Notes under the pieces: model-generated | The model's input: the letters and a program-made list of their open reading frames with translations, nothing else | Databases searched by the model: none | Told to the model about the DNA's origin: nothing | Shown: piece by piece, positions 1 to 64,000 of the stretch | Layout: the number at the start of each line of letters is the position of its first letter | How positions within the stretch are numbered: the stretch's first letter is position 1 | DNA from: Acidobacteriota bacterium | GTDB lineage: Bacteria; Acidobacteriota; UBA6911; RPQK01; JADFOI01 | Assembly: GCA_963663035.1 (NCBI GenBank) | Contig: OY760074.1 | Location: forward strand, 1,568,001-1,632,000 | DNA: 64,000 bases | Direction: 5' to 3' | Program-made: the position numbers and the translations under genes

Positions 1-1038
1 GAAGATGTCTTTGGGAATCATCCCATGGATTCCCTTGGTCCTGTCCACGTTCTGAGTCACGTGGTAATCCACCGCCAGGCTCGAAATCATGAAAGCCTCG
101 TTGCGGGTGAGATGGGGAAAGCGTTCCACCAGAAAGTCGATGGTCTCTCGCACAGCGATCTTCATGCCTTCATCCAGGTCTTCATGCAGTCCCATCACTA
201 TCCAATGGGTGGGCATCTCACCGCGGGGCCATTTCAGGCTCATGTCCTTGCGCACAAAGAACTGAAAGCGCCCCCGCAGCCCCGTTTCCAGGGCGTTGAC
301 GGAAACTTCCCCATGCCCCTGAACGGCATGGCCGTCCCCGGCTGAAAAGAGGGCTCCTTTGGTGTGCACAGGAATGTACAGGATCGTGCCCCTTCCCAGG
401 TCTTTGTTGTCCAGATTTCCGGCGTGCACACCGGGGGGACCGGTGCTGATGCGTCCCGCCGCCAGCACCGGCGCCACGCCCATGGAACCGAAAAAGGGAT
501 TGTCCAGGGGGATAATCACTCCCTCGGCCGCTTCAGTCGTCTTATTCTGAAGATCGACGCGAAGAATCTTCTCCCAGCGCTCAAACTCTCCCGGCAGCGT
601 CCCCGCTCGAGGGCTGAGTCGACTGTAACCAAAGGTATAGGCCAGTTGCACATCCAGAATCCGCACTTCCAGGACGTCGCCGGGTTCGGCTCCATTGACG
701 TAAACAGGACCCACCATGATGTGAGAGGCCGGGCCCCGATCGGTCACCTTGAGATAGATGTCACGGTAGTCCTGTGACATCTCCTCAGATGGAATCCCAA
801 TCTTATCCATATCAGCCGGATCCAGGCGGGGAACATCTTCCATAATCACGATGTCGCCCGGTTCGATCCTCAATACGGGCTCTATGTCGGCACTGAAGTG
901 CCCCCAGTGTATGGTCTCAGGACTGGCCTTGAGCTCGTAAACTTGCTGAGCCAGCACAACTGCCCCAGACGAACTCAAGCTGAATAATCCGACGGTGGCT
1001 GAAATCACAGTGAGAATGGCCAGATTCTTTCTACCCAT
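1..1038 (-). CDS. Acetamidase/formamidase family protein with N-terminal signal peptide (3' end runs off the window)
   Basis: Not in the ORF track because it has no stop in the window. Manual translation from ATG at 1038 (GGAGGAGG SD upstream) gives MGRKNLAILTVIS...SPETIHWGHF...GPVYVNGAEPGDVLEV...GNLDNKDL...AGDGHAVQGHGEV..ALET...HGMIPKDIF, which are typical FmdA/AmdA motifs. Confidence 0.85.
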   Translation of the reverse strand, partial: MGRKNLAILTVISATVGLFSLSSSGAVVLAQQVYELKASPETIHWGHFSADIEPVLRIEPGDIVIMEDVPRLDPADMDKIGIPSEEMSQDYRDIYLKVTDRGPASHIMVGPVYVNGAEPGDVLEVRILDVQLAYTFGYSRLSPRAGTLPGEFERWEKILRVDLQNKTTEAAEGVIIPLDNPFFGSMGVAPVLAAGRISTGPPGVHAGNLDNKDLGRGTILYIPVHTKGALFSAGDGHAVQGHGEVSVNALETGLRGRFQFFVRKDMSLKWPRGEMPTHWIVMGLHEDLDEGMKIAVRETIDFLVERFPHLTRNEAFMISSLAVDYHVTQNVDRTKGIHGMIPKDIF

Positions 1039-1303
1039 TGAACCTCCTCCCTCGAGTTGCAGGTACTATTTTTGCCAAATCTTAGACCTTTGAGGGGTTA
1101 AAGGCAATGGGAGAAAGGAGGCAGGGAGATAGGAGTCAGGAGGTAGGAGGCAGGAGATAGGAGATAGGAGGCCCGCAGGCTAAAGCCTGCGGCTCTGACA
1201 GAGTTAACGAGGCTCAGACAGAGTTGAGGAGTTTCAGACAGAGCCGTGGGCTCTTGCCCACGGGCCAGGTGTCAGTGGTCAGCGGTTAGTGGTCAGCGTT
1301 TCC

Positions 1304-1391
1304 TGGTGCCGGAGGCGGGATTCGAACCCGCACACCCTTTCGAGCGCCACCCCCTCAAGATGGTGTGTCTGCCAAGTTCCACCACTCCGGC
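1304..1391 (-). tRNA. tRNA-Leu(GAG)
   Basis: GCCGGAGTGGTGGAACTTGGCAGACAC...CCATC-TT-GAG-GG-GGTGG, long variable arm, GGTTCGAATCCC T-arm, ends CCA. Lies downstream of secG, a conserved arrangement. Confidence 0.95.
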
Positions 1392-1399
1392 ATGAAAGT

Positions 1400-1810
1400 C
1401 TATGGGTTTGCCCCCGAACCCTCCTCGGCTGCAGGCTCCGAAGGTAGCGGGTCGGAGGGCTGCTCAGCGGAGGGTAGCTCGTCTGTAGGTGCGGCAGCGG
1501 GAGCTGTTGACGGCTCTGTCGTAGACTCTAGCGGGACCTCCTCCGGTTGAGGAATCCCCTCCAGGACCGTTCCCCTGGTGCCCTGAGTCATCATGATGGC
1601 CAAGCTCAGCGAGGTGATCATGAAGAGAACCGCGCATATCGTGGTGGCCTTGGTGAGCATAGTGGCCGCTCCCCGTGCACCAAAAGCGGTCTGACTTCCT
1701 GTGCTTCCAAAGGTGGAAGCCAGATCTCCCGCCTTACCTGACTGTAGAAGCACCACCAGGATCAAAACCAGTGAAGCCACAATATGAAGAGAGATGACGA
1801 GTACAAGCAT
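1400..1810 (-). CDS. secG: Preprotein translocase subunit SecG
   Basis: Two TM helices, LLQSGK..DL...FG...GA...LTKAT motif, follows tpiA. Confidence 0.93.
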   Translation of the reverse strand: MLVLVISLHIVASLVLILVVLLQSGKAGDLASTFGSTGSQTAFGARGAATMLTKATTICAVLFMITSLSLAIMMTQGTRGTVLEGIPQPEEVPLESTTEPSTAPAAAPTDELPSAEQPSDPLPSEPAAEEGSGANP

Positions 1811-1887
1811 GTTGGACTAATTAAACACTGACCGCTGACCGCTGACAAGAGGGTCACCTGGCCGGGTGACGTTTTAGTTGCTTCGGC

Positions 1888-2655
1888 TCAGGCGCTCTCC
1901 TGGACAATTCTAGCAAACGATTGTGCATCCAGACTGGCACCACCAACCAGAGTTCCGTCGATATCCTCCTGAGCCATCAACTGAACCACATTCTCCGGCG
2001 TGACGCTCCCTCCATACAGGATGCGCATATGAACCGCAATTTCTTCAGAACAGTGATTGGTGAGCCAATTGCGAATCATCTGGTGGACACTCTCGGCCAT
2101 TTCGGGGGTCGCTGTCCGACCCGTCCCGATGGCCCAGACCGGTTCATAGGCAATGATGATACGGGATGTCTGGGGGTCTGTCAATTGGCGCACGGCCCGT
2201 TCTAACTGGCCCACAACCACATCCTCAACCCGGTCCGCCTCCCGCGCCTCCAGAGATTCACCGATACAAAGGATGGGGATCAGATCGGTGGTGAGAACTT
2301 TCTCAAGCTTGCGTTGAATCATCTCGTCAGATTCATGGAAAGAGTGGCGGCGCTCGGAATGTCCGAGGATGACATACTGGCAGCCGCAATCCAGCAACAG
2401 GGGAATGGAGACTTCTCCGGTAAAGGCCCCCTCATCCTCCCAGTGGACATTCTGGGCGCCCAGTTGCACCGCACTGTCTTTGAGAACCTCGTGAACCGCA
2501 GACAAGGCGGTAAAAGGAGGGCAAACGAGGACTTCCACTGCTGAAGGATCACCGATCAACTTGAGGATCTCTCGAACGGTGGCCTGAGCCTCATCACGAG
2601 TTTTGAACATCTTCCAATTTCCTGCAACAACGGGTTTTCGACTTTCCTGGTCCAT
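1888..2655 (-). CDS. tpiA: Triosephosphate isomerase
   Basis: AGNWKM, HSERR, AYEPVWAIGTG, YGGSV and LVGGASL motifs. Confidence 0.98.
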   Translation of the reverse strand: MDQESRKPVVAGNWKMFKTRDEAQATVREILKLIGDPSAVEVLVCPPFTALSAVHEVLKDSAVQLGAQNVHWEDEGAFTGEVSIPLLLDCGCQYVILGHSERRHSFHESDEMIQRKLEKVLTTDLIPILCIGESLEAREADRVEDVVVGQLERAVRQLTDPQTSRIIIAYEPVWAIGTGRTATPEMAESVHQMIRNWLTNHCSEEIAVHMRILYGGSVTPENVVQLMAQEDIDGTLVGGASLDAQSFARIVQESA

Positions 2656-2660
2656 CCTGT

Positions 2661-3869
2661 TTACTCCTTCGTGCCTCGCTTGGTTAAAATCTCCACTCCG
2701 GGAAGTGTTTGACCCGCCAAAAACTGCAGCGAGGCGCCTCCTCCCGTGGAGACATGAGAGATCTGATCCTTCACACCGGCCTTGACCAGAGCTCCGATAG
2801 AGGCTCCGCCACCCACCACGGACAAGGCCGTGCTTTGGGCAACCGCCCTTGCGATCTCAACTGTCCCGCGGGCAAACTCATCGATCTCAGAAACACCCAG
2901 CGGGCCATTCCAGATAATGGTCCGGGCTCGTGCAATCTCCTTTTGAAACTCCTCAATCGTCCCAGGACCGATATCCAGACCCATCCAATCCTTCTCGATG
3001 CCACCGGCTTCCACAATTTCTGTCCTGACATCGGGCTGACACTTCCGGGCTACCACATTATCCACGGGAAGCCTCAGAGCCACTCCACGGGATTCCGCGC
3101 TCCGGATGAGCTCCCTGGCTACTTCAAGCTTCTCAGTCTCGACAAGGGAACTTCCGATGGTCTTTCCCTGAGCCTTAAAAAAAGTAAATGCCATTCCTCC
3201 ACCAATCAGAATCGTGTCGGCAAGACCGAGGAGATTCCTGATCAGTTCTATTTTGTCAGAAACCTTGGCTCCACCCAAAATCGCCACCACCGGATGCTGT
3301 GGGTGTAAGAGAACTCGGGATAGATATTCCAGCTCCTTTCTCATCAGCAAACCTGCCGCCCCTCTTCCCAGAATCTGAGGAATCCCGACCGTGGAGGCAT
3401 GGGCGCGGTGAGCAGCGCCGAAAGCATCGTTGACATATTCCTCGGCCCAGCCTCCCAGCTGACGAGAAAAGTCAGGGTCGTTTTGGGCTTCCCCTTCGTG
3501 AAATCTCAGGTTCTCCAACAGGAGTATGCGGCCCGGCTGGAGCGCCATGACCCTCTCTTTGACCTCGCTTCCGATGCAGTCCTGGACGAATGCCACTTCC
3601 TGATTCAAGAGTGTGGAGAGTGCATCGGCCACAGGCCTCAGGGAAAATTCCTGGCGACGCTCTCCCTTGGGTCTCCCCAGATGGGACGCCAGTACGATGC
3701 AGGCCTTCCTTTCAGCGGCCAGCTCGATGGTAGGCAACACTGCCCTGATGCGAGAGTCGTCGCTGACCCTGCCTTGTTTTATGGGAACATTAAGGTCCAC
3801 CCGGACAAAGAGACGCTTCTGCTCAAGATCGAGGTCCCCAATGGAGAGTCTGGAAAAGGTGTCCGCCAT
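2661..3869 (-). CDS. pgk: Phosphoglycerate kinase
   Basis: RVDLNVP, SHLGRP, LLENLRF, NDAFGAAHRAH, GGAKVSDK and STGGGASL motifs; lies between gap and tpiA. Confidence 0.97.
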   Translation of the reverse strand: MADTFSRLSIGDLDLEQKRLFVRVDLNVPIKQGRVSDDSRIRAVLPTIELAAERKACIVLASHLGRPKGERRQEFSLRPVADALSTLLNQEVAFVQDCIGSEVKERVMALQPGRILLLENLRFHEGEAQNDPDFSRQLGGWAEEYVNDAFGAAHRAHASTVGIPQILGRGAAGLLMRKELEYLSRVLLHPQHPVVAILGGAKVSDKIELIRNLLGLADTILIGGGMAFTFFKAQGKTIGSSLVETEKLEVARELIRSAESRGVALRLPVDNVVARKCQPDVRTEIVEAGGIEKDWMGLDIGPGTIEEFQKEIARARTIIWNGPLGVSEIDEFARGTVEIARAVAQSTALSVVGGGASIGALVKAGVKDQISHVSTGGGASLQFLAGQTLPGVEILTKRGTKE

Positions 3870-3905
3870 GCGTGGATTCCGGATGCTGGATTCTGGATTC
3901 TTCTG

Positions 3906-4913
3906 TTAAAGCTTTTTCCCGATGAATTCGGCTAACTCCACGACACGACTCGAATATCCCCACTCGTTATCGTACCAGGCCAGGACCTTGACCATGTTGT
4001 CGCCCAAGGTTTTGATGAAGGGACCATCCACAATGGCCGAATGGGGATCTTTGGTGAAATCGGAAGAAACGAGGGGTTCATCGCTGTATGCCAATATCCC
4101 CTTCAATTGAGCTTGGGCAGCTTCGCGAAAGGCATCTTTGACTTCATCGTCCGAGACATCCTTTTCCAGGGTAGCCGTCAAGTCGACCAGGGATACCTTC
4201 GGTGTGGGGACCCGAATGGAAATTCCATCCAGCTTTCCTTCTAATTCAGGAAGCACCTGGGTCACGGCCAGTGCGGCTCCTGTAGTGGTGGGAATCATGG
4301 AGAGAGCGGCTGCGCGAGCTCTCCTCAGATCTTTGTGGGGGAGATCCAGAATACGCTGATCAGTGGTGTAGCTGTGAATGGTCGTCATGAGACCCTTGCG
4401 GATTCCGAAGTGCTCATGCAAGACCTTTGCAACAGGTGCCAGGCAGTTGGTGGTACAGCTGGCATTGGAAACAATAGAGTGCTGGCCTGGATCGTACTTC
4501 TCCTCATTGACCCCCAGGCAGACCATCAGGTCCTGGTCCTTGCCAGGCGCACTCACAATGACCTTTTTTACCGAATCGCGCAGGTGCTTGGCGGCATCCT
4601 GGCGCTTTCGAAACAGCCCGGTGGACTCTATGACGATCTCCGCTCCGGCTTCACCCCAGGGGATCTGCCCGGGATCCCTTTGGGCAGAGACTTGGATCTT
4701 TCTTCCCTCTACGGAGAGAGAGTTTTCATCGTAAGTTACCTCAGCTGGCAATCGCCCATAGATGGAATCATATTTCAGCAAGTGGGCCAGGGTCTTTGGA
4801 TCCGTGATGTCATTAATAGCCACAATCTCCACTTGAGAATCGGACTCCATTGCAGCCCGAAAGACATTGCGCCCGATCCGTCCAAAACCGTTGATTGCTA
4901 CCTTTGTGGCCAT
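3906..4913 (-). CDS. gap: Type I glyceraldehyde-3-phosphate dehydrogenase
   Basis: INGFGRIGR, SNASCTTNCL and WYDNEWGYS motifs; start re-assigned to MATKVA at 4913. Confidence 0.98.
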   Translation of the reverse strand: MATKVAINGFGRIGRNVFRAAMESDSQVEIVAINDITDPKTLAHLLKYDSIYGRLPAEVTYDENSLSVEGRKIQVSAQRDPGQIPWGEAGAEIVIESTGLFRKRQDAAKHLRDSVKKVIVSAPGKDQDLMVCLGVNEEKYDPGQHSIVSNASCTTNCLAPVAKVLHEHFGIRKGLMTTIHSYTTDQRILDLPHKDLRRARAAALSMIPTTTGAALAVTQVLPELEGKLDGISIRVPTPKVSLVDLTATLEKDVSDDEVKDAFREAAQAQLKGILAYSDEPLVSSDFTKDPHSAIVDGPFIKTLGDNMVKVLAWYDNEWGYSSRVVELAEFIGKKL

Positions 4914-4999
4914 TTCTTCTCCATTTTCTCGGCGCCGTTCTCTCCCTGAACTTGGAGAGACCTTTATATCAGCAGGATCAGACTGAAACAAGACATGAG

Positions 5000-5932
5000 T
5001 TAACCGTCCTGCCGGTAGGGATCACTGCCGTCCGGCTGGGTCTGAAAGCGCCGGTGTCCCCACAACCAGCAGTGGGGGTACTCACGGATGACCTCTTCGA
5101 TTTTTCCATTCACCAGGGTCATGGTCTCCCTGATATCCTTCTGGGAATCACCGCTGCTCACCACCTCTATGGGGGGATAAAAACGAATGATGTAGTGGCC
5201 ACGGCGGTGGCCTGGGAAGATAAAACCCACCACAATCGGCATCGAGGTCTTCAGGGACAGAGCGGCCACGCTGGAATTGGTCGAGGCTGGGTGACCGAAG
5301 AGGGGAACGTAAACACCTTCCTTCTCCTGGCTGTTCTGATCCAGAAGAAACCCCACATCGCCACCCTCCCTGAGAAGCTTGAGGATTTGTCGCACAGATC
5401 CCTGTTTGGCGATGACCTGATTGCCGGACTGCGTGCGCAAACGCGTGACCCAGCGCTCCAGAAAAGGATTATCCAGGGGGCGCACCACAAAACTGAGAGG
5501 ATGCCCGTAAAGCGCATGAGCGACAGGTAAAAGCTCCCATGCGCTGATATGAGCAGTGAAAAAAAGCATGGCCGGATGGCGCTGTCGGGCATCGAGATAA
5601 TTTTCCAGTCCACGGTCTGCCTCATAGCGAACCCGCCTCTTGACTTTCTCTGGGGTTAGACGATGCAGGCGGCTCAGCTCGACCACATGGTCTCCCAACT
5701 GTTGAAAGCTTTGCCGAAGAATCCGCTTCTTCCAGTGCTCATCTCTCTCAGGAAAAGCGATGCTCAAATTGATCATCCCAATGCGGCGATGTTTCTTATC
5801 CAGGAGGAACACCAAAGCCGCCAGCCCTTCGCAAACAGGATAGGCCAGAAAGCGCGGCAGCACTCCAATGAGCGCGAAAAACACCCGAACCAGAGCATAG
5901 ATCAAACTGTCGAGTGTTCTGGTCAGGGGCAT
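5000..5932 (-). CDS. Lipid A late acyltransferase (LpxL/HtrB family)
   Basis: TAHISAWE, RPLDNP, FLLDQ and WLWGHRRF motifs with an N-terminal TM; start at MPLTR (5932). Confidence 0.85.
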   Translation of the reverse strand: MPLTRTLDSLIYALVRVFFALIGVLPRFLAYPVCEGLAALVFLLDKKHRRIGMINLSIAFPERDEHWKKRILRQSFQQLGDHVVELSRLHRLTPEKVKRRVRYEADRGLENYLDARQRHPAMLFFTAHISAWELLPVAHALYGHPLSFVVRPLDNPFLERWVTRLRTQSGNQVIAKQGSVRQILKLLREGGDVGFLLDQNSQEKEGVYVPLFGHPASTNSSVAALSLKTSMPIVVGFIFPGHRRGHYIIRFYPPIEVVSSGDSQKDIRETMTLVNGKIEEVIREYPHCWLWGHRRFQTQPDGSDPYRQDG

Positions 5933-5940
5933 TTTGACCC

Positions 5941-6906
5941 TTAAGGCGAGTTCTCCGAAGAAATCTTCTCCAGCAGCTTTCCCCACGATTCCTGCTCTCG
6001 CTGGGGATCGACCAACGAGGAAAGTCGAGCACAATGCGATTGAAGGTCCTGGTAGAAGCTTTCGTCCACCTCAGCCTTTCGGAGCTGCCGTGCCAGAGCA
6101 CGGGTGTCTCCCAGGGGAAAATAGCCTGGGTACTTCTCACCCAGCGTGCCCATGAGGCCGGGAATCTGCGAAGCCACTACCGGCACCGAAGAAATCAAGG
6201 CTTCCGAGAGAACATTTGAACTCCCTTCCATTCGGGAGGTCAGAGCCACCAGGTGGCTGCCAGCCACCAGGCGGCGGGTCTTTCCATAGGGAAGAGCCCC
6301 CATCCAACGATAACGTGGGTTGCTCTGAGTTTCTTCGAGTGCTTTGTTCTCCATCCCAGGACTGAGCGCCTCTCCCACCTGCAAAATCTTGATCCGCGAA
6401 GAGGCGGGGAGGCGTCGACTGGCCAGAGCAGCACGAAACGGATCCTTTTCAGGCCTCAGATTTCCCACCACACAGACTCGAAAAGAGCCCTTGGGAGGGG
6501 AGGGTTTGCCCGGAACCGGTTCAGCAGATTGGTAGATGACGAAAGTTTTCTTTCGGACAGCGGCGGAGAGCTCCCTCAGCGCCTGCTCCTGCAACGCGAC
6601 CACATGGGTCGCCAGCTGGAACGACTCTCGGACCTCAGGTCTGTGGTGAAGATCACGATAAAGATCCGTCCCCGTGAGCACCACCACCAGAGGCTTGGTG
6701 GGATGCTCTTCGCGAAATCGGCGAATCGAGTCAAAGCTCTTGACAGCGTGCAGCGCAATCAGGAGATCACAGAAGTCCCCATCAAAGTGGCGTCCGACGG
6801 TGGCCCGATGTCCGAGTCGCCTGAGCATTCGCGCCCATCGGCGAGCCGTCACCCGGTTTCCGTCCAATAAGGCTTTCGGTGTCGGTGTGACCAGTCTGAT
6901 TTTCAT
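5941..6906 (-). CDS. senB: SenB-like glycosyltransferase (selenosugar synthase family, TIGR04348-type)
   Basis: N-terminal IVTP..GNRVTARRWA..L-type signature, IALHA.KS, LTGTDLY, GNLRPEKDP and SRMEG..NVLSEA motifs (GT-B fold); adjacent to an EgtB/SenA-like gene. Confidence 0.8.
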   Translation of the reverse strand: MKIRLVTPTPKALLDGNRVTARRWARMLRRLGHRATVGRHFDGDFCDLLIALHAVKSFDSIRRFREEHPTKPLVVVLTGTDLYRDLHHRPEVRESFQLATHVVALQEQALRELSAAVRKKTFVIYQSAEPVPGKPSPPKGSFRVCVVGNLRPEKDPFRAALASRRLPASSRIKILQVGEALSPGMENKALEETQSNPRYRWMGALPYGKTRRLVAGSHLVALTSRMEGSSNVLSEALISSVPVVASQIPGLMGTLGEKYPGYFPLGDTRALARQLRKAEVDESFYQDLQSHCARLSSLVDPQREQESWGKLLEKISSENSP

Positions 6907-8219
6907 TTTATAGTGTCTCGAGCAGCGGTGCGAAATCCAGCCAATATATCGCGCCGGTCAGGAGTCTGGTAATTGCGCCATGTGTTGTGGACAAGCCGCG
7001 ATCGAGTCGTCCAGCAGCCACCACGCATCACCTTGCGTGTGCCAAACCAGGGCTCAGAGTAATCCTTATAGGGATCCACCACGAAACCGGGGTAGGGCAA
7101 AAAGTCGTTGGCGATCCATTCCCACACGTTTCCGATCATCTGGCGGCAGCCCGAGGGGCTGTCACCCTCCTTCAGCGCTCCTACCTCCACACATCCTCCG
7201 GCTTCCCAGTCCAGGTTGGCACGTCCACTGGTGGGCGGCTCATCACCCCAGGGAAAGCGCCTCTTAGCCTCACTGATTGTCCCGTCCGATTGAAAGCTTT
7301 GCGAAGCCGCCATCTCCCACTCGGGCTCACTCAAGAGACGCCGTCCGGACCAGTTGCAGTAGGCCTCCGTTTCATACCAGTTGACATGAATCACGGGAAG
7401 ATTTTCCTCCAGGCGGTGGAACTGGTTGAAGTGACGACGCATCCACTGGTTTGCGGATTCACGCTTCCAGTAGACAGGGTGCTGGGCATCGGCCTGCTCA
7501 CGCCAGCTCCATCCAGGCTCACTCCACCATTCCCGGCGCTGATATCCCCCCTCCTCCACAAAGACTGCAAACTCAGCATTGCTCGTGGCCGCCCGTGCCA
7601 CTCGAAAGGGCTTGACCTGGACAGGATGGCTCCACTTCTCATTGTCGAAAACGAAAGGCATCTCGGGCGTTGACCCTAAGGGAAATGTCCCCCCCGGGAC
7701 TTCCACATCACCGGAGAGAGGTCCCCTCTCCTCTTGAGAGGCGGCTTTCTCCTCCCTATCCTGAGCCCACAGAGGAGGTGGGAAATAGTTGAGGGTCTGT
7801 CTTGTGTGGGTGAACGCCTCATCGTGCATATCTTCGTGAAAGAGTGCCAACCGATAAAAATAGGCCTCCTCTTCCGTCTTGGGTGATTGCAGGGCCTCGA
7901 TGATGCCAGAGAGCACCTGCTCCATGTAGCGAAGGGTCTTCTTCCGTGAGGGAAGAGGCAGGTCCCAGCGCGTATCGTGAGCCACGGCCATGGAATCGTA
8001 GAGCCGATCCCCATCCTCTCGAATCGGTTCCTTTTTTAACAAATGACGGAGTGTCCATTTTTCCTGAAACCAGGCCACATGTCCGATCTCCCAGAGAAGC
8101 GGATTGACAATATCAAGACGGGGTCCCATCAGCTGCTCATCCGACAGATCCTCCACCAGTGCCAGGGTTCGAGAACGAGCTTCCTTCAACTGATCAATCA
8201 AATTCGCTGAAATACTCAT
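6903..8219 (-). CDS. senA: SenA/EgtB-family non-heme iron sulfoxide/selenoxide synthase (DinB + FGE domains)
   Basis: NPLLWEIGHVAWFQE and HEDMHDE (3-His iron triad), FVFDNEKWSH and an FGE-sulfatase C-terminus (GNVWEW, RGGCW, GFRT); coupled to senB. Confidence 0.75.
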   Translation of the reverse strand: MSISANLIDQLKEARSRTLALVEDLSDEQLMGPRLDIVNPLLWEIGHVAWFQEKWTLRHLLKKEPIREDGDRLYDSMAVAHDTRWDLPLPSRKKTLRYMEQVLSGIIEALQSPKTEEEAYFYRLALFHEDMHDEAFTHTRQTLNYFPPPLWAQDREEKAASQEERGPLSGDVEVPGGTFPLGSTPEMPFVFDNEKWSHPVQVKPFRVARAATSNAEFAVFVEEGGYQRREWWSEPGWSWREQADAQHPVYWKRESANQWMRRHFNQFHRLEENLPVIHVNWYETEAYCNWSGRRLLSEPEWEMAASQSFQSDGTISEAKRRFPWGDEPPTSGRANLDWEAGGCVEVGALKEGDSPSGCRQMIGNVWEWIANDFLPYPGFVVDPYKDYSEPWFGTRKVMRGGCWTTRSRLVHNTWRNYQTPDRRDILAGFRTAARDTIK

Positions 8220-9265
8220 TGCGATCTCTCCACCTGACGTTTCAACAACAGCAATGAAAACCACTCCTGGGGATCGGTAAAATGTGCGATCGATTCCAGA
8301 CCGATGAGTTGAAAGTGCTGCTGAAGTTCAAGGGGCTCAAACTTACGACTGATTTCGACGAGAATCTCCTCCCCTTCCTTCCACAAGAACTCCGATTTCA
8401 CAGGAGGGAGATCTATCTTCTGATCTGAGGTGGAGACAGCGTACATTTCCATCTGCTGCAACTGGAGATTATAGAAAGAGTGGTAGCGCATTTTCGCCAG
8501 GTCGAAATTGCTACCCATCACCCGATTGATGTTCTCAAAGGCGTTTAAAATGAAATCGGATGTCGTTCCTTCAGAATCGTTGTAGGCCTTTTCCAGAGTC
8601 TCCACTCTTTTGTCACGATCTACACCGAGAAGCAAGAGATCATTCGAGCCCATGCATTCCCTGAGCAGCCGAAAGAAACGCATGAAATCGGACCGATCAA
8701 AGTTGCCCACACTGCTTCCCAGAAAGACGAAAAGTGTGGGAAGGCTTTTCTCGATACTGGAGATCCCCTTCTCGTAACGAGCACACAATCCATGAAAGCC
8801 CAGTTGGGGAAACTGCTCATTGACCGAGTCCCTCGATTCAATCAGAGCCGTCAGACTCACGTCAATGGGAACAAATGTCCCTCCGCCCAGTTGTCTGACT
8901 TGTTCGCTCAGAAGATGGACCGTTTTTTTGGAAAAACCTGCGCCCAACTCCACCAGACATTCCGCTTCAGTCAGGGCAATGATCTGTTTCGCCTCCTTTT
9001 CAAGGATGGCATCCTCCGTACGGGTCAGGTAATACTCGGGAAGAGCGGAGATCTTCTCGAACAAGTGGGAGCCTCGCTCATCGTACAAAAACTGAGGCTC
9101 TATGTGGCGGGGCTGGTCGAGAAGTGCCCTGGCGATGGATCGCGCCACATCTTCCTCAGGGGTCTCGGAAGTCAGTGCCCAGATTGAAGGATCGACAGGA
9201 TACCAACGCTCCAGCTGGGCAGATGAGAAAATCTCAGGTGGACTTTCTATCTTTTGATCTCTCAT
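8216..9265 (-). CDS. egtD: L-histidine N(alpha)-methyltransferase (EgtD, Methyltransf_33 family)
   Basis: FLYDERGSHLFE, PEYYLTRTE, ELGAG, FLGSSVGNF and EISRKF motifs; start MRDQK at 9265 overlaps the symporter stop. Confidence 0.85.
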   Translation of the reverse strand: MRDQKIESPPEIFSSAQLERWYPVDPSIWALTSETPEEDVARSIARALLDQPRHIEPQFLYDERGSHLFEKISALPEYYLTRTEDAILEKEAKQIIALTEAECLVELGAGFSKKTVHLLSEQVRQLGGGTFVPIDVSLTALIESRDSVNEQFPQLGFHGLCARYEKGISSIEKSLPTLFVFLGSSVGNFDRSDFMRFFRLLRECMGSNDLLLLGVDRDKRVETLEKAYNDSEGTTSDFILNAFENINRVMGSNFDLAKMRYHSFYNLQLQQMEMYAVSTSDQKIDLPPVKSEFLWKEGEEILVEISRKFEPLELQQHFQLIGLESIAHFTDPQEWFSLLLLKRQVERSQ

Positions 9266-11025
9266 GTCTTCATGACTTCCTGCCAATCGCGCCTGGAAAG
9301 ATCCCAGTAGATAATGCCACCCGCAAGAAGAGCCAACACAAGAAGCGAGAACCCCAGAAGCAGTTCTCCAAAAATCACTTTCCCGATGCCAAACAAAACC
9401 CCGTAAACCAGAAGCACTCCGCACACCCAGTCGAGGAACAACCATGCAAAAGCCGAATCTCCCGGTACATCCGGAACCAACCTTTCAATCTTCCGCCAAC
9501 CAATTCCGCCGGGATGAACGCGTCGATAGAATTCAATCAAGCGCTCTTCCGCCACAGGTTTGGTGAGAAAGGTCACAAGAATCCAGACTGCCGTTGTGAC
9601 TCCTACGATATAGAAAAGGGTTTCAGGAAAGACGACCGTGGTCTTCAACTTGATGTAAGCGTAGACAAGAAAAGGAGTCACCGTTGCACTGATCTCACTC
9701 CAAGCGTTGATCCGCCACCAGTAAAAGCGGAGCATCAAGACAAGTCCCAATCCGGCACCGGACTCGATGAGGAACTGCCACGCTCCCGAGATCGTCTGGA
9801 TGACCAGTGTGACCAGAATCGAAGCGACCATGACAATAAAAGTGACGACCCTTGCCACCAATACGTAGTGGCTCTCCGAAGCCTCCTTCTCGATGAATCT
9901 TCGATAGAAATCATGGACGACATAGGAAGTGCCCCAATTGAGTTGGGTGGAGATGGTGGACATATAGGCTGCAAAAAATGAGGCCACCAACAGGCCTTTC
10001 AAACCCACCGGAAGAAAGTCCCGCATCGCATAAACGTAGCCAAGCTTTTTATCGGCAGCATCCAGCTCCGGATACAAGACAAGGCTGGCCAATCCCACCA
10101 GAATCCAGGGCCACGGTCGCAAGCAGTAATGGGCAATGGTAAACCACAGCGTCGCCATTAAAGAGTGCTTTTCATCTTTGGCAGACATCATCCTTTGGGC
10201 AACATAGCCACCGCCTCCCGGCTCCGCCCCGGGATACCAGGCGGCCCACCATTGAACAAAAATGTAGGCCACAAAGGCACTGACACTCAGAGCCAGAATC
10301 CCTCCATAGGCAATGCTTTCGACTCCAGAATCGATCACAGGAGTAAATTGAAAGACCCAGGCAGGCAGCTGATTTTTCAGTCCGGTGATTCCGCCTATTT
10401 CAGGCAGATTGATGACCACAATGGCAAGAGTGAGAGTCCCTGCCATGGCGATGGAAAACTGCATGACATCCGTCACCGCAATTCCCCGCAGACCGGAAAG
10501 AGCAGAGTAAATGGCCGCGAATACCATGGCCGCAAAGACATAGTATCGAACCTGTCCTTGAGAGATATCGAACATCCCGATCAAAACGGTAGCCATGGCC
10601 ACGTTCACCCACCCCATGATGACCGTGTTGATGAAAAGTCCGAGATAAAGGGCTCTGAACCCCCGTAAAACGGAGGCCGGCCTGCCCGAATATCGAAGTT
10701 CAATAAAGGCCACGTCGGTCAGGACTCCTGCCCTTCTCCACAATCTGGCGAAGAAGAAACAGGTAAACATGGAACCAAAGAGAAAGTTCCACCACAGCCA
10801 GTTTCCCGCAATGCCTCCAGTGGCCACTAGCTCGGTCACTGCAAGAGGAGTATCCGCCGCGAAAGTGGTGGCAACCATTGAAGTCCCGGCCAACCACCAG
10901 GGAAGGCTCCGACCGGAAAGGAAAAATTCCTGAGTATCTCTTCCCGCTCGCTTAGAATAATAGGCAGCGATAGCGAAGCTCAACAGGAGATACAAGATCA
11001 CGATGACCCAATCGATTACCGACAT
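9262..11025 (-). CDS. Sodium:solute symporter (SSS) family protein
   Basis: About 14 TMs; FFLSGRSLPWW, SMVATTFAADTPL, YVAQRMMSAK and AAYMSTISTQLNWG motifs. Confidence 0.92.
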   Translation of the reverse strand: MSVIDWVIVILYLLLSFAIAAYYSKRAGRDTQEFFLSGRSLPWWLAGTSMVATTFAADTPLAVTELVATGGIAGNWLWWNFLFGSMFTCFFFARLWRRAGVLTDVAFIELRYSGRPASVLRGFRALYLGLFINTVIMGWVNVAMATVLIGMFDISQGQVRYYVFAAMVFAAIYSALSGLRGIAVTDVMQFSIAMAGTLTLAIVVINLPEIGGITGLKNQLPAWVFQFTPVIDSGVESIAYGGILALSVSAFVAYIFVQWWAAWYPGAEPGGGGYVAQRMMSAKDEKHSLMATLWFTIAHYCLRPWPWILVGLASLVLYPELDAADKKLGYVYAMRDFLPVGLKGLLVASFFAAYMSTISTQLNWGTSYVVHDFYRRFIEKEASESHYVLVARVVTFIVMVASILVTLVIQTISGAWQFLIESGAGLGLVLMLRFYWWRINAWSEISATVTPFLVYAYIKLKTTVVFPETLFYIVGVTTAVWILVTFLTKPVAEERLIEFYRRVHPGGIGWRKIERLVPDVPGDSAFAWLFLDWVCGVLLVYGVLFGIGKVIFGELLLGFSLLVLALLAGGIIYWDLSRRDWQEVMKT

Positions 11026-11101
11026 TGCTCAATCACTTCGACTTGCTGCGTTCGTTTAAGGAGGCTAACAGGCAAGACCCGACAGCACAAGAGAGGGGAA
11101 T

Positions 11102-11226
11102 TGGTTCCCGAGTGGCATTCGCTATCGGTGGCAAGAGAGTGTGGAAATCTCGGCGGACTCCAAACTTCTTAGGGCACCGCTCTCACAGCGGGCACCGTTT
11201 TTACGGCGTCTGTCTCTCGGGAACCA
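11102..11226 (-). ncRNA. Putative structured ncRNA or leader RNA (unassigned)
   Basis: Perfect 11-bp closing inverted repeat (TGGTTCCCGAG 11102-11112 / CTCGGGAACCA 11216-11226) with internal hairpins; begins at the predicted TSS of a sigma70 promoter. Confidence 0.5.
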
Positions 11227-11233
11227 GTTAGTT

Positions 11234-11261
11234 ATTGTACTGAAAGAAAAGCCCAAGTCAA
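11234..11261 (-). promoter_or_regulatory. sigma70-type promoter TTGACT-N16-TACAAT
   Basis: Near-consensus hexamers on the minus strand with AT-rich upstream DNA containing an IHF-like site (TTTCAATAAGTTA, 11279-11291). Confidence 0.6.
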
Positions 11262-11346
11262 GGGTAAAAAGCATTTATTTTCAATAAGTTACAAAAAACA
11301 TTCATGCACACTATTTTCACACTTTTCTCACAGCTTTTTCCAAAAC

Positions 11347-11613
11347 TCACTTGTCGGCCCCGTACCACTTATAATTGATGTCCACATATTTCACCCACTG
11401 TTCCGGAACTTCATCTTCTGGGAAGATAGCTTCCACGGGACATTCAGGAACACAGGCTCCGCAATCGATACACTCCTCCGGATCAATAAACAACATCTCT
11501 TCGGTTTCGAATTTCGTCTCATCACTGCGGGGATGAATACAATCGACGGGACAGGCATCCACACAAGCTGTGTCTTTGACTCCGATACAGGGTTCGCAAA
11601 TAATAAATGTCAT
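11347..11613 (-). CDS. Dicluster (7Fe/8Fe, FdxA-like) ferredoxin
   Basis: CEPCIGVKDTACVDACPVDCIH and ECIDCGACVPECPVEAI motifs. Confidence 0.93.
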   Translation of the reverse strand: MTFIICEPCIGVKDTACVDACPVDCIHPRSDETKFETEEMLFIDPEECIDCGACVPECPVEAIFPEDEVPEQWVKYVDINYKWYGADK

Positions 11614-11772
11614 CGGTTGTGACCTTTGCCTTTTCGCTCTTTACTCAATTTAACTAAGTCTTTTCGAGGTCAAGAGAGATTGTCATATTGTCGCTTTTTA
11701 TATTTTAAAGTATTAAAGCCCTGTCATCAAAACACAGTCATCGCCTCTTTGACAAGCCGGAAGTTCCTGCAG

Positions 11773-11802
11773 TTGACCCTTTCAGGTTGGTTCTCCTACA
11801 CT
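11773..11802 (+). promoter_or_regulatory. sigma70-type promoter TTGACC-N18-TACACT in front of the pafB-like gene
   Basis: The -10 box ends 7 nt before the GTG start at 11810, and no SD is visible. Confidence 0.4.
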
Positions 11803-11809
11803 ACACTCA

Positions 11810-12784
11810 GTGAACCGGACAGAGCGTCTACTCGACTTGATTACCTACTTGCTGAACGCGCGAGAACCCGTGTCTTGGCAGGAAATCAAAAATCACTTCC
11901 CGGATGACTACTCTCGAGGTGTTGAGGAATCCAATCAGAGAAAGTTTGAACGCGACAAAGCGGAACTCATTTCGTTAGGAATTCCAATCGATTATCACAG
12001 TGGAGCAGGTGTGAAAAAAGAGGGCTATCTCATTGAGAAAGAGAAGCTCTTCCTTCACGAGGTTCAGTTCACTCCACAGGAGTCCTCTCTCTTGATGCTC
12101 TCAGCGGGCGCCGTTTTGAACGACGAAGGTTTCCCCTATCGGGACCAACTGGAATCTGCACTTCACAAGATCACCAGTGTCAATGATCACCTGAGTCCTC
12201 CTCCTCCTGGAATTACCATCACCTACGCTGGCGATAAGGGAACCGTAAACCGCGCAAAGTGGGTGAATGAAATCCAGGATGCTCTGGATCGGCGTAAGAC
12301 GCTCAAGTTTACCTACCACGCTTTTTCCACCCGCGAAACCACGAAACGCACGTTGGATCCCTATGGATTGATTTTCCGCAGGGGGTTTTGGACGCTCATC
12401 GGGTGGGACCACATCCGCCAGGATCTGCGCTCCTTTGTGGTGAGCCGGATCCGGAACTTGAAACCAAACACTCGACGTCCAGGAACTCCGGACTTTGAAG
12501 TTCTCGATGGATTTTCCGTGAAAAACTATCAGAATCAACAGCAGTGGGAACTGGACTTACACGATCCCATCCAAGTGACAATCCAAGTCTCGCAGCACCG
12601 GCTGCTTGAACTCCTGGCCCAATTAAGGAGCGCCAAGAGAACGAGCAAGAATACTTTCGAATTAAGTGTGAAGAACCGCTTCGGTCTGATATCCTGGATT
12701 CTCTCTCAAAAAACTGATGTCCGGGTTTTAGACCCGCCAGAAATACAAAGCGAGCTTTGTGAAGTTCTTCGAAAACTGCAATGA
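11810..12784 (+). CDS. WYL-domain transcriptional regulator, PafB-like
   Basis: N-terminal wHTH RTERLLDL...RKFERDKAEL..LGIPI, WYL core (RTLDPYGL...WTLIG.D..RQDLRSF.VSRI) and a WCX tail. Confidence 0.88.
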   Translation: MNRTERLLDLITYLLNAREPVSWQEIKNHFPDDYSRGVEESNQRKFERDKAELISLGIPIDYHSGAGVKKEGYLIEKEKLFLHEVQFTPQESSLLMLSAGAVLNDEGFPYRDQLESALHKITSVNDHLSPPPPGITITYAGDKGTVNRAKWVNEIQDALDRRKTLKFTYHAFSTRETTKRTLDPYGLIFRRGFWTLIGWDHIRQDLRSFVVSRIRNLKPNTRRPGTPDFEVLDGFSVKNYQNQQQWELDLHDPIQVTIQVSQHRLLELLAQLRSAKRTSKNTFELSVKNRFGLISWILSQKTDVRVLDPPEIQSELCEVLRKLQ

Positions 12785-13728
12785 ACGTCACTGAGCGGAT
12801 CAACCGCATCCTTTTTATCCTGAGCTACGTATCGAAAAACCAGGGGGTCAATGTCGAGAAGTTGGCCGAAGAGGTAGGGATGCGTCCCAAGCAGCTGATG
12901 AAGGAGTTGGATTTCATGCTCCTGATCGGCAAACCTCCCTTTCGTCCTGACGACTATGTGGACATCTACGTGGAAGAACAGCAGGTCTATATTGAGTTTG
13001 ACCAGATGCTGAACAGGCCGTTGCGATTTACCCGTCCCGAGGCCATGGCCTTACTGATGTCCTTAAAGCTTCTCGACCCGGAAGTGGACCCCAAGACCGT
13101 GCAATCTCTCACCACCACCATCGAGCAAGCCATTTCCGATTCCCTCGATCCTGCGGCCCGTCTGGAAGACCGTATTGTTCTTGAACAGCCTTCAAGACCT
13201 GCCTCTCGTTACTTCAGCCTTTTACGTCAAGCGATTGAAGAGAACCGCAAGGCGGAGATTGAATATTACTCCCTAACGCGGAACACAACGAGCCCTCGAG
13301 TGATTCATCCCTATTTCCTCATGAAGAACCTGGGTTACTGGTATCTCACCGGATATTGCGAGATGCGAGAGGATGTGAGAACTTTCAGATTCGAACGTAT
13401 TCTCTCGGTGAGACTCCACAAAAAACGGTTTTCCTTACCCAAGGATCTGAACATCGACAAATACAAGGACAACTTCCTGAAGTCGATGGGAGGTCGCAAG
13501 ATTGAAATTCAATTTGACGACACGGTGGCCCCCTGGGTAAAGGAACGGTGGGGCTCTTCCGTGACCAAGACCAGCAACGGCGGCGTGGTGTTGAAGCTCA
13601 CCAGTGACACGCTGGAATATCCTTCACGCCTGATTCTCAGTTTCGCTCCCCATGCAAAACCACTGAGTCCACCCGAACTGATTGAGAAGGTGCAAAAGGA
13701 TTCCCGGGAAATCGCGCAGTTGTATTAA
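12781..13728 (+). CDS. WYL-domain transcriptional regulator, PafC-like
   Basis: RPLRFTRPEA.ALL, RVIHPY....GYWYLTGYC..REDVRTFRFERI motifs; ATGA overlap with the pafB-like gene. Confidence 0.88.
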   Translation: MNVTERINRILFILSYVSKNQGVNVEKLAEEVGMRPKQLMKELDFMLLIGKPPFRPDDYVDIYVEEQQVYIEFDQMLNRPLRFTRPEAMALLMSLKLLDPEVDPKTVQSLTTTIEQAISDSLDPAARLEDRIVLEQPSRPASRYFSLLRQAIEENRKAEIEYYSLTRNTTSPRVIHPYFLMKNLGYWYLTGYCEMREDVRTFRFERILSVRLHKKRFSLPKDLNIDKYKDNFLKSMGGRKIEIQFDDTVAPWVKERWGSSVTKTSNGGVVLKLTSDTLEYPSRLILSFAPHAKPLSPPELIEKVQKDSREIAQLY

Positions 13729-13736
13729 GAGCCCTC

Positions 13737-13765
13737 TTTGCAGTCTTCCCAAATACTTCTATAAT
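13737..13765 (+). promoter_or_regulatory. Promoter of sodC (TTTGCA-N17-TATAAT)
   Basis: Perfect TATAAT at 13760-13765, followed by an AAGGAGG SD. Confidence 0.5.
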
Positions 13766-13791
13766 GAGATTTTGAACAAGGAGGTTTACAA

Positions 13792-14349
13792 ATGCTCAGG
13801 AATACTTTTTTTGTCGTCAGTCTGCTTTTGACCGTTGTCTTGGGATTCTCTTGTGCATCGGCACCCGAGGAGGCAGCCGAACCCATCGAAACACCACCAC
13901 CACCCGAAGTTATTACCGGGGGTGCCGACCTGTTTCCTACCGAAGGCAACGAAGCCAGCGGGACCGTTACCTTCGAGGAGACAGAAGGAAGAGTCAGGAT
14001 CACTGCTCAGCTCACTGGGCTTGAGCCCGGCCTGCATGGGTTTCATATCCACGCTAACGGAGACTGCAGTGCGCCGGATGGAACCAGCGCCGGAGGTCAC
14101 TTTAACCCAGGCGAGACAGAGCACGGAGCTCCCGATTCTCCCATCCATCATGCGGGTGATTTAGGAAATGTTGAGGCAGATGCGGACGGCAATGCCAACT
14201 TCGAAATGACGGCGGATTTTATAAGCCTTTCGGAAGGACCGAATTCCATCCAAGGCAAGGGAGTGATCCTCCATGCGGCCGAAGATGATTTCGGCCAGCC
14301 GACGGGTAATGCCGGGGCTCGTCTGGCATGCGGTGTCGTCGAGATGTGA
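13792..14349 (+). CDS. sodC: Cu/Zn superoxide dismutase, likely a lipoprotein
   Basis: HGFHIH, GDC, SAGGHFNP, HAGDLGN and GNAGARLACG motifs; lipobox-like LGFSC. Confidence 0.95.
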   Translation: MLRNTFFVVSLLLTVVLGFSCASAPEEAAEPIETPPPPEVITGGADLFPTEGNEASGTVTFEETEGRVRITAQLTGLEPGLHGFHIHANGDCSAPDGTSAGGHFNPGETEHGAPDSPIHHAGDLGNVEADADGNANFEMTADFISLSEGPNSIQGKGVILHAAEDDFGQPTGNAGARLACGVVEM

Positions 14350-14386
14350 GTTTGTGGATTCGTGAGGAGAAAATCTCTTGCTCGAC

Positions 14387-14821
14387 TCAGCCACCCGGCC
14401 CATCGGCGGTAAAGTAAGCCTCCAGAGAATTCAGCTGATCCACCAAATCCTCTGCATGGTGTTTCAGGAGCCTCCGCACGGACAGCAGACCAACCAGGCT
14501 CCCATCCTCATCCACGATGGGCAAATGCCTAATTTTCCGGGACACTAGTAATCCCAGTGCCTCAGAAGAGTCTGCACGGGTGTTGAGGATCTCCAGCTTG
14601 GTCGTCATCACCTCGCGCACGAGGGTCTTGTCAGGATCGAGCCCAGCTGCCACAATGCGCAGCATGAGATCGCGTTCGGAAAAGATTCCGACTAACTGGT
14701 TGTTCTCAAGGACCACACAGGCCCCCATCTTGGCCTCTTTCATCGTGCTGACTGCATCACGCACACTGGCATCTGCCGACACGCCGGGAGCCGGCACCTG
14801 AGCGATCTTAATGACTTTCAT
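14387..14821 (-). CDS. CBS-domain pair protein
   Basis: LVGIFSERD and IRHLPIVD motifs. Confidence 0.88.
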   Translation of the reverse strand: MKVIKIAQVPAPGVSADASVRDAVSTMKEAKMGACVVLENNQLVGIFSERDLMLRIVAAGLDPDKTLVREVMTTKLEILNTRADSSEALGLLVSRKIRHLPIVDEDGSLVGLLSVRRLLKHHAEDLVDQLNSLEAYFTADGPGG

Positions 14822-14900
14822 TTGGGCTCAAGTATAGCAGAGTCGGCATAGGAAAAACTTTTTGCCTGTTTTCCCATCTAAAGGAATAGGACAAGCTCCC

Positions 14901-15455
14901 ATGAGAACAATGAGAGGCTTCTTGCTATTCTGCCTTGCCATTGTAGCCTTCTCCACCTCGCTGCAAGGAGGACATTTCTCTGTTCGCGTCCCAGAGAGGC
15001 ACTTTTTCCTCCCCTCGCGTACCCTTTTCTTCTTCCAGCCTGATCTCTACTTCCAGAGCCATGCTTCCTCAAATCTCCATATTTATAACCCTACCATTCC
15101 TCTCTCGCGATACCACAGGACAGTAACTTACGGACGTCCTACACCCACCCGCAGAATTTATCAGCTGGTCGTCAGTGGCTCCATGGAGAGCGAGCTGGTA
15201 CGGGCCAATACGACGGACTTAATTTTCCAAGTCAATCCTCCCCAGGCTCTCCTCTACATAGATGGCATGCTCATTGGAAGTGGGGGCGACTTCGGCACCG
15301 AGAGGGACCGCTATACGATTCTCGAGGGCCAACATGATCTTCGGATTGAATTTGCGGGATATCAGCCCTTTCACGAGAAGATGGCAATCGTAGCCAACCG
15401 CAAGCTGCACCTGGACATCCGGTTAGAACCTCTCGAGGAAGGCTCGGAAAAATAG
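14901..15455 (+). CDS. Secreted PEGA-domain protein
   Basis: Signal peptide; C-terminal VNPPQALLYIDG...GQHDLRIEFAGY PEGA-like motif. Confidence 0.6.
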   Translation: MRTMRGFLLFCLAIVAFSTSLQGGHFSVRVPERHFFLPSRTLFFFQPDLYFQSHASSNLHIYNPTIPLSRYHRTVTYGRPTPTRRIYQLVVSGSMESELVRANTTDLIFQVNPPQALLYIDGMLIGSGGDFGTERDRYTILEGQHDLRIEFAGYQPFHEKMAIVANRKLHLDIRLEPLEEGSEK

Positions 15456-15469
15456 GGCCGGTTTCGTGC

Positions 15470-15524
15470 GTGGGAGGCACCTCAGGTGCCGAACTCATCC
15501 GTGGGAGGCACCTCAGGTGCCGAA
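15470..15524. repeat. Two tandem REP-like units GTGGGAGGCACCTCAGGTGCCGAA
   Basis: Identical 24-mers at 15470 and 15501, each with an internal palindrome; a third copy at 40602. Confidence 0.8.
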
Positions 15525-15594
15525 TTCGTGCTATCCCTCCAGATACCCTACCCTAAATCGATCCCTTTGCTATATTATCGGGTCTGCAGAGTGC

Positions 15595-15668
<74 letters not shown>

Positions 15669-15719
15669 TGAACAAGTCGGTAACACGTACTCACGAAGTC
15701 ACCGATTCACGAAAGTACC

Positions 15720-16631
15720 ATGAAGCTTGTTGTCACAGGGGCCACCGGGCTAGTCGGAGGTGCCCTCTGTCAAAACCTCATCCAAGCCGGTCACCAGGTA
15801 GTGGCCTTGGCGCGAAACCCTGAGAAGGCGCGGGCAAAGCTTCCCACTGTGGAAGTTGCGGCCTGGGATGCCACTTCCGGTCATCCTCCAGTGGAAGCTC
15901 TGGAAGGCTCGGACGCAGTAGTCCATCTGGCCGGGGAAGCCATTGCCGCAGGCCGGTGGACTTCCCAACGGAAACGAATGATTCGTGAGAGTCGGGTCGC
16001 GGGAACCAGAAACCTGGTCGAGGGTCTTTCCCACTGCCAGAATCCTCCAAAGGTTCTGGTGAGTAGTTCGGCCATCGGCTATTACGGAACTCACGGGGAT
16101 GAGTTTCTTGAGGAGACAAGTCAGCCTGGGAACGATTTCCTGGCTGAGTTATGCCAGCAGTGGGAGAGCGAGGCCAAGCGAGCCACCGACTCAGGAGTTC
16201 GTGTGGTGCTGGTGCGAAGTGGTTTGATTTTGGCCAGGGAGGGTGGAGCCCTTCCTCGCATGCTCCCACCCTTTCGAATGGGTGTGGGTGGCCCCTTGGC
16301 CAGTGGAAAGCAGTGGATGTCCTGGATTCACATCAGGGACGAACTCGAGGCAATTAGGTACGCCATTGAAAACGATGAAATGGAAGGCCCTCTGAACCTG
16401 ACCGCCCCCAATCCCGTCACCAATGAAGAATTCTCAAGGACGTTGGCGCGGGTCTTGAGGCGCCCGGCCTTTTTCCGGGTTCCCGGGTTTGTCCTGCGAC
16501 TGTTGTTCGGTGAAATGGCAGAGACTTTGCTTCTCAAGGGACAGCGTGTGCTTCCCAAAAAATTGGAGCAAAGCGGTTATCAGTTTCGTTTTTCCGATCT
16601 GAGGGGAGCCTTCGAAGATCTCCTGGGGTGA
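15720..16631 (+). CDS. TIGR01777/YfcH-family NAD-dependent epimerase/oxidoreductase
   Basis: TGATGLVG, HLAGE..RW, SSSAIGYYG, GKQWMSWIH and GQRVLP motifs. Confidence 0.9.
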   Translation: MKLVVTGATGLVGGALCQNLIQAGHQVVALARNPEKARAKLPTVEVAAWDATSGHPPVEALEGSDAVVHLAGEAIAAGRWTSQRKRMIRESRVAGTRNLVEGLSHCQNPPKVLVSSSAIGYYGTHGDEFLEETSQPGNDFLAELCQQWESEAKRATDSGVRVVLVRSGLILAREGGALPRMLPPFRMGVGGPLASGKQWMSWIHIRDELEAIRYAIENDEMEGPLNLTAPNPVTNEEFSRTLARVLRRPAFFRVPGFVLRLLFGEMAETLLLKGQRVLPKKLEQSGYQFRFSDLRGAFEDLLG

Positions 16632-16660
16632 CAGCACGAGCGCGTGAAGCGCGCAACCTC

Positions 16661-17071
16661 TCACTCTTTCTCTGCCACCTCCAGCCTCACCTCGGCCGCG
16701 CGCAGATCGAGCAAGGCTTGAGCATAGTCGGTATCCTGATCCCTGGAGCTGAGAAGCTGCTCAGCTCGTCTGTGCTGGTCCCTTGCCTGCTCCGCATCGA
16801 TCTGATCGGGAGACTCAGCCACCTCAGCCAACACAGAGACCCGACCTGGGAGCACTTCCACAAAGCCCCAGCTGCAGAAGAGGCGAAACTCCCGAGATTC
16901 CTGACGGTAGGTAAGAATTCCTGTCTGAAGTTCCGATAACAACGGCGCATGGCCCGGTAGAATTCCCAGATAGCCCTCACTACCGGGCACAACGACCTCA
17001 TCGACTTCTCCACTGAAAAAGAGTTGATCAGGAGTCACAATCTCCAGCTCAATTCTCCCTCCCAAGCTCAT
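16661..17071 (-). CDS. atpC: ATP synthase F1 epsilon subunit
   Basis: EIVTPD and GILPGHAP motifs; follows atpD. Confidence 0.95.
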   Translation of the reverse strand: MSLGGRIELEIVTPDQLFFSGEVDEVVVPGSEGYLGILPGHAPLLSELQTGILTYRQESREFRLFCSWGFVEVLPGRVSVLAEVAESPDQIDAEQARDQHRRAEQLLSSRDQDTDYAQALLDLRAAEVRLEVAEKE

Positions 17072-17121
17072 ATTTCTCTCCTTCTCTCCCTGTCAGTTGT
17101 CAGTTGTCAGTTTTTCCGTTG

Positions 17122-19420
<2,299 letters not shown>

Positions 19421-19463
19421 GAGTTATCTGAGCTCCCTGTTTTTTTCTTGATTAAAAGAGAGG

Positions 19464-20984
19464 TTAGGCCGCTCTTTCTTCCTCAAAGCGAGTCTTAAAT
19501 TCTGCGATCGCTTCGTACAGTTTCTTCCGCAGCTCATCATCCAGGGTCTTCTTGTCCATGATTTCCTGCAGGAGATCCGCCTTGCTCACTTCCATAAATC
19601 TTTGCAAACCCAATTCAAACTTTCCTAGCTCTGAGACTTCAATATCGTCCAGAAACCCCTCCGTCGCTGCCAGGATAATGACGATCTGCCGATCAACACC
19701 CAGCGGCTGATACTGGTCCTGTTTGAAAATTTCCGTGAACCTTTCGCCGCGAGCCAGCTGGTTCTGGGTGGCTTGATCGAGATCGGAGCCAAACTGGGCA
19801 AAGGCAGCCAAGGAGCGGTACTGAGCCAGTTCAAGCCGCAGAGTCCCAGCCACCTGCTTCATGGCCTTGATTTGAGCATTTCCACCCACCCGACTGACCG
19901 AGTTGCCCACGTGAATGGCAGGCCGGATCCCCGAGTAGAAGAGATCGGACTCCAAGAAAATCTGGCCATCGGTGATGGAAATGACATTGGTGGGAATGTA
20001 GGCCGCAATGTCTCCTGCCTGGGTCTCGATCACCGGCAAGGCCGTCAGGCTGCCAGCTCCCAGCTCGTCGCTCAATTTGGCCGCCCTCTCCAAGAGCCGG
20101 CTGTGCAGGTAGAAGACATCGCCCGGAAAAGCTTCCCGGCCAGGTGGTCGTCTCATCAGGAGGGATATCTCCCGATAAGAGGCGGCATGCTTGGAAAGGT
20201 CGTCATAGACAATCAGCACATGGCGTTTCCGGTCACGGAAGTATTCTCCCATGGAACAACCGGCATAGGGTGCCAGGTACTGCATCGTGGCTGGATCAGA
20301 GGAAGCCGCCACAACCACGATTGTCTTTTTCATGACGTCGTAGTCCTCGAGAGTCTTCACCACTCGCGCAATGGTAGAGCGCTTCTGACCGATTGCCACA
20401 TAGATACACAGCATGTCGGTGTCTTTCTGATTGATGATCGTATCGATGAGAATGGCACTCTTACCGGTCTGACGATCACCGATAATGAGCTCACGCTGCC
20501 CCCTCCCGATGGGAATCATGGAGTCGATGGCTTTGAGACCCGTTTGGACGGGCTCACGTACCGGCTGCCGCTCGATCACCCCGGGGGCAAGCCTTTCCAC
20601 AGGAGAGTTCTCATCTGTCTTCACCGGGCCCTTGCCATCAAGCGGTCGGCCCAGTGCATCCACAACACGGCCCAGCAGCGCTTCGCCCACTGGCACTTGC
20701 ATGATTCGCTTTGTGCGTTTGACCAAATCTCCTTCTTTGATCTCATGAAAGTCACCAAAGAGAATCACACCCACGTTGTCTTCCTCAAGATTAAAGGCAA
20801 GACCATAGACCTGGTGAGGAAGCTCCAGAAGTTCAAGCGCCATGACTTTCTCCAAACCATGCACCCGAGCAATGCCGTCGCCAGCTGAGAGGACGGTACC
20901 CACCTCGCTGACCACGACTCCGGTGTCGAAATCCTTGATCTGCTCCTTGATGATCTTGCTAATCTGATCTGCTTTTAATGCCAT
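19464..20984 (-). CDS. atpA: ATP synthase F1 alpha subunit
   Basis: GDRQTGKS and [22 protein letters not shown] motifs. Confidence 0.98.
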
Positions 20985-20989
20985 GATAA

Positions 20990-21529
20990 TTACTGATTGG
21001 CTAAACGCCGTTTAATCTCCTCCAGCTGCGTGCGAATCGAACCATCATAGAGGGTGGACCCGATCTGTAATTTCAATCCTCCGATCAGCGACTCATCCTG
21101 CTGATAATTGATTTTGACCTGCTTTCCAGTCAAAGTCGAGACCGCTTTTCGAAGACGCTGATCCATGGCTTCTTCCACCTCCTCACAGGAGGCGACGTCG
21201 GCTCGCAAAATACCGCGAAGCTCGTCCAAAACGCTCTCATAGGCCTCGATCATCTCCTGAAACTGGGGCAGGCGAGCGTGCTCAAGCAGGACCAGAATAA
21301 AATTGGCCACAATCTCAGTGAGGGGAATCTTCTTGGCTAATTCCTGGACGATCTTCCGCTTTGCTGAAAAAGGAATCGCCGGGTGAGTGAGTGCCTCCCT
21401 CAATTCTTGATGGGAGTTCAACAATTCAGCGAAAACCAACAGCTCATCGTGTACTTGATCTTCCTGCTGCACTTCCCCGGCCACATCAGCCAGTGCTTGT
21501 GCATATTTTAGAGCTACTGAGGAAATCAT
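20990..21529 (-). CDS. atpH: ATP synthase F1 delta subunit
   Basis: YAQAL and [17 protein letters not shown] motifs; precedes atpA. Confidence 0.93.
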
Positions 21530-21621
21530 CTTCTCACTTCGGGCATCGGTCTAAAAAGGCTTTTCTAGCATGTTGTGAACATCGAGGTCAAGGCCGCAAC
21601 CTTATGCTAAGATGAATCGAT

Positions 21622-22005
21622 ATGTCTCGTCAAAAAGCCACAGAACAAGTCGATCTCAGTCCCGATAAGACCGATGAAATGCCCATTGTCCCCTACCGGG
21701 TTCTCTTCACTGACATTCCCTTCTACTCGGATCCAGAATGTAAAAACGAGGTTCCGGAAGCAAGAATTGCCATTCTGGAGATGCTCGATCCCGACGACAA
21801 AGTGAAGGAACTGGACGTGGTCCCCGTCTTGAAGAAATATGAGCCGGGCCAGCTGTTGCGATGGGATCTCAACAACAAGGCTGAGTGGGAAGAAAGCTGG
21901 TACCGACACCCGGAAACAGGGAAAATTGAGCGGGCCTGGACCTTTCACGTCGAATTTACCGGGGCTGTGATCAGTGATCAGATTGCTTCGCGCTTTGAGC
22001 AGTGA
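21622..22005 (+). CDS. Hypothetical protein
   Basis: 127-aa acidic ORF with natural composition filling the gap between atpH and queG. Confidence 0.6.
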   Translation: MSRQKATEQVDLSPDKTDEMPIVPYRVLFTDIPFYSDPECKNEVPEARIAILEMLDPDDKVKELDVVPVLKKYEPGQLLRWDLNNKAEWEESWYRHPETGKIERAWTFHVEFTGAVISDQIASRFEQ

Positions 22006-23023
22006 GTCTACTCAGCGCCCAGGAAGCATGGCGGCGGATCATGGGATCTTCATGGTGGAGGAGATTTTCCACTTCAGGAATCATTTCAGGGTCCTGGCTA
22101 TTTCCCATTGCCACCACAACATTGCGTAGGAAACCCCTCCATTTGGTGCGCTTTATGGGACTGCCCCGATAGCGTTTCTGAAAATCCTCGGGCGAGAGAC
22201 GCGCCAACTCTCGTAAATCTGGCGCCTGATTCATCTCTTTGGGTTTGAACTCCTCGACTGACGAAACGGGAGCCTTCGAATTCCAGGGACAGACATCCTG
22301 GCAGATATCGCAGCCAAAGATCAGGTTTCCCATGGGTTCTCGAAATTCTTCGGGAATATCCTCGCGCAGTTCGATGGTCAGATAGGAGATACAACGGCGA
22401 CTGTCGAGCACATAGGGTTCCACAATCGCATCGGTGGGACAGGCGTCGATGCAACGGGTACAGGAACCGCAGAAATCCGTACCCGGCACATCATAGTCCA
22501 GCTCCAGATTCAGGAGAATCTCCCCAAGGAAAAACCAGGAGCCCAAGTTTCGCGACAGCAGGTTGGTATGTTTTCCCAGCCAACCGATGCCCGACTGGGC
22601 GGCCCAGTGCTTATCCATGACAGGACCCGTGTCCACGTACACCCTTCCCTCCACCGCAGGCTCCAGTCCTCGAATAAAAGCGAAAAGCTCCTCCACCCTT
22701 TTCCCCAACACTTCATGATAGTCCTCTCCCGAGGCGTAGCGAGAAATCACCCCGCGCTCAGGCTGTTGGTAGGGAAGATCGTAAGGATGAAAGTAATTCA
22801 GGGAAAGAGAAACCACAGAACGAGCATCGGGTAAAACCTGCCTGACATCCATCCGTTTCTCGGATGTCCGTTCCATATAGGCCAGCTCTCCATGAAATTG
22901 GCGGGCCAGCCAGACCTGGAGGGTCTCTCCCGGGATTGCTGAGACAGGTGCAATACCCACTCCCTCAAAGCCCAGGGCGCGAGCCCGATCCTTGATGTGT
23001 TGGGTTCTCTCCTTCTGGTCCAT
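21971..23023 (-). CDS. queG: tRNA epoxyqueuosine(34) reductase
   Basis: ISRYA.GEDYH, YVDTGPV, GWLGK, CGSCTRCIDACPT, RCISYLTIE and FGCDICQDVCPWN motifs. Confidence 0.96.
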   Translation of the reverse strand: MDQKERTQHIKDRARALGFEGVGIAPVSAIPGETLQVWLARQFHGELAYMERTSEKRMDVRQVLPDARSVVSLSLNYFHPYDLPYQQPERGVISRYASGEDYHEVLGKRVEELFAFIRGLEPAVEGRVYVDTGPVMDKHWAAQSGIGWLGKHTNLLSRNLGSWFFLGEILLNLELDYDVPGTDFCGSCTRCIDACPTDAIVEPYVLDSRRCISYLTIELREDIPEEFREPMGNLIFGCDICQDVCPWNSKAPVSSVEEFKPKEMNQAPDLRELARLSPEDFQKRYRGSPIKRTKWRGFLRNVVVAMGNSQDPEMIPEVENLLHHEDPMIRRHASWALSRLTAQSAKQSDH

Positions 23024-23030
23024 ATCGGAA

Positions 23031-23180
23031 AGGAGGTAGGAGTCAGAATCCGGAAGTCAGAAGATGGGAGCCAGAAGCTAAGCAGTCTGTGGTCTGTTGT
23101 CTGTGATTAGTCTCCTACCTCCTGCCTCCTGCCTCCTGTCTTCTACCTCCTGCCTCCTACCTCCTACCTCCTACCTCCTA
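23031..23180. repeat. Heptamer tandem repeats (AGGAGGT/CCTCCTR) in inverted arrangement
   Basis: About 9 units of CCTCCT(A/G) at 23113-23180, facing GGAGGTAGGAGTCAG units at 23031-23065. Confidence 0.8.
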
Positions 23181-23186
23181 TTCTTC

Positions 23187-23720
23187 CTATTCCGTGATTC
23201 CAAACTGACGCAGCATATATTGGTAGAATGGATCCCTCGTATACTCCCTCACCCAGTTGAGCGAAAGCACGCAACGTTCGTACTTGTCGGCCAGCTTCTT
23301 AAACACCACAGTCGTTTCCACATCCACCTCCAGCTCGCTGGCCGCCATATAGCTGCGACGCCCGGTATCGGCGTAGTGGGAGTGAGACAGCATTCGTTTT
23401 CCGTAGGTCAGGCTCTCGGGGAACATTCCCAGAATGAACAGGGTGTGGTCCCCGATCTGCTGGTAGTGTGCCTTCTTTCTGGCTCGCGGCGCCTGGGGAG
23501 CGACCTCGAACATGTCTACCAGATATTCCAGCCGCTTACCGCTTTCATCCTTCAGTGCATAGAGGTCTTCGATGTACGTGAAATGAAGAAGCAAATCGCT
23601 GAGATAACAGAGAAGATCCTTGTCGGGAATGGCAGACTGTGTCAAGGCCCGGTCGGCCACACGGCGGAAAAGCTTTTTCAGGGGATGGTTTTCAGGAATT
23701 TTACCGTCTTTGCGTATCAT
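23187..23720 (-). CDS. Conserved hypothetical protein
   Basis: Helical 177-aa ORF with a QIGD.TLFILGMFPESL...Y...GRRSY..AS motif that I recall from other bacteria; function unknown. Confidence 0.75.
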   Translation of the reverse strand: MIRKDGKIPENHPLKKLFRRVADRALTQSAIPDKDLLCYLSDLLLHFTYIEDLYALKDESGKRLEYLVDMFEVAPQAPRARKKAHYQQIGDHTLFILGMFPESLTYGKRMLSHSHYADTGRRSYMAASELEVDVETTVVFKKLADKYERCVLSLNWVREYTRDPFYQYMLRQFGITE

Positions 23721-23839
23721 TTCCCTTGAAGCTCTCTCATCGGAAAACCTACTATAAATTTTACATTATCTTCTGACACTTCTGTGGAAGGGCGGCCTGA
23801 TTAGGGCCAAAAGAAGATAGTGTGATATTTTCTTGGTAT

Positions 23840-24364
23840 ATGAACATTCAGGATCCGCAACTGGTCAACATCCTCGTTGTGGTGATGGCAGCACTGATCA
23901 TTGGCCAAACCCTTTTACTCGTGCTGATCAGCCTCCGCATGGCCAAACAAGTTGAACATCTCGATGAAAGCCTGAGGCTTCTCTCGCGGAGATCAGCTCA
24001 AGGGGTGGCATTTGCCCAGCGGGTCATTGCGGCCGTGAAAAAGATAACTCCCGAACTCTCTGAAGTTGAAAACACGGTCGAGAAGGAGCTCACCACCTTT
24101 TTGAAGGCTTCAGAGAAAGTAGATCAGGTGGCGGGCCGCAGCCTCGACTTAATGCGTTTTGAACTGGGCAAAGCCGACAGTGGATTGGACGACCTTCTGA
24201 ACAAATTTTCGCAGCAAACCTATGCGGTTCATCGAGCCACAGTCCATCCTTCAATGCGAGTTTCGGAACTGATTCGAGCCAGCCTCAAAATCCTGAAGCA
24301 GACTCTCTCCCGAGAGAAGAAATCACCCGCCTCTTATGGGCCCGAGAAAGAAACCTTTATCTAG
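23840..24364 (+). CDS. Single-pass membrane coiled-coil hypothetical protein
   Basis: N-terminal TM followed by a heptad-rich helical region. Confidence 0.7.
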   Translation: MNIQDPQLVNILVVVMAALIIGQTLLLVLISLRMAKQVEHLDESLRLLSRRSAQGVAFAQRVIAAVKKITPELSEVENTVEKELTTFLKASEKVDQVAGRSLDLMRFELGKADSGLDDLLNKFSQQTYAVHRATVHPSMRVSELIRASLKILKQTLSREKKSPASYGPEKETFI

Positions 24365-24759
24365 CGGGTGTCCAGGAAAGCCAAGCTCTTCGTTCTCCGC
24401 CCCCTTCGATCCTCGACGTAGCATAGTACTCACTTTCATAAATACGATAACGTTTGTTGGGAGCGCGACGGAGCCCTGATCAAGGCGAGACGACGAGTCG
24501 ATGTCGAGACATCGGCGAGGAGAATCAACAAAGAGATGGGCCCGTCCCGCCCCAACCCTTCGGGCGGATGGGGGTTGCGGGCGATCTCTTTGGCTCTCGT
24601 CGTCGTCGATGTCCCTGACATCGCCTCCTCCTCCCTTCGCGACCTCGCCTCGCAAGCCCCATTCGCAAACGTTACCGTATTTATCAAAGGGAGTACTTGA
24701 TCTACGCCTGCGGTCGAAGGGCTTGTGCGGCCTCGATCTTGACCTTCCTGAACACCCGC
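24364..24759. mobile_element. Composite/nested MITE-like palindromic element
   Basis: Outer TIR GCGGGTGTCCAGGAA / TTCCTGAACACCCGC and an inner IR of about 29 bp (24428-24456 vs 24666-24694); the core is homologous to 55921-56143. Confidence 0.7.
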
Positions 24760-24785
24760 AATCAGAGGGGATTAACTGGAACTGT

Positions 24786-26603
24786 TTAGTACCGGGTTGC
24801 CAGGCGGACCGTCGTCCGAATCAGCTCACCTTTCCGAAAGACAGCAATCTCCACCTCATCACCAGGACTCTTCGCTTCCAGAGCAGCGAGAAACTGGCGA
24901 AGATTGTCAATTGTCTGACCATTGAAAAGCACCAACACATCACCATCCTTCAGCCCGGCCTCCGCTGCTGGGGTCTCTGACAGAATCTGTTCAAAACGAA
25001 CACCACCTAAGCTCCAGGAGGTGTCGGGAAGCGATCCGAACCAGGGCCGGGGCCGGCGCTGACGACGACCGCCCCTCCTTTCCCGGCTTGCTGGACGATC
25101 TACCTCCACATAGGGGAGGGGCTGGTTCAGCTCCAGTAGTCGATCGAGTGAACCTCGCACCACATCCAGCACTTGACCGGTCGTTGCCACATTGATCCTC
25201 TCCCAGTCATCGGAAGGTCGGTGGTAATCACCATGCAGGCCCGAGAAGAAAAACAGCACCGGAATCTTTCTGCTGGAAAAGGAAAGATGATCGCTGGAAC
25301 CACGTAAATCGTCTGAGTAAGAGAACTGAAGTGGAGAGAATTCCTGCACCTCATCCAGAATCCTGCTGAACTCTGCCGCCGTCCTCACTCCACCGATCAA
25401 GAGATCTCCCTCACTTCGTCCAATCATGTCCAAATTGAACATGGCCGTCGTCTGCTCCAGTGGAATCGTGGGGTGCTCCGTATAATATCGCGACCCCAGG
25501 AGACCAAGCTCCTCCCCCGCGAAAGCGATGAAAAGCAAGCCCTGTTTGGGTGAAGAACTTCTACCAAGATCCTGAGCAAGCTGCAGCAATCCCGCCGTCC
25601 CCGAGGCATTATCGTCAGCCCCGTTGTGCACCTGACCCCTTGCTTCCGGAGCCAGAGATCCTATGCTTCCCAGACCCAAATGGTCATAGTGTGCACCCAG
25701 GACGATGACACTGTCGGTTTCCCCAGGGACAAGACCCAGTACATTTCTCACCGTGCGTCGAACCTGGACAATGTCCAGCGAAACAACGGCCGTGAAACCC
25801 AGATCAAAAGAGAGAGGACTCACGCTGCTGTTGATCCTGTCAGCAATCTCAACAGGATCGCGACCGCTGTGCTGCAGGAGACGCTCGCTCCATTCTCGAG
25901 TGAGCCTGAGCGAAGGGATTCCCATGTCCTCCACCTCAACTGTTCTTCTTGGCTGCTGCTCCTGACCCTGCGGGTGATTGAAGCTGTCAGACAGGAGAAT
26001 CACACCAGCCGCCCCTCTCTCCTTCGCGTTCATTATCTTATGCAGTACGGTTGCGTAAGGGGTGAGCTCCTTCCCCGCAAACAAACTGTCTTCCACCTGC
26101 TCCTGGGGCTCATGCTCAAAAACCAGCACGATCTTCCCCACAACATTCAGATCTTTGTAGTCGTCATAGTTCAGTTCAGGTGCTGAAATGCCAAATCCGG
26201 CAAACACCAACGGCCCTTGAATCACCGAATCAGGGCCCGAGGTCAGAGGGACATAATCCTTCTGAACCTGCAACCGAATCTGCTCAGTTCCGGTTTCAAC
26301 AGTGAGCTGGTTATCGGGACCAAAAGCTCGTCCCAGGCCCAGCTCGAACTCCTGGAAATAGGTTTGCTCGTCTCCAGCTGGCAAAAGACCAAAGTCGTGG
26401 AAAAGTTCTGCGATGTAGCGAGCGGCCTGCTCAAGCTCTGGACTGCCATTGCCGCGTCCTTTCATCTGATCGGATGCAAGATAGCGCAAAGATTCTAGGA
26501 AAGTGTCTGTGGTTCTGACCTGGGCCAGGCTCGGTGCGACGCTCAGCCAACAGATTGTGCTGCTCAGAAGAGCAATGAGAGAAAGTTTTGAGAGTTTCTT
26601 CAT
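24786..26603 (-). CDS. Secreted M28 family aminopeptidase with PA and C-terminal PDZ domains
   Basis: GAHYDHLG, NGADDNASG, AGEELGLLGS, NLDMIGR, SDH and DYHRPSD motifs plus a PDZ tail; start MKKLSK. Confidence 0.92.
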   Translation of the reverse strand: MKKLSKLSLIALLSSTICWLSVAPSLAQVRTTDTFLESLRYLASDQMKGRGNGSPELEQAARYIAELFHDFGLLPAGDEQTYFQEFELGLGRAFGPDNQLTVETGTEQIRLQVQKDYVPLTSGPDSVIQGPLVFAGFGISAPELNYDDYKDLNVVGKIVLVFEHEPQEQVEDSLFAGKELTPYATVLHKIMNAKERGAAGVILLSDSFNHPQGQEQQPRRTVEVEDMGIPSLRLTREWSERLLQHSGRDPVEIADRINSSVSPLSFDLGFTAVVSLDIVQVRRTVRNVLGLVPGETDSVIVLGAHYDHLGLGSIGSLAPEARGQVHNGADDNASGTAGLLQLAQDLGRSSSPKQGLLFIAFAGEELGLLGSRYYTEHPTIPLEQTTAMFNLDMIGRSEGDLLIGGVRTAAEFSRILDEVQEFSPLQFSYSDDLRGSSDHLSFSSRKIPVLFFFSGLHGDYHRPSDDWERINVATTGQVLDVVRGSLDRLLELNQPLPYVEVDRPASRERRGGRRQRRPRPWFGSLPDTSWSLGGVRFEQILSETPAAEAGLKDGDVLVLFNGQTIDNLRQFLAALEAKSPGDEVEIAVFRKGELIRTTVRLATRY

Positions 26604-26631
26604 CGACTGATCATTATAATAGGTCGGTCCC

Positions 26632-27150
26632 ATGAAGGAAGTACTCAAAGCCATCCAGTACAAGAATTTAGACGAAGCCCAGCGGATATTAGAGCAGACT
26701 GTGGATGACGCATCACAGGTACTCGACGATGCCGGGGAGGAACCTCAGGGCTTACTGAGCGTCGTGCCGCTGGATCGCATACTCGAAAAACAGTTCTACC
26801 GCCTCCTGGAGAGCAAAAAGGGAGTCCTGGTAGAGGTCGAAAAGATCCCCTATTCCGGTTACGGCCCACCCGCAGACGAGCAGGATTACATGGGATTTGT
26901 GGATGAGAACGTGGCCTATGTTCTCAAAGGGTGCCGCTTGCCTATTGAAATCGAGAACTGTCCCCAGGGCGCCAGGGACATCCATCACCTGGAGGCCATG
27001 ATTATAGATCGCCAACATCCGCTCCACCGTGATCACTTGTCTCAGAAACTGGAACTGCCCTCAGACTGGGACTTCGATGTCCTCTTCGAGCAAATTTCAC
27101 AGGGTCGGTGTACGGGAGAGGAAATAGACCGAATCATCCATGAGGGTTAG
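26632..27150 (+). CDS. Hypothetical protein
   Basis: 172-aa acidic ORF filling the gap; no recognised family. Confidence 0.65.
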   Translation: MKEVLKAIQYKNLDEAQRILEQTVDDASQVLDDAGEEPQGLLSVVPLDRILEKQFYRLLESKKGVLVEVEKIPYSGYGPPADEQDYMGFVDENVAYVLKGCRLPIEIENCPQGARDIHHLEAMIIDRQHPLHRDHLSQKLELPSDWDFDVLFEQISQGRCTGEEIDRIIHEG

Positions 27151-28090
27151 TCCCCACATTTCTCCAGGTAAAACTTCATCTGGCCGCTGTAAAAGAGAAG
27201 TTTCACTATGAGCCGGCCCATAAAAAAGAGCTGTTGCCAGATGATCGCCAGCAGGATAGTCCCCCAACCTTGTTGGGGGAAGAGCCCCTCTATACCGGTG
27301 TACAGGATGATCCAGGCCAATCCCAGGGCAGTGATCAACAGATAAAACCCAAAAGCTGCAATGAAATTCGTCACACAGAACCGCACCGCGGAAACGAACG
27401 CCAACACAACACTGGTGCGGTTCTCAATCGCTGTCTTGATCTTTGCATAGTCAAACAGCATATTCAGAAAGAGGAAGATTCCCAGCACAATCAGATAGCG
27501 AGCACTATTCCAATAAAAGGCGCCTCTGTCGGTCACTGCCTGGTTGGTGAGGTACTCTGCCAAATCGCCCAACGGCTCAACCATCCAGCTTGCCACAAAC
27601 CAGAAAGCCAAGACCGCTAATACGGCCAACCGGAAAAACCGGCCGAAAAACACCCCCCCATTGTGAAAGAACTGGCGGATACCGGTGCCTTGTGGATCAC
27701 GGGCAAAGGAGCCAACGGCGGCCGCCAACAGAAAGGAATTGAGCAAGATATAAAGAGCTCCCAAAGAGACGATGGCCCAAGGCAGCTCGGTCAAGTTCTC
27801 CGTCCAACAGAAGTTCCAGGTTGCGGGCAAAAGGACCGGCTCCCAGCACCCATGGCGCCAAAGTGGAAGCGAATCCCGTCACTCGATCCTGGAACAGACC
27901 GTACCAGTCGTAGTCCAGCTCTCCCACCAGTTTCTCGCGGTATAATCCCGGCCCCAGAGAATCCTCAAAGACCTGCATAAATGGAAACAGGAGAAGGGAG
28001 GCAACCACCAGGTTTGCTAGATAGAAATAGATGACCGCTTTCTTGTGGCGTCTCAGCAGCTGCCAGCCATCCTGCAGTCGCCCAAACATG
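27147..28090 (-). pseudogene. Frameshifted integral membrane protein (pseudogene or sequencing error)
   Basis: The N-part (MFGRLQ...NLELLLDGE, from 28090) and the C-part (LTELPWAIVSLG...KCGD) join if one base is removed near 27793-27796. Confidence 0.7.
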
Positions 28091-28091
28091 A

Positions 28092-30173
28092 TCACGCCAG
28101 GAAGGCGAATGTCTCCAAGAGGTTCTGCAGCCAAAACAGCCACTTGGCAGCCCACTTCCTGGTGGCCAGGGAAAAACCGTCGTCTGTCGCCGCATAGCGG
28201 CTGTTATTGAGGGGATCAATGTCCAACAGGAGTTTCCGATCAGGATCCACCACGGCATACTTCAAACGAACGGGCTTTTCCAACTGATACCGTTGCCATC
28301 GATCCTGTCCATCCCACTCCTGGCGGACCTCTTCGCCATCTTCAAAGACCATTAAAACTTCCACTGGAAACTTCGCTCCCTCCAGCCGCATGACCACGAC
28401 CTCGGTCATGTACTGGTCTGCTGTGTCCTCTGTCTCTTCTTGGGAGCTGGGGGAATCCTCTTCCTGATCGTCAAACAGTCCCTGGGGAGTGGGAATCTTC
28501 ACCGACCTGGCTGTTTCGATCCCATAATCCACCAGTTCAGCGCTGAAAAAAGTCTGCTCAAAGAACCACCCCATATCCTTTTGGGCGACCTCGTTGATTG
28601 TGGCGATGAAATCGCTGGTCGTCGGATGCTTGAATTGATATCGCTGAAAATAGGTACTCATGGCCTGAAGCATCACTTCCTCCCCCAGCCAGCGCTCCAG
28701 CGTCCACAGGATCATCTCAGGCTTGCTGTAGGAGTTGGTGCGATAGCTGGTGCGCCTCAGATATTCCCAGCCTGGACGGGTCATGACATCCAGCTTCCCA
28801 GCTCGTCGCACTGCAGCCAAGCTTGCCGTTTCAAATGGGATTTCAAAGGAGTTAAAGGTCAGTGGAATCCCTCCAAAGAGGCGTCTCATAAAACGGCTGG
28901 GCTCATAAGTGTACTTTTGTACTCGGGCCTCCGACCACGAATTGAGTCCTTCGTCCAACCATGATTCTTCAAACTCATTATTCGCCGACATTCCGTACCA
29001 CCATTGGTGGCCGACTTCGTGAATCGTCACTCCTTCCGGTGACAGGACCTTCTCAGGAGCCCAGAAACTGCCCCCTCCGGTGACAAAGGTGGGATACTCC
29101 ATACCACCTGTGTTACTTCTGTAGGCGGGGTCCACAACCGTCAACGTGTCATAAGGATAGGGGCCGAACCAATTCCCGTAATAGCGAAGAGCGTTTTGGA
29201 TAGCGGTGAAGTACCTCTCTTCCAGATGTGAATGCTCGGGTAAAAGCAAGAGGGTGATTTCCACGTCGGGCAATCGGGGATCGGAAAAGGTTTGCCTTTT
29301 CTCTAAAAACCGAGGGCTGGCGGTCCAGGCAAAATCGTGTACGTCCTCCTGGTAGTAACGGTAAGTGGTGGTTCCATCGGGATGATCCTGCTGCTCGACT
29401 CTTTTTCCAGTCGCACCGACAACAAAGTCTGCAGGGACCGTCAGGGAAACGTCAAACACTCCAAAGTCAGCGAAGTATTCAGTTGAATAGTGATACTGGT
29501 GGCAGTTCCACTGACCATCCTGAAATACGCCGATCTTGGGAAACCATTGGGCCACGAAAAAGTAGTCTTCGCTCCATCCGGTGCGCCTGGCACCTCTGGG
29601 CAGCTTTGATTCGAAATCAATTCGAAACTGAATCTCCTCCCCTGAGGGCAGCGGGTTATCCAGATGGACCATCAAGACGCTCCTGTCTTCCTGATTGTCA
29701 TCATCGGGATGAATGTAATCGAGACTGATAACTTGTTGGCGGGAACCGTTTTCGTTGGCCACCACCTGGATCGATTCAACCTCAGTGTATCCCCAGAAGT
29801 GATCCGGAGCCTGCTCAACCGAGTCCCAAAGTGATCGGAAGCTGTTCTCCCGGACGAAGGTGGAGCGGTTGTTCTTGAAGGCATTCAAGTAAAGGTGAAA
29901 ACAGAAATCTTCAAGTGCCTGCCCGCTTCGATTCTCCCAAGTCAGAATCTCATGCCCCTTGACTATTTTTTCAAGAGGGTCGAGGCCAACCTCCATGCGG
30001 TACCTCACGATCCGATCGCTGAGGACTGGCCGGTCTGCACCGAGCCCAGGGTCCCCCTGACCAGTGTCCTGCGCGGGCGCGGAGACCCCGACCGCCGAGA
30101 AACAGCACAGAAATGCAAGAGAAAAAAACCACCAGCACCAGCGCTTACGGCTATCTTGAAGATTAGTTGGCAC
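28092..30173 (-). CDS. M1 family metalloaminopeptidase, secreted
   Basis: GGMEYPT and HEVGHQWW...ESWLDEG (HExxH-x18-E) motifs. Confidence 0.92.
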   Translation of the reverse strand: MPTNLQDSRKRWCWWFFSLAFLCCFSAVGVSAPAQDTGQGDPGLGADRPVLSDRIVRYRMEVGLDPLEKIVKGHEILTWENRSGQALEDFCFHLYLNAFKNNRSTFVRENSFRSLWDSVEQAPDHFWGYTEVESIQVVANENGSRQQVISLDYIHPDDDNQEDRSVLMVHLDNPLPSGEEIQFRIDFESKLPRGARRTGWSEDYFFVAQWFPKIGVFQDGQWNCHQYHYSTEYFADFGVFDVSLTVPADFVVGATGKRVEQQDHPDGTTTYRYYQEDVHDFAWTASPRFLEKRQTFSDPRLPDVEITLLLLPEHSHLEERYFTAIQNALRYYGNWFGPYPYDTLTVVDPAYRSNTGGMEYPTFVTGGGSFWAPEKVLSPEGVTIHEVGHQWWYGMSANNEFEESWLDEGLNSWSEARVQKYTYEPSRFMRRLFGGIPLTFNSFEIPFETASLAAVRRAGKLDVMTRPGWEYLRRTSYRTNSYSKPEMILWTLERWLGEEVMLQAMSTYFQRYQFKHPTTSDFIATINEVAQKDMGWFFEQTFFSAELVDYGIETARSVKIPTPQGLFDDQEEDSPSSQEETEDTADQYMTEVVVMRLEGAKFPVEVLMVFEDGEEVRQEWDGQDRWQRYQLEKPVRLKYAVVDPDRKLLLDIDPLNNSRYAATDDGFSLATRKWAAKWLFWLQNLLETFAFLA

Positions 30174-30825
30174 TCGGATCCTTGGGCTGCAAATGACGGA
30201 ATTGAGACACCACTCGCTTGCGGGCCAGAAGTCTGCGCAGGATGCCTAAAATGGTTGTGGATCTCAGCTTTAAACTATCCATCTCCAACAGCTGTTGCTT
30301 GTCATAGACAGAAAGATTCAATGAGGAACAGATGGAGTTGAGCAAGGTCGGGAAATCGAGTTCTTCCAAGACATCTATTCCCAGGTCCGGATAGGTGCCC
30401 TCCTCGTTCAGCTCGCGGAAACTCAGAGCCAATTCGGTGGACATGTCTGTCGTCTCCAGGCGGTTTGGCATCACCTCGCTCAAGAGCTTGACACGAGCAA
30501 TCCGATAGGGAGTCTCCTGAATGAACTCAACAATCTTATAGCGGCAGCGACCACTTAAGAACAGGTCGTACTTGCCCTCTTCCAAGTTTTTGTATTCACT
30601 GATCACCCCCAAGCCGCCTGTGCTGAAGACTTTGGCGTCTTGGGAAGATTGACTCTCCCAGCCCGGGTGCAACAGCGCCATCCCGATTTGCCTGTCGCCC
30701 TGAAGGGCATCCGCAATCATCTGTTTGTATCTTGGCTCAAAAATGTGAAGCGGCAGGAGAGTGTGAGGGAAAAAGACCACATTGGGAAGAGGGAAGATGG
30801 GAATGTTTTCAGTCTCTCCCGTCAT
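30163..30825 (-). CDS. LON peptidase substrate-binding (LON_N) domain protein
   Basis: IPIFPLPNVVFFP..LLPLHIFEPRY motif. Confidence 0.9.
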   Translation of the reverse strand: MTGETENIPIFPLPNVVFFPHTLLPLHIFEPRYKQMIADALQGDRQIGMALLHPGWESQSSQDAKVFSTGGLGVISEYKNLEEGKYDLFLSGRCRYKIVEFIQETPYRIARVKLLSEVMPNRLETTDMSTELALSFRELNEEGTYPDLGIDVLEELDFPTLLNSICSSLNLSVYDKQQLLEMDSLKLRSTTILGILRRLLARKRVVSQFRHLQPKDPSAN

Positions 30826-30828
30826 GGC

Positions 30829-33501
30829 CTACCTCCTGCCTCCTATCTTCCGCAGGACGTACTGTAAAATTCCTCCGTGCCGGTAGTAGGCCAGCTCATT
30901 CGGTGTGTCTATACGCGTGATCACAGGGAAGATTTTTTCAGCTCCGTTATCAGCAACCGCTCGCAGGGTGAGCTTCCCAGCCGGTTGCAGGCCATCCTCC
31001 AGGCCCAGCAGATCATAGGTTTCCATACCGGTCAGACCCAGCGTCTCACGATTCTGGCCTTTTTCGAATTGCAAGGGCAAGACACCCATTCCGATGAGAT
31101 TACTGCGATGGATGCGCTCGAAACTCTCCACCAGAACCGCCTTGACTCCAAGCAACACCGTGCCCTTGGCGGCCCAGTCCCGGGATGACCCGGAGCCGTA
31201 CTCCTTTCCGGCAATAACCAGCAGCGGTACTCCTTCCTCTCGATATTTCATGGCCGCATCGTAGATGGACAGAGGCTCAGGCGAAGAAGGATGGAGGGTG
31301 TATCCCCCTTCGGTTCCCGGCACCAACAAGTTGCGCAGCCGGAGATTTCCGAAGGTCCCCCGCATCATGACCTCGTGATTTCCCCGACGAGATCCAAAAG
31401 AGTTGAAATCTTCGGGGCTAACACCGCAAGAGATCAGATAACTTCCGGCTGGGCCCTCTTTGGGGATGGAACCGGCGGGAGAGATGTGATCAGTGGTCAC
31501 CGAATCTCCCAGCATCGCCAGTACCCGCATTCCCTGGATGTCCTTCAGAGGTGGGGGATCAGGAGGCATGTTCTCAAAAAAGGAAGGCTGTTTAATGTAG
31601 GTGGAACTGTCATTCCAGGCGTACCGATCCCCTTCGGGAACGGGCAAAGCCCGCCATCTTTCATCCCCGCTATAGACATCAGCATACTTGCGGGAAAACA
31701 TCTCACTCTTTACGGCACGGCGCAGGGTGGCGCGGATTTCTTCCTGAGAAGGCCAGAGCTCATGCAGATAAACATCGTTTCCATCCCGATCCTGCCCCAG
31801 AGGCTGGTTGTAAAGGTCGATATCCATCCGTCCAGCCAGTGCGTAGGCCACAACCAAAGGCGGGGAGGCCAAGTAGCTGGCACGAACATGGCGATGGATG
31901 CGTCCTTCAAAATTGCGGTTGCCCGAGAGCACGGAACAAACCACCAGGTTGTGCTCCTGGATAGCATCAAGAATGGGCTCCGCTAGCGGACCGCTGTTCC
32001 CGATACAGGTCGTACATCCGTATCCCACCAGATGGAAACCCAGTTGATTGAGAGGAGACAGCAAACCCGCTTCCTCAAGATACTCCGTGACCACCTTGGA
32101 TCCGGGGGCGAGACTCGTCTTGACCCAGGGTCGGCTCTGAAGACCGCGCTCGACCGCACTCTTTGCCAGCAACCCTGCGGCCACCATGACCGAGGGATTC
32201 GAGGTATTGGTACAACTGGTGATGGCAGCAATGACCACTGCCCCGTGGCTAAGCTCGCCTTCCCCTTCGTTGCCGCTGGGAGCCCCGTTGGTCATGGCCT
32301 TCAAACTCTCCGCAAAGGCCTCCTTGGACCGTCGCAGGGGGATGCGGTCCTGCGGCCGCCTGGGTCCAGCCAGACTCGGCTCCACGGTCCCCATCTCCAG
32401 CTCCAGAGTGTCACTGTATTCTGCCTCCGGACTGTCAGGGGTATGGAACAGACCCTGCGCTTTCGCGTAAGTCTCTACCAGTGCGATCTGTTCGGGGCTG
32501 CGGGCGGTGAACTTCAAATACTCGAGAGTTTCCGAGTCAATCGGAAAGATCGCGCAAGTGGCTCCGTATTCCGGAGACATGTTGCCCAGCGTGGCCCGAT
32601 CGGCCAGAGAAAGCTGCCCAATCCCGGGTCCATAGAACTCAACCAACTTCCCAACCACACCCTTCTCCCGGAGGAGCTGGGTAATGGTCAGCACCAGGTC
32701 CGTGGCTGTCGTACCCTCCGGAAGGGCCCCAAACAATTTAACCCCAACCACCTGGGGGATGAGCAAACTGATGGGCTGGCCAAGCATGGCCGCTTCCGCC
32801 TCGATTCCACCCACACCCCACCCCAGGACTCCAAGTCCATTGATCATGGTGGTGTGGCTATCCAATCCCACCAGCGAATCAGGATAGGCGATTAAACGAC
32901 CCTCTACCTCGGACTCAAACACCACTCGGGCCAAATACTCCAGGTTGACTTGATGCACGATGCCGGTCGCTGGCGGGACCACCCGGAAATTATGGAATGC
33001 GGATTGTCCCCAGCGCAGAAATGCATACCGTTCCCGGTTTCGCTCAAACTCCCTCTCCACGTTGAGCTGGAACGAGTCGGGGCGACCAAAAGAATCAACC
33101 TGAACCGAATGATCGATGACCAGTTCGGCAGGGACCAGAGGATTGATCTTGCTGGGATCTCCTCCCATTTCGGCCATGGCGTCACGCATCACGGCCAAAT
33201 CAACCACCGCCGGAACACCCGTGAAGTCCTGCAGGAGAACCCGTGCCGGGGTGAAAGCGATTTCTCTCTCTGGTGGCTTTTTGGGCTCCCAGTTGACCAT
33301 GGCCTCGATATCTTCCGCCGTCACAGCCTCCCCATCCTCGTGGCGAAGCAAGTTCTCCAGCAGGATCTTCAGCGAGAAGGGTAATCGGTTGATATTCCCA
33401 AGGCCTTTTACCTCGGCGGTGAGATTAAAATAATCCAGTTCCCGTCCGCTCACTGTTAAAGTGGAGCGGACCCCACAACTATCTAAACTCTCTCGCGCCA
33501 T
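30829..33501 (-). CDS. acnA: Aconitate hydratase A
   Basis: [37 protein letters not shown] and [10 protein letters not shown] motifs. Confidence 0.98.
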
Positions 33502-33514
33502 TTTAAAATCTCCT

Positions 33515-33711
33515 TAGCTCGCATTATGTATAGGTTTTCGTAGCGAAGTGGCGCAAGCGTCGCGATGACAAGGCGTGTGAGGGATACCCGCTCGCGGCTC
33601 GCGCTCCGCTGGCGTACTCTTGCAGTACGTCGAGGAGCGCAAGGAAACACAACGACGTCAGCGCGAAAGATTGCGACACTGTAGCAGAAACTTTATTCAT
33701 AATGCGGGCTA
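33515..33711. mobile_element. MITE-like element, family 1 (divergent copy)
   Basis: TIRs TAGCTCGCATTATG / CATAATGCGGGCTA with a shared core (GATGACAAGGCGTG, GCGTACTCTTGCAGTACG). Confidence 0.8.
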
Positions 33712-33759
33712 TTTACCACGATACTGCCATCACCAGGTAAAGACAACCGGCTCCCCCCT

Positions 33760-35166
33760 TTACTTCCGATAAAGATGGGTAGCCTGTCCCAGAAAGGCCT
33801 CAGCCGCTTCGCCCAGGGTCTCAGAGAGGGTGGGATGGGTGTGAATGATATTGGCCAGATCTTCTGCCACTGCTGCCATTTCAACAGCCAACACACCTTC
33901 GGCAATGAGTTCCCCGGCATGGGGCCCAACCAATCCAACGCCCAGAACCTGACCGGTCTGGGGATCAAAGATCATCTTGGTCAATCCCTCTTTTCTGCCA
34001 ATCGTTAGTGCTCGACCCGAAGCAGCCCAGGGAAAACGTGTGACCTTGATCTTCCGGCCCTCACTCTTGGCCTGAGTTTCAGTCAAGCCGCACCAGGCGA
34101 CCTCGGGATCGGTGAAGACCACGGCCGGGATGGCTACATTATCAAAGGCGACAGATTGTCCCGCGATCACCTGGGCAACCAGCTTCCCTTCCCGGGTGGC
34201 CTTGTGGGCCAGCATGGGGAGAGCGCCCACATCACCAATGGCAAAAATATCGCTGTCGGCCGTGCGGCATTGCTGATCGACCTGAATGGACCCTTTTTCA
34301 TCTCTCTCGACCTTTGTGTTCTCCAGACCCAACTCATCCGAATTGCTCTGACGTCCCACAGAAACCAGGACCTTTTCAAAGGTCCTCTGCTCGCCGATCT
34401 CGCCCTCAAACTTGGTCTCGATGCCTTGTTTGGTCTCCTTCATTGCGACAACCCTGGTATTGAGGTGAACCAGGGCAAACAATTCCTGAATCCGTCTGCC
34501 CAGGGGCCTGACCAAATCCCGATCAACCCCCGGCAGCAGACCATCGGTCATCTCCACCAGGGTTACCTGGCTCCCCAGAGATGCATAGACAGTTCCCAGT
34601 TCTAATCCGATGTACCCACCTCCTACCACCAGCAGTGTTTTGGGCACCTCCTCCAACTTCAGTCCCCCCGTAGAGTCCATCACTCGATCACTTTCAATTT
34701 CAATCCCCGGTATTCCCATCGGTCGAGAACCCGTGGCAATGATGGCGTGTTTGAACTTGATCTGGGAAACCTCACTGTCCTTCAGGCGCAGCGAGTGGGA
34801 GTCTTCAAAACTGGCACAGCCACGTATGAACTCGACCCCGCGACGATTGGCCAGGTCAGAGAGCCCCTTGGTGAATTGACTCACGACCCCGTCTTTCCAT
34901 TCACGCACTTTTTCCAGATCAATTTGGGGCTCACCAAAGCGAATCCCAAACTCCTCTCCTCGACGCGCTTCGCTCAAAAGGAGTGAGACAAAAAGGAGTG
35001 CCTTTGAGGGGATACAGCCGGCATGAAGACAGACTCCGCCAAGCGCTTGGCGGCTGTCCACCAGCGTGGTCTGCAAACCCAGGTCGGCGGCATGAAATGC
35101 TGCGGCGTAACCACCGGGGCCTGCACCGATTACAACAACCTCTGTCTTTCGTGACGACTCTCCCAT
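33760..35166 (-). CDS. lpdA: Dihydrolipoyl dehydrogenase
   Basis: GAGPGGY, GGVCLHAGCIPSK and HTHPTLSE motifs. Confidence 0.95.
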   Translation of the reverse strand: MGESSRKTEVVVIGAGPGGYAAAFHAADLGLQTTLVDSRQALGGVCLHAGCIPSKALLFVSLLLSEARRGEEFGIRFGEPQIDLEKVREWKDGVVSQFTKGLSDLANRRGVEFIRGCASFEDSHSLRLKDSEVSQIKFKHAIIATGSRPMGIPGIEIESDRVMDSTGGLKLEEVPKTLLVVGGGYIGLELGTVYASLGSQVTLVEMTDGLLPGVDRDLVRPLGRRIQELFALVHLNTRVVAMKETKQGIETKFEGEIGEQRTFEKVLVSVGRQSNSDELGLENTKVERDEKGSIQVDQQCRTADSDIFAIGDVGALPMLAHKATREGKLVAQVIAGQSVAFDNVAIPAVVFTDPEVAWCGLTETQAKSEGRKIKVTRFPWAASGRALTIGRKEGLTKMIFDPQTGQVLGVGLVGPHAGELIAEGVLAVEMAAVAEDLANIIHTHPTLSETLGEAAEAFLGQATHLYRK

Positions 35167-35264
35167 TCGATCGGCTCCTTTCTTGATCTGCGACCCTGTC
35201 AGTATACTGTGTCGGCATTTTCTGAGCTCCGACCGATGTCGTGTTATTGTGATTTAATTGGATC

Positions 35265-36059
35265 ATGCAACAATATCTCGCCCTGCTGGAGCATATTCTC
35301 CAGCACGGTGTAAAGAAGGATGATCGCACTGGTACTGGGACTCTCAGCGTCTTCGGCTACCAGATGCGCTTCACTTTGGGGGAACGGTTTCCCCTGCTCA
35401 CCACCAAAAAGTTGCACCTCCGTTCGGTCATTTATGAACTCCTGTGGATGCTCTCAGGAAGCACGAATGTTCGCGATTTGAACCAGCATGGGGTCACCAT
35501 CTGGGACGAGTGGGCCGACCAGGAGGGCAGCCTCGGTCCTGTTTATGGTTACCAATGGCGCTCCTGGGCAGCTCCGGGGGGAGATCAGATCGATCAAATT
35601 TCCAGGGTGGTCGAGCAGATTCGGACCGATCCGCATTCCCGCCGCCACATCGTGAGCGCCTGGAACGTCGCCGATACCGACAAAATGAAGCTTCCTCCCT
35701 GTCACACTCTTTTTCAGTTTTACGTCAGCAGGGGCACGCTTTCCTGCCAGCTCTATCAGCGCAGCGCAGACGTCTTTTTAGGGGTTCCTTTCAACATTGC
35801 TTCTTACGCCCTGCTCACCATGATGGTCGCCCAGATCTGTGGGTTGGAACCGGCTGAATTTATTCATACCCTGGGCGATGGACACCTTTACAGCAACCAT
35901 CTCGAGCAAGCCAGACTTCAGCTCACCCGAGAGCCGAGGCCTCTCCCACAAATGAGACTGAACCCGGAGGTCAGGTCAATCTTCGAATTCGATTATCAGG
36001 ACTTCACCTTGGAGAATTACGATCCCCATCCCCACATTTCCGCGCCGGTCGCCGTATGA
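35265..36059 (+). CDS. thyA: Thymidylate synthase
   Basis: [12 protein letters not shown] and [18 protein letters not shown] motifs. Confidence 0.98.
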
Positions 36060-36571
36060 GGCTCTCTCTCATTGCCGCCATGTCAGCCCACCGGGTGATC
36101 GGGCGAGACAACAGCCTGCCCTGGAAGCTGCCGGCGGATTGGAAGCACTTCAAGAACCTGACCATGGGACACCACCTGCTCATGGGGCGCAAGACCTTTG
36201 AGTCCATCGGCCGCCCCCTTCCCGGTCGAACCACTGTGGTGATCACCCGCCAAAGCGGTTACAGCCCGACAGGAGTGCTTGTGGCCCACTCCATCGAGCA
36301 AGCGCTGCAACTGGCTGCCCAGGACAGTGAAGTGTTTGTGGCTGGCGGAGCGGAGATTTACCGTCAGATGCTTCCTCGAGTTGACCGAATCTATCTGACT
36401 TCCATTGACAAAGACTTTGAGGGAGATACGTTTTTTCCGGATTTTGATGAGTCCGACTGGCAGCTGATCTCCCAGGAAAACCGAGAACCCGATGAAAAGA
36501 ACGCCTATCCCTACACCTTTCTGACCTATGTAAGAAAGAATACAGAAGACAGAAGACAGAAGACAGAATGA
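36056..36571 (+). CDS. folA: Dihydrofolate reductase
   Basis: [30 protein letters not shown] and GGAEIY motifs; overlaps thyA. Confidence 0.96.
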
Positions 36572-36659
36572 AGATTTCGGACACGGGAATAAACTTTTTG
36601 AGCACGAAAGCACGAATGCACGAATTCAGCACCTGAGATGCCTCCCAGGCACGGATAAC

Positions 36660-37187
36660 ATGCAAGAACGAACCACACTGGTACTGAGCGGGGTCGTTTT
36701 ACTTTTGGCCGGGACGGCCTGGCTGCGAGGTGGATGGGAACTGGCCCTGGCCGGGATAGCGGGTGGGTTTCAATCATTGTTCCTGATGGCACCCTTGCTG
36801 CTGTGCGCTTTCTTTCTCGCCGGCCTGATTCAGAACCTCTTAACCCAGGAAAGAGTCACCCATTGGCTGGGAAAAGGCTCGGGCGTGCGAGGCATTTTGC
36901 TCGCTTGTGCCAGTGGAGTACTGATCCCTGGCGGACCCTACATTTACTATCCCATAGCCCTCACGCTACTCAGGGCCGGTGCCAGCCTGGGGGTCGTGGT
37001 GGGCTTTGTCTCAGCCAAGAACCTGTGGCCCATCGTGCGCTTGCCCTTAGAGTTCGCCTTACTGGGCCCACGCCTGACGGTGGCTCGACTGGTGGCCACA
37101 CTTCTGGTGCCTCCGCTGCTGGGCTTTCTTTCCCAGGCGCTGGCTGGACGACAGGTGGAGCACATCCGCCAGGGGATCAAATTATGA
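36660..37187 (+). CDS. Half-size predicted permease (ArsP/DUF318-like)
   Basis: Hydrophobic protein with WLG..SG..GI.LA...G.LIPGGPY..YP motif. Confidence 0.75.
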   Translation: MQERTTLVLSGVVLLLAGTAWLRGGWELALAGIAGGFQSLFLMAPLLLCAFFLAGLIQNLLTQERVTHWLGKGSGVRGILLACASGVLIPGGPYIYYPIALTLLRAGASLGVVVGFVSAKNLWPIVRLPLEFALLGPRLTVARLVATLLVPPLLGFLSQALAGRQVEHIRQGIKL

Positions 37188-37672
37188 GCATGGCGACCTT
37201 TAGCCTCCTCATACCGACACTGATCATCTTCATCTACACCTGGAGGCGGCACGATGGCAGCCTCCGGCGCGGCCTCATGCAAGGCTGGCACACCCTGCTG
37301 GGTGTCTTTCCTCTGCTGATCATGGCATTTATCACCATCGGCTATGTCCGAGTCCTACTTCCCCAGGACGGGCTTCAGAACTGGATTGGACCTGATTCCG
37401 GGTGGGGAGGATTGTTTCTTGCCGAGGGAATGGGGGCGCTAATGCCCGGAGGTCCCTACGTCGTCCTTCCCCTCATCAGTACCCTTCACGAACTCGGCAC
37501 CGGACTGGCACACACGGTCATTCTCGTGACCAGCTGGTCGAGCCTGAGCTTGTTGAATGCCCTCTTCGAAATTCGCTTTATCGGCTGGCGTTTTACCGCC
37601 ATCCGGTGGACGCTGATGTTGCCCGTTCCGCTGCTGGTCGGCCTTCTGGCCCAGGCCCTGTTCGGCGAGTAA
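37184..37672 (+). CDS. Half-size predicted permease (ArsP/DUF318-like), paralogue of the upstream gene
   Basis: WIGPDSG..GL.LA...G.LMPGGPY..LP motif; ATGA overlap with the upstream gene. Confidence 0.75.
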   Translation: MSMATFSLLIPTLIIFIYTWRRHDGSLRRGLMQGWHTLLGVFPLLIMAFITIGYVRVLLPQDGLQNWIGPDSGWGGLFLAEGMGALMPGGPYVVLPLISTLHELGTGLAHTVILVTSWSSLSLLNALFEIRFIGWRFTAIRWTLMLPVPLLVGLLAQALFGE

Positions 37673-37766
37673 TCCTCAATCCGGGCGCCTTTTCTCACAT
37701 AACACCAGTAAATTCCTATATCCTGATCTTGTGGGCTAACAATAGCTATGACACGGAGGAGAAACT

Positions 37767-38354
37767 ATGACTGTGGTATTAATCTTCCTAATAGTGGTGG
37801 TGGGGCTCATCGCCTGGGTAGCCGGCATGTACAACCGGCTGGTGAGTCTGCGCAATCGTTTCAAGAATGCCTTCGCCCAGATTGATGTCCAGCTCAAACG
37901 GCGCTACGACTTGATTCCGAATCTGGTCGAAACAGCCAAGGGTTATATCAAGCACGAGCGGGAGACACTGGAGGCGGTGGTCAATGCACGCAATCAAGCC
38001 TCGGCGGCCAGTGACCGTGCTGCTGAGAGCCCCGGGGATCCCAATTCCATGAAAGGACTGATGACTGCAGAGACGGCCCTGGGCGGGGCCCTGGGACGCC
38101 TGCTTGCCGTGGTAGAGGCCTATCCTGACTTGAAGGCCAATCAAAATATGGCCCAACTCATGGAAGAGCTCAGCACCACGGAAAACAAGATCGCTTTCGC
38201 TCGACAGTCTTACAACGATTCCGTCATGGTCTACAACACGCGCTGTCAAGTCTTCCCCAGCGTTATCGTTGCCAACACCATGGGCTTCACCCAGGCTGAA
38301 CTGTTCGAAATCGAGGCGGCCGAAGAACGGGAAGCTCCCAAGGTCTCCTTCTAA
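37767..38354 (+). CDS. lemA: LemA family protein
   Basis: YNRLV, QIDVQLKRRYDLIPNLV, EAYPDLKANQN and TENKIAFARQ.YND motifs. Confidence 0.95.
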   Translation: MTVVLIFLIVVVGLIAWVAGMYNRLVSLRNRFKNAFAQIDVQLKRRYDLIPNLVETAKGYIKHERETLEAVVNARNQASAASDRAAESPGDPNSMKGLMTAETALGGALGRLLAVVEAYPDLKANQNMAQLMEELSTTENKIAFARQSYNDSVMVYNTRCQVFPSVIVANTMGFTQAELFEIEAAEEREAPKVSF

Positions 38355-38441
38355 AGGAAGTCTGGAAGAATTCCTGGGCTGTCCCTGAATTTCTTTTCTC
38401 GAAAACACCGAGGCGACATGACGGTTCCTGCAACCCATACG

Positions 38442-40514
38442 ATGGATTTTTTTGAGTATCAGGACCAGGCCCGCCGGAGTACCCGGTGGTTGATCGCTTA
38501 CTTTACTCTAGCGGTGATCCTGATCATTCTTGCCATCTATCTCGCCGTGATCGCGATCTTTTTCGGCTTCACTGTCCAAGACGGCATCGAACTTCCATTT
38601 CAATGGTGGAGACCTGATTTTTTCCTGTGGATCACGGCGGCAGCTGTGAGCGTCATAGTGATTGGAAGCGTTTACAAGGTTCTCGCGCTTTCACAGGGCG
38701 GAGAGGTGGTGGCCCGCTGGCTGGGAGGTCGTCTGCTCGATTCCAACACCAAGAATTCTCAGGAACGCCGTCTTCTCAACGTGGTGGAAGAAATGGCCAT
38801 CGCCTCCGGAACACCCGTGCCCTCGGTCTTCCTCCTGGAAAAGGAAAAGAGCATCAACGCCTTCGCCGCTGGCTACAGCCCCACAGACGCCGTGATTGGG
38901 GTGACGCAGGGAACCATCCAGATCTTGTCTCGAGACGAACTGCAGGGAGTGATTGCCCATGAGTTCTCCCACATCCTCAACGGAGACATGCGCCTGAACC
39001 TTCGGCTGATAGGGGTTTTAAACGGCATTCTGGTGATTGCCATGATTGGATATGGGATCCTGAGGGGCGCCCGCGTCTCCAGCAACAGGAAGGGGGGCGG
39101 TGCTCCTATCCTGCTGTTGGGAGGTGCGCTTCTTCTCATCGGCTACGTGGGCGTCTTCTTCGGCAAACTCATCAAGAGTGCCGTGTCACGGCAGCGAGAA
39201 TTCCTGGCTGACGCCTCAGCCGTTCAGTTCACGCGAAATCCCGCCGGTATCGCCGATGCGCTCAAAAAGATCGGAGGCCTCGCCTACGGCTCCCGCATCG
39301 AAAACCCCAAGGCTGAGGAGGCCAGCCACCTGTTCTTTTCAAATGGGATACATCGCGCCAGACGGAAATCCACCCTGGGAGGCAACATCCCCCCCGTGCA
39401 GGCCCAAGGTGCCTTCAGCTTCATGGCCACTCATCCTCCGCTGGCGAAGCGCATCAAACGTATCCAACCATCCTTTGAGGGCAACTTCCCGGTGGTTGAG
39501 ATTCCGACCAAGAAGACACTTGCCGACCGCGACAAGGAAGAGTTGGCAGCTCTTGAGGCCAAGGCCGGGGCCGGGGCCGCCACCTCTAAGCCAACAGCAC
39601 CCACCCCTCCCCCAGGGGCTCCAGCGGCCCAGACCATTCCAGTGATTCCACAAGAGATGACTCAGCTCTTTGGGAAGCTGACGGAGGCACATCTGGCCTA
39701 TGCCACCCTTCTTCTTTCGGAGCTGCCCCCGCAGTTGACCGCTCAAGTCCATGAACCCTCCACAGCCCGGGCCATCATTTTTGCCTTACTCCTGAGCCGC
39801 GACTCGGAGACCCGTCGGGCTCAGTTTCGACTGCTCAACGAGTCCAAGGATCAGCTGGTGGCTCGAGAGACTCTGGAGATCTCAACACTAATTGACCGAT
39901 GTCCTCCAGAAACACGCCTTCCCCTGGTTGACCTGGCCGTGCCGGCCTTGCGGGCTCTATCCCTTCCCCAGTATGAGGAGTTCACTCGAGAGGTAGAGCA
40001 ATTGGTTGAGGCTGACCAGAAGCTCGACTTGTTTGAGTACACGCTGCATCATGTTCTGCGCCGCCATCTCGATTCGCACTTCCGCGAAACTCAACCTTCA
40101 GCCCCCAAGTATCGCTCCCTGGCACCACTCAGCAAAGAAATCGCTCTCTTGCTGTCGAGCCTGGCCCATGTCGGACACGAGACGGAAGAGCAGGCCAGGC
40201 AGGCCTTTGCCCAAGGAGTGGAAGAGTTAACAAAAAGCCGCCTCACACTCAGTATGCAGAAGGAAGAGGAGTCCGGGTTTCAAGCGCTGAGCAGGGCCCT
40301 GGACCGTCTCACGCTGGTCACCCCTCTTCTCAAGCGACGGCTCCTGCGAGCCTGTGGTGCCTGCGTGAGTCATGACTATCAGGTAACAGTCCAGGAGGGT
40401 GAATTGCTGCGAGCCATCGCCGATTCCCTCGACTGCCCCCTGCCACCTCTTCTGGCGGGTCAATCAGTCCGCCGAACTGCTGAAGTACCGAAAACTACCG
40501 AGCCCAGTGCTTGA
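38442..40514 (+). CDS. M48 family (HtpX-like) zinc metalloprotease, long form
   Basis: MDFFEYQ start, INAFAAG, AHEFSHILNGD, SRQREFLADA and THPP motifs; downstream of lemA. Confidence 0.92.
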   Translation: MDFFEYQDQARRSTRWLIAYFTLAVILIILAIYLAVIAIFFGFTVQDGIELPFQWWRPDFFLWITAAAVSVIVIGSVYKVLALSQGGEVVARWLGGRLLDSNTKNSQERRLLNVVEEMAIASGTPVPSVFLLEKEKSINAFAAGYSPTDAVIGVTQGTIQILSRDELQGVIAHEFSHILNGDMRLNLRLIGVLNGILVIAMIGYGILRGARVSSNRKGGGAPILLLGGALLLIGYVGVFFGKLIKSAVSRQREFLADASAVQFTRNPAGIADALKKIGGLAYGSRIENPKAEEASHLFFSNGIHRARRKSTLGGNIPPVQAQGAFSFMATHPPLAKRIKRIQPSFEGNFPVVEIPTKKTLADRDKEELAALEAKAGAGAATSKPTAPTPPPGAPAAQTIPVIPQEMTQLFGKLTEAHLAYATLLLSELPPQLTAQVHEPSTARAIIFALLLSRDSETRRAQFRLLNESKDQLVARETLEISTLIDRCPPETRLPLVDLAVPALRALSLPQYEEFTREVEQLVEADQKLDLFEYTLHHVLRRHLDSHFRETQPSAPKYRSLAPLSKEIALLLSSLAHVGHETEEQARQAFAQGVEELTKSRLTLSMQKEEESGFQALSRALDRLTLVTPLLKRRLLRACGACVSHDYQVTVQEGELLRAIADSLDCPLPPLLAGQSVRRTAEVPKTTEPSA

Positions 40515-40536
40515 CTAGCCCACAGTTCAGGACTCG

Positions 40537-40625
40537 TTCGGGGCCTGAGGCCCCTCCCACCTTCTGACCGCTCTCCTTCTTCTATCCCATCCCCTCTTTC
40601 GGTGGGAGGCACCTCAGGTGCCGAA
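40537..40625. repeat. REP-like doublet (inverted pair) between convergent genes
   Basis: Reverse copy TCGGGGCCTGAGGCCCCTCCCAC (~40538-40560) and forward copy GTGGGAGGCACCTCAGGTGCCGAA (40602-40625). Confidence 0.7.
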
Positions 40626-40637
40626 TCCTCAACGTTC

Positions 40638-41735
40638 TTATCTTATCCGGTAGTTTCTGGCCTGTTCGCGAACCTGCTCAACGTCGAAATCATTGGCACA
40701 CTCCACCACTTCGTTGCTGTACAACGACCTCACCAACTCGTCGGTCACCTCACCTTCCAAACCCATCAGCTCGACAATTTTCATCCACTCTTCATGACTG
40801 TAAGCCCCGTGCTTTTTTACCAGCTCGTCGCTGGGATCCCACTTGTACATTCTCGAGCGCATCACGGCCAGTGAAAATTGCAGGGCCTGCTCTTCGCTGA
40901 CCCCGGTCGGTTTGGACTCGGGATAGACCTTCCAGTGGATGTGGATGGCGGCTTCCGGATTCTCGAAGGCGAACTCGACTCCTTTGGCGAGCCCGCGAAC
41001 GTAGGCACAGACCTCCTTTCGGTTCGTCCTCAAGTAATCCCGGCGAACGAACAGCCCTCCCTGAAAGTAAGAGTCCATATATTCCGTGTCTGGAAGGTAG
41101 CGGTACTGTGCCCCAACCTGCTCCATGGCGGCCAGGATGGTATCGGACTGGATCAGAGCATCGATCTGACCCTGCTGCAGCAGTGCGGTCGAGCTGGGAC
41201 CCGTGCCCACAGCCACAATGTCCACATCATTCTCAGGATCAATCCCCAGGCTCATCAGGATTCCCTTGGCATAGGAGGTACTGGCAGCGGCAAGACTCAG
41301 GGTGCCAAGAGTTTTCCCCTTCACATCCTGGATGGTCTTGATGGGACTGTCAGGCAGAACCACCCAGCTGAAGATGGGGTCTCGGTTCTGGTTGAAGATC
41401 AGAACGATCCCAGCATCCCTGCCCTGGGAGGCGTTCAGGAGCATTGTCTCGGCGCCAATGTAGCCGATTTCGGACCGACCCGAAGCGACCAGCGGAACCG
41501 AGCGCCCACCTCCGCCCAAGGGCGTGACCTCTACATCGATACCCCCTTCTGCGAAGTAGCCCATCTCCTTGGCAATACTGGTTTGGGCAAGCAGCGGATC
41601 GATTTGAGGAGCGCCCAGCGCCCAGCGTAGAATCTTCAGCGACTCGCCCTCCTGTCCCACAACCGAAGTGCAGGTCAGGATCAAAACCAACACTCCAATC
41701 AGGCATGAGATGTTCGGCAACATTTTAGGTTTCAA
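40638..41735 (-). CDS. ABC transporter substrate-binding protein, NitT/TauT (SsuA/THI5) family
   Basis: Signal peptide; AKEMGYFAEGGIDVE, DVKGKTLG and LQQGQIDA motifs. Confidence 0.88.
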   Translation of the reverse strand: MKPKMLPNISCLIGVLVLILTCTSVVGQEGESLKILRWALGAPQIDPLLAQTSIAKEMGYFAEGGIDVEVTPLGGGGRSVPLVASGRSEIGYIGAETMLLNASQGRDAGIVLIFNQNRDPIFSWVVLPDSPIKTIQDVKGKTLGTLSLAAASTSYAKGILMSLGIDPENDVDIVAVGTGPSSTALLQQGQIDALIQSDTILAAMEQVGAQYRYLPDTEYMDSYFQGGLFVRRDYLRTNRKEVCAYVRGLAKGVEFAFENPEAAIHIHWKVYPESKPTGVSEEQALQFSLAVMRSRMYKWDPSDELVKKHGAYSHEEWMKIVELMGLEGEVTDELVRSLYSNEVVECANDFDVEQVREQARNYRIR

Positions 41736-41782
41736 GTTCCATCCCTCCTTTGTCAGTTGTCAGCTGTCAGTTGTCAGTGGTT

Positions 41783-42979
41783 TCAGAATGAATCCACCAC
41801 AATCGGCTCCATGGGATAACGATGGAGACTTTCGGCACCATTCTCCGTCACCAGACACAGATCTCCAAGAAAAATACCGCTCGTTCCGTCCTGCGTGCTG
41901 GGATTGGGCTCAATGACCACGGTATGTCCTTTTTCAAAGGTGCAGCTCTGTATGGGATGGGCTGAACCCTTGACGCCCATGATGGGAGGCTCAATAAAGT
42001 TTCCCCATCCGTGTAACAGCGGAGCCTTGACGGTCAGACCGGCATCCAGAATCGGTTGGGCCCCCTCCTGAACTTCTTTCTCCGTGCTCCCCGGTCGAAG
42101 GGTTGACAGAACCCTCTCGAAGACTTCCTGGCCAATCTGGAAGAGCTTTTCGTAGTGTGGAGTGGGCTTGCCGACAAAGACAGTTCTCAGAATCTGGCCG
42201 GAGTAGCCCCCATAGGCGGAGCTGTGCTCACTCATGATCACGTCGCCCCTGACAATCGCTCGATCCGACATGTAGGCATCGGGAAACGCCATGCCCGGAT
42301 TCTCCATCGCAGTAGACCCCAGCAGAGCAAAGCACAACGTACCTCCCGCTCGATGTGTCTCGACCAGAATCTCATCATACAGGTCGATATTCCTGGCGCC
42401 TGGTTGGACGGCCCTCACATAGGCCTCCAGAGACTGATCGGTCAACTGTGCGCCCTTTCGAAGGAACTCGATCTCCTCATCAGATTTGATGCGGCGCAGA
42501 TTCTCGATCAGATCAGTGGCGATTTCAAATTCGGCCTGGGGAAGCGATTGCGTGATCCGAGCATATTGTTCCTGGGGAATCGACACCCGCCTTGCCGAGC
42601 TCACCCCCACGATTCCAATTCTTCCCTTCTCCATTCCCTTCTCTTTTAAAAGCTCCACCACCTTTTCATCGACTTTTAGCCCGCCGAATCGGATGTCCTC
42701 AACTGCCGAAATCTCCTTCCCTGTGGCAATGTGACCATTAAAGCTGGTTGCCAGTGTCGCCTCACCTTTTTTCGGAAAGATACAGTAAGCCTGGAACTGA
42801 TCTACGAAGTTGGTCACGTAGCGCAGATTGGCCTCTCCCGGATCGCTCCCGAAAGAGCAGTAGGCGCCGTACACAAGAAGACAATCGAACTGTCGAGCCT
42901 CCATCTCGTGGCGGATCCTCTGCCAGCGGTTTTGATATTCCTGATCACTGAACTGCGGGAAATGAACTCGCTTGACCAT
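41783..42979 (-). CDS. M24 (Xaa-Pro peptidase/creatinase fold) hydrolase
   Basis: Creatinase_N (FSDQEY..R..RI, NLRYVTN), R.IKSDEEI and a pita-bread domain; start MVKRV at 42979. Confidence 0.85.
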   Translation of the reverse strand: MVKRVHFPQFSDQEYQNRWQRIRHEMEARQFDCLLVYGAYCSFGSDPGEANLRYVTNFVDQFQAYCIFPKKGEATLATSFNGHIATGKEISAVEDIRFGGLKVDEKVVELLKEKGMEKGRIGIVGVSSARRVSIPQEQYARITQSLPQAEFEIATDLIENLRRIKSDEEIEFLRKGAQLTDQSLEAYVRAVQPGARNIDLYDEILVETHRAGGTLCFALLGSTAMENPGMAFPDAYMSDRAIVRGDVIMSEHSSAYGGYSGQILRTVFVGKPTPHYEKLFQIGQEVFERVLSTLRPGSTEKEVQEGAQPILDAGLTVKAPLLHGWGNFIEPPIMGVKGSAHPIQSCTFEKGHTVVIEPNPSTQDGTSGIFLGDLCLVTENGAESLHRYPMEPIVVDSF

Positions 42980-42993
42980 CGGCTCCACCTCCT

Positions 42994-43791
42994 TCAAAGC
43001 CCAATCACGTCTCTGCTGCGGGAGGTCCAGAACACCACCCGGCGCTCGATGAACTGCATGGCGAGATAAAAAGCAATCCCAATCACCGAAAGAACGATAA
43101 ACACGGAGAACACTCCCTGCATGTCCATGTTGAAATTCATTTGCAGAATCAGGATTCCGAGACCATGCCTTCCGCCGATAAACTCTCCCACAATCGCCCC
43201 GATCAGGCTGTAGACGATGGCCATACTGAGACCTGCGAAAATAAAGGGAAGAGCACTTGGAAATCGTACCTTGCGGAAGATCTGCCAAGGGGTGGCTTTG
43301 AAGGAGCGCATCATCTCCAGACGATCAGGGTCCACAGACTCAAATCCTGCGATGGAATTGACCAGGAGCGGAAAAAAGGTGAGCATGGCCACAATCACGA
43401 CCTTGGAAGTCATTCCCACGCCGAACCAAACAATTAAAAGAGGTGCCAGGGCGACTTTGGGGAGACTCTGAAAGGCTACGATATAGGGCAAAAACACCTT
43501 TCCCACAAATCGGCTCTGCGCAATCAAGGTACCCAGAATCATTCCCGAACCGCTCCCGAGGAGAAATCCCAAGAGAGCCTCACTGACCGTATAGTAGGTG
43601 TGAAGATAAAAGCCCACACGGCTTGTCAGGCTCTGGGCAAGGCCCCTCTGGAGGGACACCAGCACTCCACTGGGCGGCGGCAGGAGAAAGAAGGGGACCT
43701 CGAGATATTTCACAGTCACCTCCCAAATCACAAGGAGCACCACCAGAAGCCCGATGCTGTAGACCCACTCTCTTGTCAACAGTCGTTTCAT
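42994..43791 (-). CDS. ABC transporter permease, NitT/TauT family
   Basis: LLPPPS, QSLPKVALAPL, FPSALPFIF and GAIVGEF motifs. Confidence 0.92.
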   Translation of the reverse strand: MKRLLTREWVYSIGLLVVLLVIWEVTVKYLEVPFFLLPPPSGVLVSLQRGLAQSLTSRVGFYLHTYYTVSEALLGFLLGSGSGMILGTLIAQSRFVGKVFLPYIVAFQSLPKVALAPLLIVWFGVGMTSKVVIVAMLTFFPLLVNSIAGFESVDPDRLEMMRSFKATPWQIFRKVRFPSALPFIFAGLSMAIVYSLIGAIVGEFIGGRHGLGILILQMNFNMDMQGVFSVFIVLSVIGIAFYLAMQFIERRVVFWTSRSRDVIGL

Positions 43792-43802
43792 TCGATCCCT
43801 CC

Positions 43803-44017
43803 TAGCCGGGACTATGAATAAGTTTTCGTGACGAAGTGCCGCAGGCGCCGCGATGACAAGGCGTGCGAGGGGTACCCGCTTGCGGGTCGTGCCCCGCAGG
43901 CGTACTCTTGCAGTACGCCGAGGAGCCTAAGGGGTACCTGCTTTGCGGGTCGCACAACGCAGTCAGCGTGGATGTTTGCGGCACTGCAGTAGAAAACCTA
44001 TGCATAATCCCGGCTTA
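43803..44017. mobile_element. MITE-like element, family 1
   Basis: TIRs TAGCCGGGACTATG / CATAATCCCGGCT; nearly identical to 63680-63891. Confidence 0.85.
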
Positions 44018-44782
44018 ATCCTCCTTGATGCCAAGCAAGGAGCGGATCCGCTTGGACAGTTTCCCGAATGCCTCGGTCTGCATCAGGTCGAGACGACGAG
44101 GCCTTGGCAAGTCGACTTGAACAGTGTCCGCCAGCCGACCCGGACGGGGCGTTAGAGCCACCACCCGGTCGGACAGAAAGATCGCTTCCGAGATACTGTG
44201 AGTGACAAAGAGAACCGTCTTACCACTCTTGCTCCAGATGCGGAGCAGTTCCAGATTCATGGACTCACGCGTCATTGCGTCCAGGGCTCCAAAGGGTTCA
44301 TCCATCAGGAGCACATCGGGCTCGTAGACCAGTGCCCGGGTGATGGAGACCCGCTGCTGCATACCTCCGGAAAGCTCAAAGGGGTATCGATCAGCAAAGC
44401 CTGTGAGGCCCACCATATCCAAAATTTCATGGGCGCGCTCTCGGTACTGGTCAAGGGGCAAGCCCATCACCTCGATGGGGAGCATGGTGTTCTCAAGCAC
44501 CGTCCTCCAGGGAAGAAGGACCGGCTGCTGGAAGACAAATCCGATGTCCCTTCGAGGACCCTCAACTGACGATCCACCGATGAGGACTTCACCACCGCTC
44601 CTGGGGATGAGACCCGCCACGATTTTCAGCAGTGTGGTTTTACCGCAGCCACTGGTTCCCACAATAGAGACAAATTCGCCCTTGGCGATATCGAAAGAGA
44701 CATCCTGGAGCGCCAACAGATCTTCATCCTGCAGGGTTCTATACGACTTCGTGACCTGTCGCAGCTCTATAAAGGAAGGCAT
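44015..44782 (-). CDS. ABC transporter ATP-binding protein, NitT/TauT family
   Basis: GTSGCGKTT, LSGGMQQR and MDEPFGALD motifs. Confidence 0.95.
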   Translation of the reverse strand: MPSFIELRQVTKSYRTLQDEDLLALQDVSFDIAKGEFVSIVGTSGCGKTTLLKIVAGLIPRSGGEVLIGGSSVEGPRRDIGFVFQQPVLLPWRTVLENTMLPIEVMGLPLDQYRERAHEILDMVGLTGFADRYPFELSGGMQQRVSITRALVYEPDVLLMDEPFGALDAMTRESMNLELLRIWSKSGKTVLFVTHSISEAIFLSDRVVALTPRPGRLADTVQVDLPRPRRLDLMQTEAFGKLSKRIRSLLGIKED

Positions 44783-44831
44783 GTATTTTGAGAGTAGCGC
44801 GCTTCGCTCCCAGAAAAAAGGGAAAAAAGAA

Positions 44832-44922
44832 GGAGGCAGGAGTCAGGAGACAGGAGTCAGAAGATCTTTTCAATCTGAGATACGCGCGAAGCGCACCTCC
44901 TACCTCCTGCCTCCTGCCTCCT
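44832..44922. repeat. Inverted heptamer repeat arrays (GGAGRCA / CCTCCTR)
   Basis: AGGAGGCAGGAGTCAGGAGACAGGAGTCAG facing CCTCCTACCTCCTGCCTCCTGCCTCC. Confidence 0.75.
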
Positions 44923-44967
44923 TCTTTCCCCATGTTATACTTCCACCGGCGCAGACGGAGGGAGACC

Positions 44968-45228
44968 ATGAGCGCGGTTCAAATAGATTTTTTTACAAGG
45001 CCCGGTTGCCATCTTTGTCACGAGGCCCTGGACGTTCTGAAAAGGCTCCAGAAAGACTTTGACTTCGAGATCCGAAGTGTCAACATCTCTGAATCGGCCG
45101 AGTTCGCTGCACTCTACCAAGACAGCATCCCCGTCGCCACCCTAAATGGGAGAGCCATCCTCAAACACCGAGCTGACGAAAAAATGCTGCGGCGAATCCT
45201 CAGCCGCCAGATGGTAGCCGCAGAATGA
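44968..45228 (+). CDS. Glutaredoxin-like protein (DUF836-type)
   Basis: TRPGCHLC (CxxC) and IPV cis-Pro motifs; GGAG SD. Confidence 0.85.
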   Translation: MSAVQIDFFTRPGCHLCHEALDVLKRLQKDFDFEIRSVNISESAEFAALYQDSIPVATLNGRAILKHRADEKMLRRILSRQMVAAE

Positions 45229-45629
45229 AGTGGCTCAAGCACGCTTTTGCCACGGATCCGCCGGGACCGGCCAAACCGGACGAGACACAGCGCGTCCTCC
45301 TCGAGAAGCTGTGCCGGGAGGTGGTTCGTCGCCACCTGACCACGCCCGTGCTGTTGATGCTGGAAACGAGTCGGCCATTGAACTATGTTTCGGCTCAGCT
45401 CCTGCACTATCTCCAGCCGATCGTCTCGATTCTTGCCGACACGGCCAACTATCAGAAACTCACTGCATTTTTGGAACAACGCGGATCGATCGATTACGTC
45501 TATCAGCGACTGGAAGCCATCGAGACCGAATACCGTGGTCAAACAAAGCAAGGCGATGAGCCTGCGACCGAAGGCGACCCGCCAGCAGGCACCCCAAGTA
45601 CCGCAGGTACCACAAATACCCGGAAATGA
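45225..45629 (+). CDS. Conserved hypothetical protein
   Basis: VVRR.LTTP.LL.LE..RPLNY..AQ motif; ATGA-coupled on both sides. Confidence 0.75.
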   Translation: MKWLKHAFATDPPGPAKPDETQRVLLEKLCREVVRRHLTTPVLLMLETSRPLNYVSAQLLHYLQPIVSILADTANYQKLTAFLEQRGSIDYVYQRLEAIETEYRGQTKQGDEPATEGDPPAGTPSTAGTTNTRK

Positions 45630-47455
45630 AAGAGATCGACCCTGACAAGATTCGCGTGATCCTGGCCACCGACTGCGGCAGTACCACAACCAAGGCGATC
45701 CTCATCCAAAAGATCGACGGCGTTTACCGCCAGACCCACCGGGGCGAAGCTCCAACCACCGTTGAAGCGCCCTTCGCGGACGTCACCATGGGCGTGGTCA
45801 ATGCTGTCACTGAAACTCAGGAACTCGCCGACCGGCGGCTGGTCGACGAGGACGGCAGAATCATCCAACCGGCGGAGGAGGAAGGCTGCGACCTCTACAT
45901 TTCCACTTCGAGCGCGGGTGGCGGGTTGCAGATGATGGTCGCAGGCGTGATTCGCGAAATGACCGCAGAGAGTGCAAAGCGCGCCGCCCTGGGCGCGGGC
46001 GCGATCGTGATGGACGTCATAGCTTCCAATGACAAACGCCGGCCTCACGAGCAGATCCAGCGCATCCGTGAGCTGCGCCCGGACATGATCCTGATCTCGG
46101 GAGGGATCGACGGAGGCACGACCACCCACGTGGTCCAGATCGCCGAGCTGATTCCTCCAGCCAATCCGCGGCCCAGATTCGGCAGCGAGTACAGGCTTCC
46201 CATCATCTACGCCGGCAATAAAGATGCTGCAGCGCTCGTTGAGGAGATCATCAGCGCCGGCTTTGACCTGACCATTGTGGATAACCTGCGGCCGGTCTTG
46301 GAGCGCGAAAACCTGGGTCCGGCGCGTGATGCCATTCACGATCTGTTCCTGGAGCACGTCATGGCGCATGCACCCGGCTATGACAAGCTCATGCAAACAA
46401 CTGATGCGCCCATCATGCCGACACCCGGTGCCGTCGGCAATATCCTGCAAACCATCGCCAGCCAAAAAGGAATCAATGTCGTTGGCGTGGATATCGGTGG
46501 CGCGACCACCGACGTATTCAGCGTCTTTGACGGCACCTTCAATCGGACAGTCAGCGCAAACCTGGGCATGAGCTACTCCATCTCCAACGTGTGTGCGGAG
46601 GCCGGCATGCCCAGCATCTTGCGCTGGATTCACTTCGATATGGATGAGCGCGAGTTGCGCAACCGCGTCAAGAACAAAATGATCCGACCGACCACGATCC
46701 CGCAGACACTGGAGGCTCTTGTCTTCGAGCAGGCGGTGGCCCGCGAAGCATTGCGGCTGGCCTACCAACAGCACCAAGCCTTCGCCACTACTCTCAAGGG
46801 CGTGCAGCGGCAGCGTACTGTGGGCGACACCTTCACCCAGGAGAGTTCCGGCCAGACCATCGTCGACAACATGAAGCTCGACCTGCTGGTCGCGTCCGGT
46901 GGGGTACTTTCACACGCTCCCGACATGCGCCAGACGGCGATGATGCTGATTGACGCCTTTCAGCCGGAAGGATTTACCGAGCTGGCCAAAGACTCCATTT
47001 TCATGATGCCCCATCTGGGAGTGCTGGCAGCGGTGCACCCTCAGGCATCACTGGAGGTCTTTGAGCGCGACTGTCTGGTCAATCTGGGTACCACGGTCGC
47101 CGCAAAGGGTCTGGCCAAGCTCGGCCGGCCCTGCTTTCGATACTCGATCCGTTCAGCGGCGCTCAACGAATCTGGCCAGCTGAACTTCGGAGAAGTTCGT
47201 CTCTTTTCCCTGGGCCCGGACGAGACGGCCTCGGTGAGCATCCAACCCGAGCGGAGCTTCGACTGTGGTGGCGGAGCTGGTAAGGACATCGAACGCGAAG
47301 TACGCGGGGGAACGGTCGGGCTGATCCTGGATGCCCGCGGGCGGCCACTGGTCATTCCGGACAAGCCTGAGGAGGGACGAGAGTTGCTTGAAAAATGGGT
47401 CTCGGCCCTGGAACTATATCCTGAAATCCAGAGGGCTCCACTGCAGAAGGAATAG
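45626..47455 (+). CDS. Glutamate mutase L (GlmL/MutL)-like ASKHA/actin-fold ATPase
   Basis: Phosphate-1 DCGSTTTK, SSAGGGLQM, SGGIDGG, PTPGAV, phosphate-2 VDIGGATTDVFS, RTVSANLGM and SGGVLSH motifs. Confidence 0.8.
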   Translation: MKEIDPDKIRVILATDCGSTTTKAILIQKIDGVYRQTHRGEAPTTVEAPFADVTMGVVNAVTETQELADRRLVDEDGRIIQPAEEEGCDLYISTSSAGGGLQMMVAGVIREMTAESAKRAALGAGAIVMDVIASNDKRRPHEQIQRIRELRPDMILISGGIDGGTTTHVVQIAELIPPANPRPRFGSEYRLPIIYAGNKDAAALVEEIISAGFDLTIVDNLRPVLERENLGPARDAIHDLFLEHVMAHAPGYDKLMQTTDAPIMPTPGAVGNILQTIASQKGINVVGVDIGGATTDVFSVFDGTFNRTVSANLGMSYSISNVCAEAGMPSILRWIHFDMDERELRNRVKNKMIRPTTIPQTLEALVFEQAVAREALRLAYQQHQAFATTLKGVQRQRTVGDTFTQESSGQTIVDNMKLDLLVASGGVLSHAPDMRQTAMMLIDAFQPEGFTELAKDSIFMMPHLGVLAAVHPQASLEVFERDCLVNLGTTVAAKGLAKLGRPCFRYSIRSAALNESGQLNFGEVRLFSLGPDETASVSIQPERSFDCGGGAGKDIEREVRGGTVGLILDARGRPLVIPDKPEEGRELLEKWVSALELYPEIQRAPLQKE

Positions 47456-47500
47456 CGTTCGATGAATCTCAATTCGTCTGATTGGACTGGTTAAGGATTG

Positions 47501-48628
47501 ATGGCAAAAGCGTACACACCTGGACTCAAGGTTTCAGCTCATGGGCGGCATCGTGCCCGCCGGATTCTCCCCATCAAGGGAGAAGTTCGAGTGGAGGTTG
47601 GAGAACATCTCCTCCCACAGCAAGTGGTCGCCGAGACCTTCATGCCCGGCGAGGTCACACCGCTGAACATGGCCAACCTTCTTTCCCTACCGCCCGCTGA
47701 CGTTCCCGAGTGCATGCTCAAGAAGGAAGGCGACCGCATTTCAGTGGGTGACGCCTTGGCCCGCACCAAAGGCATCTTCGGTAGGTTCCGCAGTGAATAC
47801 CTCTCCAAAGTCGAGGGAACTATAGAGTCGATCTCCTCGGTGACCGGACAGGTCATTGTGCGGGGTGAACCGATGCCCCTGCAGGTCCATGCATACCTGG
47901 CCGGCAGCGTCGTCGAGGTTCTGCCCGGAGAGGGTTGCGTGATTGAAGCGAGCGCCTCTTTCATTCAGGGCATATTCGGGATCGGCGGGGAGACCTTCGG
48001 TCCGATCCGCCTGGCGGTAGCGAGCCACGATCAGGCTCTGACCGACGACCTGATCGGGCCGGACATGAAGGACGCGGTGGTCGTCGGCGGTGCGCGCTTG
48101 ACCGAGCAGGCCCTGGAGAAAGCTCGTACTGTCGGCGTCTCCGCCGTCGTCTCCGGTGGTATCGACGACCAGGACCTCAAAAAGTTCCTCGGTTACGACC
48201 TGGGCGTGGCCATTACCGGCTCGGAAGATGTTGGCCTCACCTTGATCGTCACCGAGGGCTTCGGAGATATTGCCATGGCCGAGCGTACCTTTAACCTTCT
48301 GGCGTCGCGCCAAGGCGCCGACGCGGCGGTCAACGGTACAACCCAGATTCGAGCGGGTGTCCTGAGGCCTGAGATCGTCATCCCCTGGACGGACGGGGAG
48401 AAGGCAGACGAGACTGTCTCGACGGAGTCGGCAGGATATCTGGAGATCGGCGTTCAGGTGCGAGTCATTCGCGATCCCTACTTCGGAAAAATCGGCTCGG
48501 TAAGCGCGTTGCCGCCTGAACCGCAAGTGCTGGAATCGGGCTCCAAGGCCAGGGTGCTCGAGGTTCAGTTCGATTCCGGTGAAGATGTTATAATCCCGCG
48601 AGCCAACGTTGAACTAATCGAAGGATGA
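47501..48628 (+). CDS. Uncharacterised protein with tandem barrel-sandwich-hybrid (biotinyl/NqrA-RnfC N-term-like) motifs and a C-terminal KOW-like domain
   Basis: GEVRVEVGE...QVVA, KKEGDRISVGDALA...SKVEGTIESI and C-terminal GVQVRVIRDPYFGKIGSV motifs. Confidence 0.7.
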   Translation: MAKAYTPGLKVSAHGRHRARRILPIKGEVRVEVGEHLLPQQVVAETFMPGEVTPLNMANLLSLPPADVPECMLKKEGDRISVGDALARTKGIFGRFRSEYLSKVEGTIESISSVTGQVIVRGEPMPLQVHAYLAGSVVEVLPGEGCVIEASASFIQGIFGIGGETFGPIRLAVASHDQALTDDLIGPDMKDAVVVGGARLTEQALEKARTVGVSAVVSGGIDDQDLKKFLGYDLGVAITGSEDVGLTLIVTEGFGDIAMAERTFNLLASRQGADAAVNGTTQIRAGVLRPEIVIPWTDGEKADETVSTESAGYLEIGVQVRVIRDPYFGKIGSVSALPPEPQVLESGSKARVLEVQFDSGEDVIIPRANVELIEG

Positions 48629-48632
48629 GTCC

Positions 48633-49811
48633 ATGAGAGGGCACTTCACCTTAGCTGTCGTGTGTGGGTTGGGGGTACTGGTGCTCCCGGCCGCGGGACA
48701 GACTCCGGCACCAGCGGCACCCACTGAGCTGACTGCGGCGGATCGGCCCTGGGACAACGGGACCCGCATCGATCTGAGTTGGTCCCTCTCGAGCGACGAC
48801 GCGGCGCTCCAGGGGTACATCATCCGCAGGAGGGCCGGGGAAGATCCCGAGTTCGCCCGTGTGGACCTGGTAGGACCTGGTACCAGCCAGTTCACTGTCA
48901 CAGATCTCAGTCCGGAGGAAACCTATCTCTTCCAGGTCGCCGCCATTGCCCAGGACAACACCGAGTCCTTACCTGCCCTCACCAACGCGCCCATTACCCC
49001 CTCGATGGAATGGTTTGACGGCACACGGGTGTGGTTTCTGCTCACGCTGGTGATCTTCTGCGGGGCGGTAGTGGTGTTCATCGGGAGGGCGCGAAAGGGT
49101 GCCACACTGAAGCTCCGCAAGATCGCGGGTCTGGAGGCAGTCGACGAAGCCGTGGGACGGGCCACCGAAATGGGCCGCTCCTGTCTCTTCATTCCCGGCA
49201 TCGCCGACATAAATGACATTCAGACCATCGCAGCCATGAACATCCTGGGGAGAGTGGCCAGGACTGCAACCGAGTACGATGCCAAGCTGGAGGTACCGAC
49301 CAGCAAGTCCCTGGTCATGACCATGGCTCGTGAAACCGTGCAGACGGCGTTTCTTTCAGCCGGCCGGCCCGACGCCTTCAATCCCGATGCGATTTACTAC
49401 GTGACCGATGAGCAGTTCGGTTACGTGGCCTACCTCCAGGGCATGATGGTTCGCGAAAAGCCGGCGGCTTGCTTCTACATGGGCTCTTTCTACGCCGAAT
49501 CGCTGATTCTCGCCGAGATGGGGAACGCCGTGGGCGCGATCCAGATTGCCGGGACCGCTCAGCCGGCCCAGCTGCCGTTTTTCGTGGCGGCCTGCGATTA
49601 CACGCTGATCGGCGAAGAGTTCTTTGCCGCCTCGGCCTATCTGTCCGGTGAGCCGGACCAACTGGGCAGCCTGAAAGGCCAGGACGTGGGCAAGCTCATT
49701 GTAGCGGCGGGCATCGTGGGCGGCGTCCTTGCCTCCACGCTGGCCGTAGTGACCGGTTCGTCCCTGATTCAGTCACTGGTGGATTTCTTCATGGAGACGA
49801 TGCTGAGCTAA
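48633..49811 (+). CDS. Exported fibronectin-III domain + TM + DUF6754-like domain protein
   Basis: Signal peptide, FN3 (LSW...GYII.R...LSPEETYLFQV.A), TM, RKIAGLEAVDEAVGRATEMG and YTLIGEEFFAASAYLS motifs, C-terminal TM. Confidence 0.7.
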   Translation: MRGHFTLAVVCGLGVLVLPAAGQTPAPAAPTELTAADRPWDNGTRIDLSWSLSSDDAALQGYIIRRRAGEDPEFARVDLVGPGTSQFTVTDLSPEETYLFQVAAIAQDNTESLPALTNAPITPSMEWFDGTRVWFLLTLVIFCGAVVVFIGRARKGATLKLRKIAGLEAVDEAVGRATEMGRSCLFIPGIADINDIQTIAAMNILGRVARTATEYDAKLEVPTSKSLVMTMARETVQTAFLSAGRPDAFNPDAIYYVTDEQFGYVAYLQGMMVREKPAACFYMGSFYAESLILAEMGNAVGAIQIAGTAQPAQLPFFVAACDYTLIGEEFFAASAYLSGEPDQLGSLKGQDVGKLIVAAGIVGGVLASTLAVVTGSSLIQSLVDFFMETMLS

Positions 49812-49815
49812 CTAA

Positions 49816-50514
49816 ATGAAGCGGTCTGTTCCACTCCTGATCACAGCCTTGGGCGGATTCGTCCTCATCGCCGCTTACTTTATCCCGTATACGCAGAGCT
49901 GGGGCGAGAGTGTCGCCGTCTGGTTCGATATTCTGGCGTCGATCGCGTTCATCCTGGGCGGCGGCAACCTGCTGAAGCTGCACCTGAAGAAGGTGTACGA
50001 TCAGGTTCCCGGCTGGGGCTATTCCCTGATCGTACTAGTTGCCTTTCTGTTAACACTCACGGTCGGCCTGGGCAAGATGGGCGTGCAGCCGTCGGCGCAG
50101 TTTACGGACTTCGCCTGGTCGGGCCATTACCGGGAAATCGGCAGTCCCTTCTGGTTTCTCTACCAGTACGGGTTCCAACCGCTGACCGCAACAATGTTCG
50201 CCCTGCTGGCCTTCTACATTGCATCGGCTGCCTTCAGGGCCTTTCGTGCCAAGAACCTGGAAGCCGTCCTGTTGCTGGGCACAGCCTTCATCATACTGCT
50301 GGGAAGGACCTTTGCAGGGGTTGCCCTGACAGGTTGGATCCCTCCCGACAGCGCTTTCAGCGGGCTGCGCGTGGAAAACCTGACCGTCTATATCATGAGC
50401 GTGTTCAACACCATAGGAAACCGGGCGATCATGATCGGAATCGCCCTGGGCATTGTCTCGGTCTCGCTGAAGGTACTGCTGGGCGTGGACCGTTCCTACT
50501 TGGGCAAGGAGTAG
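49816..50514 (+). CDS. Uncharacterised integral membrane protein (~6-7 TM)
   Basis: Hydrophobic protein with PL.ATMFALLAFYIASAAFRAFRA and RAIMIGIALG motifs. Confidence 0.8.
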   Translation: MKRSVPLLITALGGFVLIAAYFIPYTQSWGESVAVWFDILASIAFILGGGNLLKLHLKKVYDQVPGWGYSLIVLVAFLLTLTVGLGKMGVQPSAQFTDFAWSGHYREIGSPFWFLYQYGFQPLTATMFALLAFYIASAAFRAFRAKNLEAVLLLGTAFIILLGRTFAGVALTGWIPPDSAFSGLRVENLTVYIMSVFNTIGNRAIMIGIALGIVSVSLKVLLGVDRSYLGKE

Positions 50515-50518
50515 CAAG

Positions 50519-51484
50519 ATGGGCGACTTCCTCATACAGCAGTGGTGGCTACCGATCGTGATTGTTGGCTCCCTGCTGCCCCTCATCAAGCAGATAGCCG
50601 GCCAGGGCCTCGGCGCCACCCTCCAGTCACTGGATCGCCGCTGGATCTTTCTGCTCATGCTGTGGGCCGTTCTGGTGCCTATCTACTTCATTGGCCTCAC
50701 CGGCCTAACCTTCCCCGAAGTCCCGGGCGAACTGGCCCAGGCCACCTTCAACGAGATTGAGAGGCTCCAGGAAGGCGATCCCATCCTGCTGTCGTTTGAC
50801 TTCGACCCGGCCAGCGAAGGCGAGCTGGGTCCGATGGCGACCGCCTTTGTGAAGCACGCTGCCTCCAAAAAGCTCAAGATGTACTTCATGGCACTTTGGC
50901 CAGTCGGTCCACAAATGATCGACGATGCGATCAACGACGTCATCCGCTCCGACTACCCGGAAATGGTCTACGGTGAGGACTATGTCAACCTCGGCTTCAA
51001 GTCGGGCGGAGAAGGCGTCATCAAGGTCATCGTCACCAACCTGCGGGAGCTGTACACGACAGACAGTCGGGGCACGGCCGTTCAGAACATTCCGATGATG
51101 ACCGGTATCGAAAACATCCAGCAGATGGAGCTGATCATCAACGTCTCTGCAGGCTACCCCGGAACCAAAGAGTGGGTGCAGTACGCCTCGACGCCCTACC
51201 CGGATCGTATCCGGCTGGTGGCGGGGGCTACCGGGGTGCAGGCGCCGCTACTCTATCCCTACATTCCCAGCCAGCTGCCAGGGCTGCTGGGAGCCATCAA
51301 GGGTGCTGCCGAATACGAGAAGCTGGTGGTCGACAAGTACGGTGGCCCGAACCCCGATCCCAAATACCTGGAGGGCCTTCGCCGCATGGGTCCGCAGCTG
51401 GTCGCCCACCTGCTCATCATCATCCTGATCGTGGTGGCGAATGTCCTCTACTTCGTCGGCCTCAAGCAAGAGGCGCGCCCATGA
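50519..51484 (+). CDS. Uncharacterised membrane-anchored protein with a large alpha/beta soluble domain
   Basis: DRRWIF + TM, FDFDPAS.GEL.PM, YG.DYVNLGF and QL.GLLG.IKGAAEYE motifs, C-terminal TM. Confidence 0.8.
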   Translation: MGDFLIQQWWLPIVIVGSLLPLIKQIAGQGLGATLQSLDRRWIFLLMLWAVLVPIYFIGLTGLTFPEVPGELAQATFNEIERLQEGDPILLSFDFDPASEGELGPMATAFVKHAASKKLKMYFMALWPVGPQMIDDAINDVIRSDYPEMVYGEDYVNLGFKSGGEGVIKVIVTNLRELYTTDSRGTAVQNIPMMTGIENIQQMELIINVSAGYPGTKEWVQYASTPYPDRIRLVAGATGVQAPLLYPYIPSQLPGLLGAIKGAAEYEKLVVDKYGGPNPDPKYLEGLRRMGPQLVAHLLIIILIVVANVLYFVGLKQEARP

Positions 51485-52401
51485 AGCGGGAAACAACGGT
51501 TTGGCTGATACTCATGCTGTTGGGCGCCGCCGGTCTCATCGGGCGGGCCGCCTTCACCTCCCCGGGCATGGGCCGGGAATACGTGCAGGCCGTGTCCATC
51601 GCTGACGGCCAGCGGACACAATACCAGCAGGCAACCTTTGCGCAGTACCAGGGAGCCCTGGCCGCCGATTCGAACCAGACTGAATTCCTCTTTAGCCTGC
51701 CTCGCACGATCGGACTGTGGATCGCAGCCTTCTTCACGCTGGCCATCTTCTCTTTCCTCTATAGAGACAATCCCTTTTACCGAGCGGCCGAGTCCATTGT
51801 GGTTGGCGTCTCGGCCGGTTACTGGATGGTGGTCGGCTTCTGGGACGTGCTGGTACCCAACCTGTTCGGCAAGATTTTACCCGAAGTGGTCCAGGCCACA
51901 GCCATGCCAGGCCTCAGCGGACCAGAGGCGGAGCGCAACCTCTCGTATGTCATCCCGCTGGTCCTGGGCATTATGCTGCTGTGGCGGCTTTCGCCCAAGG
52001 GTGCCTGGATCTCCCGCTGGCCGTTGGCTTTTATCATCGGGACCACCGCCGGGCTGAGAATGATCGCGTTTTTGCACGGCGACTTTCTCGCCCAGATTCG
52101 CAACTCCATCCTGCCCCTGGTCGTGATCAACCAGGGGGCTTTCGACTTCTCAGCGTCGCTGACCAACCTGATAATGTTGGTCGGCGTGCTCTGCTGTCTC
52201 ACCTACTTTTTCTTCTCCTTCGAGCACAAGGGTGTTGTGGGGGGCGCGGCCAAGGTGGGTATCTGGATCTTGATGATTACTTTCGGTGCCGCCTTCGGCT
52301 ACACGGTCATGGGACGTATTGCGCTGCTGGCCATCCGCCTTGAGTTTCTACTCGATGACTGGCTCTGGCTGATCGATCCGCTCGGGAGACGTCTGCTGTA
52401 A
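51481..52401 (+). CDS. Uncharacterised integral membrane protein (~7 TM)
   Basis: Start MKRET at 51481 (ATGA overlap); TLAIFSFLYRDNP.YR.AE, LTYFFFS.EH and MITFGAAFGYTVMGR motifs. Confidence 0.8.
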   Translation: MKRETTVWLILMLLGAAGLIGRAAFTSPGMGREYVQAVSIADGQRTQYQQATFAQYQGALAADSNQTEFLFSLPRTIGLWIAAFFTLAIFSFLYRDNPFYRAAESIVVGVSAGYWMVVGFWDVLVPNLFGKILPEVVQATAMPGLSGPEAERNLSYVIPLVLGIMLLWRLSPKGAWISRWPLAFIIGTTAGLRMIAFLHGDFLAQIRNSILPLVVINQGAFDFSASLTNLIMLVGVLCCLTYFFFSFEHKGVVGGAAKVGIWILMITFGAAFGYTVMGRIALLAIRLEFLLDDWLWLIDPLGRRLL

Positions 52402-52409
52402 GCAGAAGA

Positions 52410-52436
52410 TGGGGGGCGGCGTCCCTCCACTTTTTC
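52410..52436 (+). terminator. Possible intrinsic terminator of the 44968-52401 operon
   Basis: GC-rich hairpin TGGGGGGCG-GCG-TCCCTCCA followed by a T6 run. Confidence 0.4.
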
Positions 52437-52870
52437 TAGCGAATACCCGTGATGTAGTTCTCAAGCTGAGAGATCACGAACTCCTGCTCAGAGATGACGG
52501 CCTTGACCACGTCCCCGATGGAGATCACGCCAACCAACTTCTCGTCTTCCAGGACAGGCAGATGCCGGATACGTCTATCCGTCATAAGGGCCATACACTC
52601 TTCAATGGTCTGGTCGGTGCGAACACAGGACACCCGGCGGCTCATGATTTCTCCAATGGTCGTGCCCCGGGAAGTTTTCCCCTTCAAAACCACCTTCCTG
52701 GCGTAATCCCTTTCTGAAAAAATACCCACCAGATCATCCCCGTCCAGCACGAGCAGGGCCCCGATGCGGTGCTCATCCATAAGCTGCAGGGCGTCATACA
52801 CCGAGGTATCGGGTCTGGCGGACCACAGATCGTGGCCTTTGGTTTGCAATAGCTGCCGGATGGTGTTCAT
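52436..52870 (-). CDS. CBS-domain pair protein
   Basis: GIFSERDYARKV, IRHLPV and ISIGDVVK motifs. Confidence 0.92.
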   Translation of the reverse strand: MNTIRQLLQTKGHDLWSARPDTSVYDALQLMDEHRIGALLVLDGDDLVGIFSERDYARKVVLKGKTSRGTTIGEIMSRRVSCVRTDQTIEECMALMTDRRIRHLPVLEDEKLVGVISIGDVVKAVISEQEFVISQLENYITGIR

Positions 52871-52968
52871 CGCCTCACTCCTCCGTCAACGAGGTGAATT
52901 TTCCCCTATTATGCCTCACACTTGGCTCTGGAGAAAGGGATTTGGCCCGAAAAATGACATTTCCAAGC

Positions 52969-54372
52969 TCAGAGCCCTTCTTTCACAGCAGCCGTGAGAG
53001 CTATGGCCACCTGTTTGGCATCGCCAAAGAGCATGAGAGCATTGTCTGCAGCAAACAGAGGGTTGGCAATTCCGGCGAATCCCGGACTGAGGCTTCTCTT
53101 GATGACCACGACCGAACGGGCCTGGTCCACATCCAAAATCGGCATGCCAGCAATGGGAATGGAGGGATCTGACTCTCGGGCCAGGGGGTTGACCACGTCG
53201 TTGGCGCCGATGACCAGCACCACATCGGTCTGCCGGAAGGTGGGGTTGATTTCATCCATGTCCTTCAATTTCTCGTAGGGTATATTGGCCTCCGCCAGCA
53301 GGACATTCATGTGTCCCGGCATCCGTCCAGCAACGGGATGAACAGCAAATTCCACCTCAACTCCTTTGGATTCCAACAGCTGGGCCAGATCCTGCACCAC
53401 GAACTGGGCCTGGGCAACGGCCATTCCATAGCCGGGAACGACGATCACCCGCCGGGCATCCTGCAACAGCATCGCCACTTCCTCCGCGGAGGCCGATTTG
53501 ACTCGCCCACTGTAAATGTCTTCACTCTCCTCTGCGGTCGCTACGGCGGCCCCTACGCCGGCAAACATAACGTTCGCCAGGGAGCGGTTCATGGCCCGGC
53601 ACATCAGAGCGGTGAGTATGAAGCCCGCGGCGCCCACCAGGGAGCCAGCAATGATCAGCACGCTGTTGTTCAGCACCCACCCGTGACCGGCAGCTGCCAC
53701 TCCTGAATAAGAGTTGAGCAGGGCGATGACTACCGGCATGTCGGCCCCTCCAATGGGTATGACCAGCATAATCCCCAGAAGAGAGGCAACCCCGGCCAAG
53801 ACCCAGAAGGGCAGTGAGGATGTGGGATCCAAGACCAGCCACACACTCAAGCCCAGGCAGATCATTACCAGCACGATGTTGAGGACGTGTCGGCCTGCTA
53901 GAAGGACCGGTCTCTCGTTGACCAGTCCCTGGAGTTTGCCAAAGGCAACGGCGCTGCCGGTGAAAGAGACTCCGCCAATGAGGGCAGAGAGTGCGGCGGC
54001 CACCGTGAACTGGACGGAGATTTCTTCGACGAATCCTCCTCTGAGTGCCTCTTCCAGGGCGGCTCCCACCGCCAGGGCCGAGGCACCACCTCCAAAGCCG
54101 TTGAAAACGGCGACCACTTGGGGCATAGCGGTCATGGATGTTCGGTAGGCAAGGATCACCCCCACCAGAGCACCCACCACCAGTCCCGCCACAATGATCT
54201 CAAAGCTGACGATGCGCCTGTCCAGGAGTGTCACCACCACCGCCAGGAGCATGCCCGCTGATCCCAGAAGATTGCCCCGTACGGCCGTGCGGGGATGGGA
54301 CAGTCCTTTCAGCCCGAGGATAAAGAGGACGGCGGCAATCAGGTAAAAGAGGTCAATGAGTGCTTGTGACAA
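52969..54372 (-). CDS. pntB: NAD(P) transhydrogenase beta subunit
   Basis: GGADMPVVIALLNSYSG, VPGYGMAVAQAQ, HPVAGRMPGHMNVLLAEA and GANDVVNP motifs. Confidence 0.97.
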   Translation of the reverse strand: MSQALIDLFYLIAAVLFILGLKGLSHPRTAVRGNLLGSAGMLLAVVVTLLDRRIVSFEIIVAGLVVGALVGVILAYRTSMTAMPQVVAVFNGFGGGASALAVGAALEEALRGGFVEEISVQFTVAAALSALIGGVSFTGSAVAFGKLQGLVNERPVLLAGRHVLNIVLVMICLGLSVWLVLDPTSSLPFWVLAGVASLLGIMLVIPIGGADMPVVIALLNSYSGVAAAGHGWVLNNSVLIIAGSLVGAAGFILTALMCRAMNRSLANVMFAGVGAAVATAEESEDIYSGRVKSASAEEVAMLLQDARRVIVVPGYGMAVAQAQFVVQDLAQLLESKGVEVEFAVHPVAGRMPGHMNVLLAEANIPYEKLKDMDEINPTFRQTDVVLVIGANDVVNPLARESDPSIPIAGMPILDVDQARSVVVIKRSLSPGFAGIANPLFAADNALMLFGDAKQVAIALTAAVKEGL

Positions 54373-54381
54373 TGTTTTTCC

Positions 54382-54663
54382 TTATTCCTTGCGACGAAAC
54401 ATTGCCAGCATGCGGTGAGTGATCAGGAAGCCTCCTACCACGTTGGCCGTCGCCATGGCCACGGCCAGGAAGCCTAGAATCGTGGTAAAAGTTGTCAATT
54501 GCAAGCCCGAGGTCACCAGGGTTCCCACCAGGGTAATGCCCGAGATCGCATTGGCTCCCGACATCAGGGGGGTGTGCAGGAGAGGTGGCACCTTGGTGAT
54601 CACCTCAAAGCCCACAAAAAGAGCCAACACAAAGATGGTCAAGGCCGCTACGAAAACTTCCAT
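54382..54663 (-). CDS. pntAb: NAD(P) transhydrogenase alpha-2 subunit
   Basis: LHTPLMSGANAISGI and NVVGGF..T.RML.MF motifs. Confidence 0.95.
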   Translation of the reverse strand: MEVFVAALTIFVLALFVGFEVITKVPPLLHTPLMSGANAISGITLVGTLVTSGLQLTTFTTILGFLAVAMATANVVGGFLITHRMLAMFRRKE

Positions 54664-55859
54664 CAGGATTTGCTCCTTCCATCGCCAATGGAAGCAGAGG
54701 CGGGTCCGGCCAGAAGTTCTCGCACCTGGGCATTGACCACCTCTCCCTGGTGAGTGAGAAGACTCTCGCCAATGATCTCGTCTTCCAAATTGAGCTGCAC
54801 TTGGCCGTCCTTCACCAGGTTCTGAAGGAAGGCTGTGACATTTCTGGAATACATCTGGCTGGCATGGTAAGGGACGGTGGAGGGCAAGTCGACAGGCCCC
54901 AGAATCGTGACGCCGTGACGCTCTACCGTTTCCCCGGGTTGAGTCAGCTCACAGTTCCCCCCCGAATCGGCAGCCAGATCCAGGATCACGGATCCCGGGC
55001 GCATTCCCTGGACCGCAGCCTCGGGAATGAGCATCGGTGCCTTCTTCCCCGATACCGCCGCCGTAGTGATAACGACATCGCTTTCGGCAATCACTCGCGT
55101 CATCAGCTCTCGCTGGCGCCGGTAAAAGTCCTCCTCCATGGTGCGGGCATATCCCCCAGATTCCTCTGCATCCGCGCTCTTCAACTCCAGTTCCAGGAAC
55201 TTGACCCCCAGGCTCTCCACTTGCTCCTTGACCGCAGGCCGCACATCGTAAGCCTGCACCACTGCCCCCAGGCGGTGAGCGGTGGCAATGGCTTGCAGCC
55301 CGGCTACGCCTGCTCCGATGACAAGCACTCGAGCCGGGGAGAGGGTTCCGGCGGCGGTCATCATCAAGGGATACATCTTGTGGAGCGCCCCGGCCGCCAC
55401 CAGAACGGCTTTGTAGCCAGCCACCGTGGCCATGGAGGTCAGCGCATCCATGGGCTGTGCTCGGCTGATCCGTGGAAGCAGCTCCAGCGCAAAGGCGGTG
55501 ATTCCCCTTTCGGCCAGCTCTCGCGCGACTTCCGGCGCCCCCAAGGGGTTCAGGAGGCCCAGCACGATCTGACCCCGGCGCATCAAGTCCAGATCTTCCT
55601 GGCCCACACCAGGGTTGGCATCCAGAGGATGCACTTGCAAGAGCACATCGGCCGAGGCAAACACTTCCTTGCGATCCGGTGCCAGGCGCGCTCCCTGATC
55701 CTGGTAGTCGGCGTCGGGAAAGCCGGCCCTTTGACCCGCTCCGCTTTGCACCAGAACCTCCAGGCCGGCTTCGGCCAACTTCGGCACCTCCCCAGGCACC
55801 AGGGCTACCCGCCGCTCCTCAGGATAGGTCTCAACAGCTACTCCGACGATCATCTCCAC
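54663..55859 (-). CDS. pntAa: NAD(P) transhydrogenase alpha-1 subunit
   Basis: ERRVALVP, PRISRAQ.MDAL, GAGVAGLQAI and DLAA..GGNCE motifs. Confidence 0.95.
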   Translation of the reverse strand: MEMIVGVAVETYPEERRVALVPGEVPKLAEAGLEVLVQSGAGQRAGFPDADYQDQGARLAPDRKEVFASADVLLQVHPLDANPGVGQEDLDLMRRGQIVLGLLNPLGAPEVARELAERGITAFALELLPRISRAQPMDALTSMATVAGYKAVLVAAGALHKMYPLMMTAAGTLSPARVLVIGAGVAGLQAIATAHRLGAVVQAYDVRPAVKEQVESLGVKFLELELKSADAEESGGYARTMEEDFYRRQRELMTRVIAESDVVITTAAVSGKKAPMLIPEAAVQGMRPGSVILDLAADSGGNCELTQPGETVERHGVTILGPVDLPSTVPYHASQMYSRNVTAFLQNLVKDGQVQLNLEDEIIGESLLTHQGEVVNAQVRELLAGPASASIGDGRSKS

Positions 55860-55896
55860 CTCAATAGTTAGCCTGGATTATCCATAATTCGCGCTG

Positions 55897-56168
55897 GTGT
55901 CTCGTCCCATGAATACCATGACGTTTGTGGCGAGCGCGACGGCGTCGAGTTCGCGAAGCGACGACGACGCGATGTCAGTGACATCGTGGAGGAGGAGCGA
56001 CAAAGGAATTGATGCCGTCCCGCCGCCACCCTTTGGGCTAATGGGGGTTGCGGGCGATCTCTGTGTCGCTCGTCGTCGCCGATGTCCCTACATCACCTCC
56101 TCCTCGCTCCTTGATCTCCCCTCCCAAGCCCCATCAGCAAACATCTGGGTATACATGGGACGAGACAC
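55897..56168. mobile_element. MITE-like element, family 2
   Basis: TIRs GTGTCTCGTCCCATG / CATGGGACGAGACAC; the core is homologous to the inner element at 24450-24672. Confidence 0.75.
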
Positions 56169-56203
56169 TAAAGCATATCTTAAGAGGTCTGACCCTGAAA
56201 GGA

Positions 56204-56959
56204 TTATCCCGGCATGATATCGCCGCCGTTTTGATAAACAATCTGACCGGTAAACCAGCGACAGTCATCGGAAGCCAGAAAGAGGACCATGGAGGCGATC
56301 TCCTCGGGCATTCCGATCCGACCCAGCGGAAGCTCTGCACCCAGTCTCCGCTTATCTTCCTCCGTATAGAGCCTTCCCCCGCGGGGCAAGGGAGTGTCCA
56401 CCGGGCCAGGAGCCACAGCATTGACCAAAACCCCGTAAGGAGCGCCTTCCAGGGCCAGCGATTTGGTGAGTGCATTGACCCCTGCTTTGGAGGCGGCATA
56501 GTGAGCCGCAAATGGAATTCCCCTTGCTGCATGCCCAGCGGAGATATTGATGATTCTGCCCCCCTGCTGAGCGATCATGTGTCCAAGCACTTCTTTGCAA
56601 GCTAAAAAGGTGCCTTTGAGGTTGACGGCGATCACCTTGTCCCACTCCTTCTCCTCGACTTCCTGAACCGTTGCATGGGGAAAGATGCCGGCCGAGTTGA
56701 CCAGGATGTCTATCTTTTCAAAGGCTTCCAGAGTCTGCCGGACCAGCTCCTGGACCTGTTTCCGCTGGGTGACGTCCACGATACTCCCCAGGGCCTGCTG
56801 TCCGCTTTCCTGGATTTCCTGCAAGACTCCTTCAACGCGTTCTGCTTCAAGATCACCGATTGCAACGGCTGCACCATGGCTCGCTAAGGCGAGAGCAGTA
56901 GCTCGTCCAATCCCACTCCCTCCACCCATGACGATAGCCGTTTTTCCCTGAACATCCAT
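56204..56959 (-). CDS. Short-chain dehydrogenase/reductase (FabG-like)
   Basis: GGGSGIG, NSAG, YAASK and VNAVAPG motifs. Confidence 0.92.
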   Translation of the reverse strand: MDVQGKTAIVMGGGSGIGRATALALASHGAAVAIGDLEAERVEGVLQEIQESGQQALGSIVDVTQRKQVQELVRQTLEAFEKIDILVNSAGIFPHATVQEVEEKEWDKVIAVNLKGTFLACKEVLGHMIAQQGGRIINISAGHAARGIPFAAHYAASKAGVNALTKSLALEGAPYGVLVNAVAPGPVDTPLPRGGRLYTEEDKRRLGAELPLGRIGMPEEIASMVLFLASDDCRWFTGQIVYQNGGDIMPG

Positions 56960-57131
56960 ACTAGCCCTCCCAAAATGGCGTACAAGATATCACCCCTTCA
57001 CGAGCCTCTCAAGTCCAACTGCCGGAAGAGTGACAAACACTAACTTTCTGGTTTGTTCTTGACATGCCTGAGAATGTTTACTAAATAACAGGGCTTCAAC
57101 AGTTCTGAAGTCTCTTTCCGAACAGGAGTAT

Positions 57132-57881
57132 GTGATGGGAGAATTTGAAGGTCGTGTGGTGGTTGTGACCGGTGGCGGAATTGGACTGGGTAAAGCCTTC
57201 TCTCGAGGTTTTGCCGCTGCCGGCGCGCAGGTGGTGGTTGCCGACATTGCAGAAGAGGAGGCCAAGACCATCGCAGAGGAGATCAATGGACTGGCGGTGC
57301 GTGTGGATGTCTCCAGTGAATCCGATACACAGGCCATGGCCAAGGCCGCGCATGATAAGTATGGACGCATCGACGTTCTGATTAATAACGCCTCCCTTTG
57401 GACTGCGCTTCTTCCCATGAAGCCCTGGACCGAGATTCCTGTTGAGGAATGGGACCGGGTGATGGCGGTCAATGTCAAAGGCTACTTTCTGGCGGCACGA
57501 GCGGTGTTCCCCTACATGAAAGAACAAGGATGGGGACGCATTGTCAACCTCTCCTCCAATACTGCCCTGAGCGGCGTCCCCGGCATATTGCACTATGTGA
57601 CCTCGAAGGGAGCCGCTATTGGATTCACCCGGGCCCTGGCTCGGGAAATCGGTAAGGAGGGGATCACGGTCAACGCCATAACCCCTGGCCTGACCTCCAC
57701 GGAAGGTGTCAAGCAGCATTATTCAGAAGAGATGTTGGAATCGCGAGTCACCGCTCGATCCATCCAGCGCATACAGCAACCCGATGATTTAGTGGGAGCG
57801 GTGATGTTTTTGGCCTCGGAGTCAGCCGGGTTCATCACCGGTCAGGTTCTGAACATCGACGGCGGGCAGCTCATGCACTAA
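57132..57881 (+). CDS. Short-chain dehydrogenase/reductase
   Basis: TGGGIGLG, NNAS, YVTSK and VNAITPG motifs. Confidence 0.92.
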   Translation: MMGEFEGRVVVVTGGGIGLGKAFSRGFAAAGAQVVVADIAEEEAKTIAEEINGLAVRVDVSSESDTQAMAKAAHDKYGRIDVLINNASLWTALLPMKPWTEIPVEEWDRVMAVNVKGYFLAARAVFPYMKEQGWGRIVNLSSNTALSGVPGILHYVTSKGAAIGFTRALAREIGKEGITVNAITPGLTSTEGVKQHYSEEMLESRVTARSIQRIQQPDDLVGAVMFLASESAGFITGQVLNIDGGQLMH

Positions 57882-57942
57882 CCCCGTCGAAACATCATTC
57901 GCGTAACTTCGAGACTATTCTTTAAGGAGAGGAGAAAACTTT

Positions 57943-59589
57943 ATGAAGAAGTATGAATTTGACGGTGTCATTATAGGAGCTGGTCACAATGCCCTGGTCA
58001 TGGCCGGATACTTGGCCAAATCCGGTTTGAAAGTGGCGGTGTTGGAGCGAACTGCTTTTGTGGGGGGAGGCGCCGGCACCTTTCCGAGTCCTTTCCACCC
58101 CGGCTTTGTGCACGAATACCACTCCCAGTTTCATCGTGGCATCCCCAATCTTCCCTGGTACAAGGACCTGGACCTGGACAACTACGGACTCGAGTATATC
58201 TATCCCCCGGTGAACAACGGAATGCCTTTGAGTGACGGCCGGAACCTGATCGTTCATGCTGATCCGGAGATCACCAAGAAGTCCATCGAGAGGTTTTCCA
58301 AAAAGGATGCGGAGACTTATTTCAAGATTTACCATAAGTACGCGGATATGGGCCGCAAGATCTGGTTCGTCAGGGATTACTCTCCCCCCATCCACCCCGA
58401 TGAGGAAGAGGAATTGCTGAAAAAAAGCCAGGTGGGCCGGGAGTTCCTGGAGCTCAACAAGAAAAGCGCTCACGAAATGGTTCACGAACTTTTCGAGAAC
58501 GATGCTTTGCGGGCCTTCTATCTATTCCTCTTTTCGGTCAGAGGATACCTGCCCGTTCCCACCGTGAAAAACACTGGCTTTTCCATCGTGGCTATGACCG
58601 TCATGGGAAACAAGGCCATGATGCCCAGGGGGGGAGCACGTCAGCTGACCAATGCTTTGAGCTGGATGGTCGCCCGTCACAACGGCACCTTTTTTCCGGC
58701 CACGGAAGTGGCCGAGATTATCATCGAGAACGGTCGAGCTGCCGGCGTGGAGGCAGTGGATGGCCGCAAATTCATGGCCAAGAAGTTTGTCGTCAGCAGT
58801 GTCGATCCCACCCAAACCTTTCTACGATTCATCAGCGAAAAACACCTGGACAGTGCGATCATCGAGGGAATCAAGAACTATAAGTACGGTGTCTCGGGCA
58901 AGAGCTTCGGTGTGCTTTTCGCCCTTCATGCGGCCACCCATGAGCCGCCCCACTACACTTCCGCGAAGTGGGATCCAATGATCAACCAAGCTTTCAACAC
59001 CTGTGTCGGTTATGAGACACCCGAAGAGGTTGTCGGCCATCTCAGTGAAGTCATGGAAGGGACACCCACCGAGAACCTTGGAATCCAATGTGCGGTCCCG
59101 ACACTGTTCGATCCGAGCCGCTCACCCAATGGAAAGCATGTTTTGCTGGCCTGGCAATTTGCACCCTACTCCATTAAAGACGGAGGCCCCGAGCAATGGG
59201 AGAAGATCAAGGATCAGTATCTCGAAAAGGTCTTGGCCCGCTGGGCGGAGTATGCTCCCAATTTAGACCCCAACGGGAAGAACATCATCTACAAGTTTTC
59301 CGAGACACCTCCTGACACTGAACGCCATTTGATCAATATGCGCGAAGGAGATTTCCACGTAGGGGCGCTCATTCCGGAACAGTTGGGCTATAACCGGCCA
59401 ATTCCACAGCTCTCCGGCTATAAAGCTCCCATCGATAACCTCTATCTCACCGGGGCTGGAACCCATCCCGGGGGCAACATCACCGGAGCCCCTGGGTACA
59501 ATGCCGCTCAAGTCGTGATTCGGGACCTGGGCATGGACGTGTGGTGGAATCCACCGGACCCGAGAAAAGTATGGTCCGAGATGGATTGA
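57943..59589 (+). CDS. Phytoene-desaturase-like FAD-dependent oxidoreductase
   Basis: IIGAGHN.LV.A.YLA..GLKV.VLER and NLYLTGAGTHPGG.ITGAPGYNAA motifs. Confidence 0.88.
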   Translation: MKKYEFDGVIIGAGHNALVMAGYLAKSGLKVAVLERTAFVGGGAGTFPSPFHPGFVHEYHSQFHRGIPNLPWYKDLDLDNYGLEYIYPPVNNGMPLSDGRNLIVHADPEITKKSIERFSKKDAETYFKIYHKYADMGRKIWFVRDYSPPIHPDEEEELLKKSQVGREFLELNKKSAHEMVHELFENDALRAFYLFLFSVRGYLPVPTVKNTGFSIVAMTVMGNKAMMPRGGARQLTNALSWMVARHNGTFFPATEVAEIIIENGRAAGVEAVDGRKFMAKKFVVSSVDPTQTFLRFISEKHLDSAIIEGIKNYKYGVSGKSFGVLFALHAATHEPPHYTSAKWDPMINQAFNTCVGYETPEEVVGHLSEVMEGTPTENLGIQCAVPTLFDPSRSPNGKHVLLAWQFAPYSIKDGGPEQWEKIKDQYLEKVLARWAEYAPNLDPNGKNIIYKFSETPPDTERHLINMREGDFHVGALIPEQLGYNRPIPQLSGYKAPIDNLYLTGAGTHPGGNITGAPGYNAAQVVIRDLGMDVWWNPPDPRKVWSEMD

Positions 59590-59603
59590 CCGGAGGCAGT
59601 GGC

Positions 59604-61013
59604 TTGAACGACATTTCCTCCTTGTTAGAGCCTCGGTCGGTGGCGGTGATCGGGGCCTCTTCGAATCCGCAGAAATCCGGTCACATCTTGCTCAAAAGTA
59701 TCCTTGTCAATAACTACAAGGGCCAGGTCTACCCCATCAACCCAAACTCCGAAGAGATCCTGGGGTGCAAAGCCTACAAGACCATCCTCGAGGTACCGGG
59801 TGAGATAGACCTGGTTTTCTTTCTTCTGCCCGGCCAATTCCTGGAGGAACTTTTCAAGGATTGCCGACAAAAGGGGGTGAAGGCCGCCGTAATTGTGGCG
59901 GCAGGTTTCAGCGAGACCGGAGAGGAAGGCGCTCAGGCCGAGGCCAAGCTTCGCCAGCTCATTCAAGAGTCGGGGATCCGGTGCATCGGCCCCAACACCA
60001 TCGGCTTTATCAACATGCAGGCTAGCCTGGTGGCCAGCTTCGTGCTCTTCACCAACTGGCAGGACGGCCCCATCGCCCTGGGCGCCCAGTCTGGCATCTT
60101 TGGGGGAGCAGTGGCCGACCAGTTGATGGCGCGCACGGTTCAGCGCCTGGGAATTTGTAAGAGCATCGCCTTCGGCAACAAGATCGACCTGGATGAGACG
60201 GATTTTCTCGAATATGTCTGGAAGGATCCTGCCACCAAGGTGATCGCCCTTCATCTGGAGGGACTGAGTCGCGTCCGCTCTTTTTTATCTCTGGCCAATA
60301 GGGTCAAGTGTGAGAAACCCATCATCGTCCTGAAAGCCGGGCGCACCGACCTGGGTGCCAGGGCCTCCGCTTCCCACACCGGCTCCCTGGCCGTGAACGA
60401 TGAGCTGCTGGACCATGCCTTCCGCCAGTATGGCCTGGTCCGGGCAGACGATCTGGAAGAGTTTCTCGAGTATATGAAGGCCTTTTCCTACCAACCTCTT
60501 CCCAAGGGCAAGCGGGTGGGAATCGTGACCTTCAGCGGCGCCAACGGTGTAATGGCCTCAGATGAGCTGCGCCAGCACGGATTCGAGTTGGCGAACCTGA
60601 CAAATCCCACCTGGCAGCGCATTAAGAAGTTTCTGCCGCCCTGGCAGCCCACCACACATCCTGTGGACCTGTGGGCGGCTCTCGGTGCCGGCAATAGACT
60701 GGTGCATGAGGAAGGTATTCTCTCTGTCCTGGACGATGAGAATACCGATGCCGTGTTGGTGATCTTACTGGCGCTTTCCAACGCCGACTTCGACGGCATT
60801 GGTGAGATCTATCAGGAAGCCAGACGGAAGCATCCTGAGAAGCCTCTCTTCACCGTGATGCTGGGGGGCGAGGTGAAAGAGAGGTGGCTCTCCGAGATAG
60901 AAGGGTTGAACATGCCGGTTTTCGAAACCACTCGCATGGCCATTAAATCACTCCAGGTCATGCTCTGGTACGCTCAGATCCGCGACCGGATGCAGCCCGA
61001 TCCCCGCTTGTGA
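59604..61013 (+). CDS. NDP-forming acyl-CoA synthetase alpha-type (CoA-binding) subunit
   Basis: PRSVAVIGAS, IGPNTIG, QSG, GNKIDL and phospho-His SHTGSLA motifs; TTG start after GGAGG. Confidence 0.85.
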   Translation: MNDISSLLEPRSVAVIGASSNPQKSGHILLKSILVNNYKGQVYPINPNSEEILGCKAYKTILEVPGEIDLVFFLLPGQFLEELFKDCRQKGVKAAVIVAAGFSETGEEGAQAEAKLRQLIQESGIRCIGPNTIGFINMQASLVASFVLFTNWQDGPIALGAQSGIFGGAVADQLMARTVQRLGICKSIAFGNKIDLDETDFLEYVWKDPATKVIALHLEGLSRVRSFLSLANRVKCEKPIIVLKAGRTDLGARASASHTGSLAVNDELLDHAFRQYGLVRADDLEEFLEYMKAFSYQPLPKGKRVGIVTFSGANGVMASDELRQHGFELANLTNPTWQRIKKFLPPWQPTTHPVDLWAALGAGNRLVHEEGILSVLDDENTDAVLVILLALSNADFDGIGEIYQEARRKHPEKPLFTVMLGGEVKERWLSEIEGLNMPVFETTRMAIKSLQVMLWYAQIRDRMQPDPRL

Positions 61014-61174
61014 GGACGAGGCTCGCTTTGAATTACGTGGGTTAGCTCGACCAAGGGAGACTCTTTTGGTGTCGCCTATGGTAAGTGGGGTGAAAGTGCT
61101 TGATTCCTTTTCAGCCACCACTATATACTCCCTGCCAGAAAAGCATATTCCGATCCAAGCGTAGGAGGTTTATT

Positions 61175-61699
61175 ATGGGAAAAGTGATTAAGAAAAAGGG
61201 CTGGATGGTCATCGCGGTCTTCGTGCTTCCCTTGCTGATGACATTTTTCGCCCTCGGACACGGTAACGATCATGGTCTTGCCAGCGCTCAGGTAGGGCAG
61301 GGTGAAGTCTCCATTGAGTTCCACCGGCCCCTGGCCAATGGCCGTGATGTTCTCAGCCTGATCCAGCCGGGAATCTACTGGATGATGGGGGCGGACGGAG
61401 CCACCCTATTGAACACGGACGTCGATCTGATCGTCGGTGGGACCACGGTCTCAAAAGGTCAGTACACTATTTCGGCTCACTTTCACGACGCGGAAAACTG
61501 GTCGCTCGTTCTATCAAATGATTCTGGTCGAAGAGGTTCGAAGCCACAAGAGATCGTTGCTGAAGTTCCCGGGACCCTCAGCCAGCTCAGCGCTCCCGTC
61601 GACCAGATGAACATCGAGCTCACCGGCCAGGGATCGAAGGCAACGCTTGTTCTCGAGTGGGGAAACAGTCGTTTGAGCGTCGACTTCTCCGCTGCTTGA
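61175..61699 (+). CDS. DUF2911-like secreted protein
   Basis: Signal peptide; IEFHRP..NGR, W.MGA..AT, G.YT and LEWG motifs. Confidence 0.7.
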   Translation: MGKVIKKKGWMVIAVFVLPLLMTFFALGHGNDHGLASAQVGQGEVSIEFHRPLANGRDVLSLIQPGIYWMMGADGATLLNTDVDLIVGGTTVSKGQYTISAHFHDAENWSLVLSNDSGRRGSKPQEIVAEVPGTLSQLSAPVDQMNIELTGQGSKATLVLEWGNSRLSVDFSAA

Positions 61700-61873
61700 A
61701 ACGGCAGTCCGGCCCTTCATTAAGGAAGCTTCTACAGCAGCCAGTACTCTCGGGGAGTCCTGTCGATCACAGCATCTGAATCCAGAAGCTGATTTCGTGA
61801 CGGATTGCTACCTCTGCAGACAGGAAGAGTACACATACCGGAGAGTCCACAAGGATCAAAGGAGAGACTGAAG

Positions 61874-63676
61874 ATGAAATGGAGAAAATCCTTGAGAGTG
61901 GGTGGTTTAACCATGGCTGCCATGAGTATTGGCCTGTACCTGGGAGGAGGAATGGGGGAAGTTCAGACGGCCCCCATCACCAGCGGGTACCAACAGGGTC
62001 CTGCCGACCAGCAGCAAGCTGTCCGTGTGAGGATGCATGATGAAGCGGAACTCGCGGCTGACCTTTTTCTCCCCGATGGGGAAGGCCCCTTCCCTACGCT
62101 GATCCGAAAGACACCCTACAATCGAGAGGGACGAAGCCGCGAAGCGCAGTTCTTCGCCGACAACGGGTACGCAGTTATGATCGTTAGTCAGCGCGGGCGC
62201 TTTGGCTCAGAGGGCATCTTCCACCAAGCCAAAAATGAAGGCTGGCTGGAACATAAGGACGGCTATGACACCATTGAGTGGGCAGCCCAGCAACCGTGGT
62301 CCAATGGAAAAATCGGAACCTACGGGGTCTCCTCCGATGCCCAGTGGCAGCACGCCACCGCCCCGACCCGGCCACCCCATCTGGTGGCCATGTTCACCAG
62401 TTACGCTGCCCACCATCGCGACGGAGGGCGGATGGAAGGTGGCATCCACACCTCCGCTGGGCCCACCTGGCACCACAACAACGGCGTGATTGGACGACCG
62501 CTGCGGACGGTGGAGGATTACACAGCCTGGCTCTCAGATTGGAAGGCTACTGGACTCCCTCTCATTGCCACCTTCCTCCATCCCGAACTGCTCGAGCAAT
62601 TCATCCACACCACCTATGACGACTACTGGAGGGACATCGACCCGGGCACCCGCTACCAGGACTATGATGTTCCCATCTACCACGAAAGCGGCTGGTATGA
62701 CCGCTACGTCCGCTGGACCTTTAAGAGCTTTAACGGCGTTCGCGAGAAGGGGTTCTCCCAGAAGGCACGCCAGTCTCAGAAGGTCATCATGGGTCCCTGG
62801 ACCCACGGTGGATCGGTGGCGCCTGAGTCGGACGTAGTCAAGTTTGGCCCGGCTGCCGAAATTGACCGCCGCGCCTTACATCTGCGCTGGTTTGACTACT
62901 GGCTCAAGGGCATCGACAACGGCATTATGAGTGAGCCTCCGGTGCGGGTCTATCTCATGGGAGCAGAGCGTTGGATCGAGGCCGACAGCTGGCCCTTGCC
63001 CGACACCCACTATGTAAAGTACTACCTGCGAGCCGGCCAGGGACAGCCCCAGAGGTCGCTAGGACTGCCCCGGGGCTCGCTAAACAATGGACGGCTCACT
63101 CAGCAACTGCCTGGATCGGAAGACCCAGACGAGTATGTGCATGATCCCTATGATCCCATCCCCACCATCGGTGGGCACGGAGGCTTCGGCCGGATGTGGG
63201 AGATGGGCCCTCTGGACCAGCGGCCCAGCGAGTCGCGGACCCTCACCTTTACCACCGACGTCCTAGAGGAAGATCTGGAAGTCGTTGGTGAGATCCGGAC
63301 AAGCTTCTTTGCCTCATCCTCAGCAGTAGACACCGACTTCGTCTTGACGCTCACAGACGTCTATCCCAACGGCAACTCGGCTCTTCTGCGGCAAAACGCG
63401 ATTCGGGCACGGTACCGGCTGAGCCTGGAAGAGGAGTCGCTGCTCACACCGGGCGAGATCTATGAGTTCACCTTGACTCTGGACGGTATCGCCAACGTTT
63501 TTAGAGCCGGACACAGGATTCGCCTGGGGATCGCTTCCAGCAGCTTCCCGTCCTATCTCCCAAATCCGGGAACAGAGAGCACCTATCTAGCCACAGAAGG
63601 GATCGTCGCTCGTAACGTCATCCACCATGACAGCGAGCACCCCTCTGCGATCGAGCTGCCGGTTAGGGGAAACTGA
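61874..63676 (+). CDS. CocE/NonD family (S15) hydrolase, secreted
   Basis: RKTPY, RGRFGSEG, DGYDTIEWAAQQPWSNGKIG, GWYD, GPWTH and PepX_C (DP.DPIPT.GG, F..GHRIRL) motifs. Confidence 0.92.
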   Translation: MKWRKSLRVGGLTMAAMSIGLYLGGGMGEVQTAPITSGYQQGPADQQQAVRVRMHDEAELAADLFLPDGEGPFPTLIRKTPYNREGRSREAQFFADNGYAVMIVSQRGRFGSEGIFHQAKNEGWLEHKDGYDTIEWAAQQPWSNGKIGTYGVSSDAQWQHATAPTRPPHLVAMFTSYAAHHRDGGRMEGGIHTSAGPTWHHNNGVIGRPLRTVEDYTAWLSDWKATGLPLIATFLHPELLEQFIHTTYDDYWRDIDPGTRYQDYDVPIYHESGWYDRYVRWTFKSFNGVREKGFSQKARQSQKVIMGPWTHGGSVAPESDVVKFGPAAEIDRRALHLRWFDYWLKGIDNGIMSEPPVRVYLMGAERWIEADSWPLPDTHYVKYYLRAGQGQPQRSLGLPRGSLNNGRLTQQLPGSEDPDEYVHDPYDPIPTIGGHGGFGRMWEMGPLDQRPSESRTLTFTTDVLEEDLEVVGEIRTSFFASSSAVDTDFVLTLTDVYPNGNSALLRQNAIRARYRLSLEEESLLTPGEIYEFTLTLDGIANVFRAGHRIRLGIASSSFPSYLPNPGTESTYLATEGIVARNVIHHDSEHPSAIELPVRGN

Positions 63677-63679
63677 GGC

Positions 63680-63891
63680 TAGCCGGAATTATGCATAGGT
63701 TTTCGTGACGAAGTGCCGCAGGCGCCGCGATGACAAGGCGTGCGAGGGGTACCCGCCACGGGTCGGGCCCCGCAGGCGTACTCTTGCAGTACGCCGAGGA
63801 GCCCAAGGGGTACCCGCTTGCGGGTCGCACAACGCAGTCAGCGTGGATGATTGCGGCACTGCAGTAGAAAATTTATGCATAATCCCGGCTA
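63680..63891. mobile_element. MITE-like element, family 1
   Basis: TIRs TAGCCGGAATTATGCATA / TATGCATAATCCCGGCTA; near-identical to 43803-44017. Confidence 0.85.
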
Positions 63892-64000
63892 CAGGACACT
63901 CTGAAGTAAGGAACAAATTCGTGAAGGAAAGGAGAAGTTTGACACGATGGTAATGGAGCCCCCGGCCAAACCCAAGAAAAAAGAGGCCAGTGGCCAAAAG

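Follow-up and report, generated by a model that had tools for sequence, protein, structure and literature searches.

The seven genes g2-g8 of an Acidobacteriota operon are best read as a self-contained, horizontally mobile module that would encode an undescribed, ATP-coupled inner-membrane machine. Comparative evidence shows a putative cytoplasmic energising unit, comprised of the products of g3, g4 and g2, to be functionally bound to a predicted membrane unit of g5, g6, g7 and g8, and the whole very probably constitutes one functional system that is unrelated to the reactivation of B12-dependent mutases. The first-pass annotation of this DNA knew of no characterised system with such an architecture, and library, database and literature searches bore this out: the cluster mapped to no characterised complex and no paper was found.

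Within the window, the whole 64,000-nucleotide stretch that was analysed, eight tightly packed open reading frames were confirmed between positions 44968 and 52401, all on the + strand. The first gene of this local operon, g1 (44968-45228; 86 aa), encodes a CxxC glutaredoxin-like protein (DUF836; Pfam Glrx-like PF05768, 65.6 bits). It is followed by g2 (45225-45629; 134 aa), specifying a small soluble protein; g3 (45626-47455; 609 aa), an ASKHA (actin/Hsp70-fold) ATPase of the MutL/GlmL family; and g4 (47498-48628; 376 aa), the obligate three-domain partner of this ATPase, for which the orthologue consensus favours a start at the ATG at 47501. Hydropathy identified no transmembrane (TM) segment in these four proteins. 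The membrane proteins come next: g5 (48633-49811; 392 aa), consisting of a signal peptide, an extracytoplasmic FN3 domain, a TM helix, a cytoplasmic DUF6754 alpha/beta domain and a second TM helix; g6 (49816-50514; 232 aa), polytopic with approximately six TM helices and both termini inside; g7 (50519-51484; 321 aa), in which a conserved domain of around 230 aa is flanked by two TM helices; and g8 (51481-52401; 306 aa), polytopic with approximately seven TM helices. ATGA overlaps occur at the g1/g2, g2/g3 and g7/g8 junctions, the last placing the start of g8 across the stop of g7, and the remaining gaps are 42 bp (g3/g4), 4 bp (g4/g5), 4 bp (g5/g6) and 4 bp (g6/g7). The operon is closed by a terminator-like GC-rich hairpin and T-run (52410-52438, + strand) beginning 9 bp past the g8 stop, with a stem of seven pairs, five of them GC (52410-52429), and a tail of CTTTTTCT. 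CBS (52436-52870), which follows, is encoded on the opposite strand. The original observation was thus confirmed.

The extent of the conserved unit required revision. Among 80 related loci, g1 was present only in the closest, L005, and same-genus genomes lacking g2-g8 still have it at 83% identity, its stop overlapping the start of an OppA-like gene. By this comparison g1 is a resident gene of the locus, outside the conserved module, and the conserved unit is the seven genes g2-g8; the co-directional set first described as an eight-gene operon with six core genes is real, but its conserved core numbers seven and g1 is only a resident neighbour.

Across the 54 related loci with at least 5.5 kb downstream and at least 0.5 kb upstream of g3, g2-g8 were colinear on one strand in 50, from which it follows that the arrangement is far beyond chance; homologues are strongly syntenic across phyla, not scattered, as a genuine system had been expected to be. 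The related loci are spread over seven phylum labels (54 are labelled Planctomycetota, 11 Acidobacteriota, three Fidelibacterota, two Gemmatimonadota, and one each Verrucomicrobiota, Eiseniibacteriota and Thermodesulfobacteriota), and gene order is unchanged in a more divergent clade whose g3 is 57-62% identical. The genomes of all four loci without the complete colinear set still contain DUF6754, and in L060 and L072, where g3 stands alone at the locus, it is found on another contig. Likewise, several closed or long assemblies have the ATPase and membrane halves hundreds of kb apart, with both retained. In a sample of 301 genomes, taken from the Planctomycetota around G427, DUF6754 was present in 79 and a g3 orthologue in 80, with both found in 76, one alone in seven and neither in 218.

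Fusions and duplications point the same way. A MutL domain is present in 48 of the 49 g4 homologues longer than 659 aa, these g3-g4 fusions being found under Planctomycetota, Neomarinimicrobiota and Gemmatimonadota labels. In one protein, P0166, g4 runs on into g5 with a consistent topology, although it has only one member, on one contig, is truncated inside DUF6754 and is possibly artefactual. At L106, one g2-g3-g4 is followed by a tandem duplication of the whole g5-g6-g7-g8 block, and L105 also has a tandem double g5-g8 block, on a fetched stretch without g2-g4. As synteny, co-occurrence even when unlinked and fusions concur, a functional tie of the ATPase to the membrane genes is well supported at the level of sequence comparison, with gene order, co-occurrence and P0166 suggesting the link of the soluble to the membrane half. 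The original proposal that the ATPase works with a membrane complex therefore holds as regards this tie; that g3 powers or contacts the membrane subunits we infer.

Four of the seven core proteins (g2, g6, g7 and g8) lack any Pfam match and g4 has sub-threshold domain matches only, such that none of these five was assigned to a Pfam family. The exported g5 protein is FN3-TM-DUF6754-like, as first described: hydropathy identified a signal peptide and two TM helices, and matches were found to fn3 (31.2 bits) and to positions 2-253 of the 257 in the DUF6754 profile (PF20539; 407.5 bits, with a cut-off of 27). It is hence a full-length member of a family without a described function, and no paper mentioning DUF6754 was found; a structure model of the conserved half of DUF6754 was of low confidence. 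The ectodomains of g5 proteins, which have no Pfam match, range from none to over 1000 aa in length, and the versions without any in otherwise complete modules (L105 and L106) imply that the core activity does not require the ectodomain.

Of the polytopic proteins, g6 has no Pfam match at E <= 10, and its topology was deduced from hydropathy and alternating K/R counts. Its mean column identity is 70%, and its family comprises 2454 representatives at E <= 0.001, many of which have a 100-390 aa insert in the TM3-TM4 loop. For g8, again without a Pfam match, Atlas clusters were 'hypothetical' only; its invariant residues include D96, E104, R193, H249, R279 and R286. Neither g6 nor g8 matches a known transporter family or has a conserved Cys, and the Rnf-Nqr family gave no match in g6-g8 at E <= 10. 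Similarly, g7 has no Pfam match and no sequence relative in the PDB, and its Atlas clusters are all 'hypothetical'. It nevertheless has 46 invariant positions, including an acidic FDFDP motif. As both its short tails are K/R-rich (median of three each, in a median of 12 aa at the N-terminus and 8 aa at the C-terminus), the intervening domain of around 230 aa is probably extracytoplasmic, to judge from K/R counts alone.

On the cytoplasmic side, g2 precedes g3 in 71 of the 80 loci and is translationally coupled to it by the ATGA overlap. It has no Pfam match even at E <= 10 and consists of a conserved core of around 100 aa and a variable acidic or low-complexity tail, with a mean column identity of 38% and nine invariant positions. 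The g4 protein had been characterised by its tandem hybrid motifs, and a barrel-sandwich hybrid region is indeed present at the N-terminus, but the protein has three domains, the others being a swivelling beta/beta/alpha domain (residues ~153-301) and a C-terminal KOW/SH3-like domain (~314-376). A role as a lipoyl/biotinyl carrier (PF00364) was rejected: the profile matches 22 of the 24 orthologues below threshold only (best E 2.8e-5), the protein in the window with 11 bits against 22.1, and the candidate lysines K91 (19/24) and K98 (20/24) are not strictly kept. Identity with the phosphohistidine swivel domain of PEP-utilising enzymes and PTS Enzyme I was likewise rejected, as g4 has no conserved His; only K11, K98 and K350 are His, Lys or Cys columns conserved at 80% or above. 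RnfC and NqrA, peripheral subunits of the Rnf and Nqr membrane complexes, resemble g4 in their N-terminal hybrid domains and in being soluble subunits encoded beside small polytopic membrane subunits. However, g4 has weak matches to the N-terminal domain only (RnfC_N in 18 and NQRA_N in three of 24 orthologues, best E 3.4e-5) and lacks the FMN, NADH and Fe-S domains, and this candidate too was set aside. The 50 structural matches listed for g4 include no NqrA or RnfC chain, which taken alone speaks neither for nor against a relationship.

The ATPase g3 matches MutL (PF13941) over residues 12-483 of 609 with 427.9 bits against a cut-off of 27, and is the sole PF13941 gene of its genome. The intact ASKHA phosphate-1 and phosphate-2 motifs noted in the first-pass annotation are present (DCGSTTTK, D16-K23; DIGGATTD, D289-D296), and together with the SGG motif they show no variation in any of the 24 aligned orthologues, which suggests that g3 is ATPase-competent; the mean column identity across phyla is 78%. 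It shares this ASKHA domain and its motifs with GlmL/MutL, the accessory 'component L' of the coenzyme-B12 glutamate (methylaspartate) mutase, and with Or-4 of the ornithine aminomutase operon. By contrast, it falls below the cut-offs for GlmL (NF040745 equivalog; 229.2 bits against 475), Or-4 (NF040744; 210.4 against 600) and the glmL_fam model TIGR01319 (167.7 against 204.05, over residues 91-479 only), all of which were rejected as identities, and is around 125 aa longer at its C-terminus. Close homologues are called 'TIGR01319 family' in JGI records despite this sub-cut-off score.

The genomic context of g3 also differs from that of GlmL. It is never beside glmS or glmE in these loci, its fixed partners instead being g4 and four membrane proteins, and the families often found in the flanks of 50 loci include neither B12 genes nor GlmS/GlmE. 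Glutamate mutase E (PF06368) is absent from the host genome (3.59 Mb, 96.6% complete) and from five other carrier genomes, making six of six. No B12-binding domain lies in the window, although 13 matches occur elsewhere in the genome, ten of them above the cut-off and the nearest of these separated from the cluster's end by approximately 163 kb. A cobalamin riboswitch was found neither in the window (E <= 1) nor in 11 related loci (gathering threshold). The initial observation that no mutase S/E subunit or other B12 enzyme is nearby can thus be extended to the whole genome in the case of PF06368, and the proposed independence from glutamate mutase to all six carriers.

DdrAB and EutA, the reactivases of diol dehydratase and ethanolamine ammonia-lyase, are ASKHA-fold ATPases, and DdrA has a swivelling domain. 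The module has the same combination of an ASKHA ATPase and a swivelling beta/beta/alpha domain, split over g3 and g4 or fused, but neither protein matches the DdrA or EutA families, no DdrA chain is among the best 50 structural matches and the neighbourhood contains no B12 enzyme. Relatives of g3 of the GlmL, EutA and DdrA types are held to drive conformational change on client enzymes; to our knowledge, those characterised act on soluble enzymes rather than membrane proteins. A chaperone-like, ATP-driven conformational mode is probably common to GlmL and g3, going by the account of the family in PMC4682846; the described member of PF13941 is a glutamate mutase chaperone. Hydrolysis of ATP by g3 would then produce a conformational, not a chemical, change, which the swivelling and KOW/SH3-like domains of g4 could relay to DUF6754 on the cytoplasmic side of g5 and on to the permease-like g6 and g8. 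Cargo might be bound outside the membrane, by the conserved g7 domain together with the ectodomains of g5 and g6, which are variable.

That the module is a transporter, and specifically an importer, is a plausible reading that falls a little short of an even chance; among transporter, exporter and sensor, the evidence leans towards an importer. This lean derives from two same-genus genomes in which the slot of g2-g8, directly after the Grx-like gene and before CBS/PntB, is occupied by a peptide ABC importer cassette of an SBP_bac_5 binding protein and two BPD_transp_1 permeases. The OppA-like protein of these congeners was not found in the host genome (E <= 1e-20), and upstream here lie genes for an ABC importer and for peptidases of the M24 and M48 families. 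The slot replacement is a single event in one genus, and the locus is a variable transporter island whose cassettes need not be functional equivalents. Like the Opp/Dpp importers that fill the same slot, the module combines two polytopic subunits with a conserved domain that faces outward and an ATPase in the cytoplasm, and its variable ectodomains also fit an importer. It differs from them in having no ABC_tran, BPD_transp or SBP family, an actin/Hsp70-fold rather than a P-loop ATPase, and, in addition, a DUF6754 subunit and two further proteins in the cytoplasm; an ABC transporter was rejected as the identity of g2-g8 since there was no such Pfam or NCBIfam match, including none at E <= 10 for g2, g4, g6, g7 and g8. 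Flank families found in at least five of the 50 loci are lineage-specific (plsX/fabH/fabD, kynurenine-pathway genes and birA), with no substrate clue conserved across phyla among them; no riboswitch was found, and none of the eight proteins matched anti-phage defence families (PADLOC-DB 2.0) at E <= 0.01. Its likeliest job would be to take up an organic nutrient, the first guess falling on peptides or amino-acid-derived compounds, which would make it a primary importer driven by an actin/Hsp70-fold rather than an ABC ATPase.

Rather unlikely, yet deserving of consideration, is a mechanotransmission or envelope machine resembling FtsEX/MacB or Hsp70-type ratchets, in which movements of g3 and g4 would reach the extracytoplasmic domains of g5, g6 and g7 so as to remodel, assemble, anchor or release periplasmic or surface cargo. 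The variable parts of the module are the extracytoplasmic ones, the giant g5 ectodomains and the g6 inserts, which suit the binding of macromolecules or surfaces over that of small solutes, and PMC4682846 describes the family relatives of g3 as chaperone-like. Against this are the g5 proteins that dispense with an ectodomain, the lack of any peptidoglycan, lipoprotein, polysaccharide or pilus gene among the conserved neighbours, and the importer that replaces the module in the congeners. A transmembrane sensing or signalling complex, its variable ectodomains detecting ligands and the ASKHA ATPase and partner acting as cytoplasmic output or regulator, is improbable. One g6 homologue has an FHA domain in the loop here placed outside, which fits signalling better than transport, but neither the module, its neighbours in the window nor its frequent flank families contain a kinase, receiver, HTH, GGDEF or other output domain, g4 is without a conserved His, and four dedicated membrane subunits, all duplicated as a block, would be unusual for a sensor. 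It is highly improbable that g3 is a true GlmL-type reactivase or corrinoid-handling factor for a B12 enzyme encoded elsewhere, or that the module imports or loads cobamides, for while the membership of PF13941 and the host's B12-binding domains would permit this, the family scores, the six carriers without PF06368, the distance to the nearest B12-binding match, the lack of a B12 gene among the conserved neighbours or of a cobalamin riboswitch in the loci searched, and the membrane proteins that are its conserved partners all argue otherwise.

Taken as an ATP-coupled membrane machine, the module would represent a new energy-coupling principle at the cytoplasmic membrane, with an actin/Hsp70-fold ATPase serving a dedicated four-subunit complex. 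It is possible, if doubtful, that this amounts to a new class of primary active transporter or translocase, neither ABC, P-type nor rotary, in which an ASKHA motor and swivel-domain adaptor act on a four-subunit membrane unit and exchangeable ectodomains set the cargo specificity; such systems would then occur widely among uncultured Planctomycetota, Acidobacteriota, Marinimicrobia/Fidelibacterota and Gemmatimonadota. The exchange of a peptide ABC importer cassette for the module in one genus offers a testable lead to the substrate class. Homologues of g3 routinely bear the erroneous label 'glutamate mutase L' or 'methylaspartate mutase', which can give a false signal of glutamate fermentation in metabolic reconstructions from MAGs. 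The system is common, judging by the frequency of DUF6754 in the sampled Planctomycetota and the 2454 representative clusters of the g6 family, and its absence from all 14 model control genomes explains why it has gone unstudied. The strong constraint evident in the 78% mean column identity of g3 across phyla implies that the system is ecologically important to these heterotrophs, most of which are uncultured.

The operon at window positions 44968-52401 consists of eight forward-strand open reading frames, g1 to g8, and the co-directional, close packing described for them in the first-pass annotation was confirmed as real. The ATGA overlaps it had reported are found at g1/g2, g2/g3 and g7/g8, the remaining junctions being gaps of 42, 4, 4 and 4 bp, while the terminal hairpin and T-run proved to be a GC-rich hairpin with a T-run, 9 bp past the final stop codon. 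The genes on both sides lie on the opposite strand: upstream are an ABC importer, consisting of an NMT1-type binding protein, a permease and an ATPase, and an M24 peptidase, and downstream come a CBS protein and a transhydrogenase (PntB/PntA). Where g1 and the ABC ATPase gene diverge, the intergenic region also contains a near-perfect hairpin of approximately 120 nt (44815-44936), with an RNA minimum free energy of -65 kcal/mol (z -7.6), for which the Rfam matches were sub-threshold only, of miRNA-precursor type and on both strands. Its arms consist of a short purine/pyrimidine-rich unit matching 154 places in the same genome, often in tandem arrays (for instance, C1:461396-461857, 924984-925667, 1181841-1182135 and 1702333-1702660), and this unit is a dispersed intergenic repeat family.

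A scan with g3 as the query, using one genome per species, confirmed 539 relatives. The 80 best of these loci, in which g3 is 73-94% identical to that of the window, were compared with the eight window proteins by tblastn. Among the 54 of them with at least 5.5 kb of downstream and at least 0.5 kb of upstream sequence, 50 harbour the complete g2-g8 set, colinear on one strand; the core of genes in fixed order proposed from the sequence is therefore real, with the amendment that it comprises seven genes (g2-g8) rather than six. The four exceptions (L036, L011, L060 and L072) all come from genomes encoding DUF6754, the characteristic domain of g5, and at L060 and L072 g3 stands alone with DUF6754 on a different contig. 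Eight additional regions from a sample of Planctomycetota represent a more divergent clade, with g3 57-62% and the membrane subunits 30-44% identical, in which the gene order is unchanged. Across the 301 genomes of this sample, DUF6754 was found in 79 and a g3 orthologue (E<=1e-60) in 80, both being present in 76, DUF6754 only in three, g3 only in four and neither in 218; because the set consists mostly of draft MAGs and includes related, hence non-independent, genomes, the co-occurrence is given as counts without a statistical test. In several of these genomes g3 and DUF6754 are on separate contigs or hundreds of kb apart, and the retention of both over such distances indicates that the pairing outlasts loss of linkage.

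One copy of the module in the Planctomycetota sample (G534:C20:254535-262453) is apparently decaying, its DUF6754 gene being broken by two TGA codons and its g3, in pieces, by one TGA and two TAA. Several genomes possess a second, far more distant g3 paralogue (41-46% identity) beside the orthologue (contigs G509:C19, G445:C95, G458:C4, G580:C308, G490:C106, G713:C574 and G698:C37). In 21 of the 50 complete loci, as at L013:9060-9572, an additional gene for approximately 170 aa overlaps the g2 start; its product contains two TM helices and weakly matches a bacterial PH domain (bPH_6, E 0.023), those of its loci that were inspected are labelled Planctomycetota, and the gene has no counterpart in the window. 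Naming genes by eye from the sequence placed plsX, fabH and fabD downstream of g8 in 8-10 of the 50 loci, including L017 and L013, and kynurenine-pathway-like genes and birA upstream of the module in 5-7 loci; these neighbours look like lineage-specific synteny, not a conserved functional link. Inspection by eye of the flank families present in at least 4 of the 50 loci showed no prominent gene for a lipoate-dependent enzyme, and a tie of the module to such enzymes, which a strictly conserved Lys in g4 might have backed, found no support.

Pfam assigned g3 to MutL (PF13941, 427.9 bits) and g5 to fn3 and DUF6754 (PF20539, 407.5 bits), and g1 gave a Glrx-like match (Pfam/NCBIfam); g2, g4, g6, g7 and g8 belong to no Pfam or NCBIfam family. 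Even at E<=10, g2, g6, g7 and g8, four of the seven core proteins, are without any Pfam match, and g4, whose domain matches all stay sub-threshold, has just two, at chance level (E 0.28-0.39). Queried with the g3 protein sequence and with profiles of g4 and g7, the PDB yielded nothing below E 0.1, ESM Atlas yielded only 'hypothetical' clusters for g7 and g8, PADLOC matched none of the eight proteins, and no match in PDB, PADLOC, Rfam or Atlas named a system for g2-g8. Literature searches, with most subscription journals outside their reach, found no published description of the cluster, nor any literature on DUF6754, PF13941, TIGR01319 or 'glutamate mutase L'; neither PMC5167688, whose relevant passages treat true glutamate mutase and DNA-repair MutL, nor a paper on mesaconase touches on this cluster.

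A MutL/GlmL-family ASKHA ATPase and the sole PF13941 gene of its genome, g3 carries both of the ASKHA phosphate motifs originally read in it, and these are invariant in 24 of 24 orthologues. Its conservation is extreme, with a mean column identity of 78% over 24 sequences from several phyla, and a C-terminal extra part of about 125 aa is less conserved. It scores below all the curated cut-offs: 229 against 475 for GlmL (NF040745), 210 against 600 for Or-4 (NF040744) and 168 against 204 for TIGR01319. Its neighbour g4 has a confidently predicted structure in three parts (pLDDT 84.7), with Foldseek finding domain-level matches only, of KOW and MccF/LdcA-like type (E about 1e-2 to 1e-4), and contains no strictly conserved Lys. 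Since g3 and g4 form a single polypeptide in L042, L065 and L067, and 48 of the 49 g4 homologues longer than 659 aa include a MutL domain (two of the 48 are fragments truncated at the N-terminus, and one, a distant form, also matches NQRA_N and Biotin_lipoyl), the two proteins act together. The small, soluble g2, found in 71 of the best 80 of the 539 loci, is coupled to g3 in translation.

Topologies of the membrane proteins were predicted from hydropathy and positive-inside counts across 24 orthologues. On this basis g6 would have six TM helices with both termini inside, g8 about seven, and g7 two, which flank a conserved domain of about 230 aa; as both short g7 tails are K/R-rich, this domain is probably outside. 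Both g6 and g8 have conserved charged residues, including arginines within hydrophobic segments, and neither has a conserved Cys. An acidic FDFDP motif in g7, with Ser/Thr, Lys and Glu positions further on, hinted at a possible HAD-like phospho-acceptor site, a reading that was not adopted; no HAD match was found in g7 by Pfam at E<=10. The extracytoplasmic parts of the module are variable. DUF6754 proteins range from 280-286 aa, without an ectodomain, up to 1272-1312 aa, and none of seven large g5 ectodomains contained a Pfam domain other than DUF6754. Similarly, many g6 homologues carry an insert of 100-390 aa in the TM3-TM4 loop; Pfam searches of ten such proteins found an FHA domain in one and nothing notable in the others. 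The FHA domain, in the g6 homologue P0191 (E 1.1e-13), lies inside a loop insert placed on the outer face, so either the insert has membrane crossings of its own or the topology differs.

The g5-g6-g7-g8 block is tandemly duplicated in L106, behind one g2-g3-g4, and also in L105, where the fetched stretch is without g2-g4; duplication as a block indicates that the four genes form one unit. In the database protein P0166, g4 reads through into g5, the g5 signal peptide becoming the first TM helix in a topologically consistent manner, although this single truncated record may be an assembly error. The long 'g6' ORFs of L059, L070 and L073 were considered as DUF6754-g6 fusions and rejected, none of the three having PF20539 and all matching the loop-insert forms, and a paralogous relationship between the DUF6754 and g7 domains was likewise discarded (hhalign probability 3.8%, with the TM stretch alone matched). 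In the structural model of g5 the conserved half of DUF6754 has pLDDT <50, and the fold search with it matched FN3 throughout.

DUF6754 occurs in four of 41 relatives, with none of six from the same genus and none of 14 from the same family, and in eight of 401 genomes of the window's own phylum; it was absent from all 14 model control genomes, and a tblastn search of PLSDB plasmids with g5 found no match. In a rootless FastTree phylogeny of 77 g3 proteins, the window clusters with seven Acidobacteriota-labelled rows (support 95), and a second Acidobacteriota group of four rows is nested among Planctomycetota (support 97); by coordinates, three of these four represent the other carrier family within the window's order. 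Such a placement fits more than one acquisition inside the order, while a tree of this kind is not proof of it.

Among the best 80 of 539 loci, g1 was seen only in L005, the locus closest to the window. The same-genus genomes G003 and G005 are without DUF6754 and retain the flanks, with identities to the window of 72-73% for an M48 peptidase, 83% for the Grx-like g1, 80% for CBS and 92% for PntB. The 3.7 kb that separate g1 from CBS in these genomes code for two BPD_transp_1 permeases, one with OppC_N, and for an SBP_bac_5 binding protein whose gene overlaps the stop codon of g1 as g2 does in the window; the OppA-like protein has no match in the window's genome at E<=1e-20. The g2-g8 genes take the place held in G003 and G005 by a peptide ABC importer cassette, and, as flanks and g1 are kept with another cassette behind, g1 is a resident gene heading whichever cassette follows. 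The NMT1-ABC/M24 block (40638-44782), compared with L111 and L112, is shared with G003 and absent from G005, where the Grx-like gene directly follows the M48 peptidase; this presence or absence among congeners marks the whole locus as a variable transporter island.

Taken together, the comparative evidence shows that g2-g8 make up one functional system, in which g2, g3 and g4 form the soluble part and g5-g8 the membrane part. In such a system g3 would run a conformational cycle on ATP, the mode of action ascribed to its family, and g4 would relay it; the cytoplasmic, very conserved DUF6754 domain of g5 may serve for docking, the path through the membrane would be provided by g6 and g8, and g7 and the variable ectodomains could contact cargo. 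An importer is the favoured reading, tentatively, on three grounds: the architecture suits it, the module has been exchanged with an Opp/Dpp-like cassette behind a common leader gene, and peptidases and an importer are encoded nearby. That exchange would point towards amino-acid- or peptide-derived substrates. The main alternative, an envelope mechanotransmission machine, is favoured by the giant variable ectodomains and is rated less likely, and a sensing role is improbable. Least credible is a B12-related role: PF06368 (glutamate mutase E) was found neither in the window's genome nor in any of five other carrier genomes bearing four different phylum labels, and, in agreement with the first-pass annotation, none of the genome's 13 B12-binding-domain hits falls within the window, the nearest above cut-off being about 163 kb from the cluster end. 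Rfam detected no cobalamin or other riboswitch, either upstream in the window (E<=1) or, at the gathering threshold, across the 143 kb of 11 related loci; its matches were sub-threshold miRNA-like ones, caused by the long hairpin, and a single tRNA, in L042.

The ATPase fails all three curated GlmL-type models, the DUF6754 domain of g5 has no described function, and the g2-g8 module matches no described system in the libraries and literature searched.
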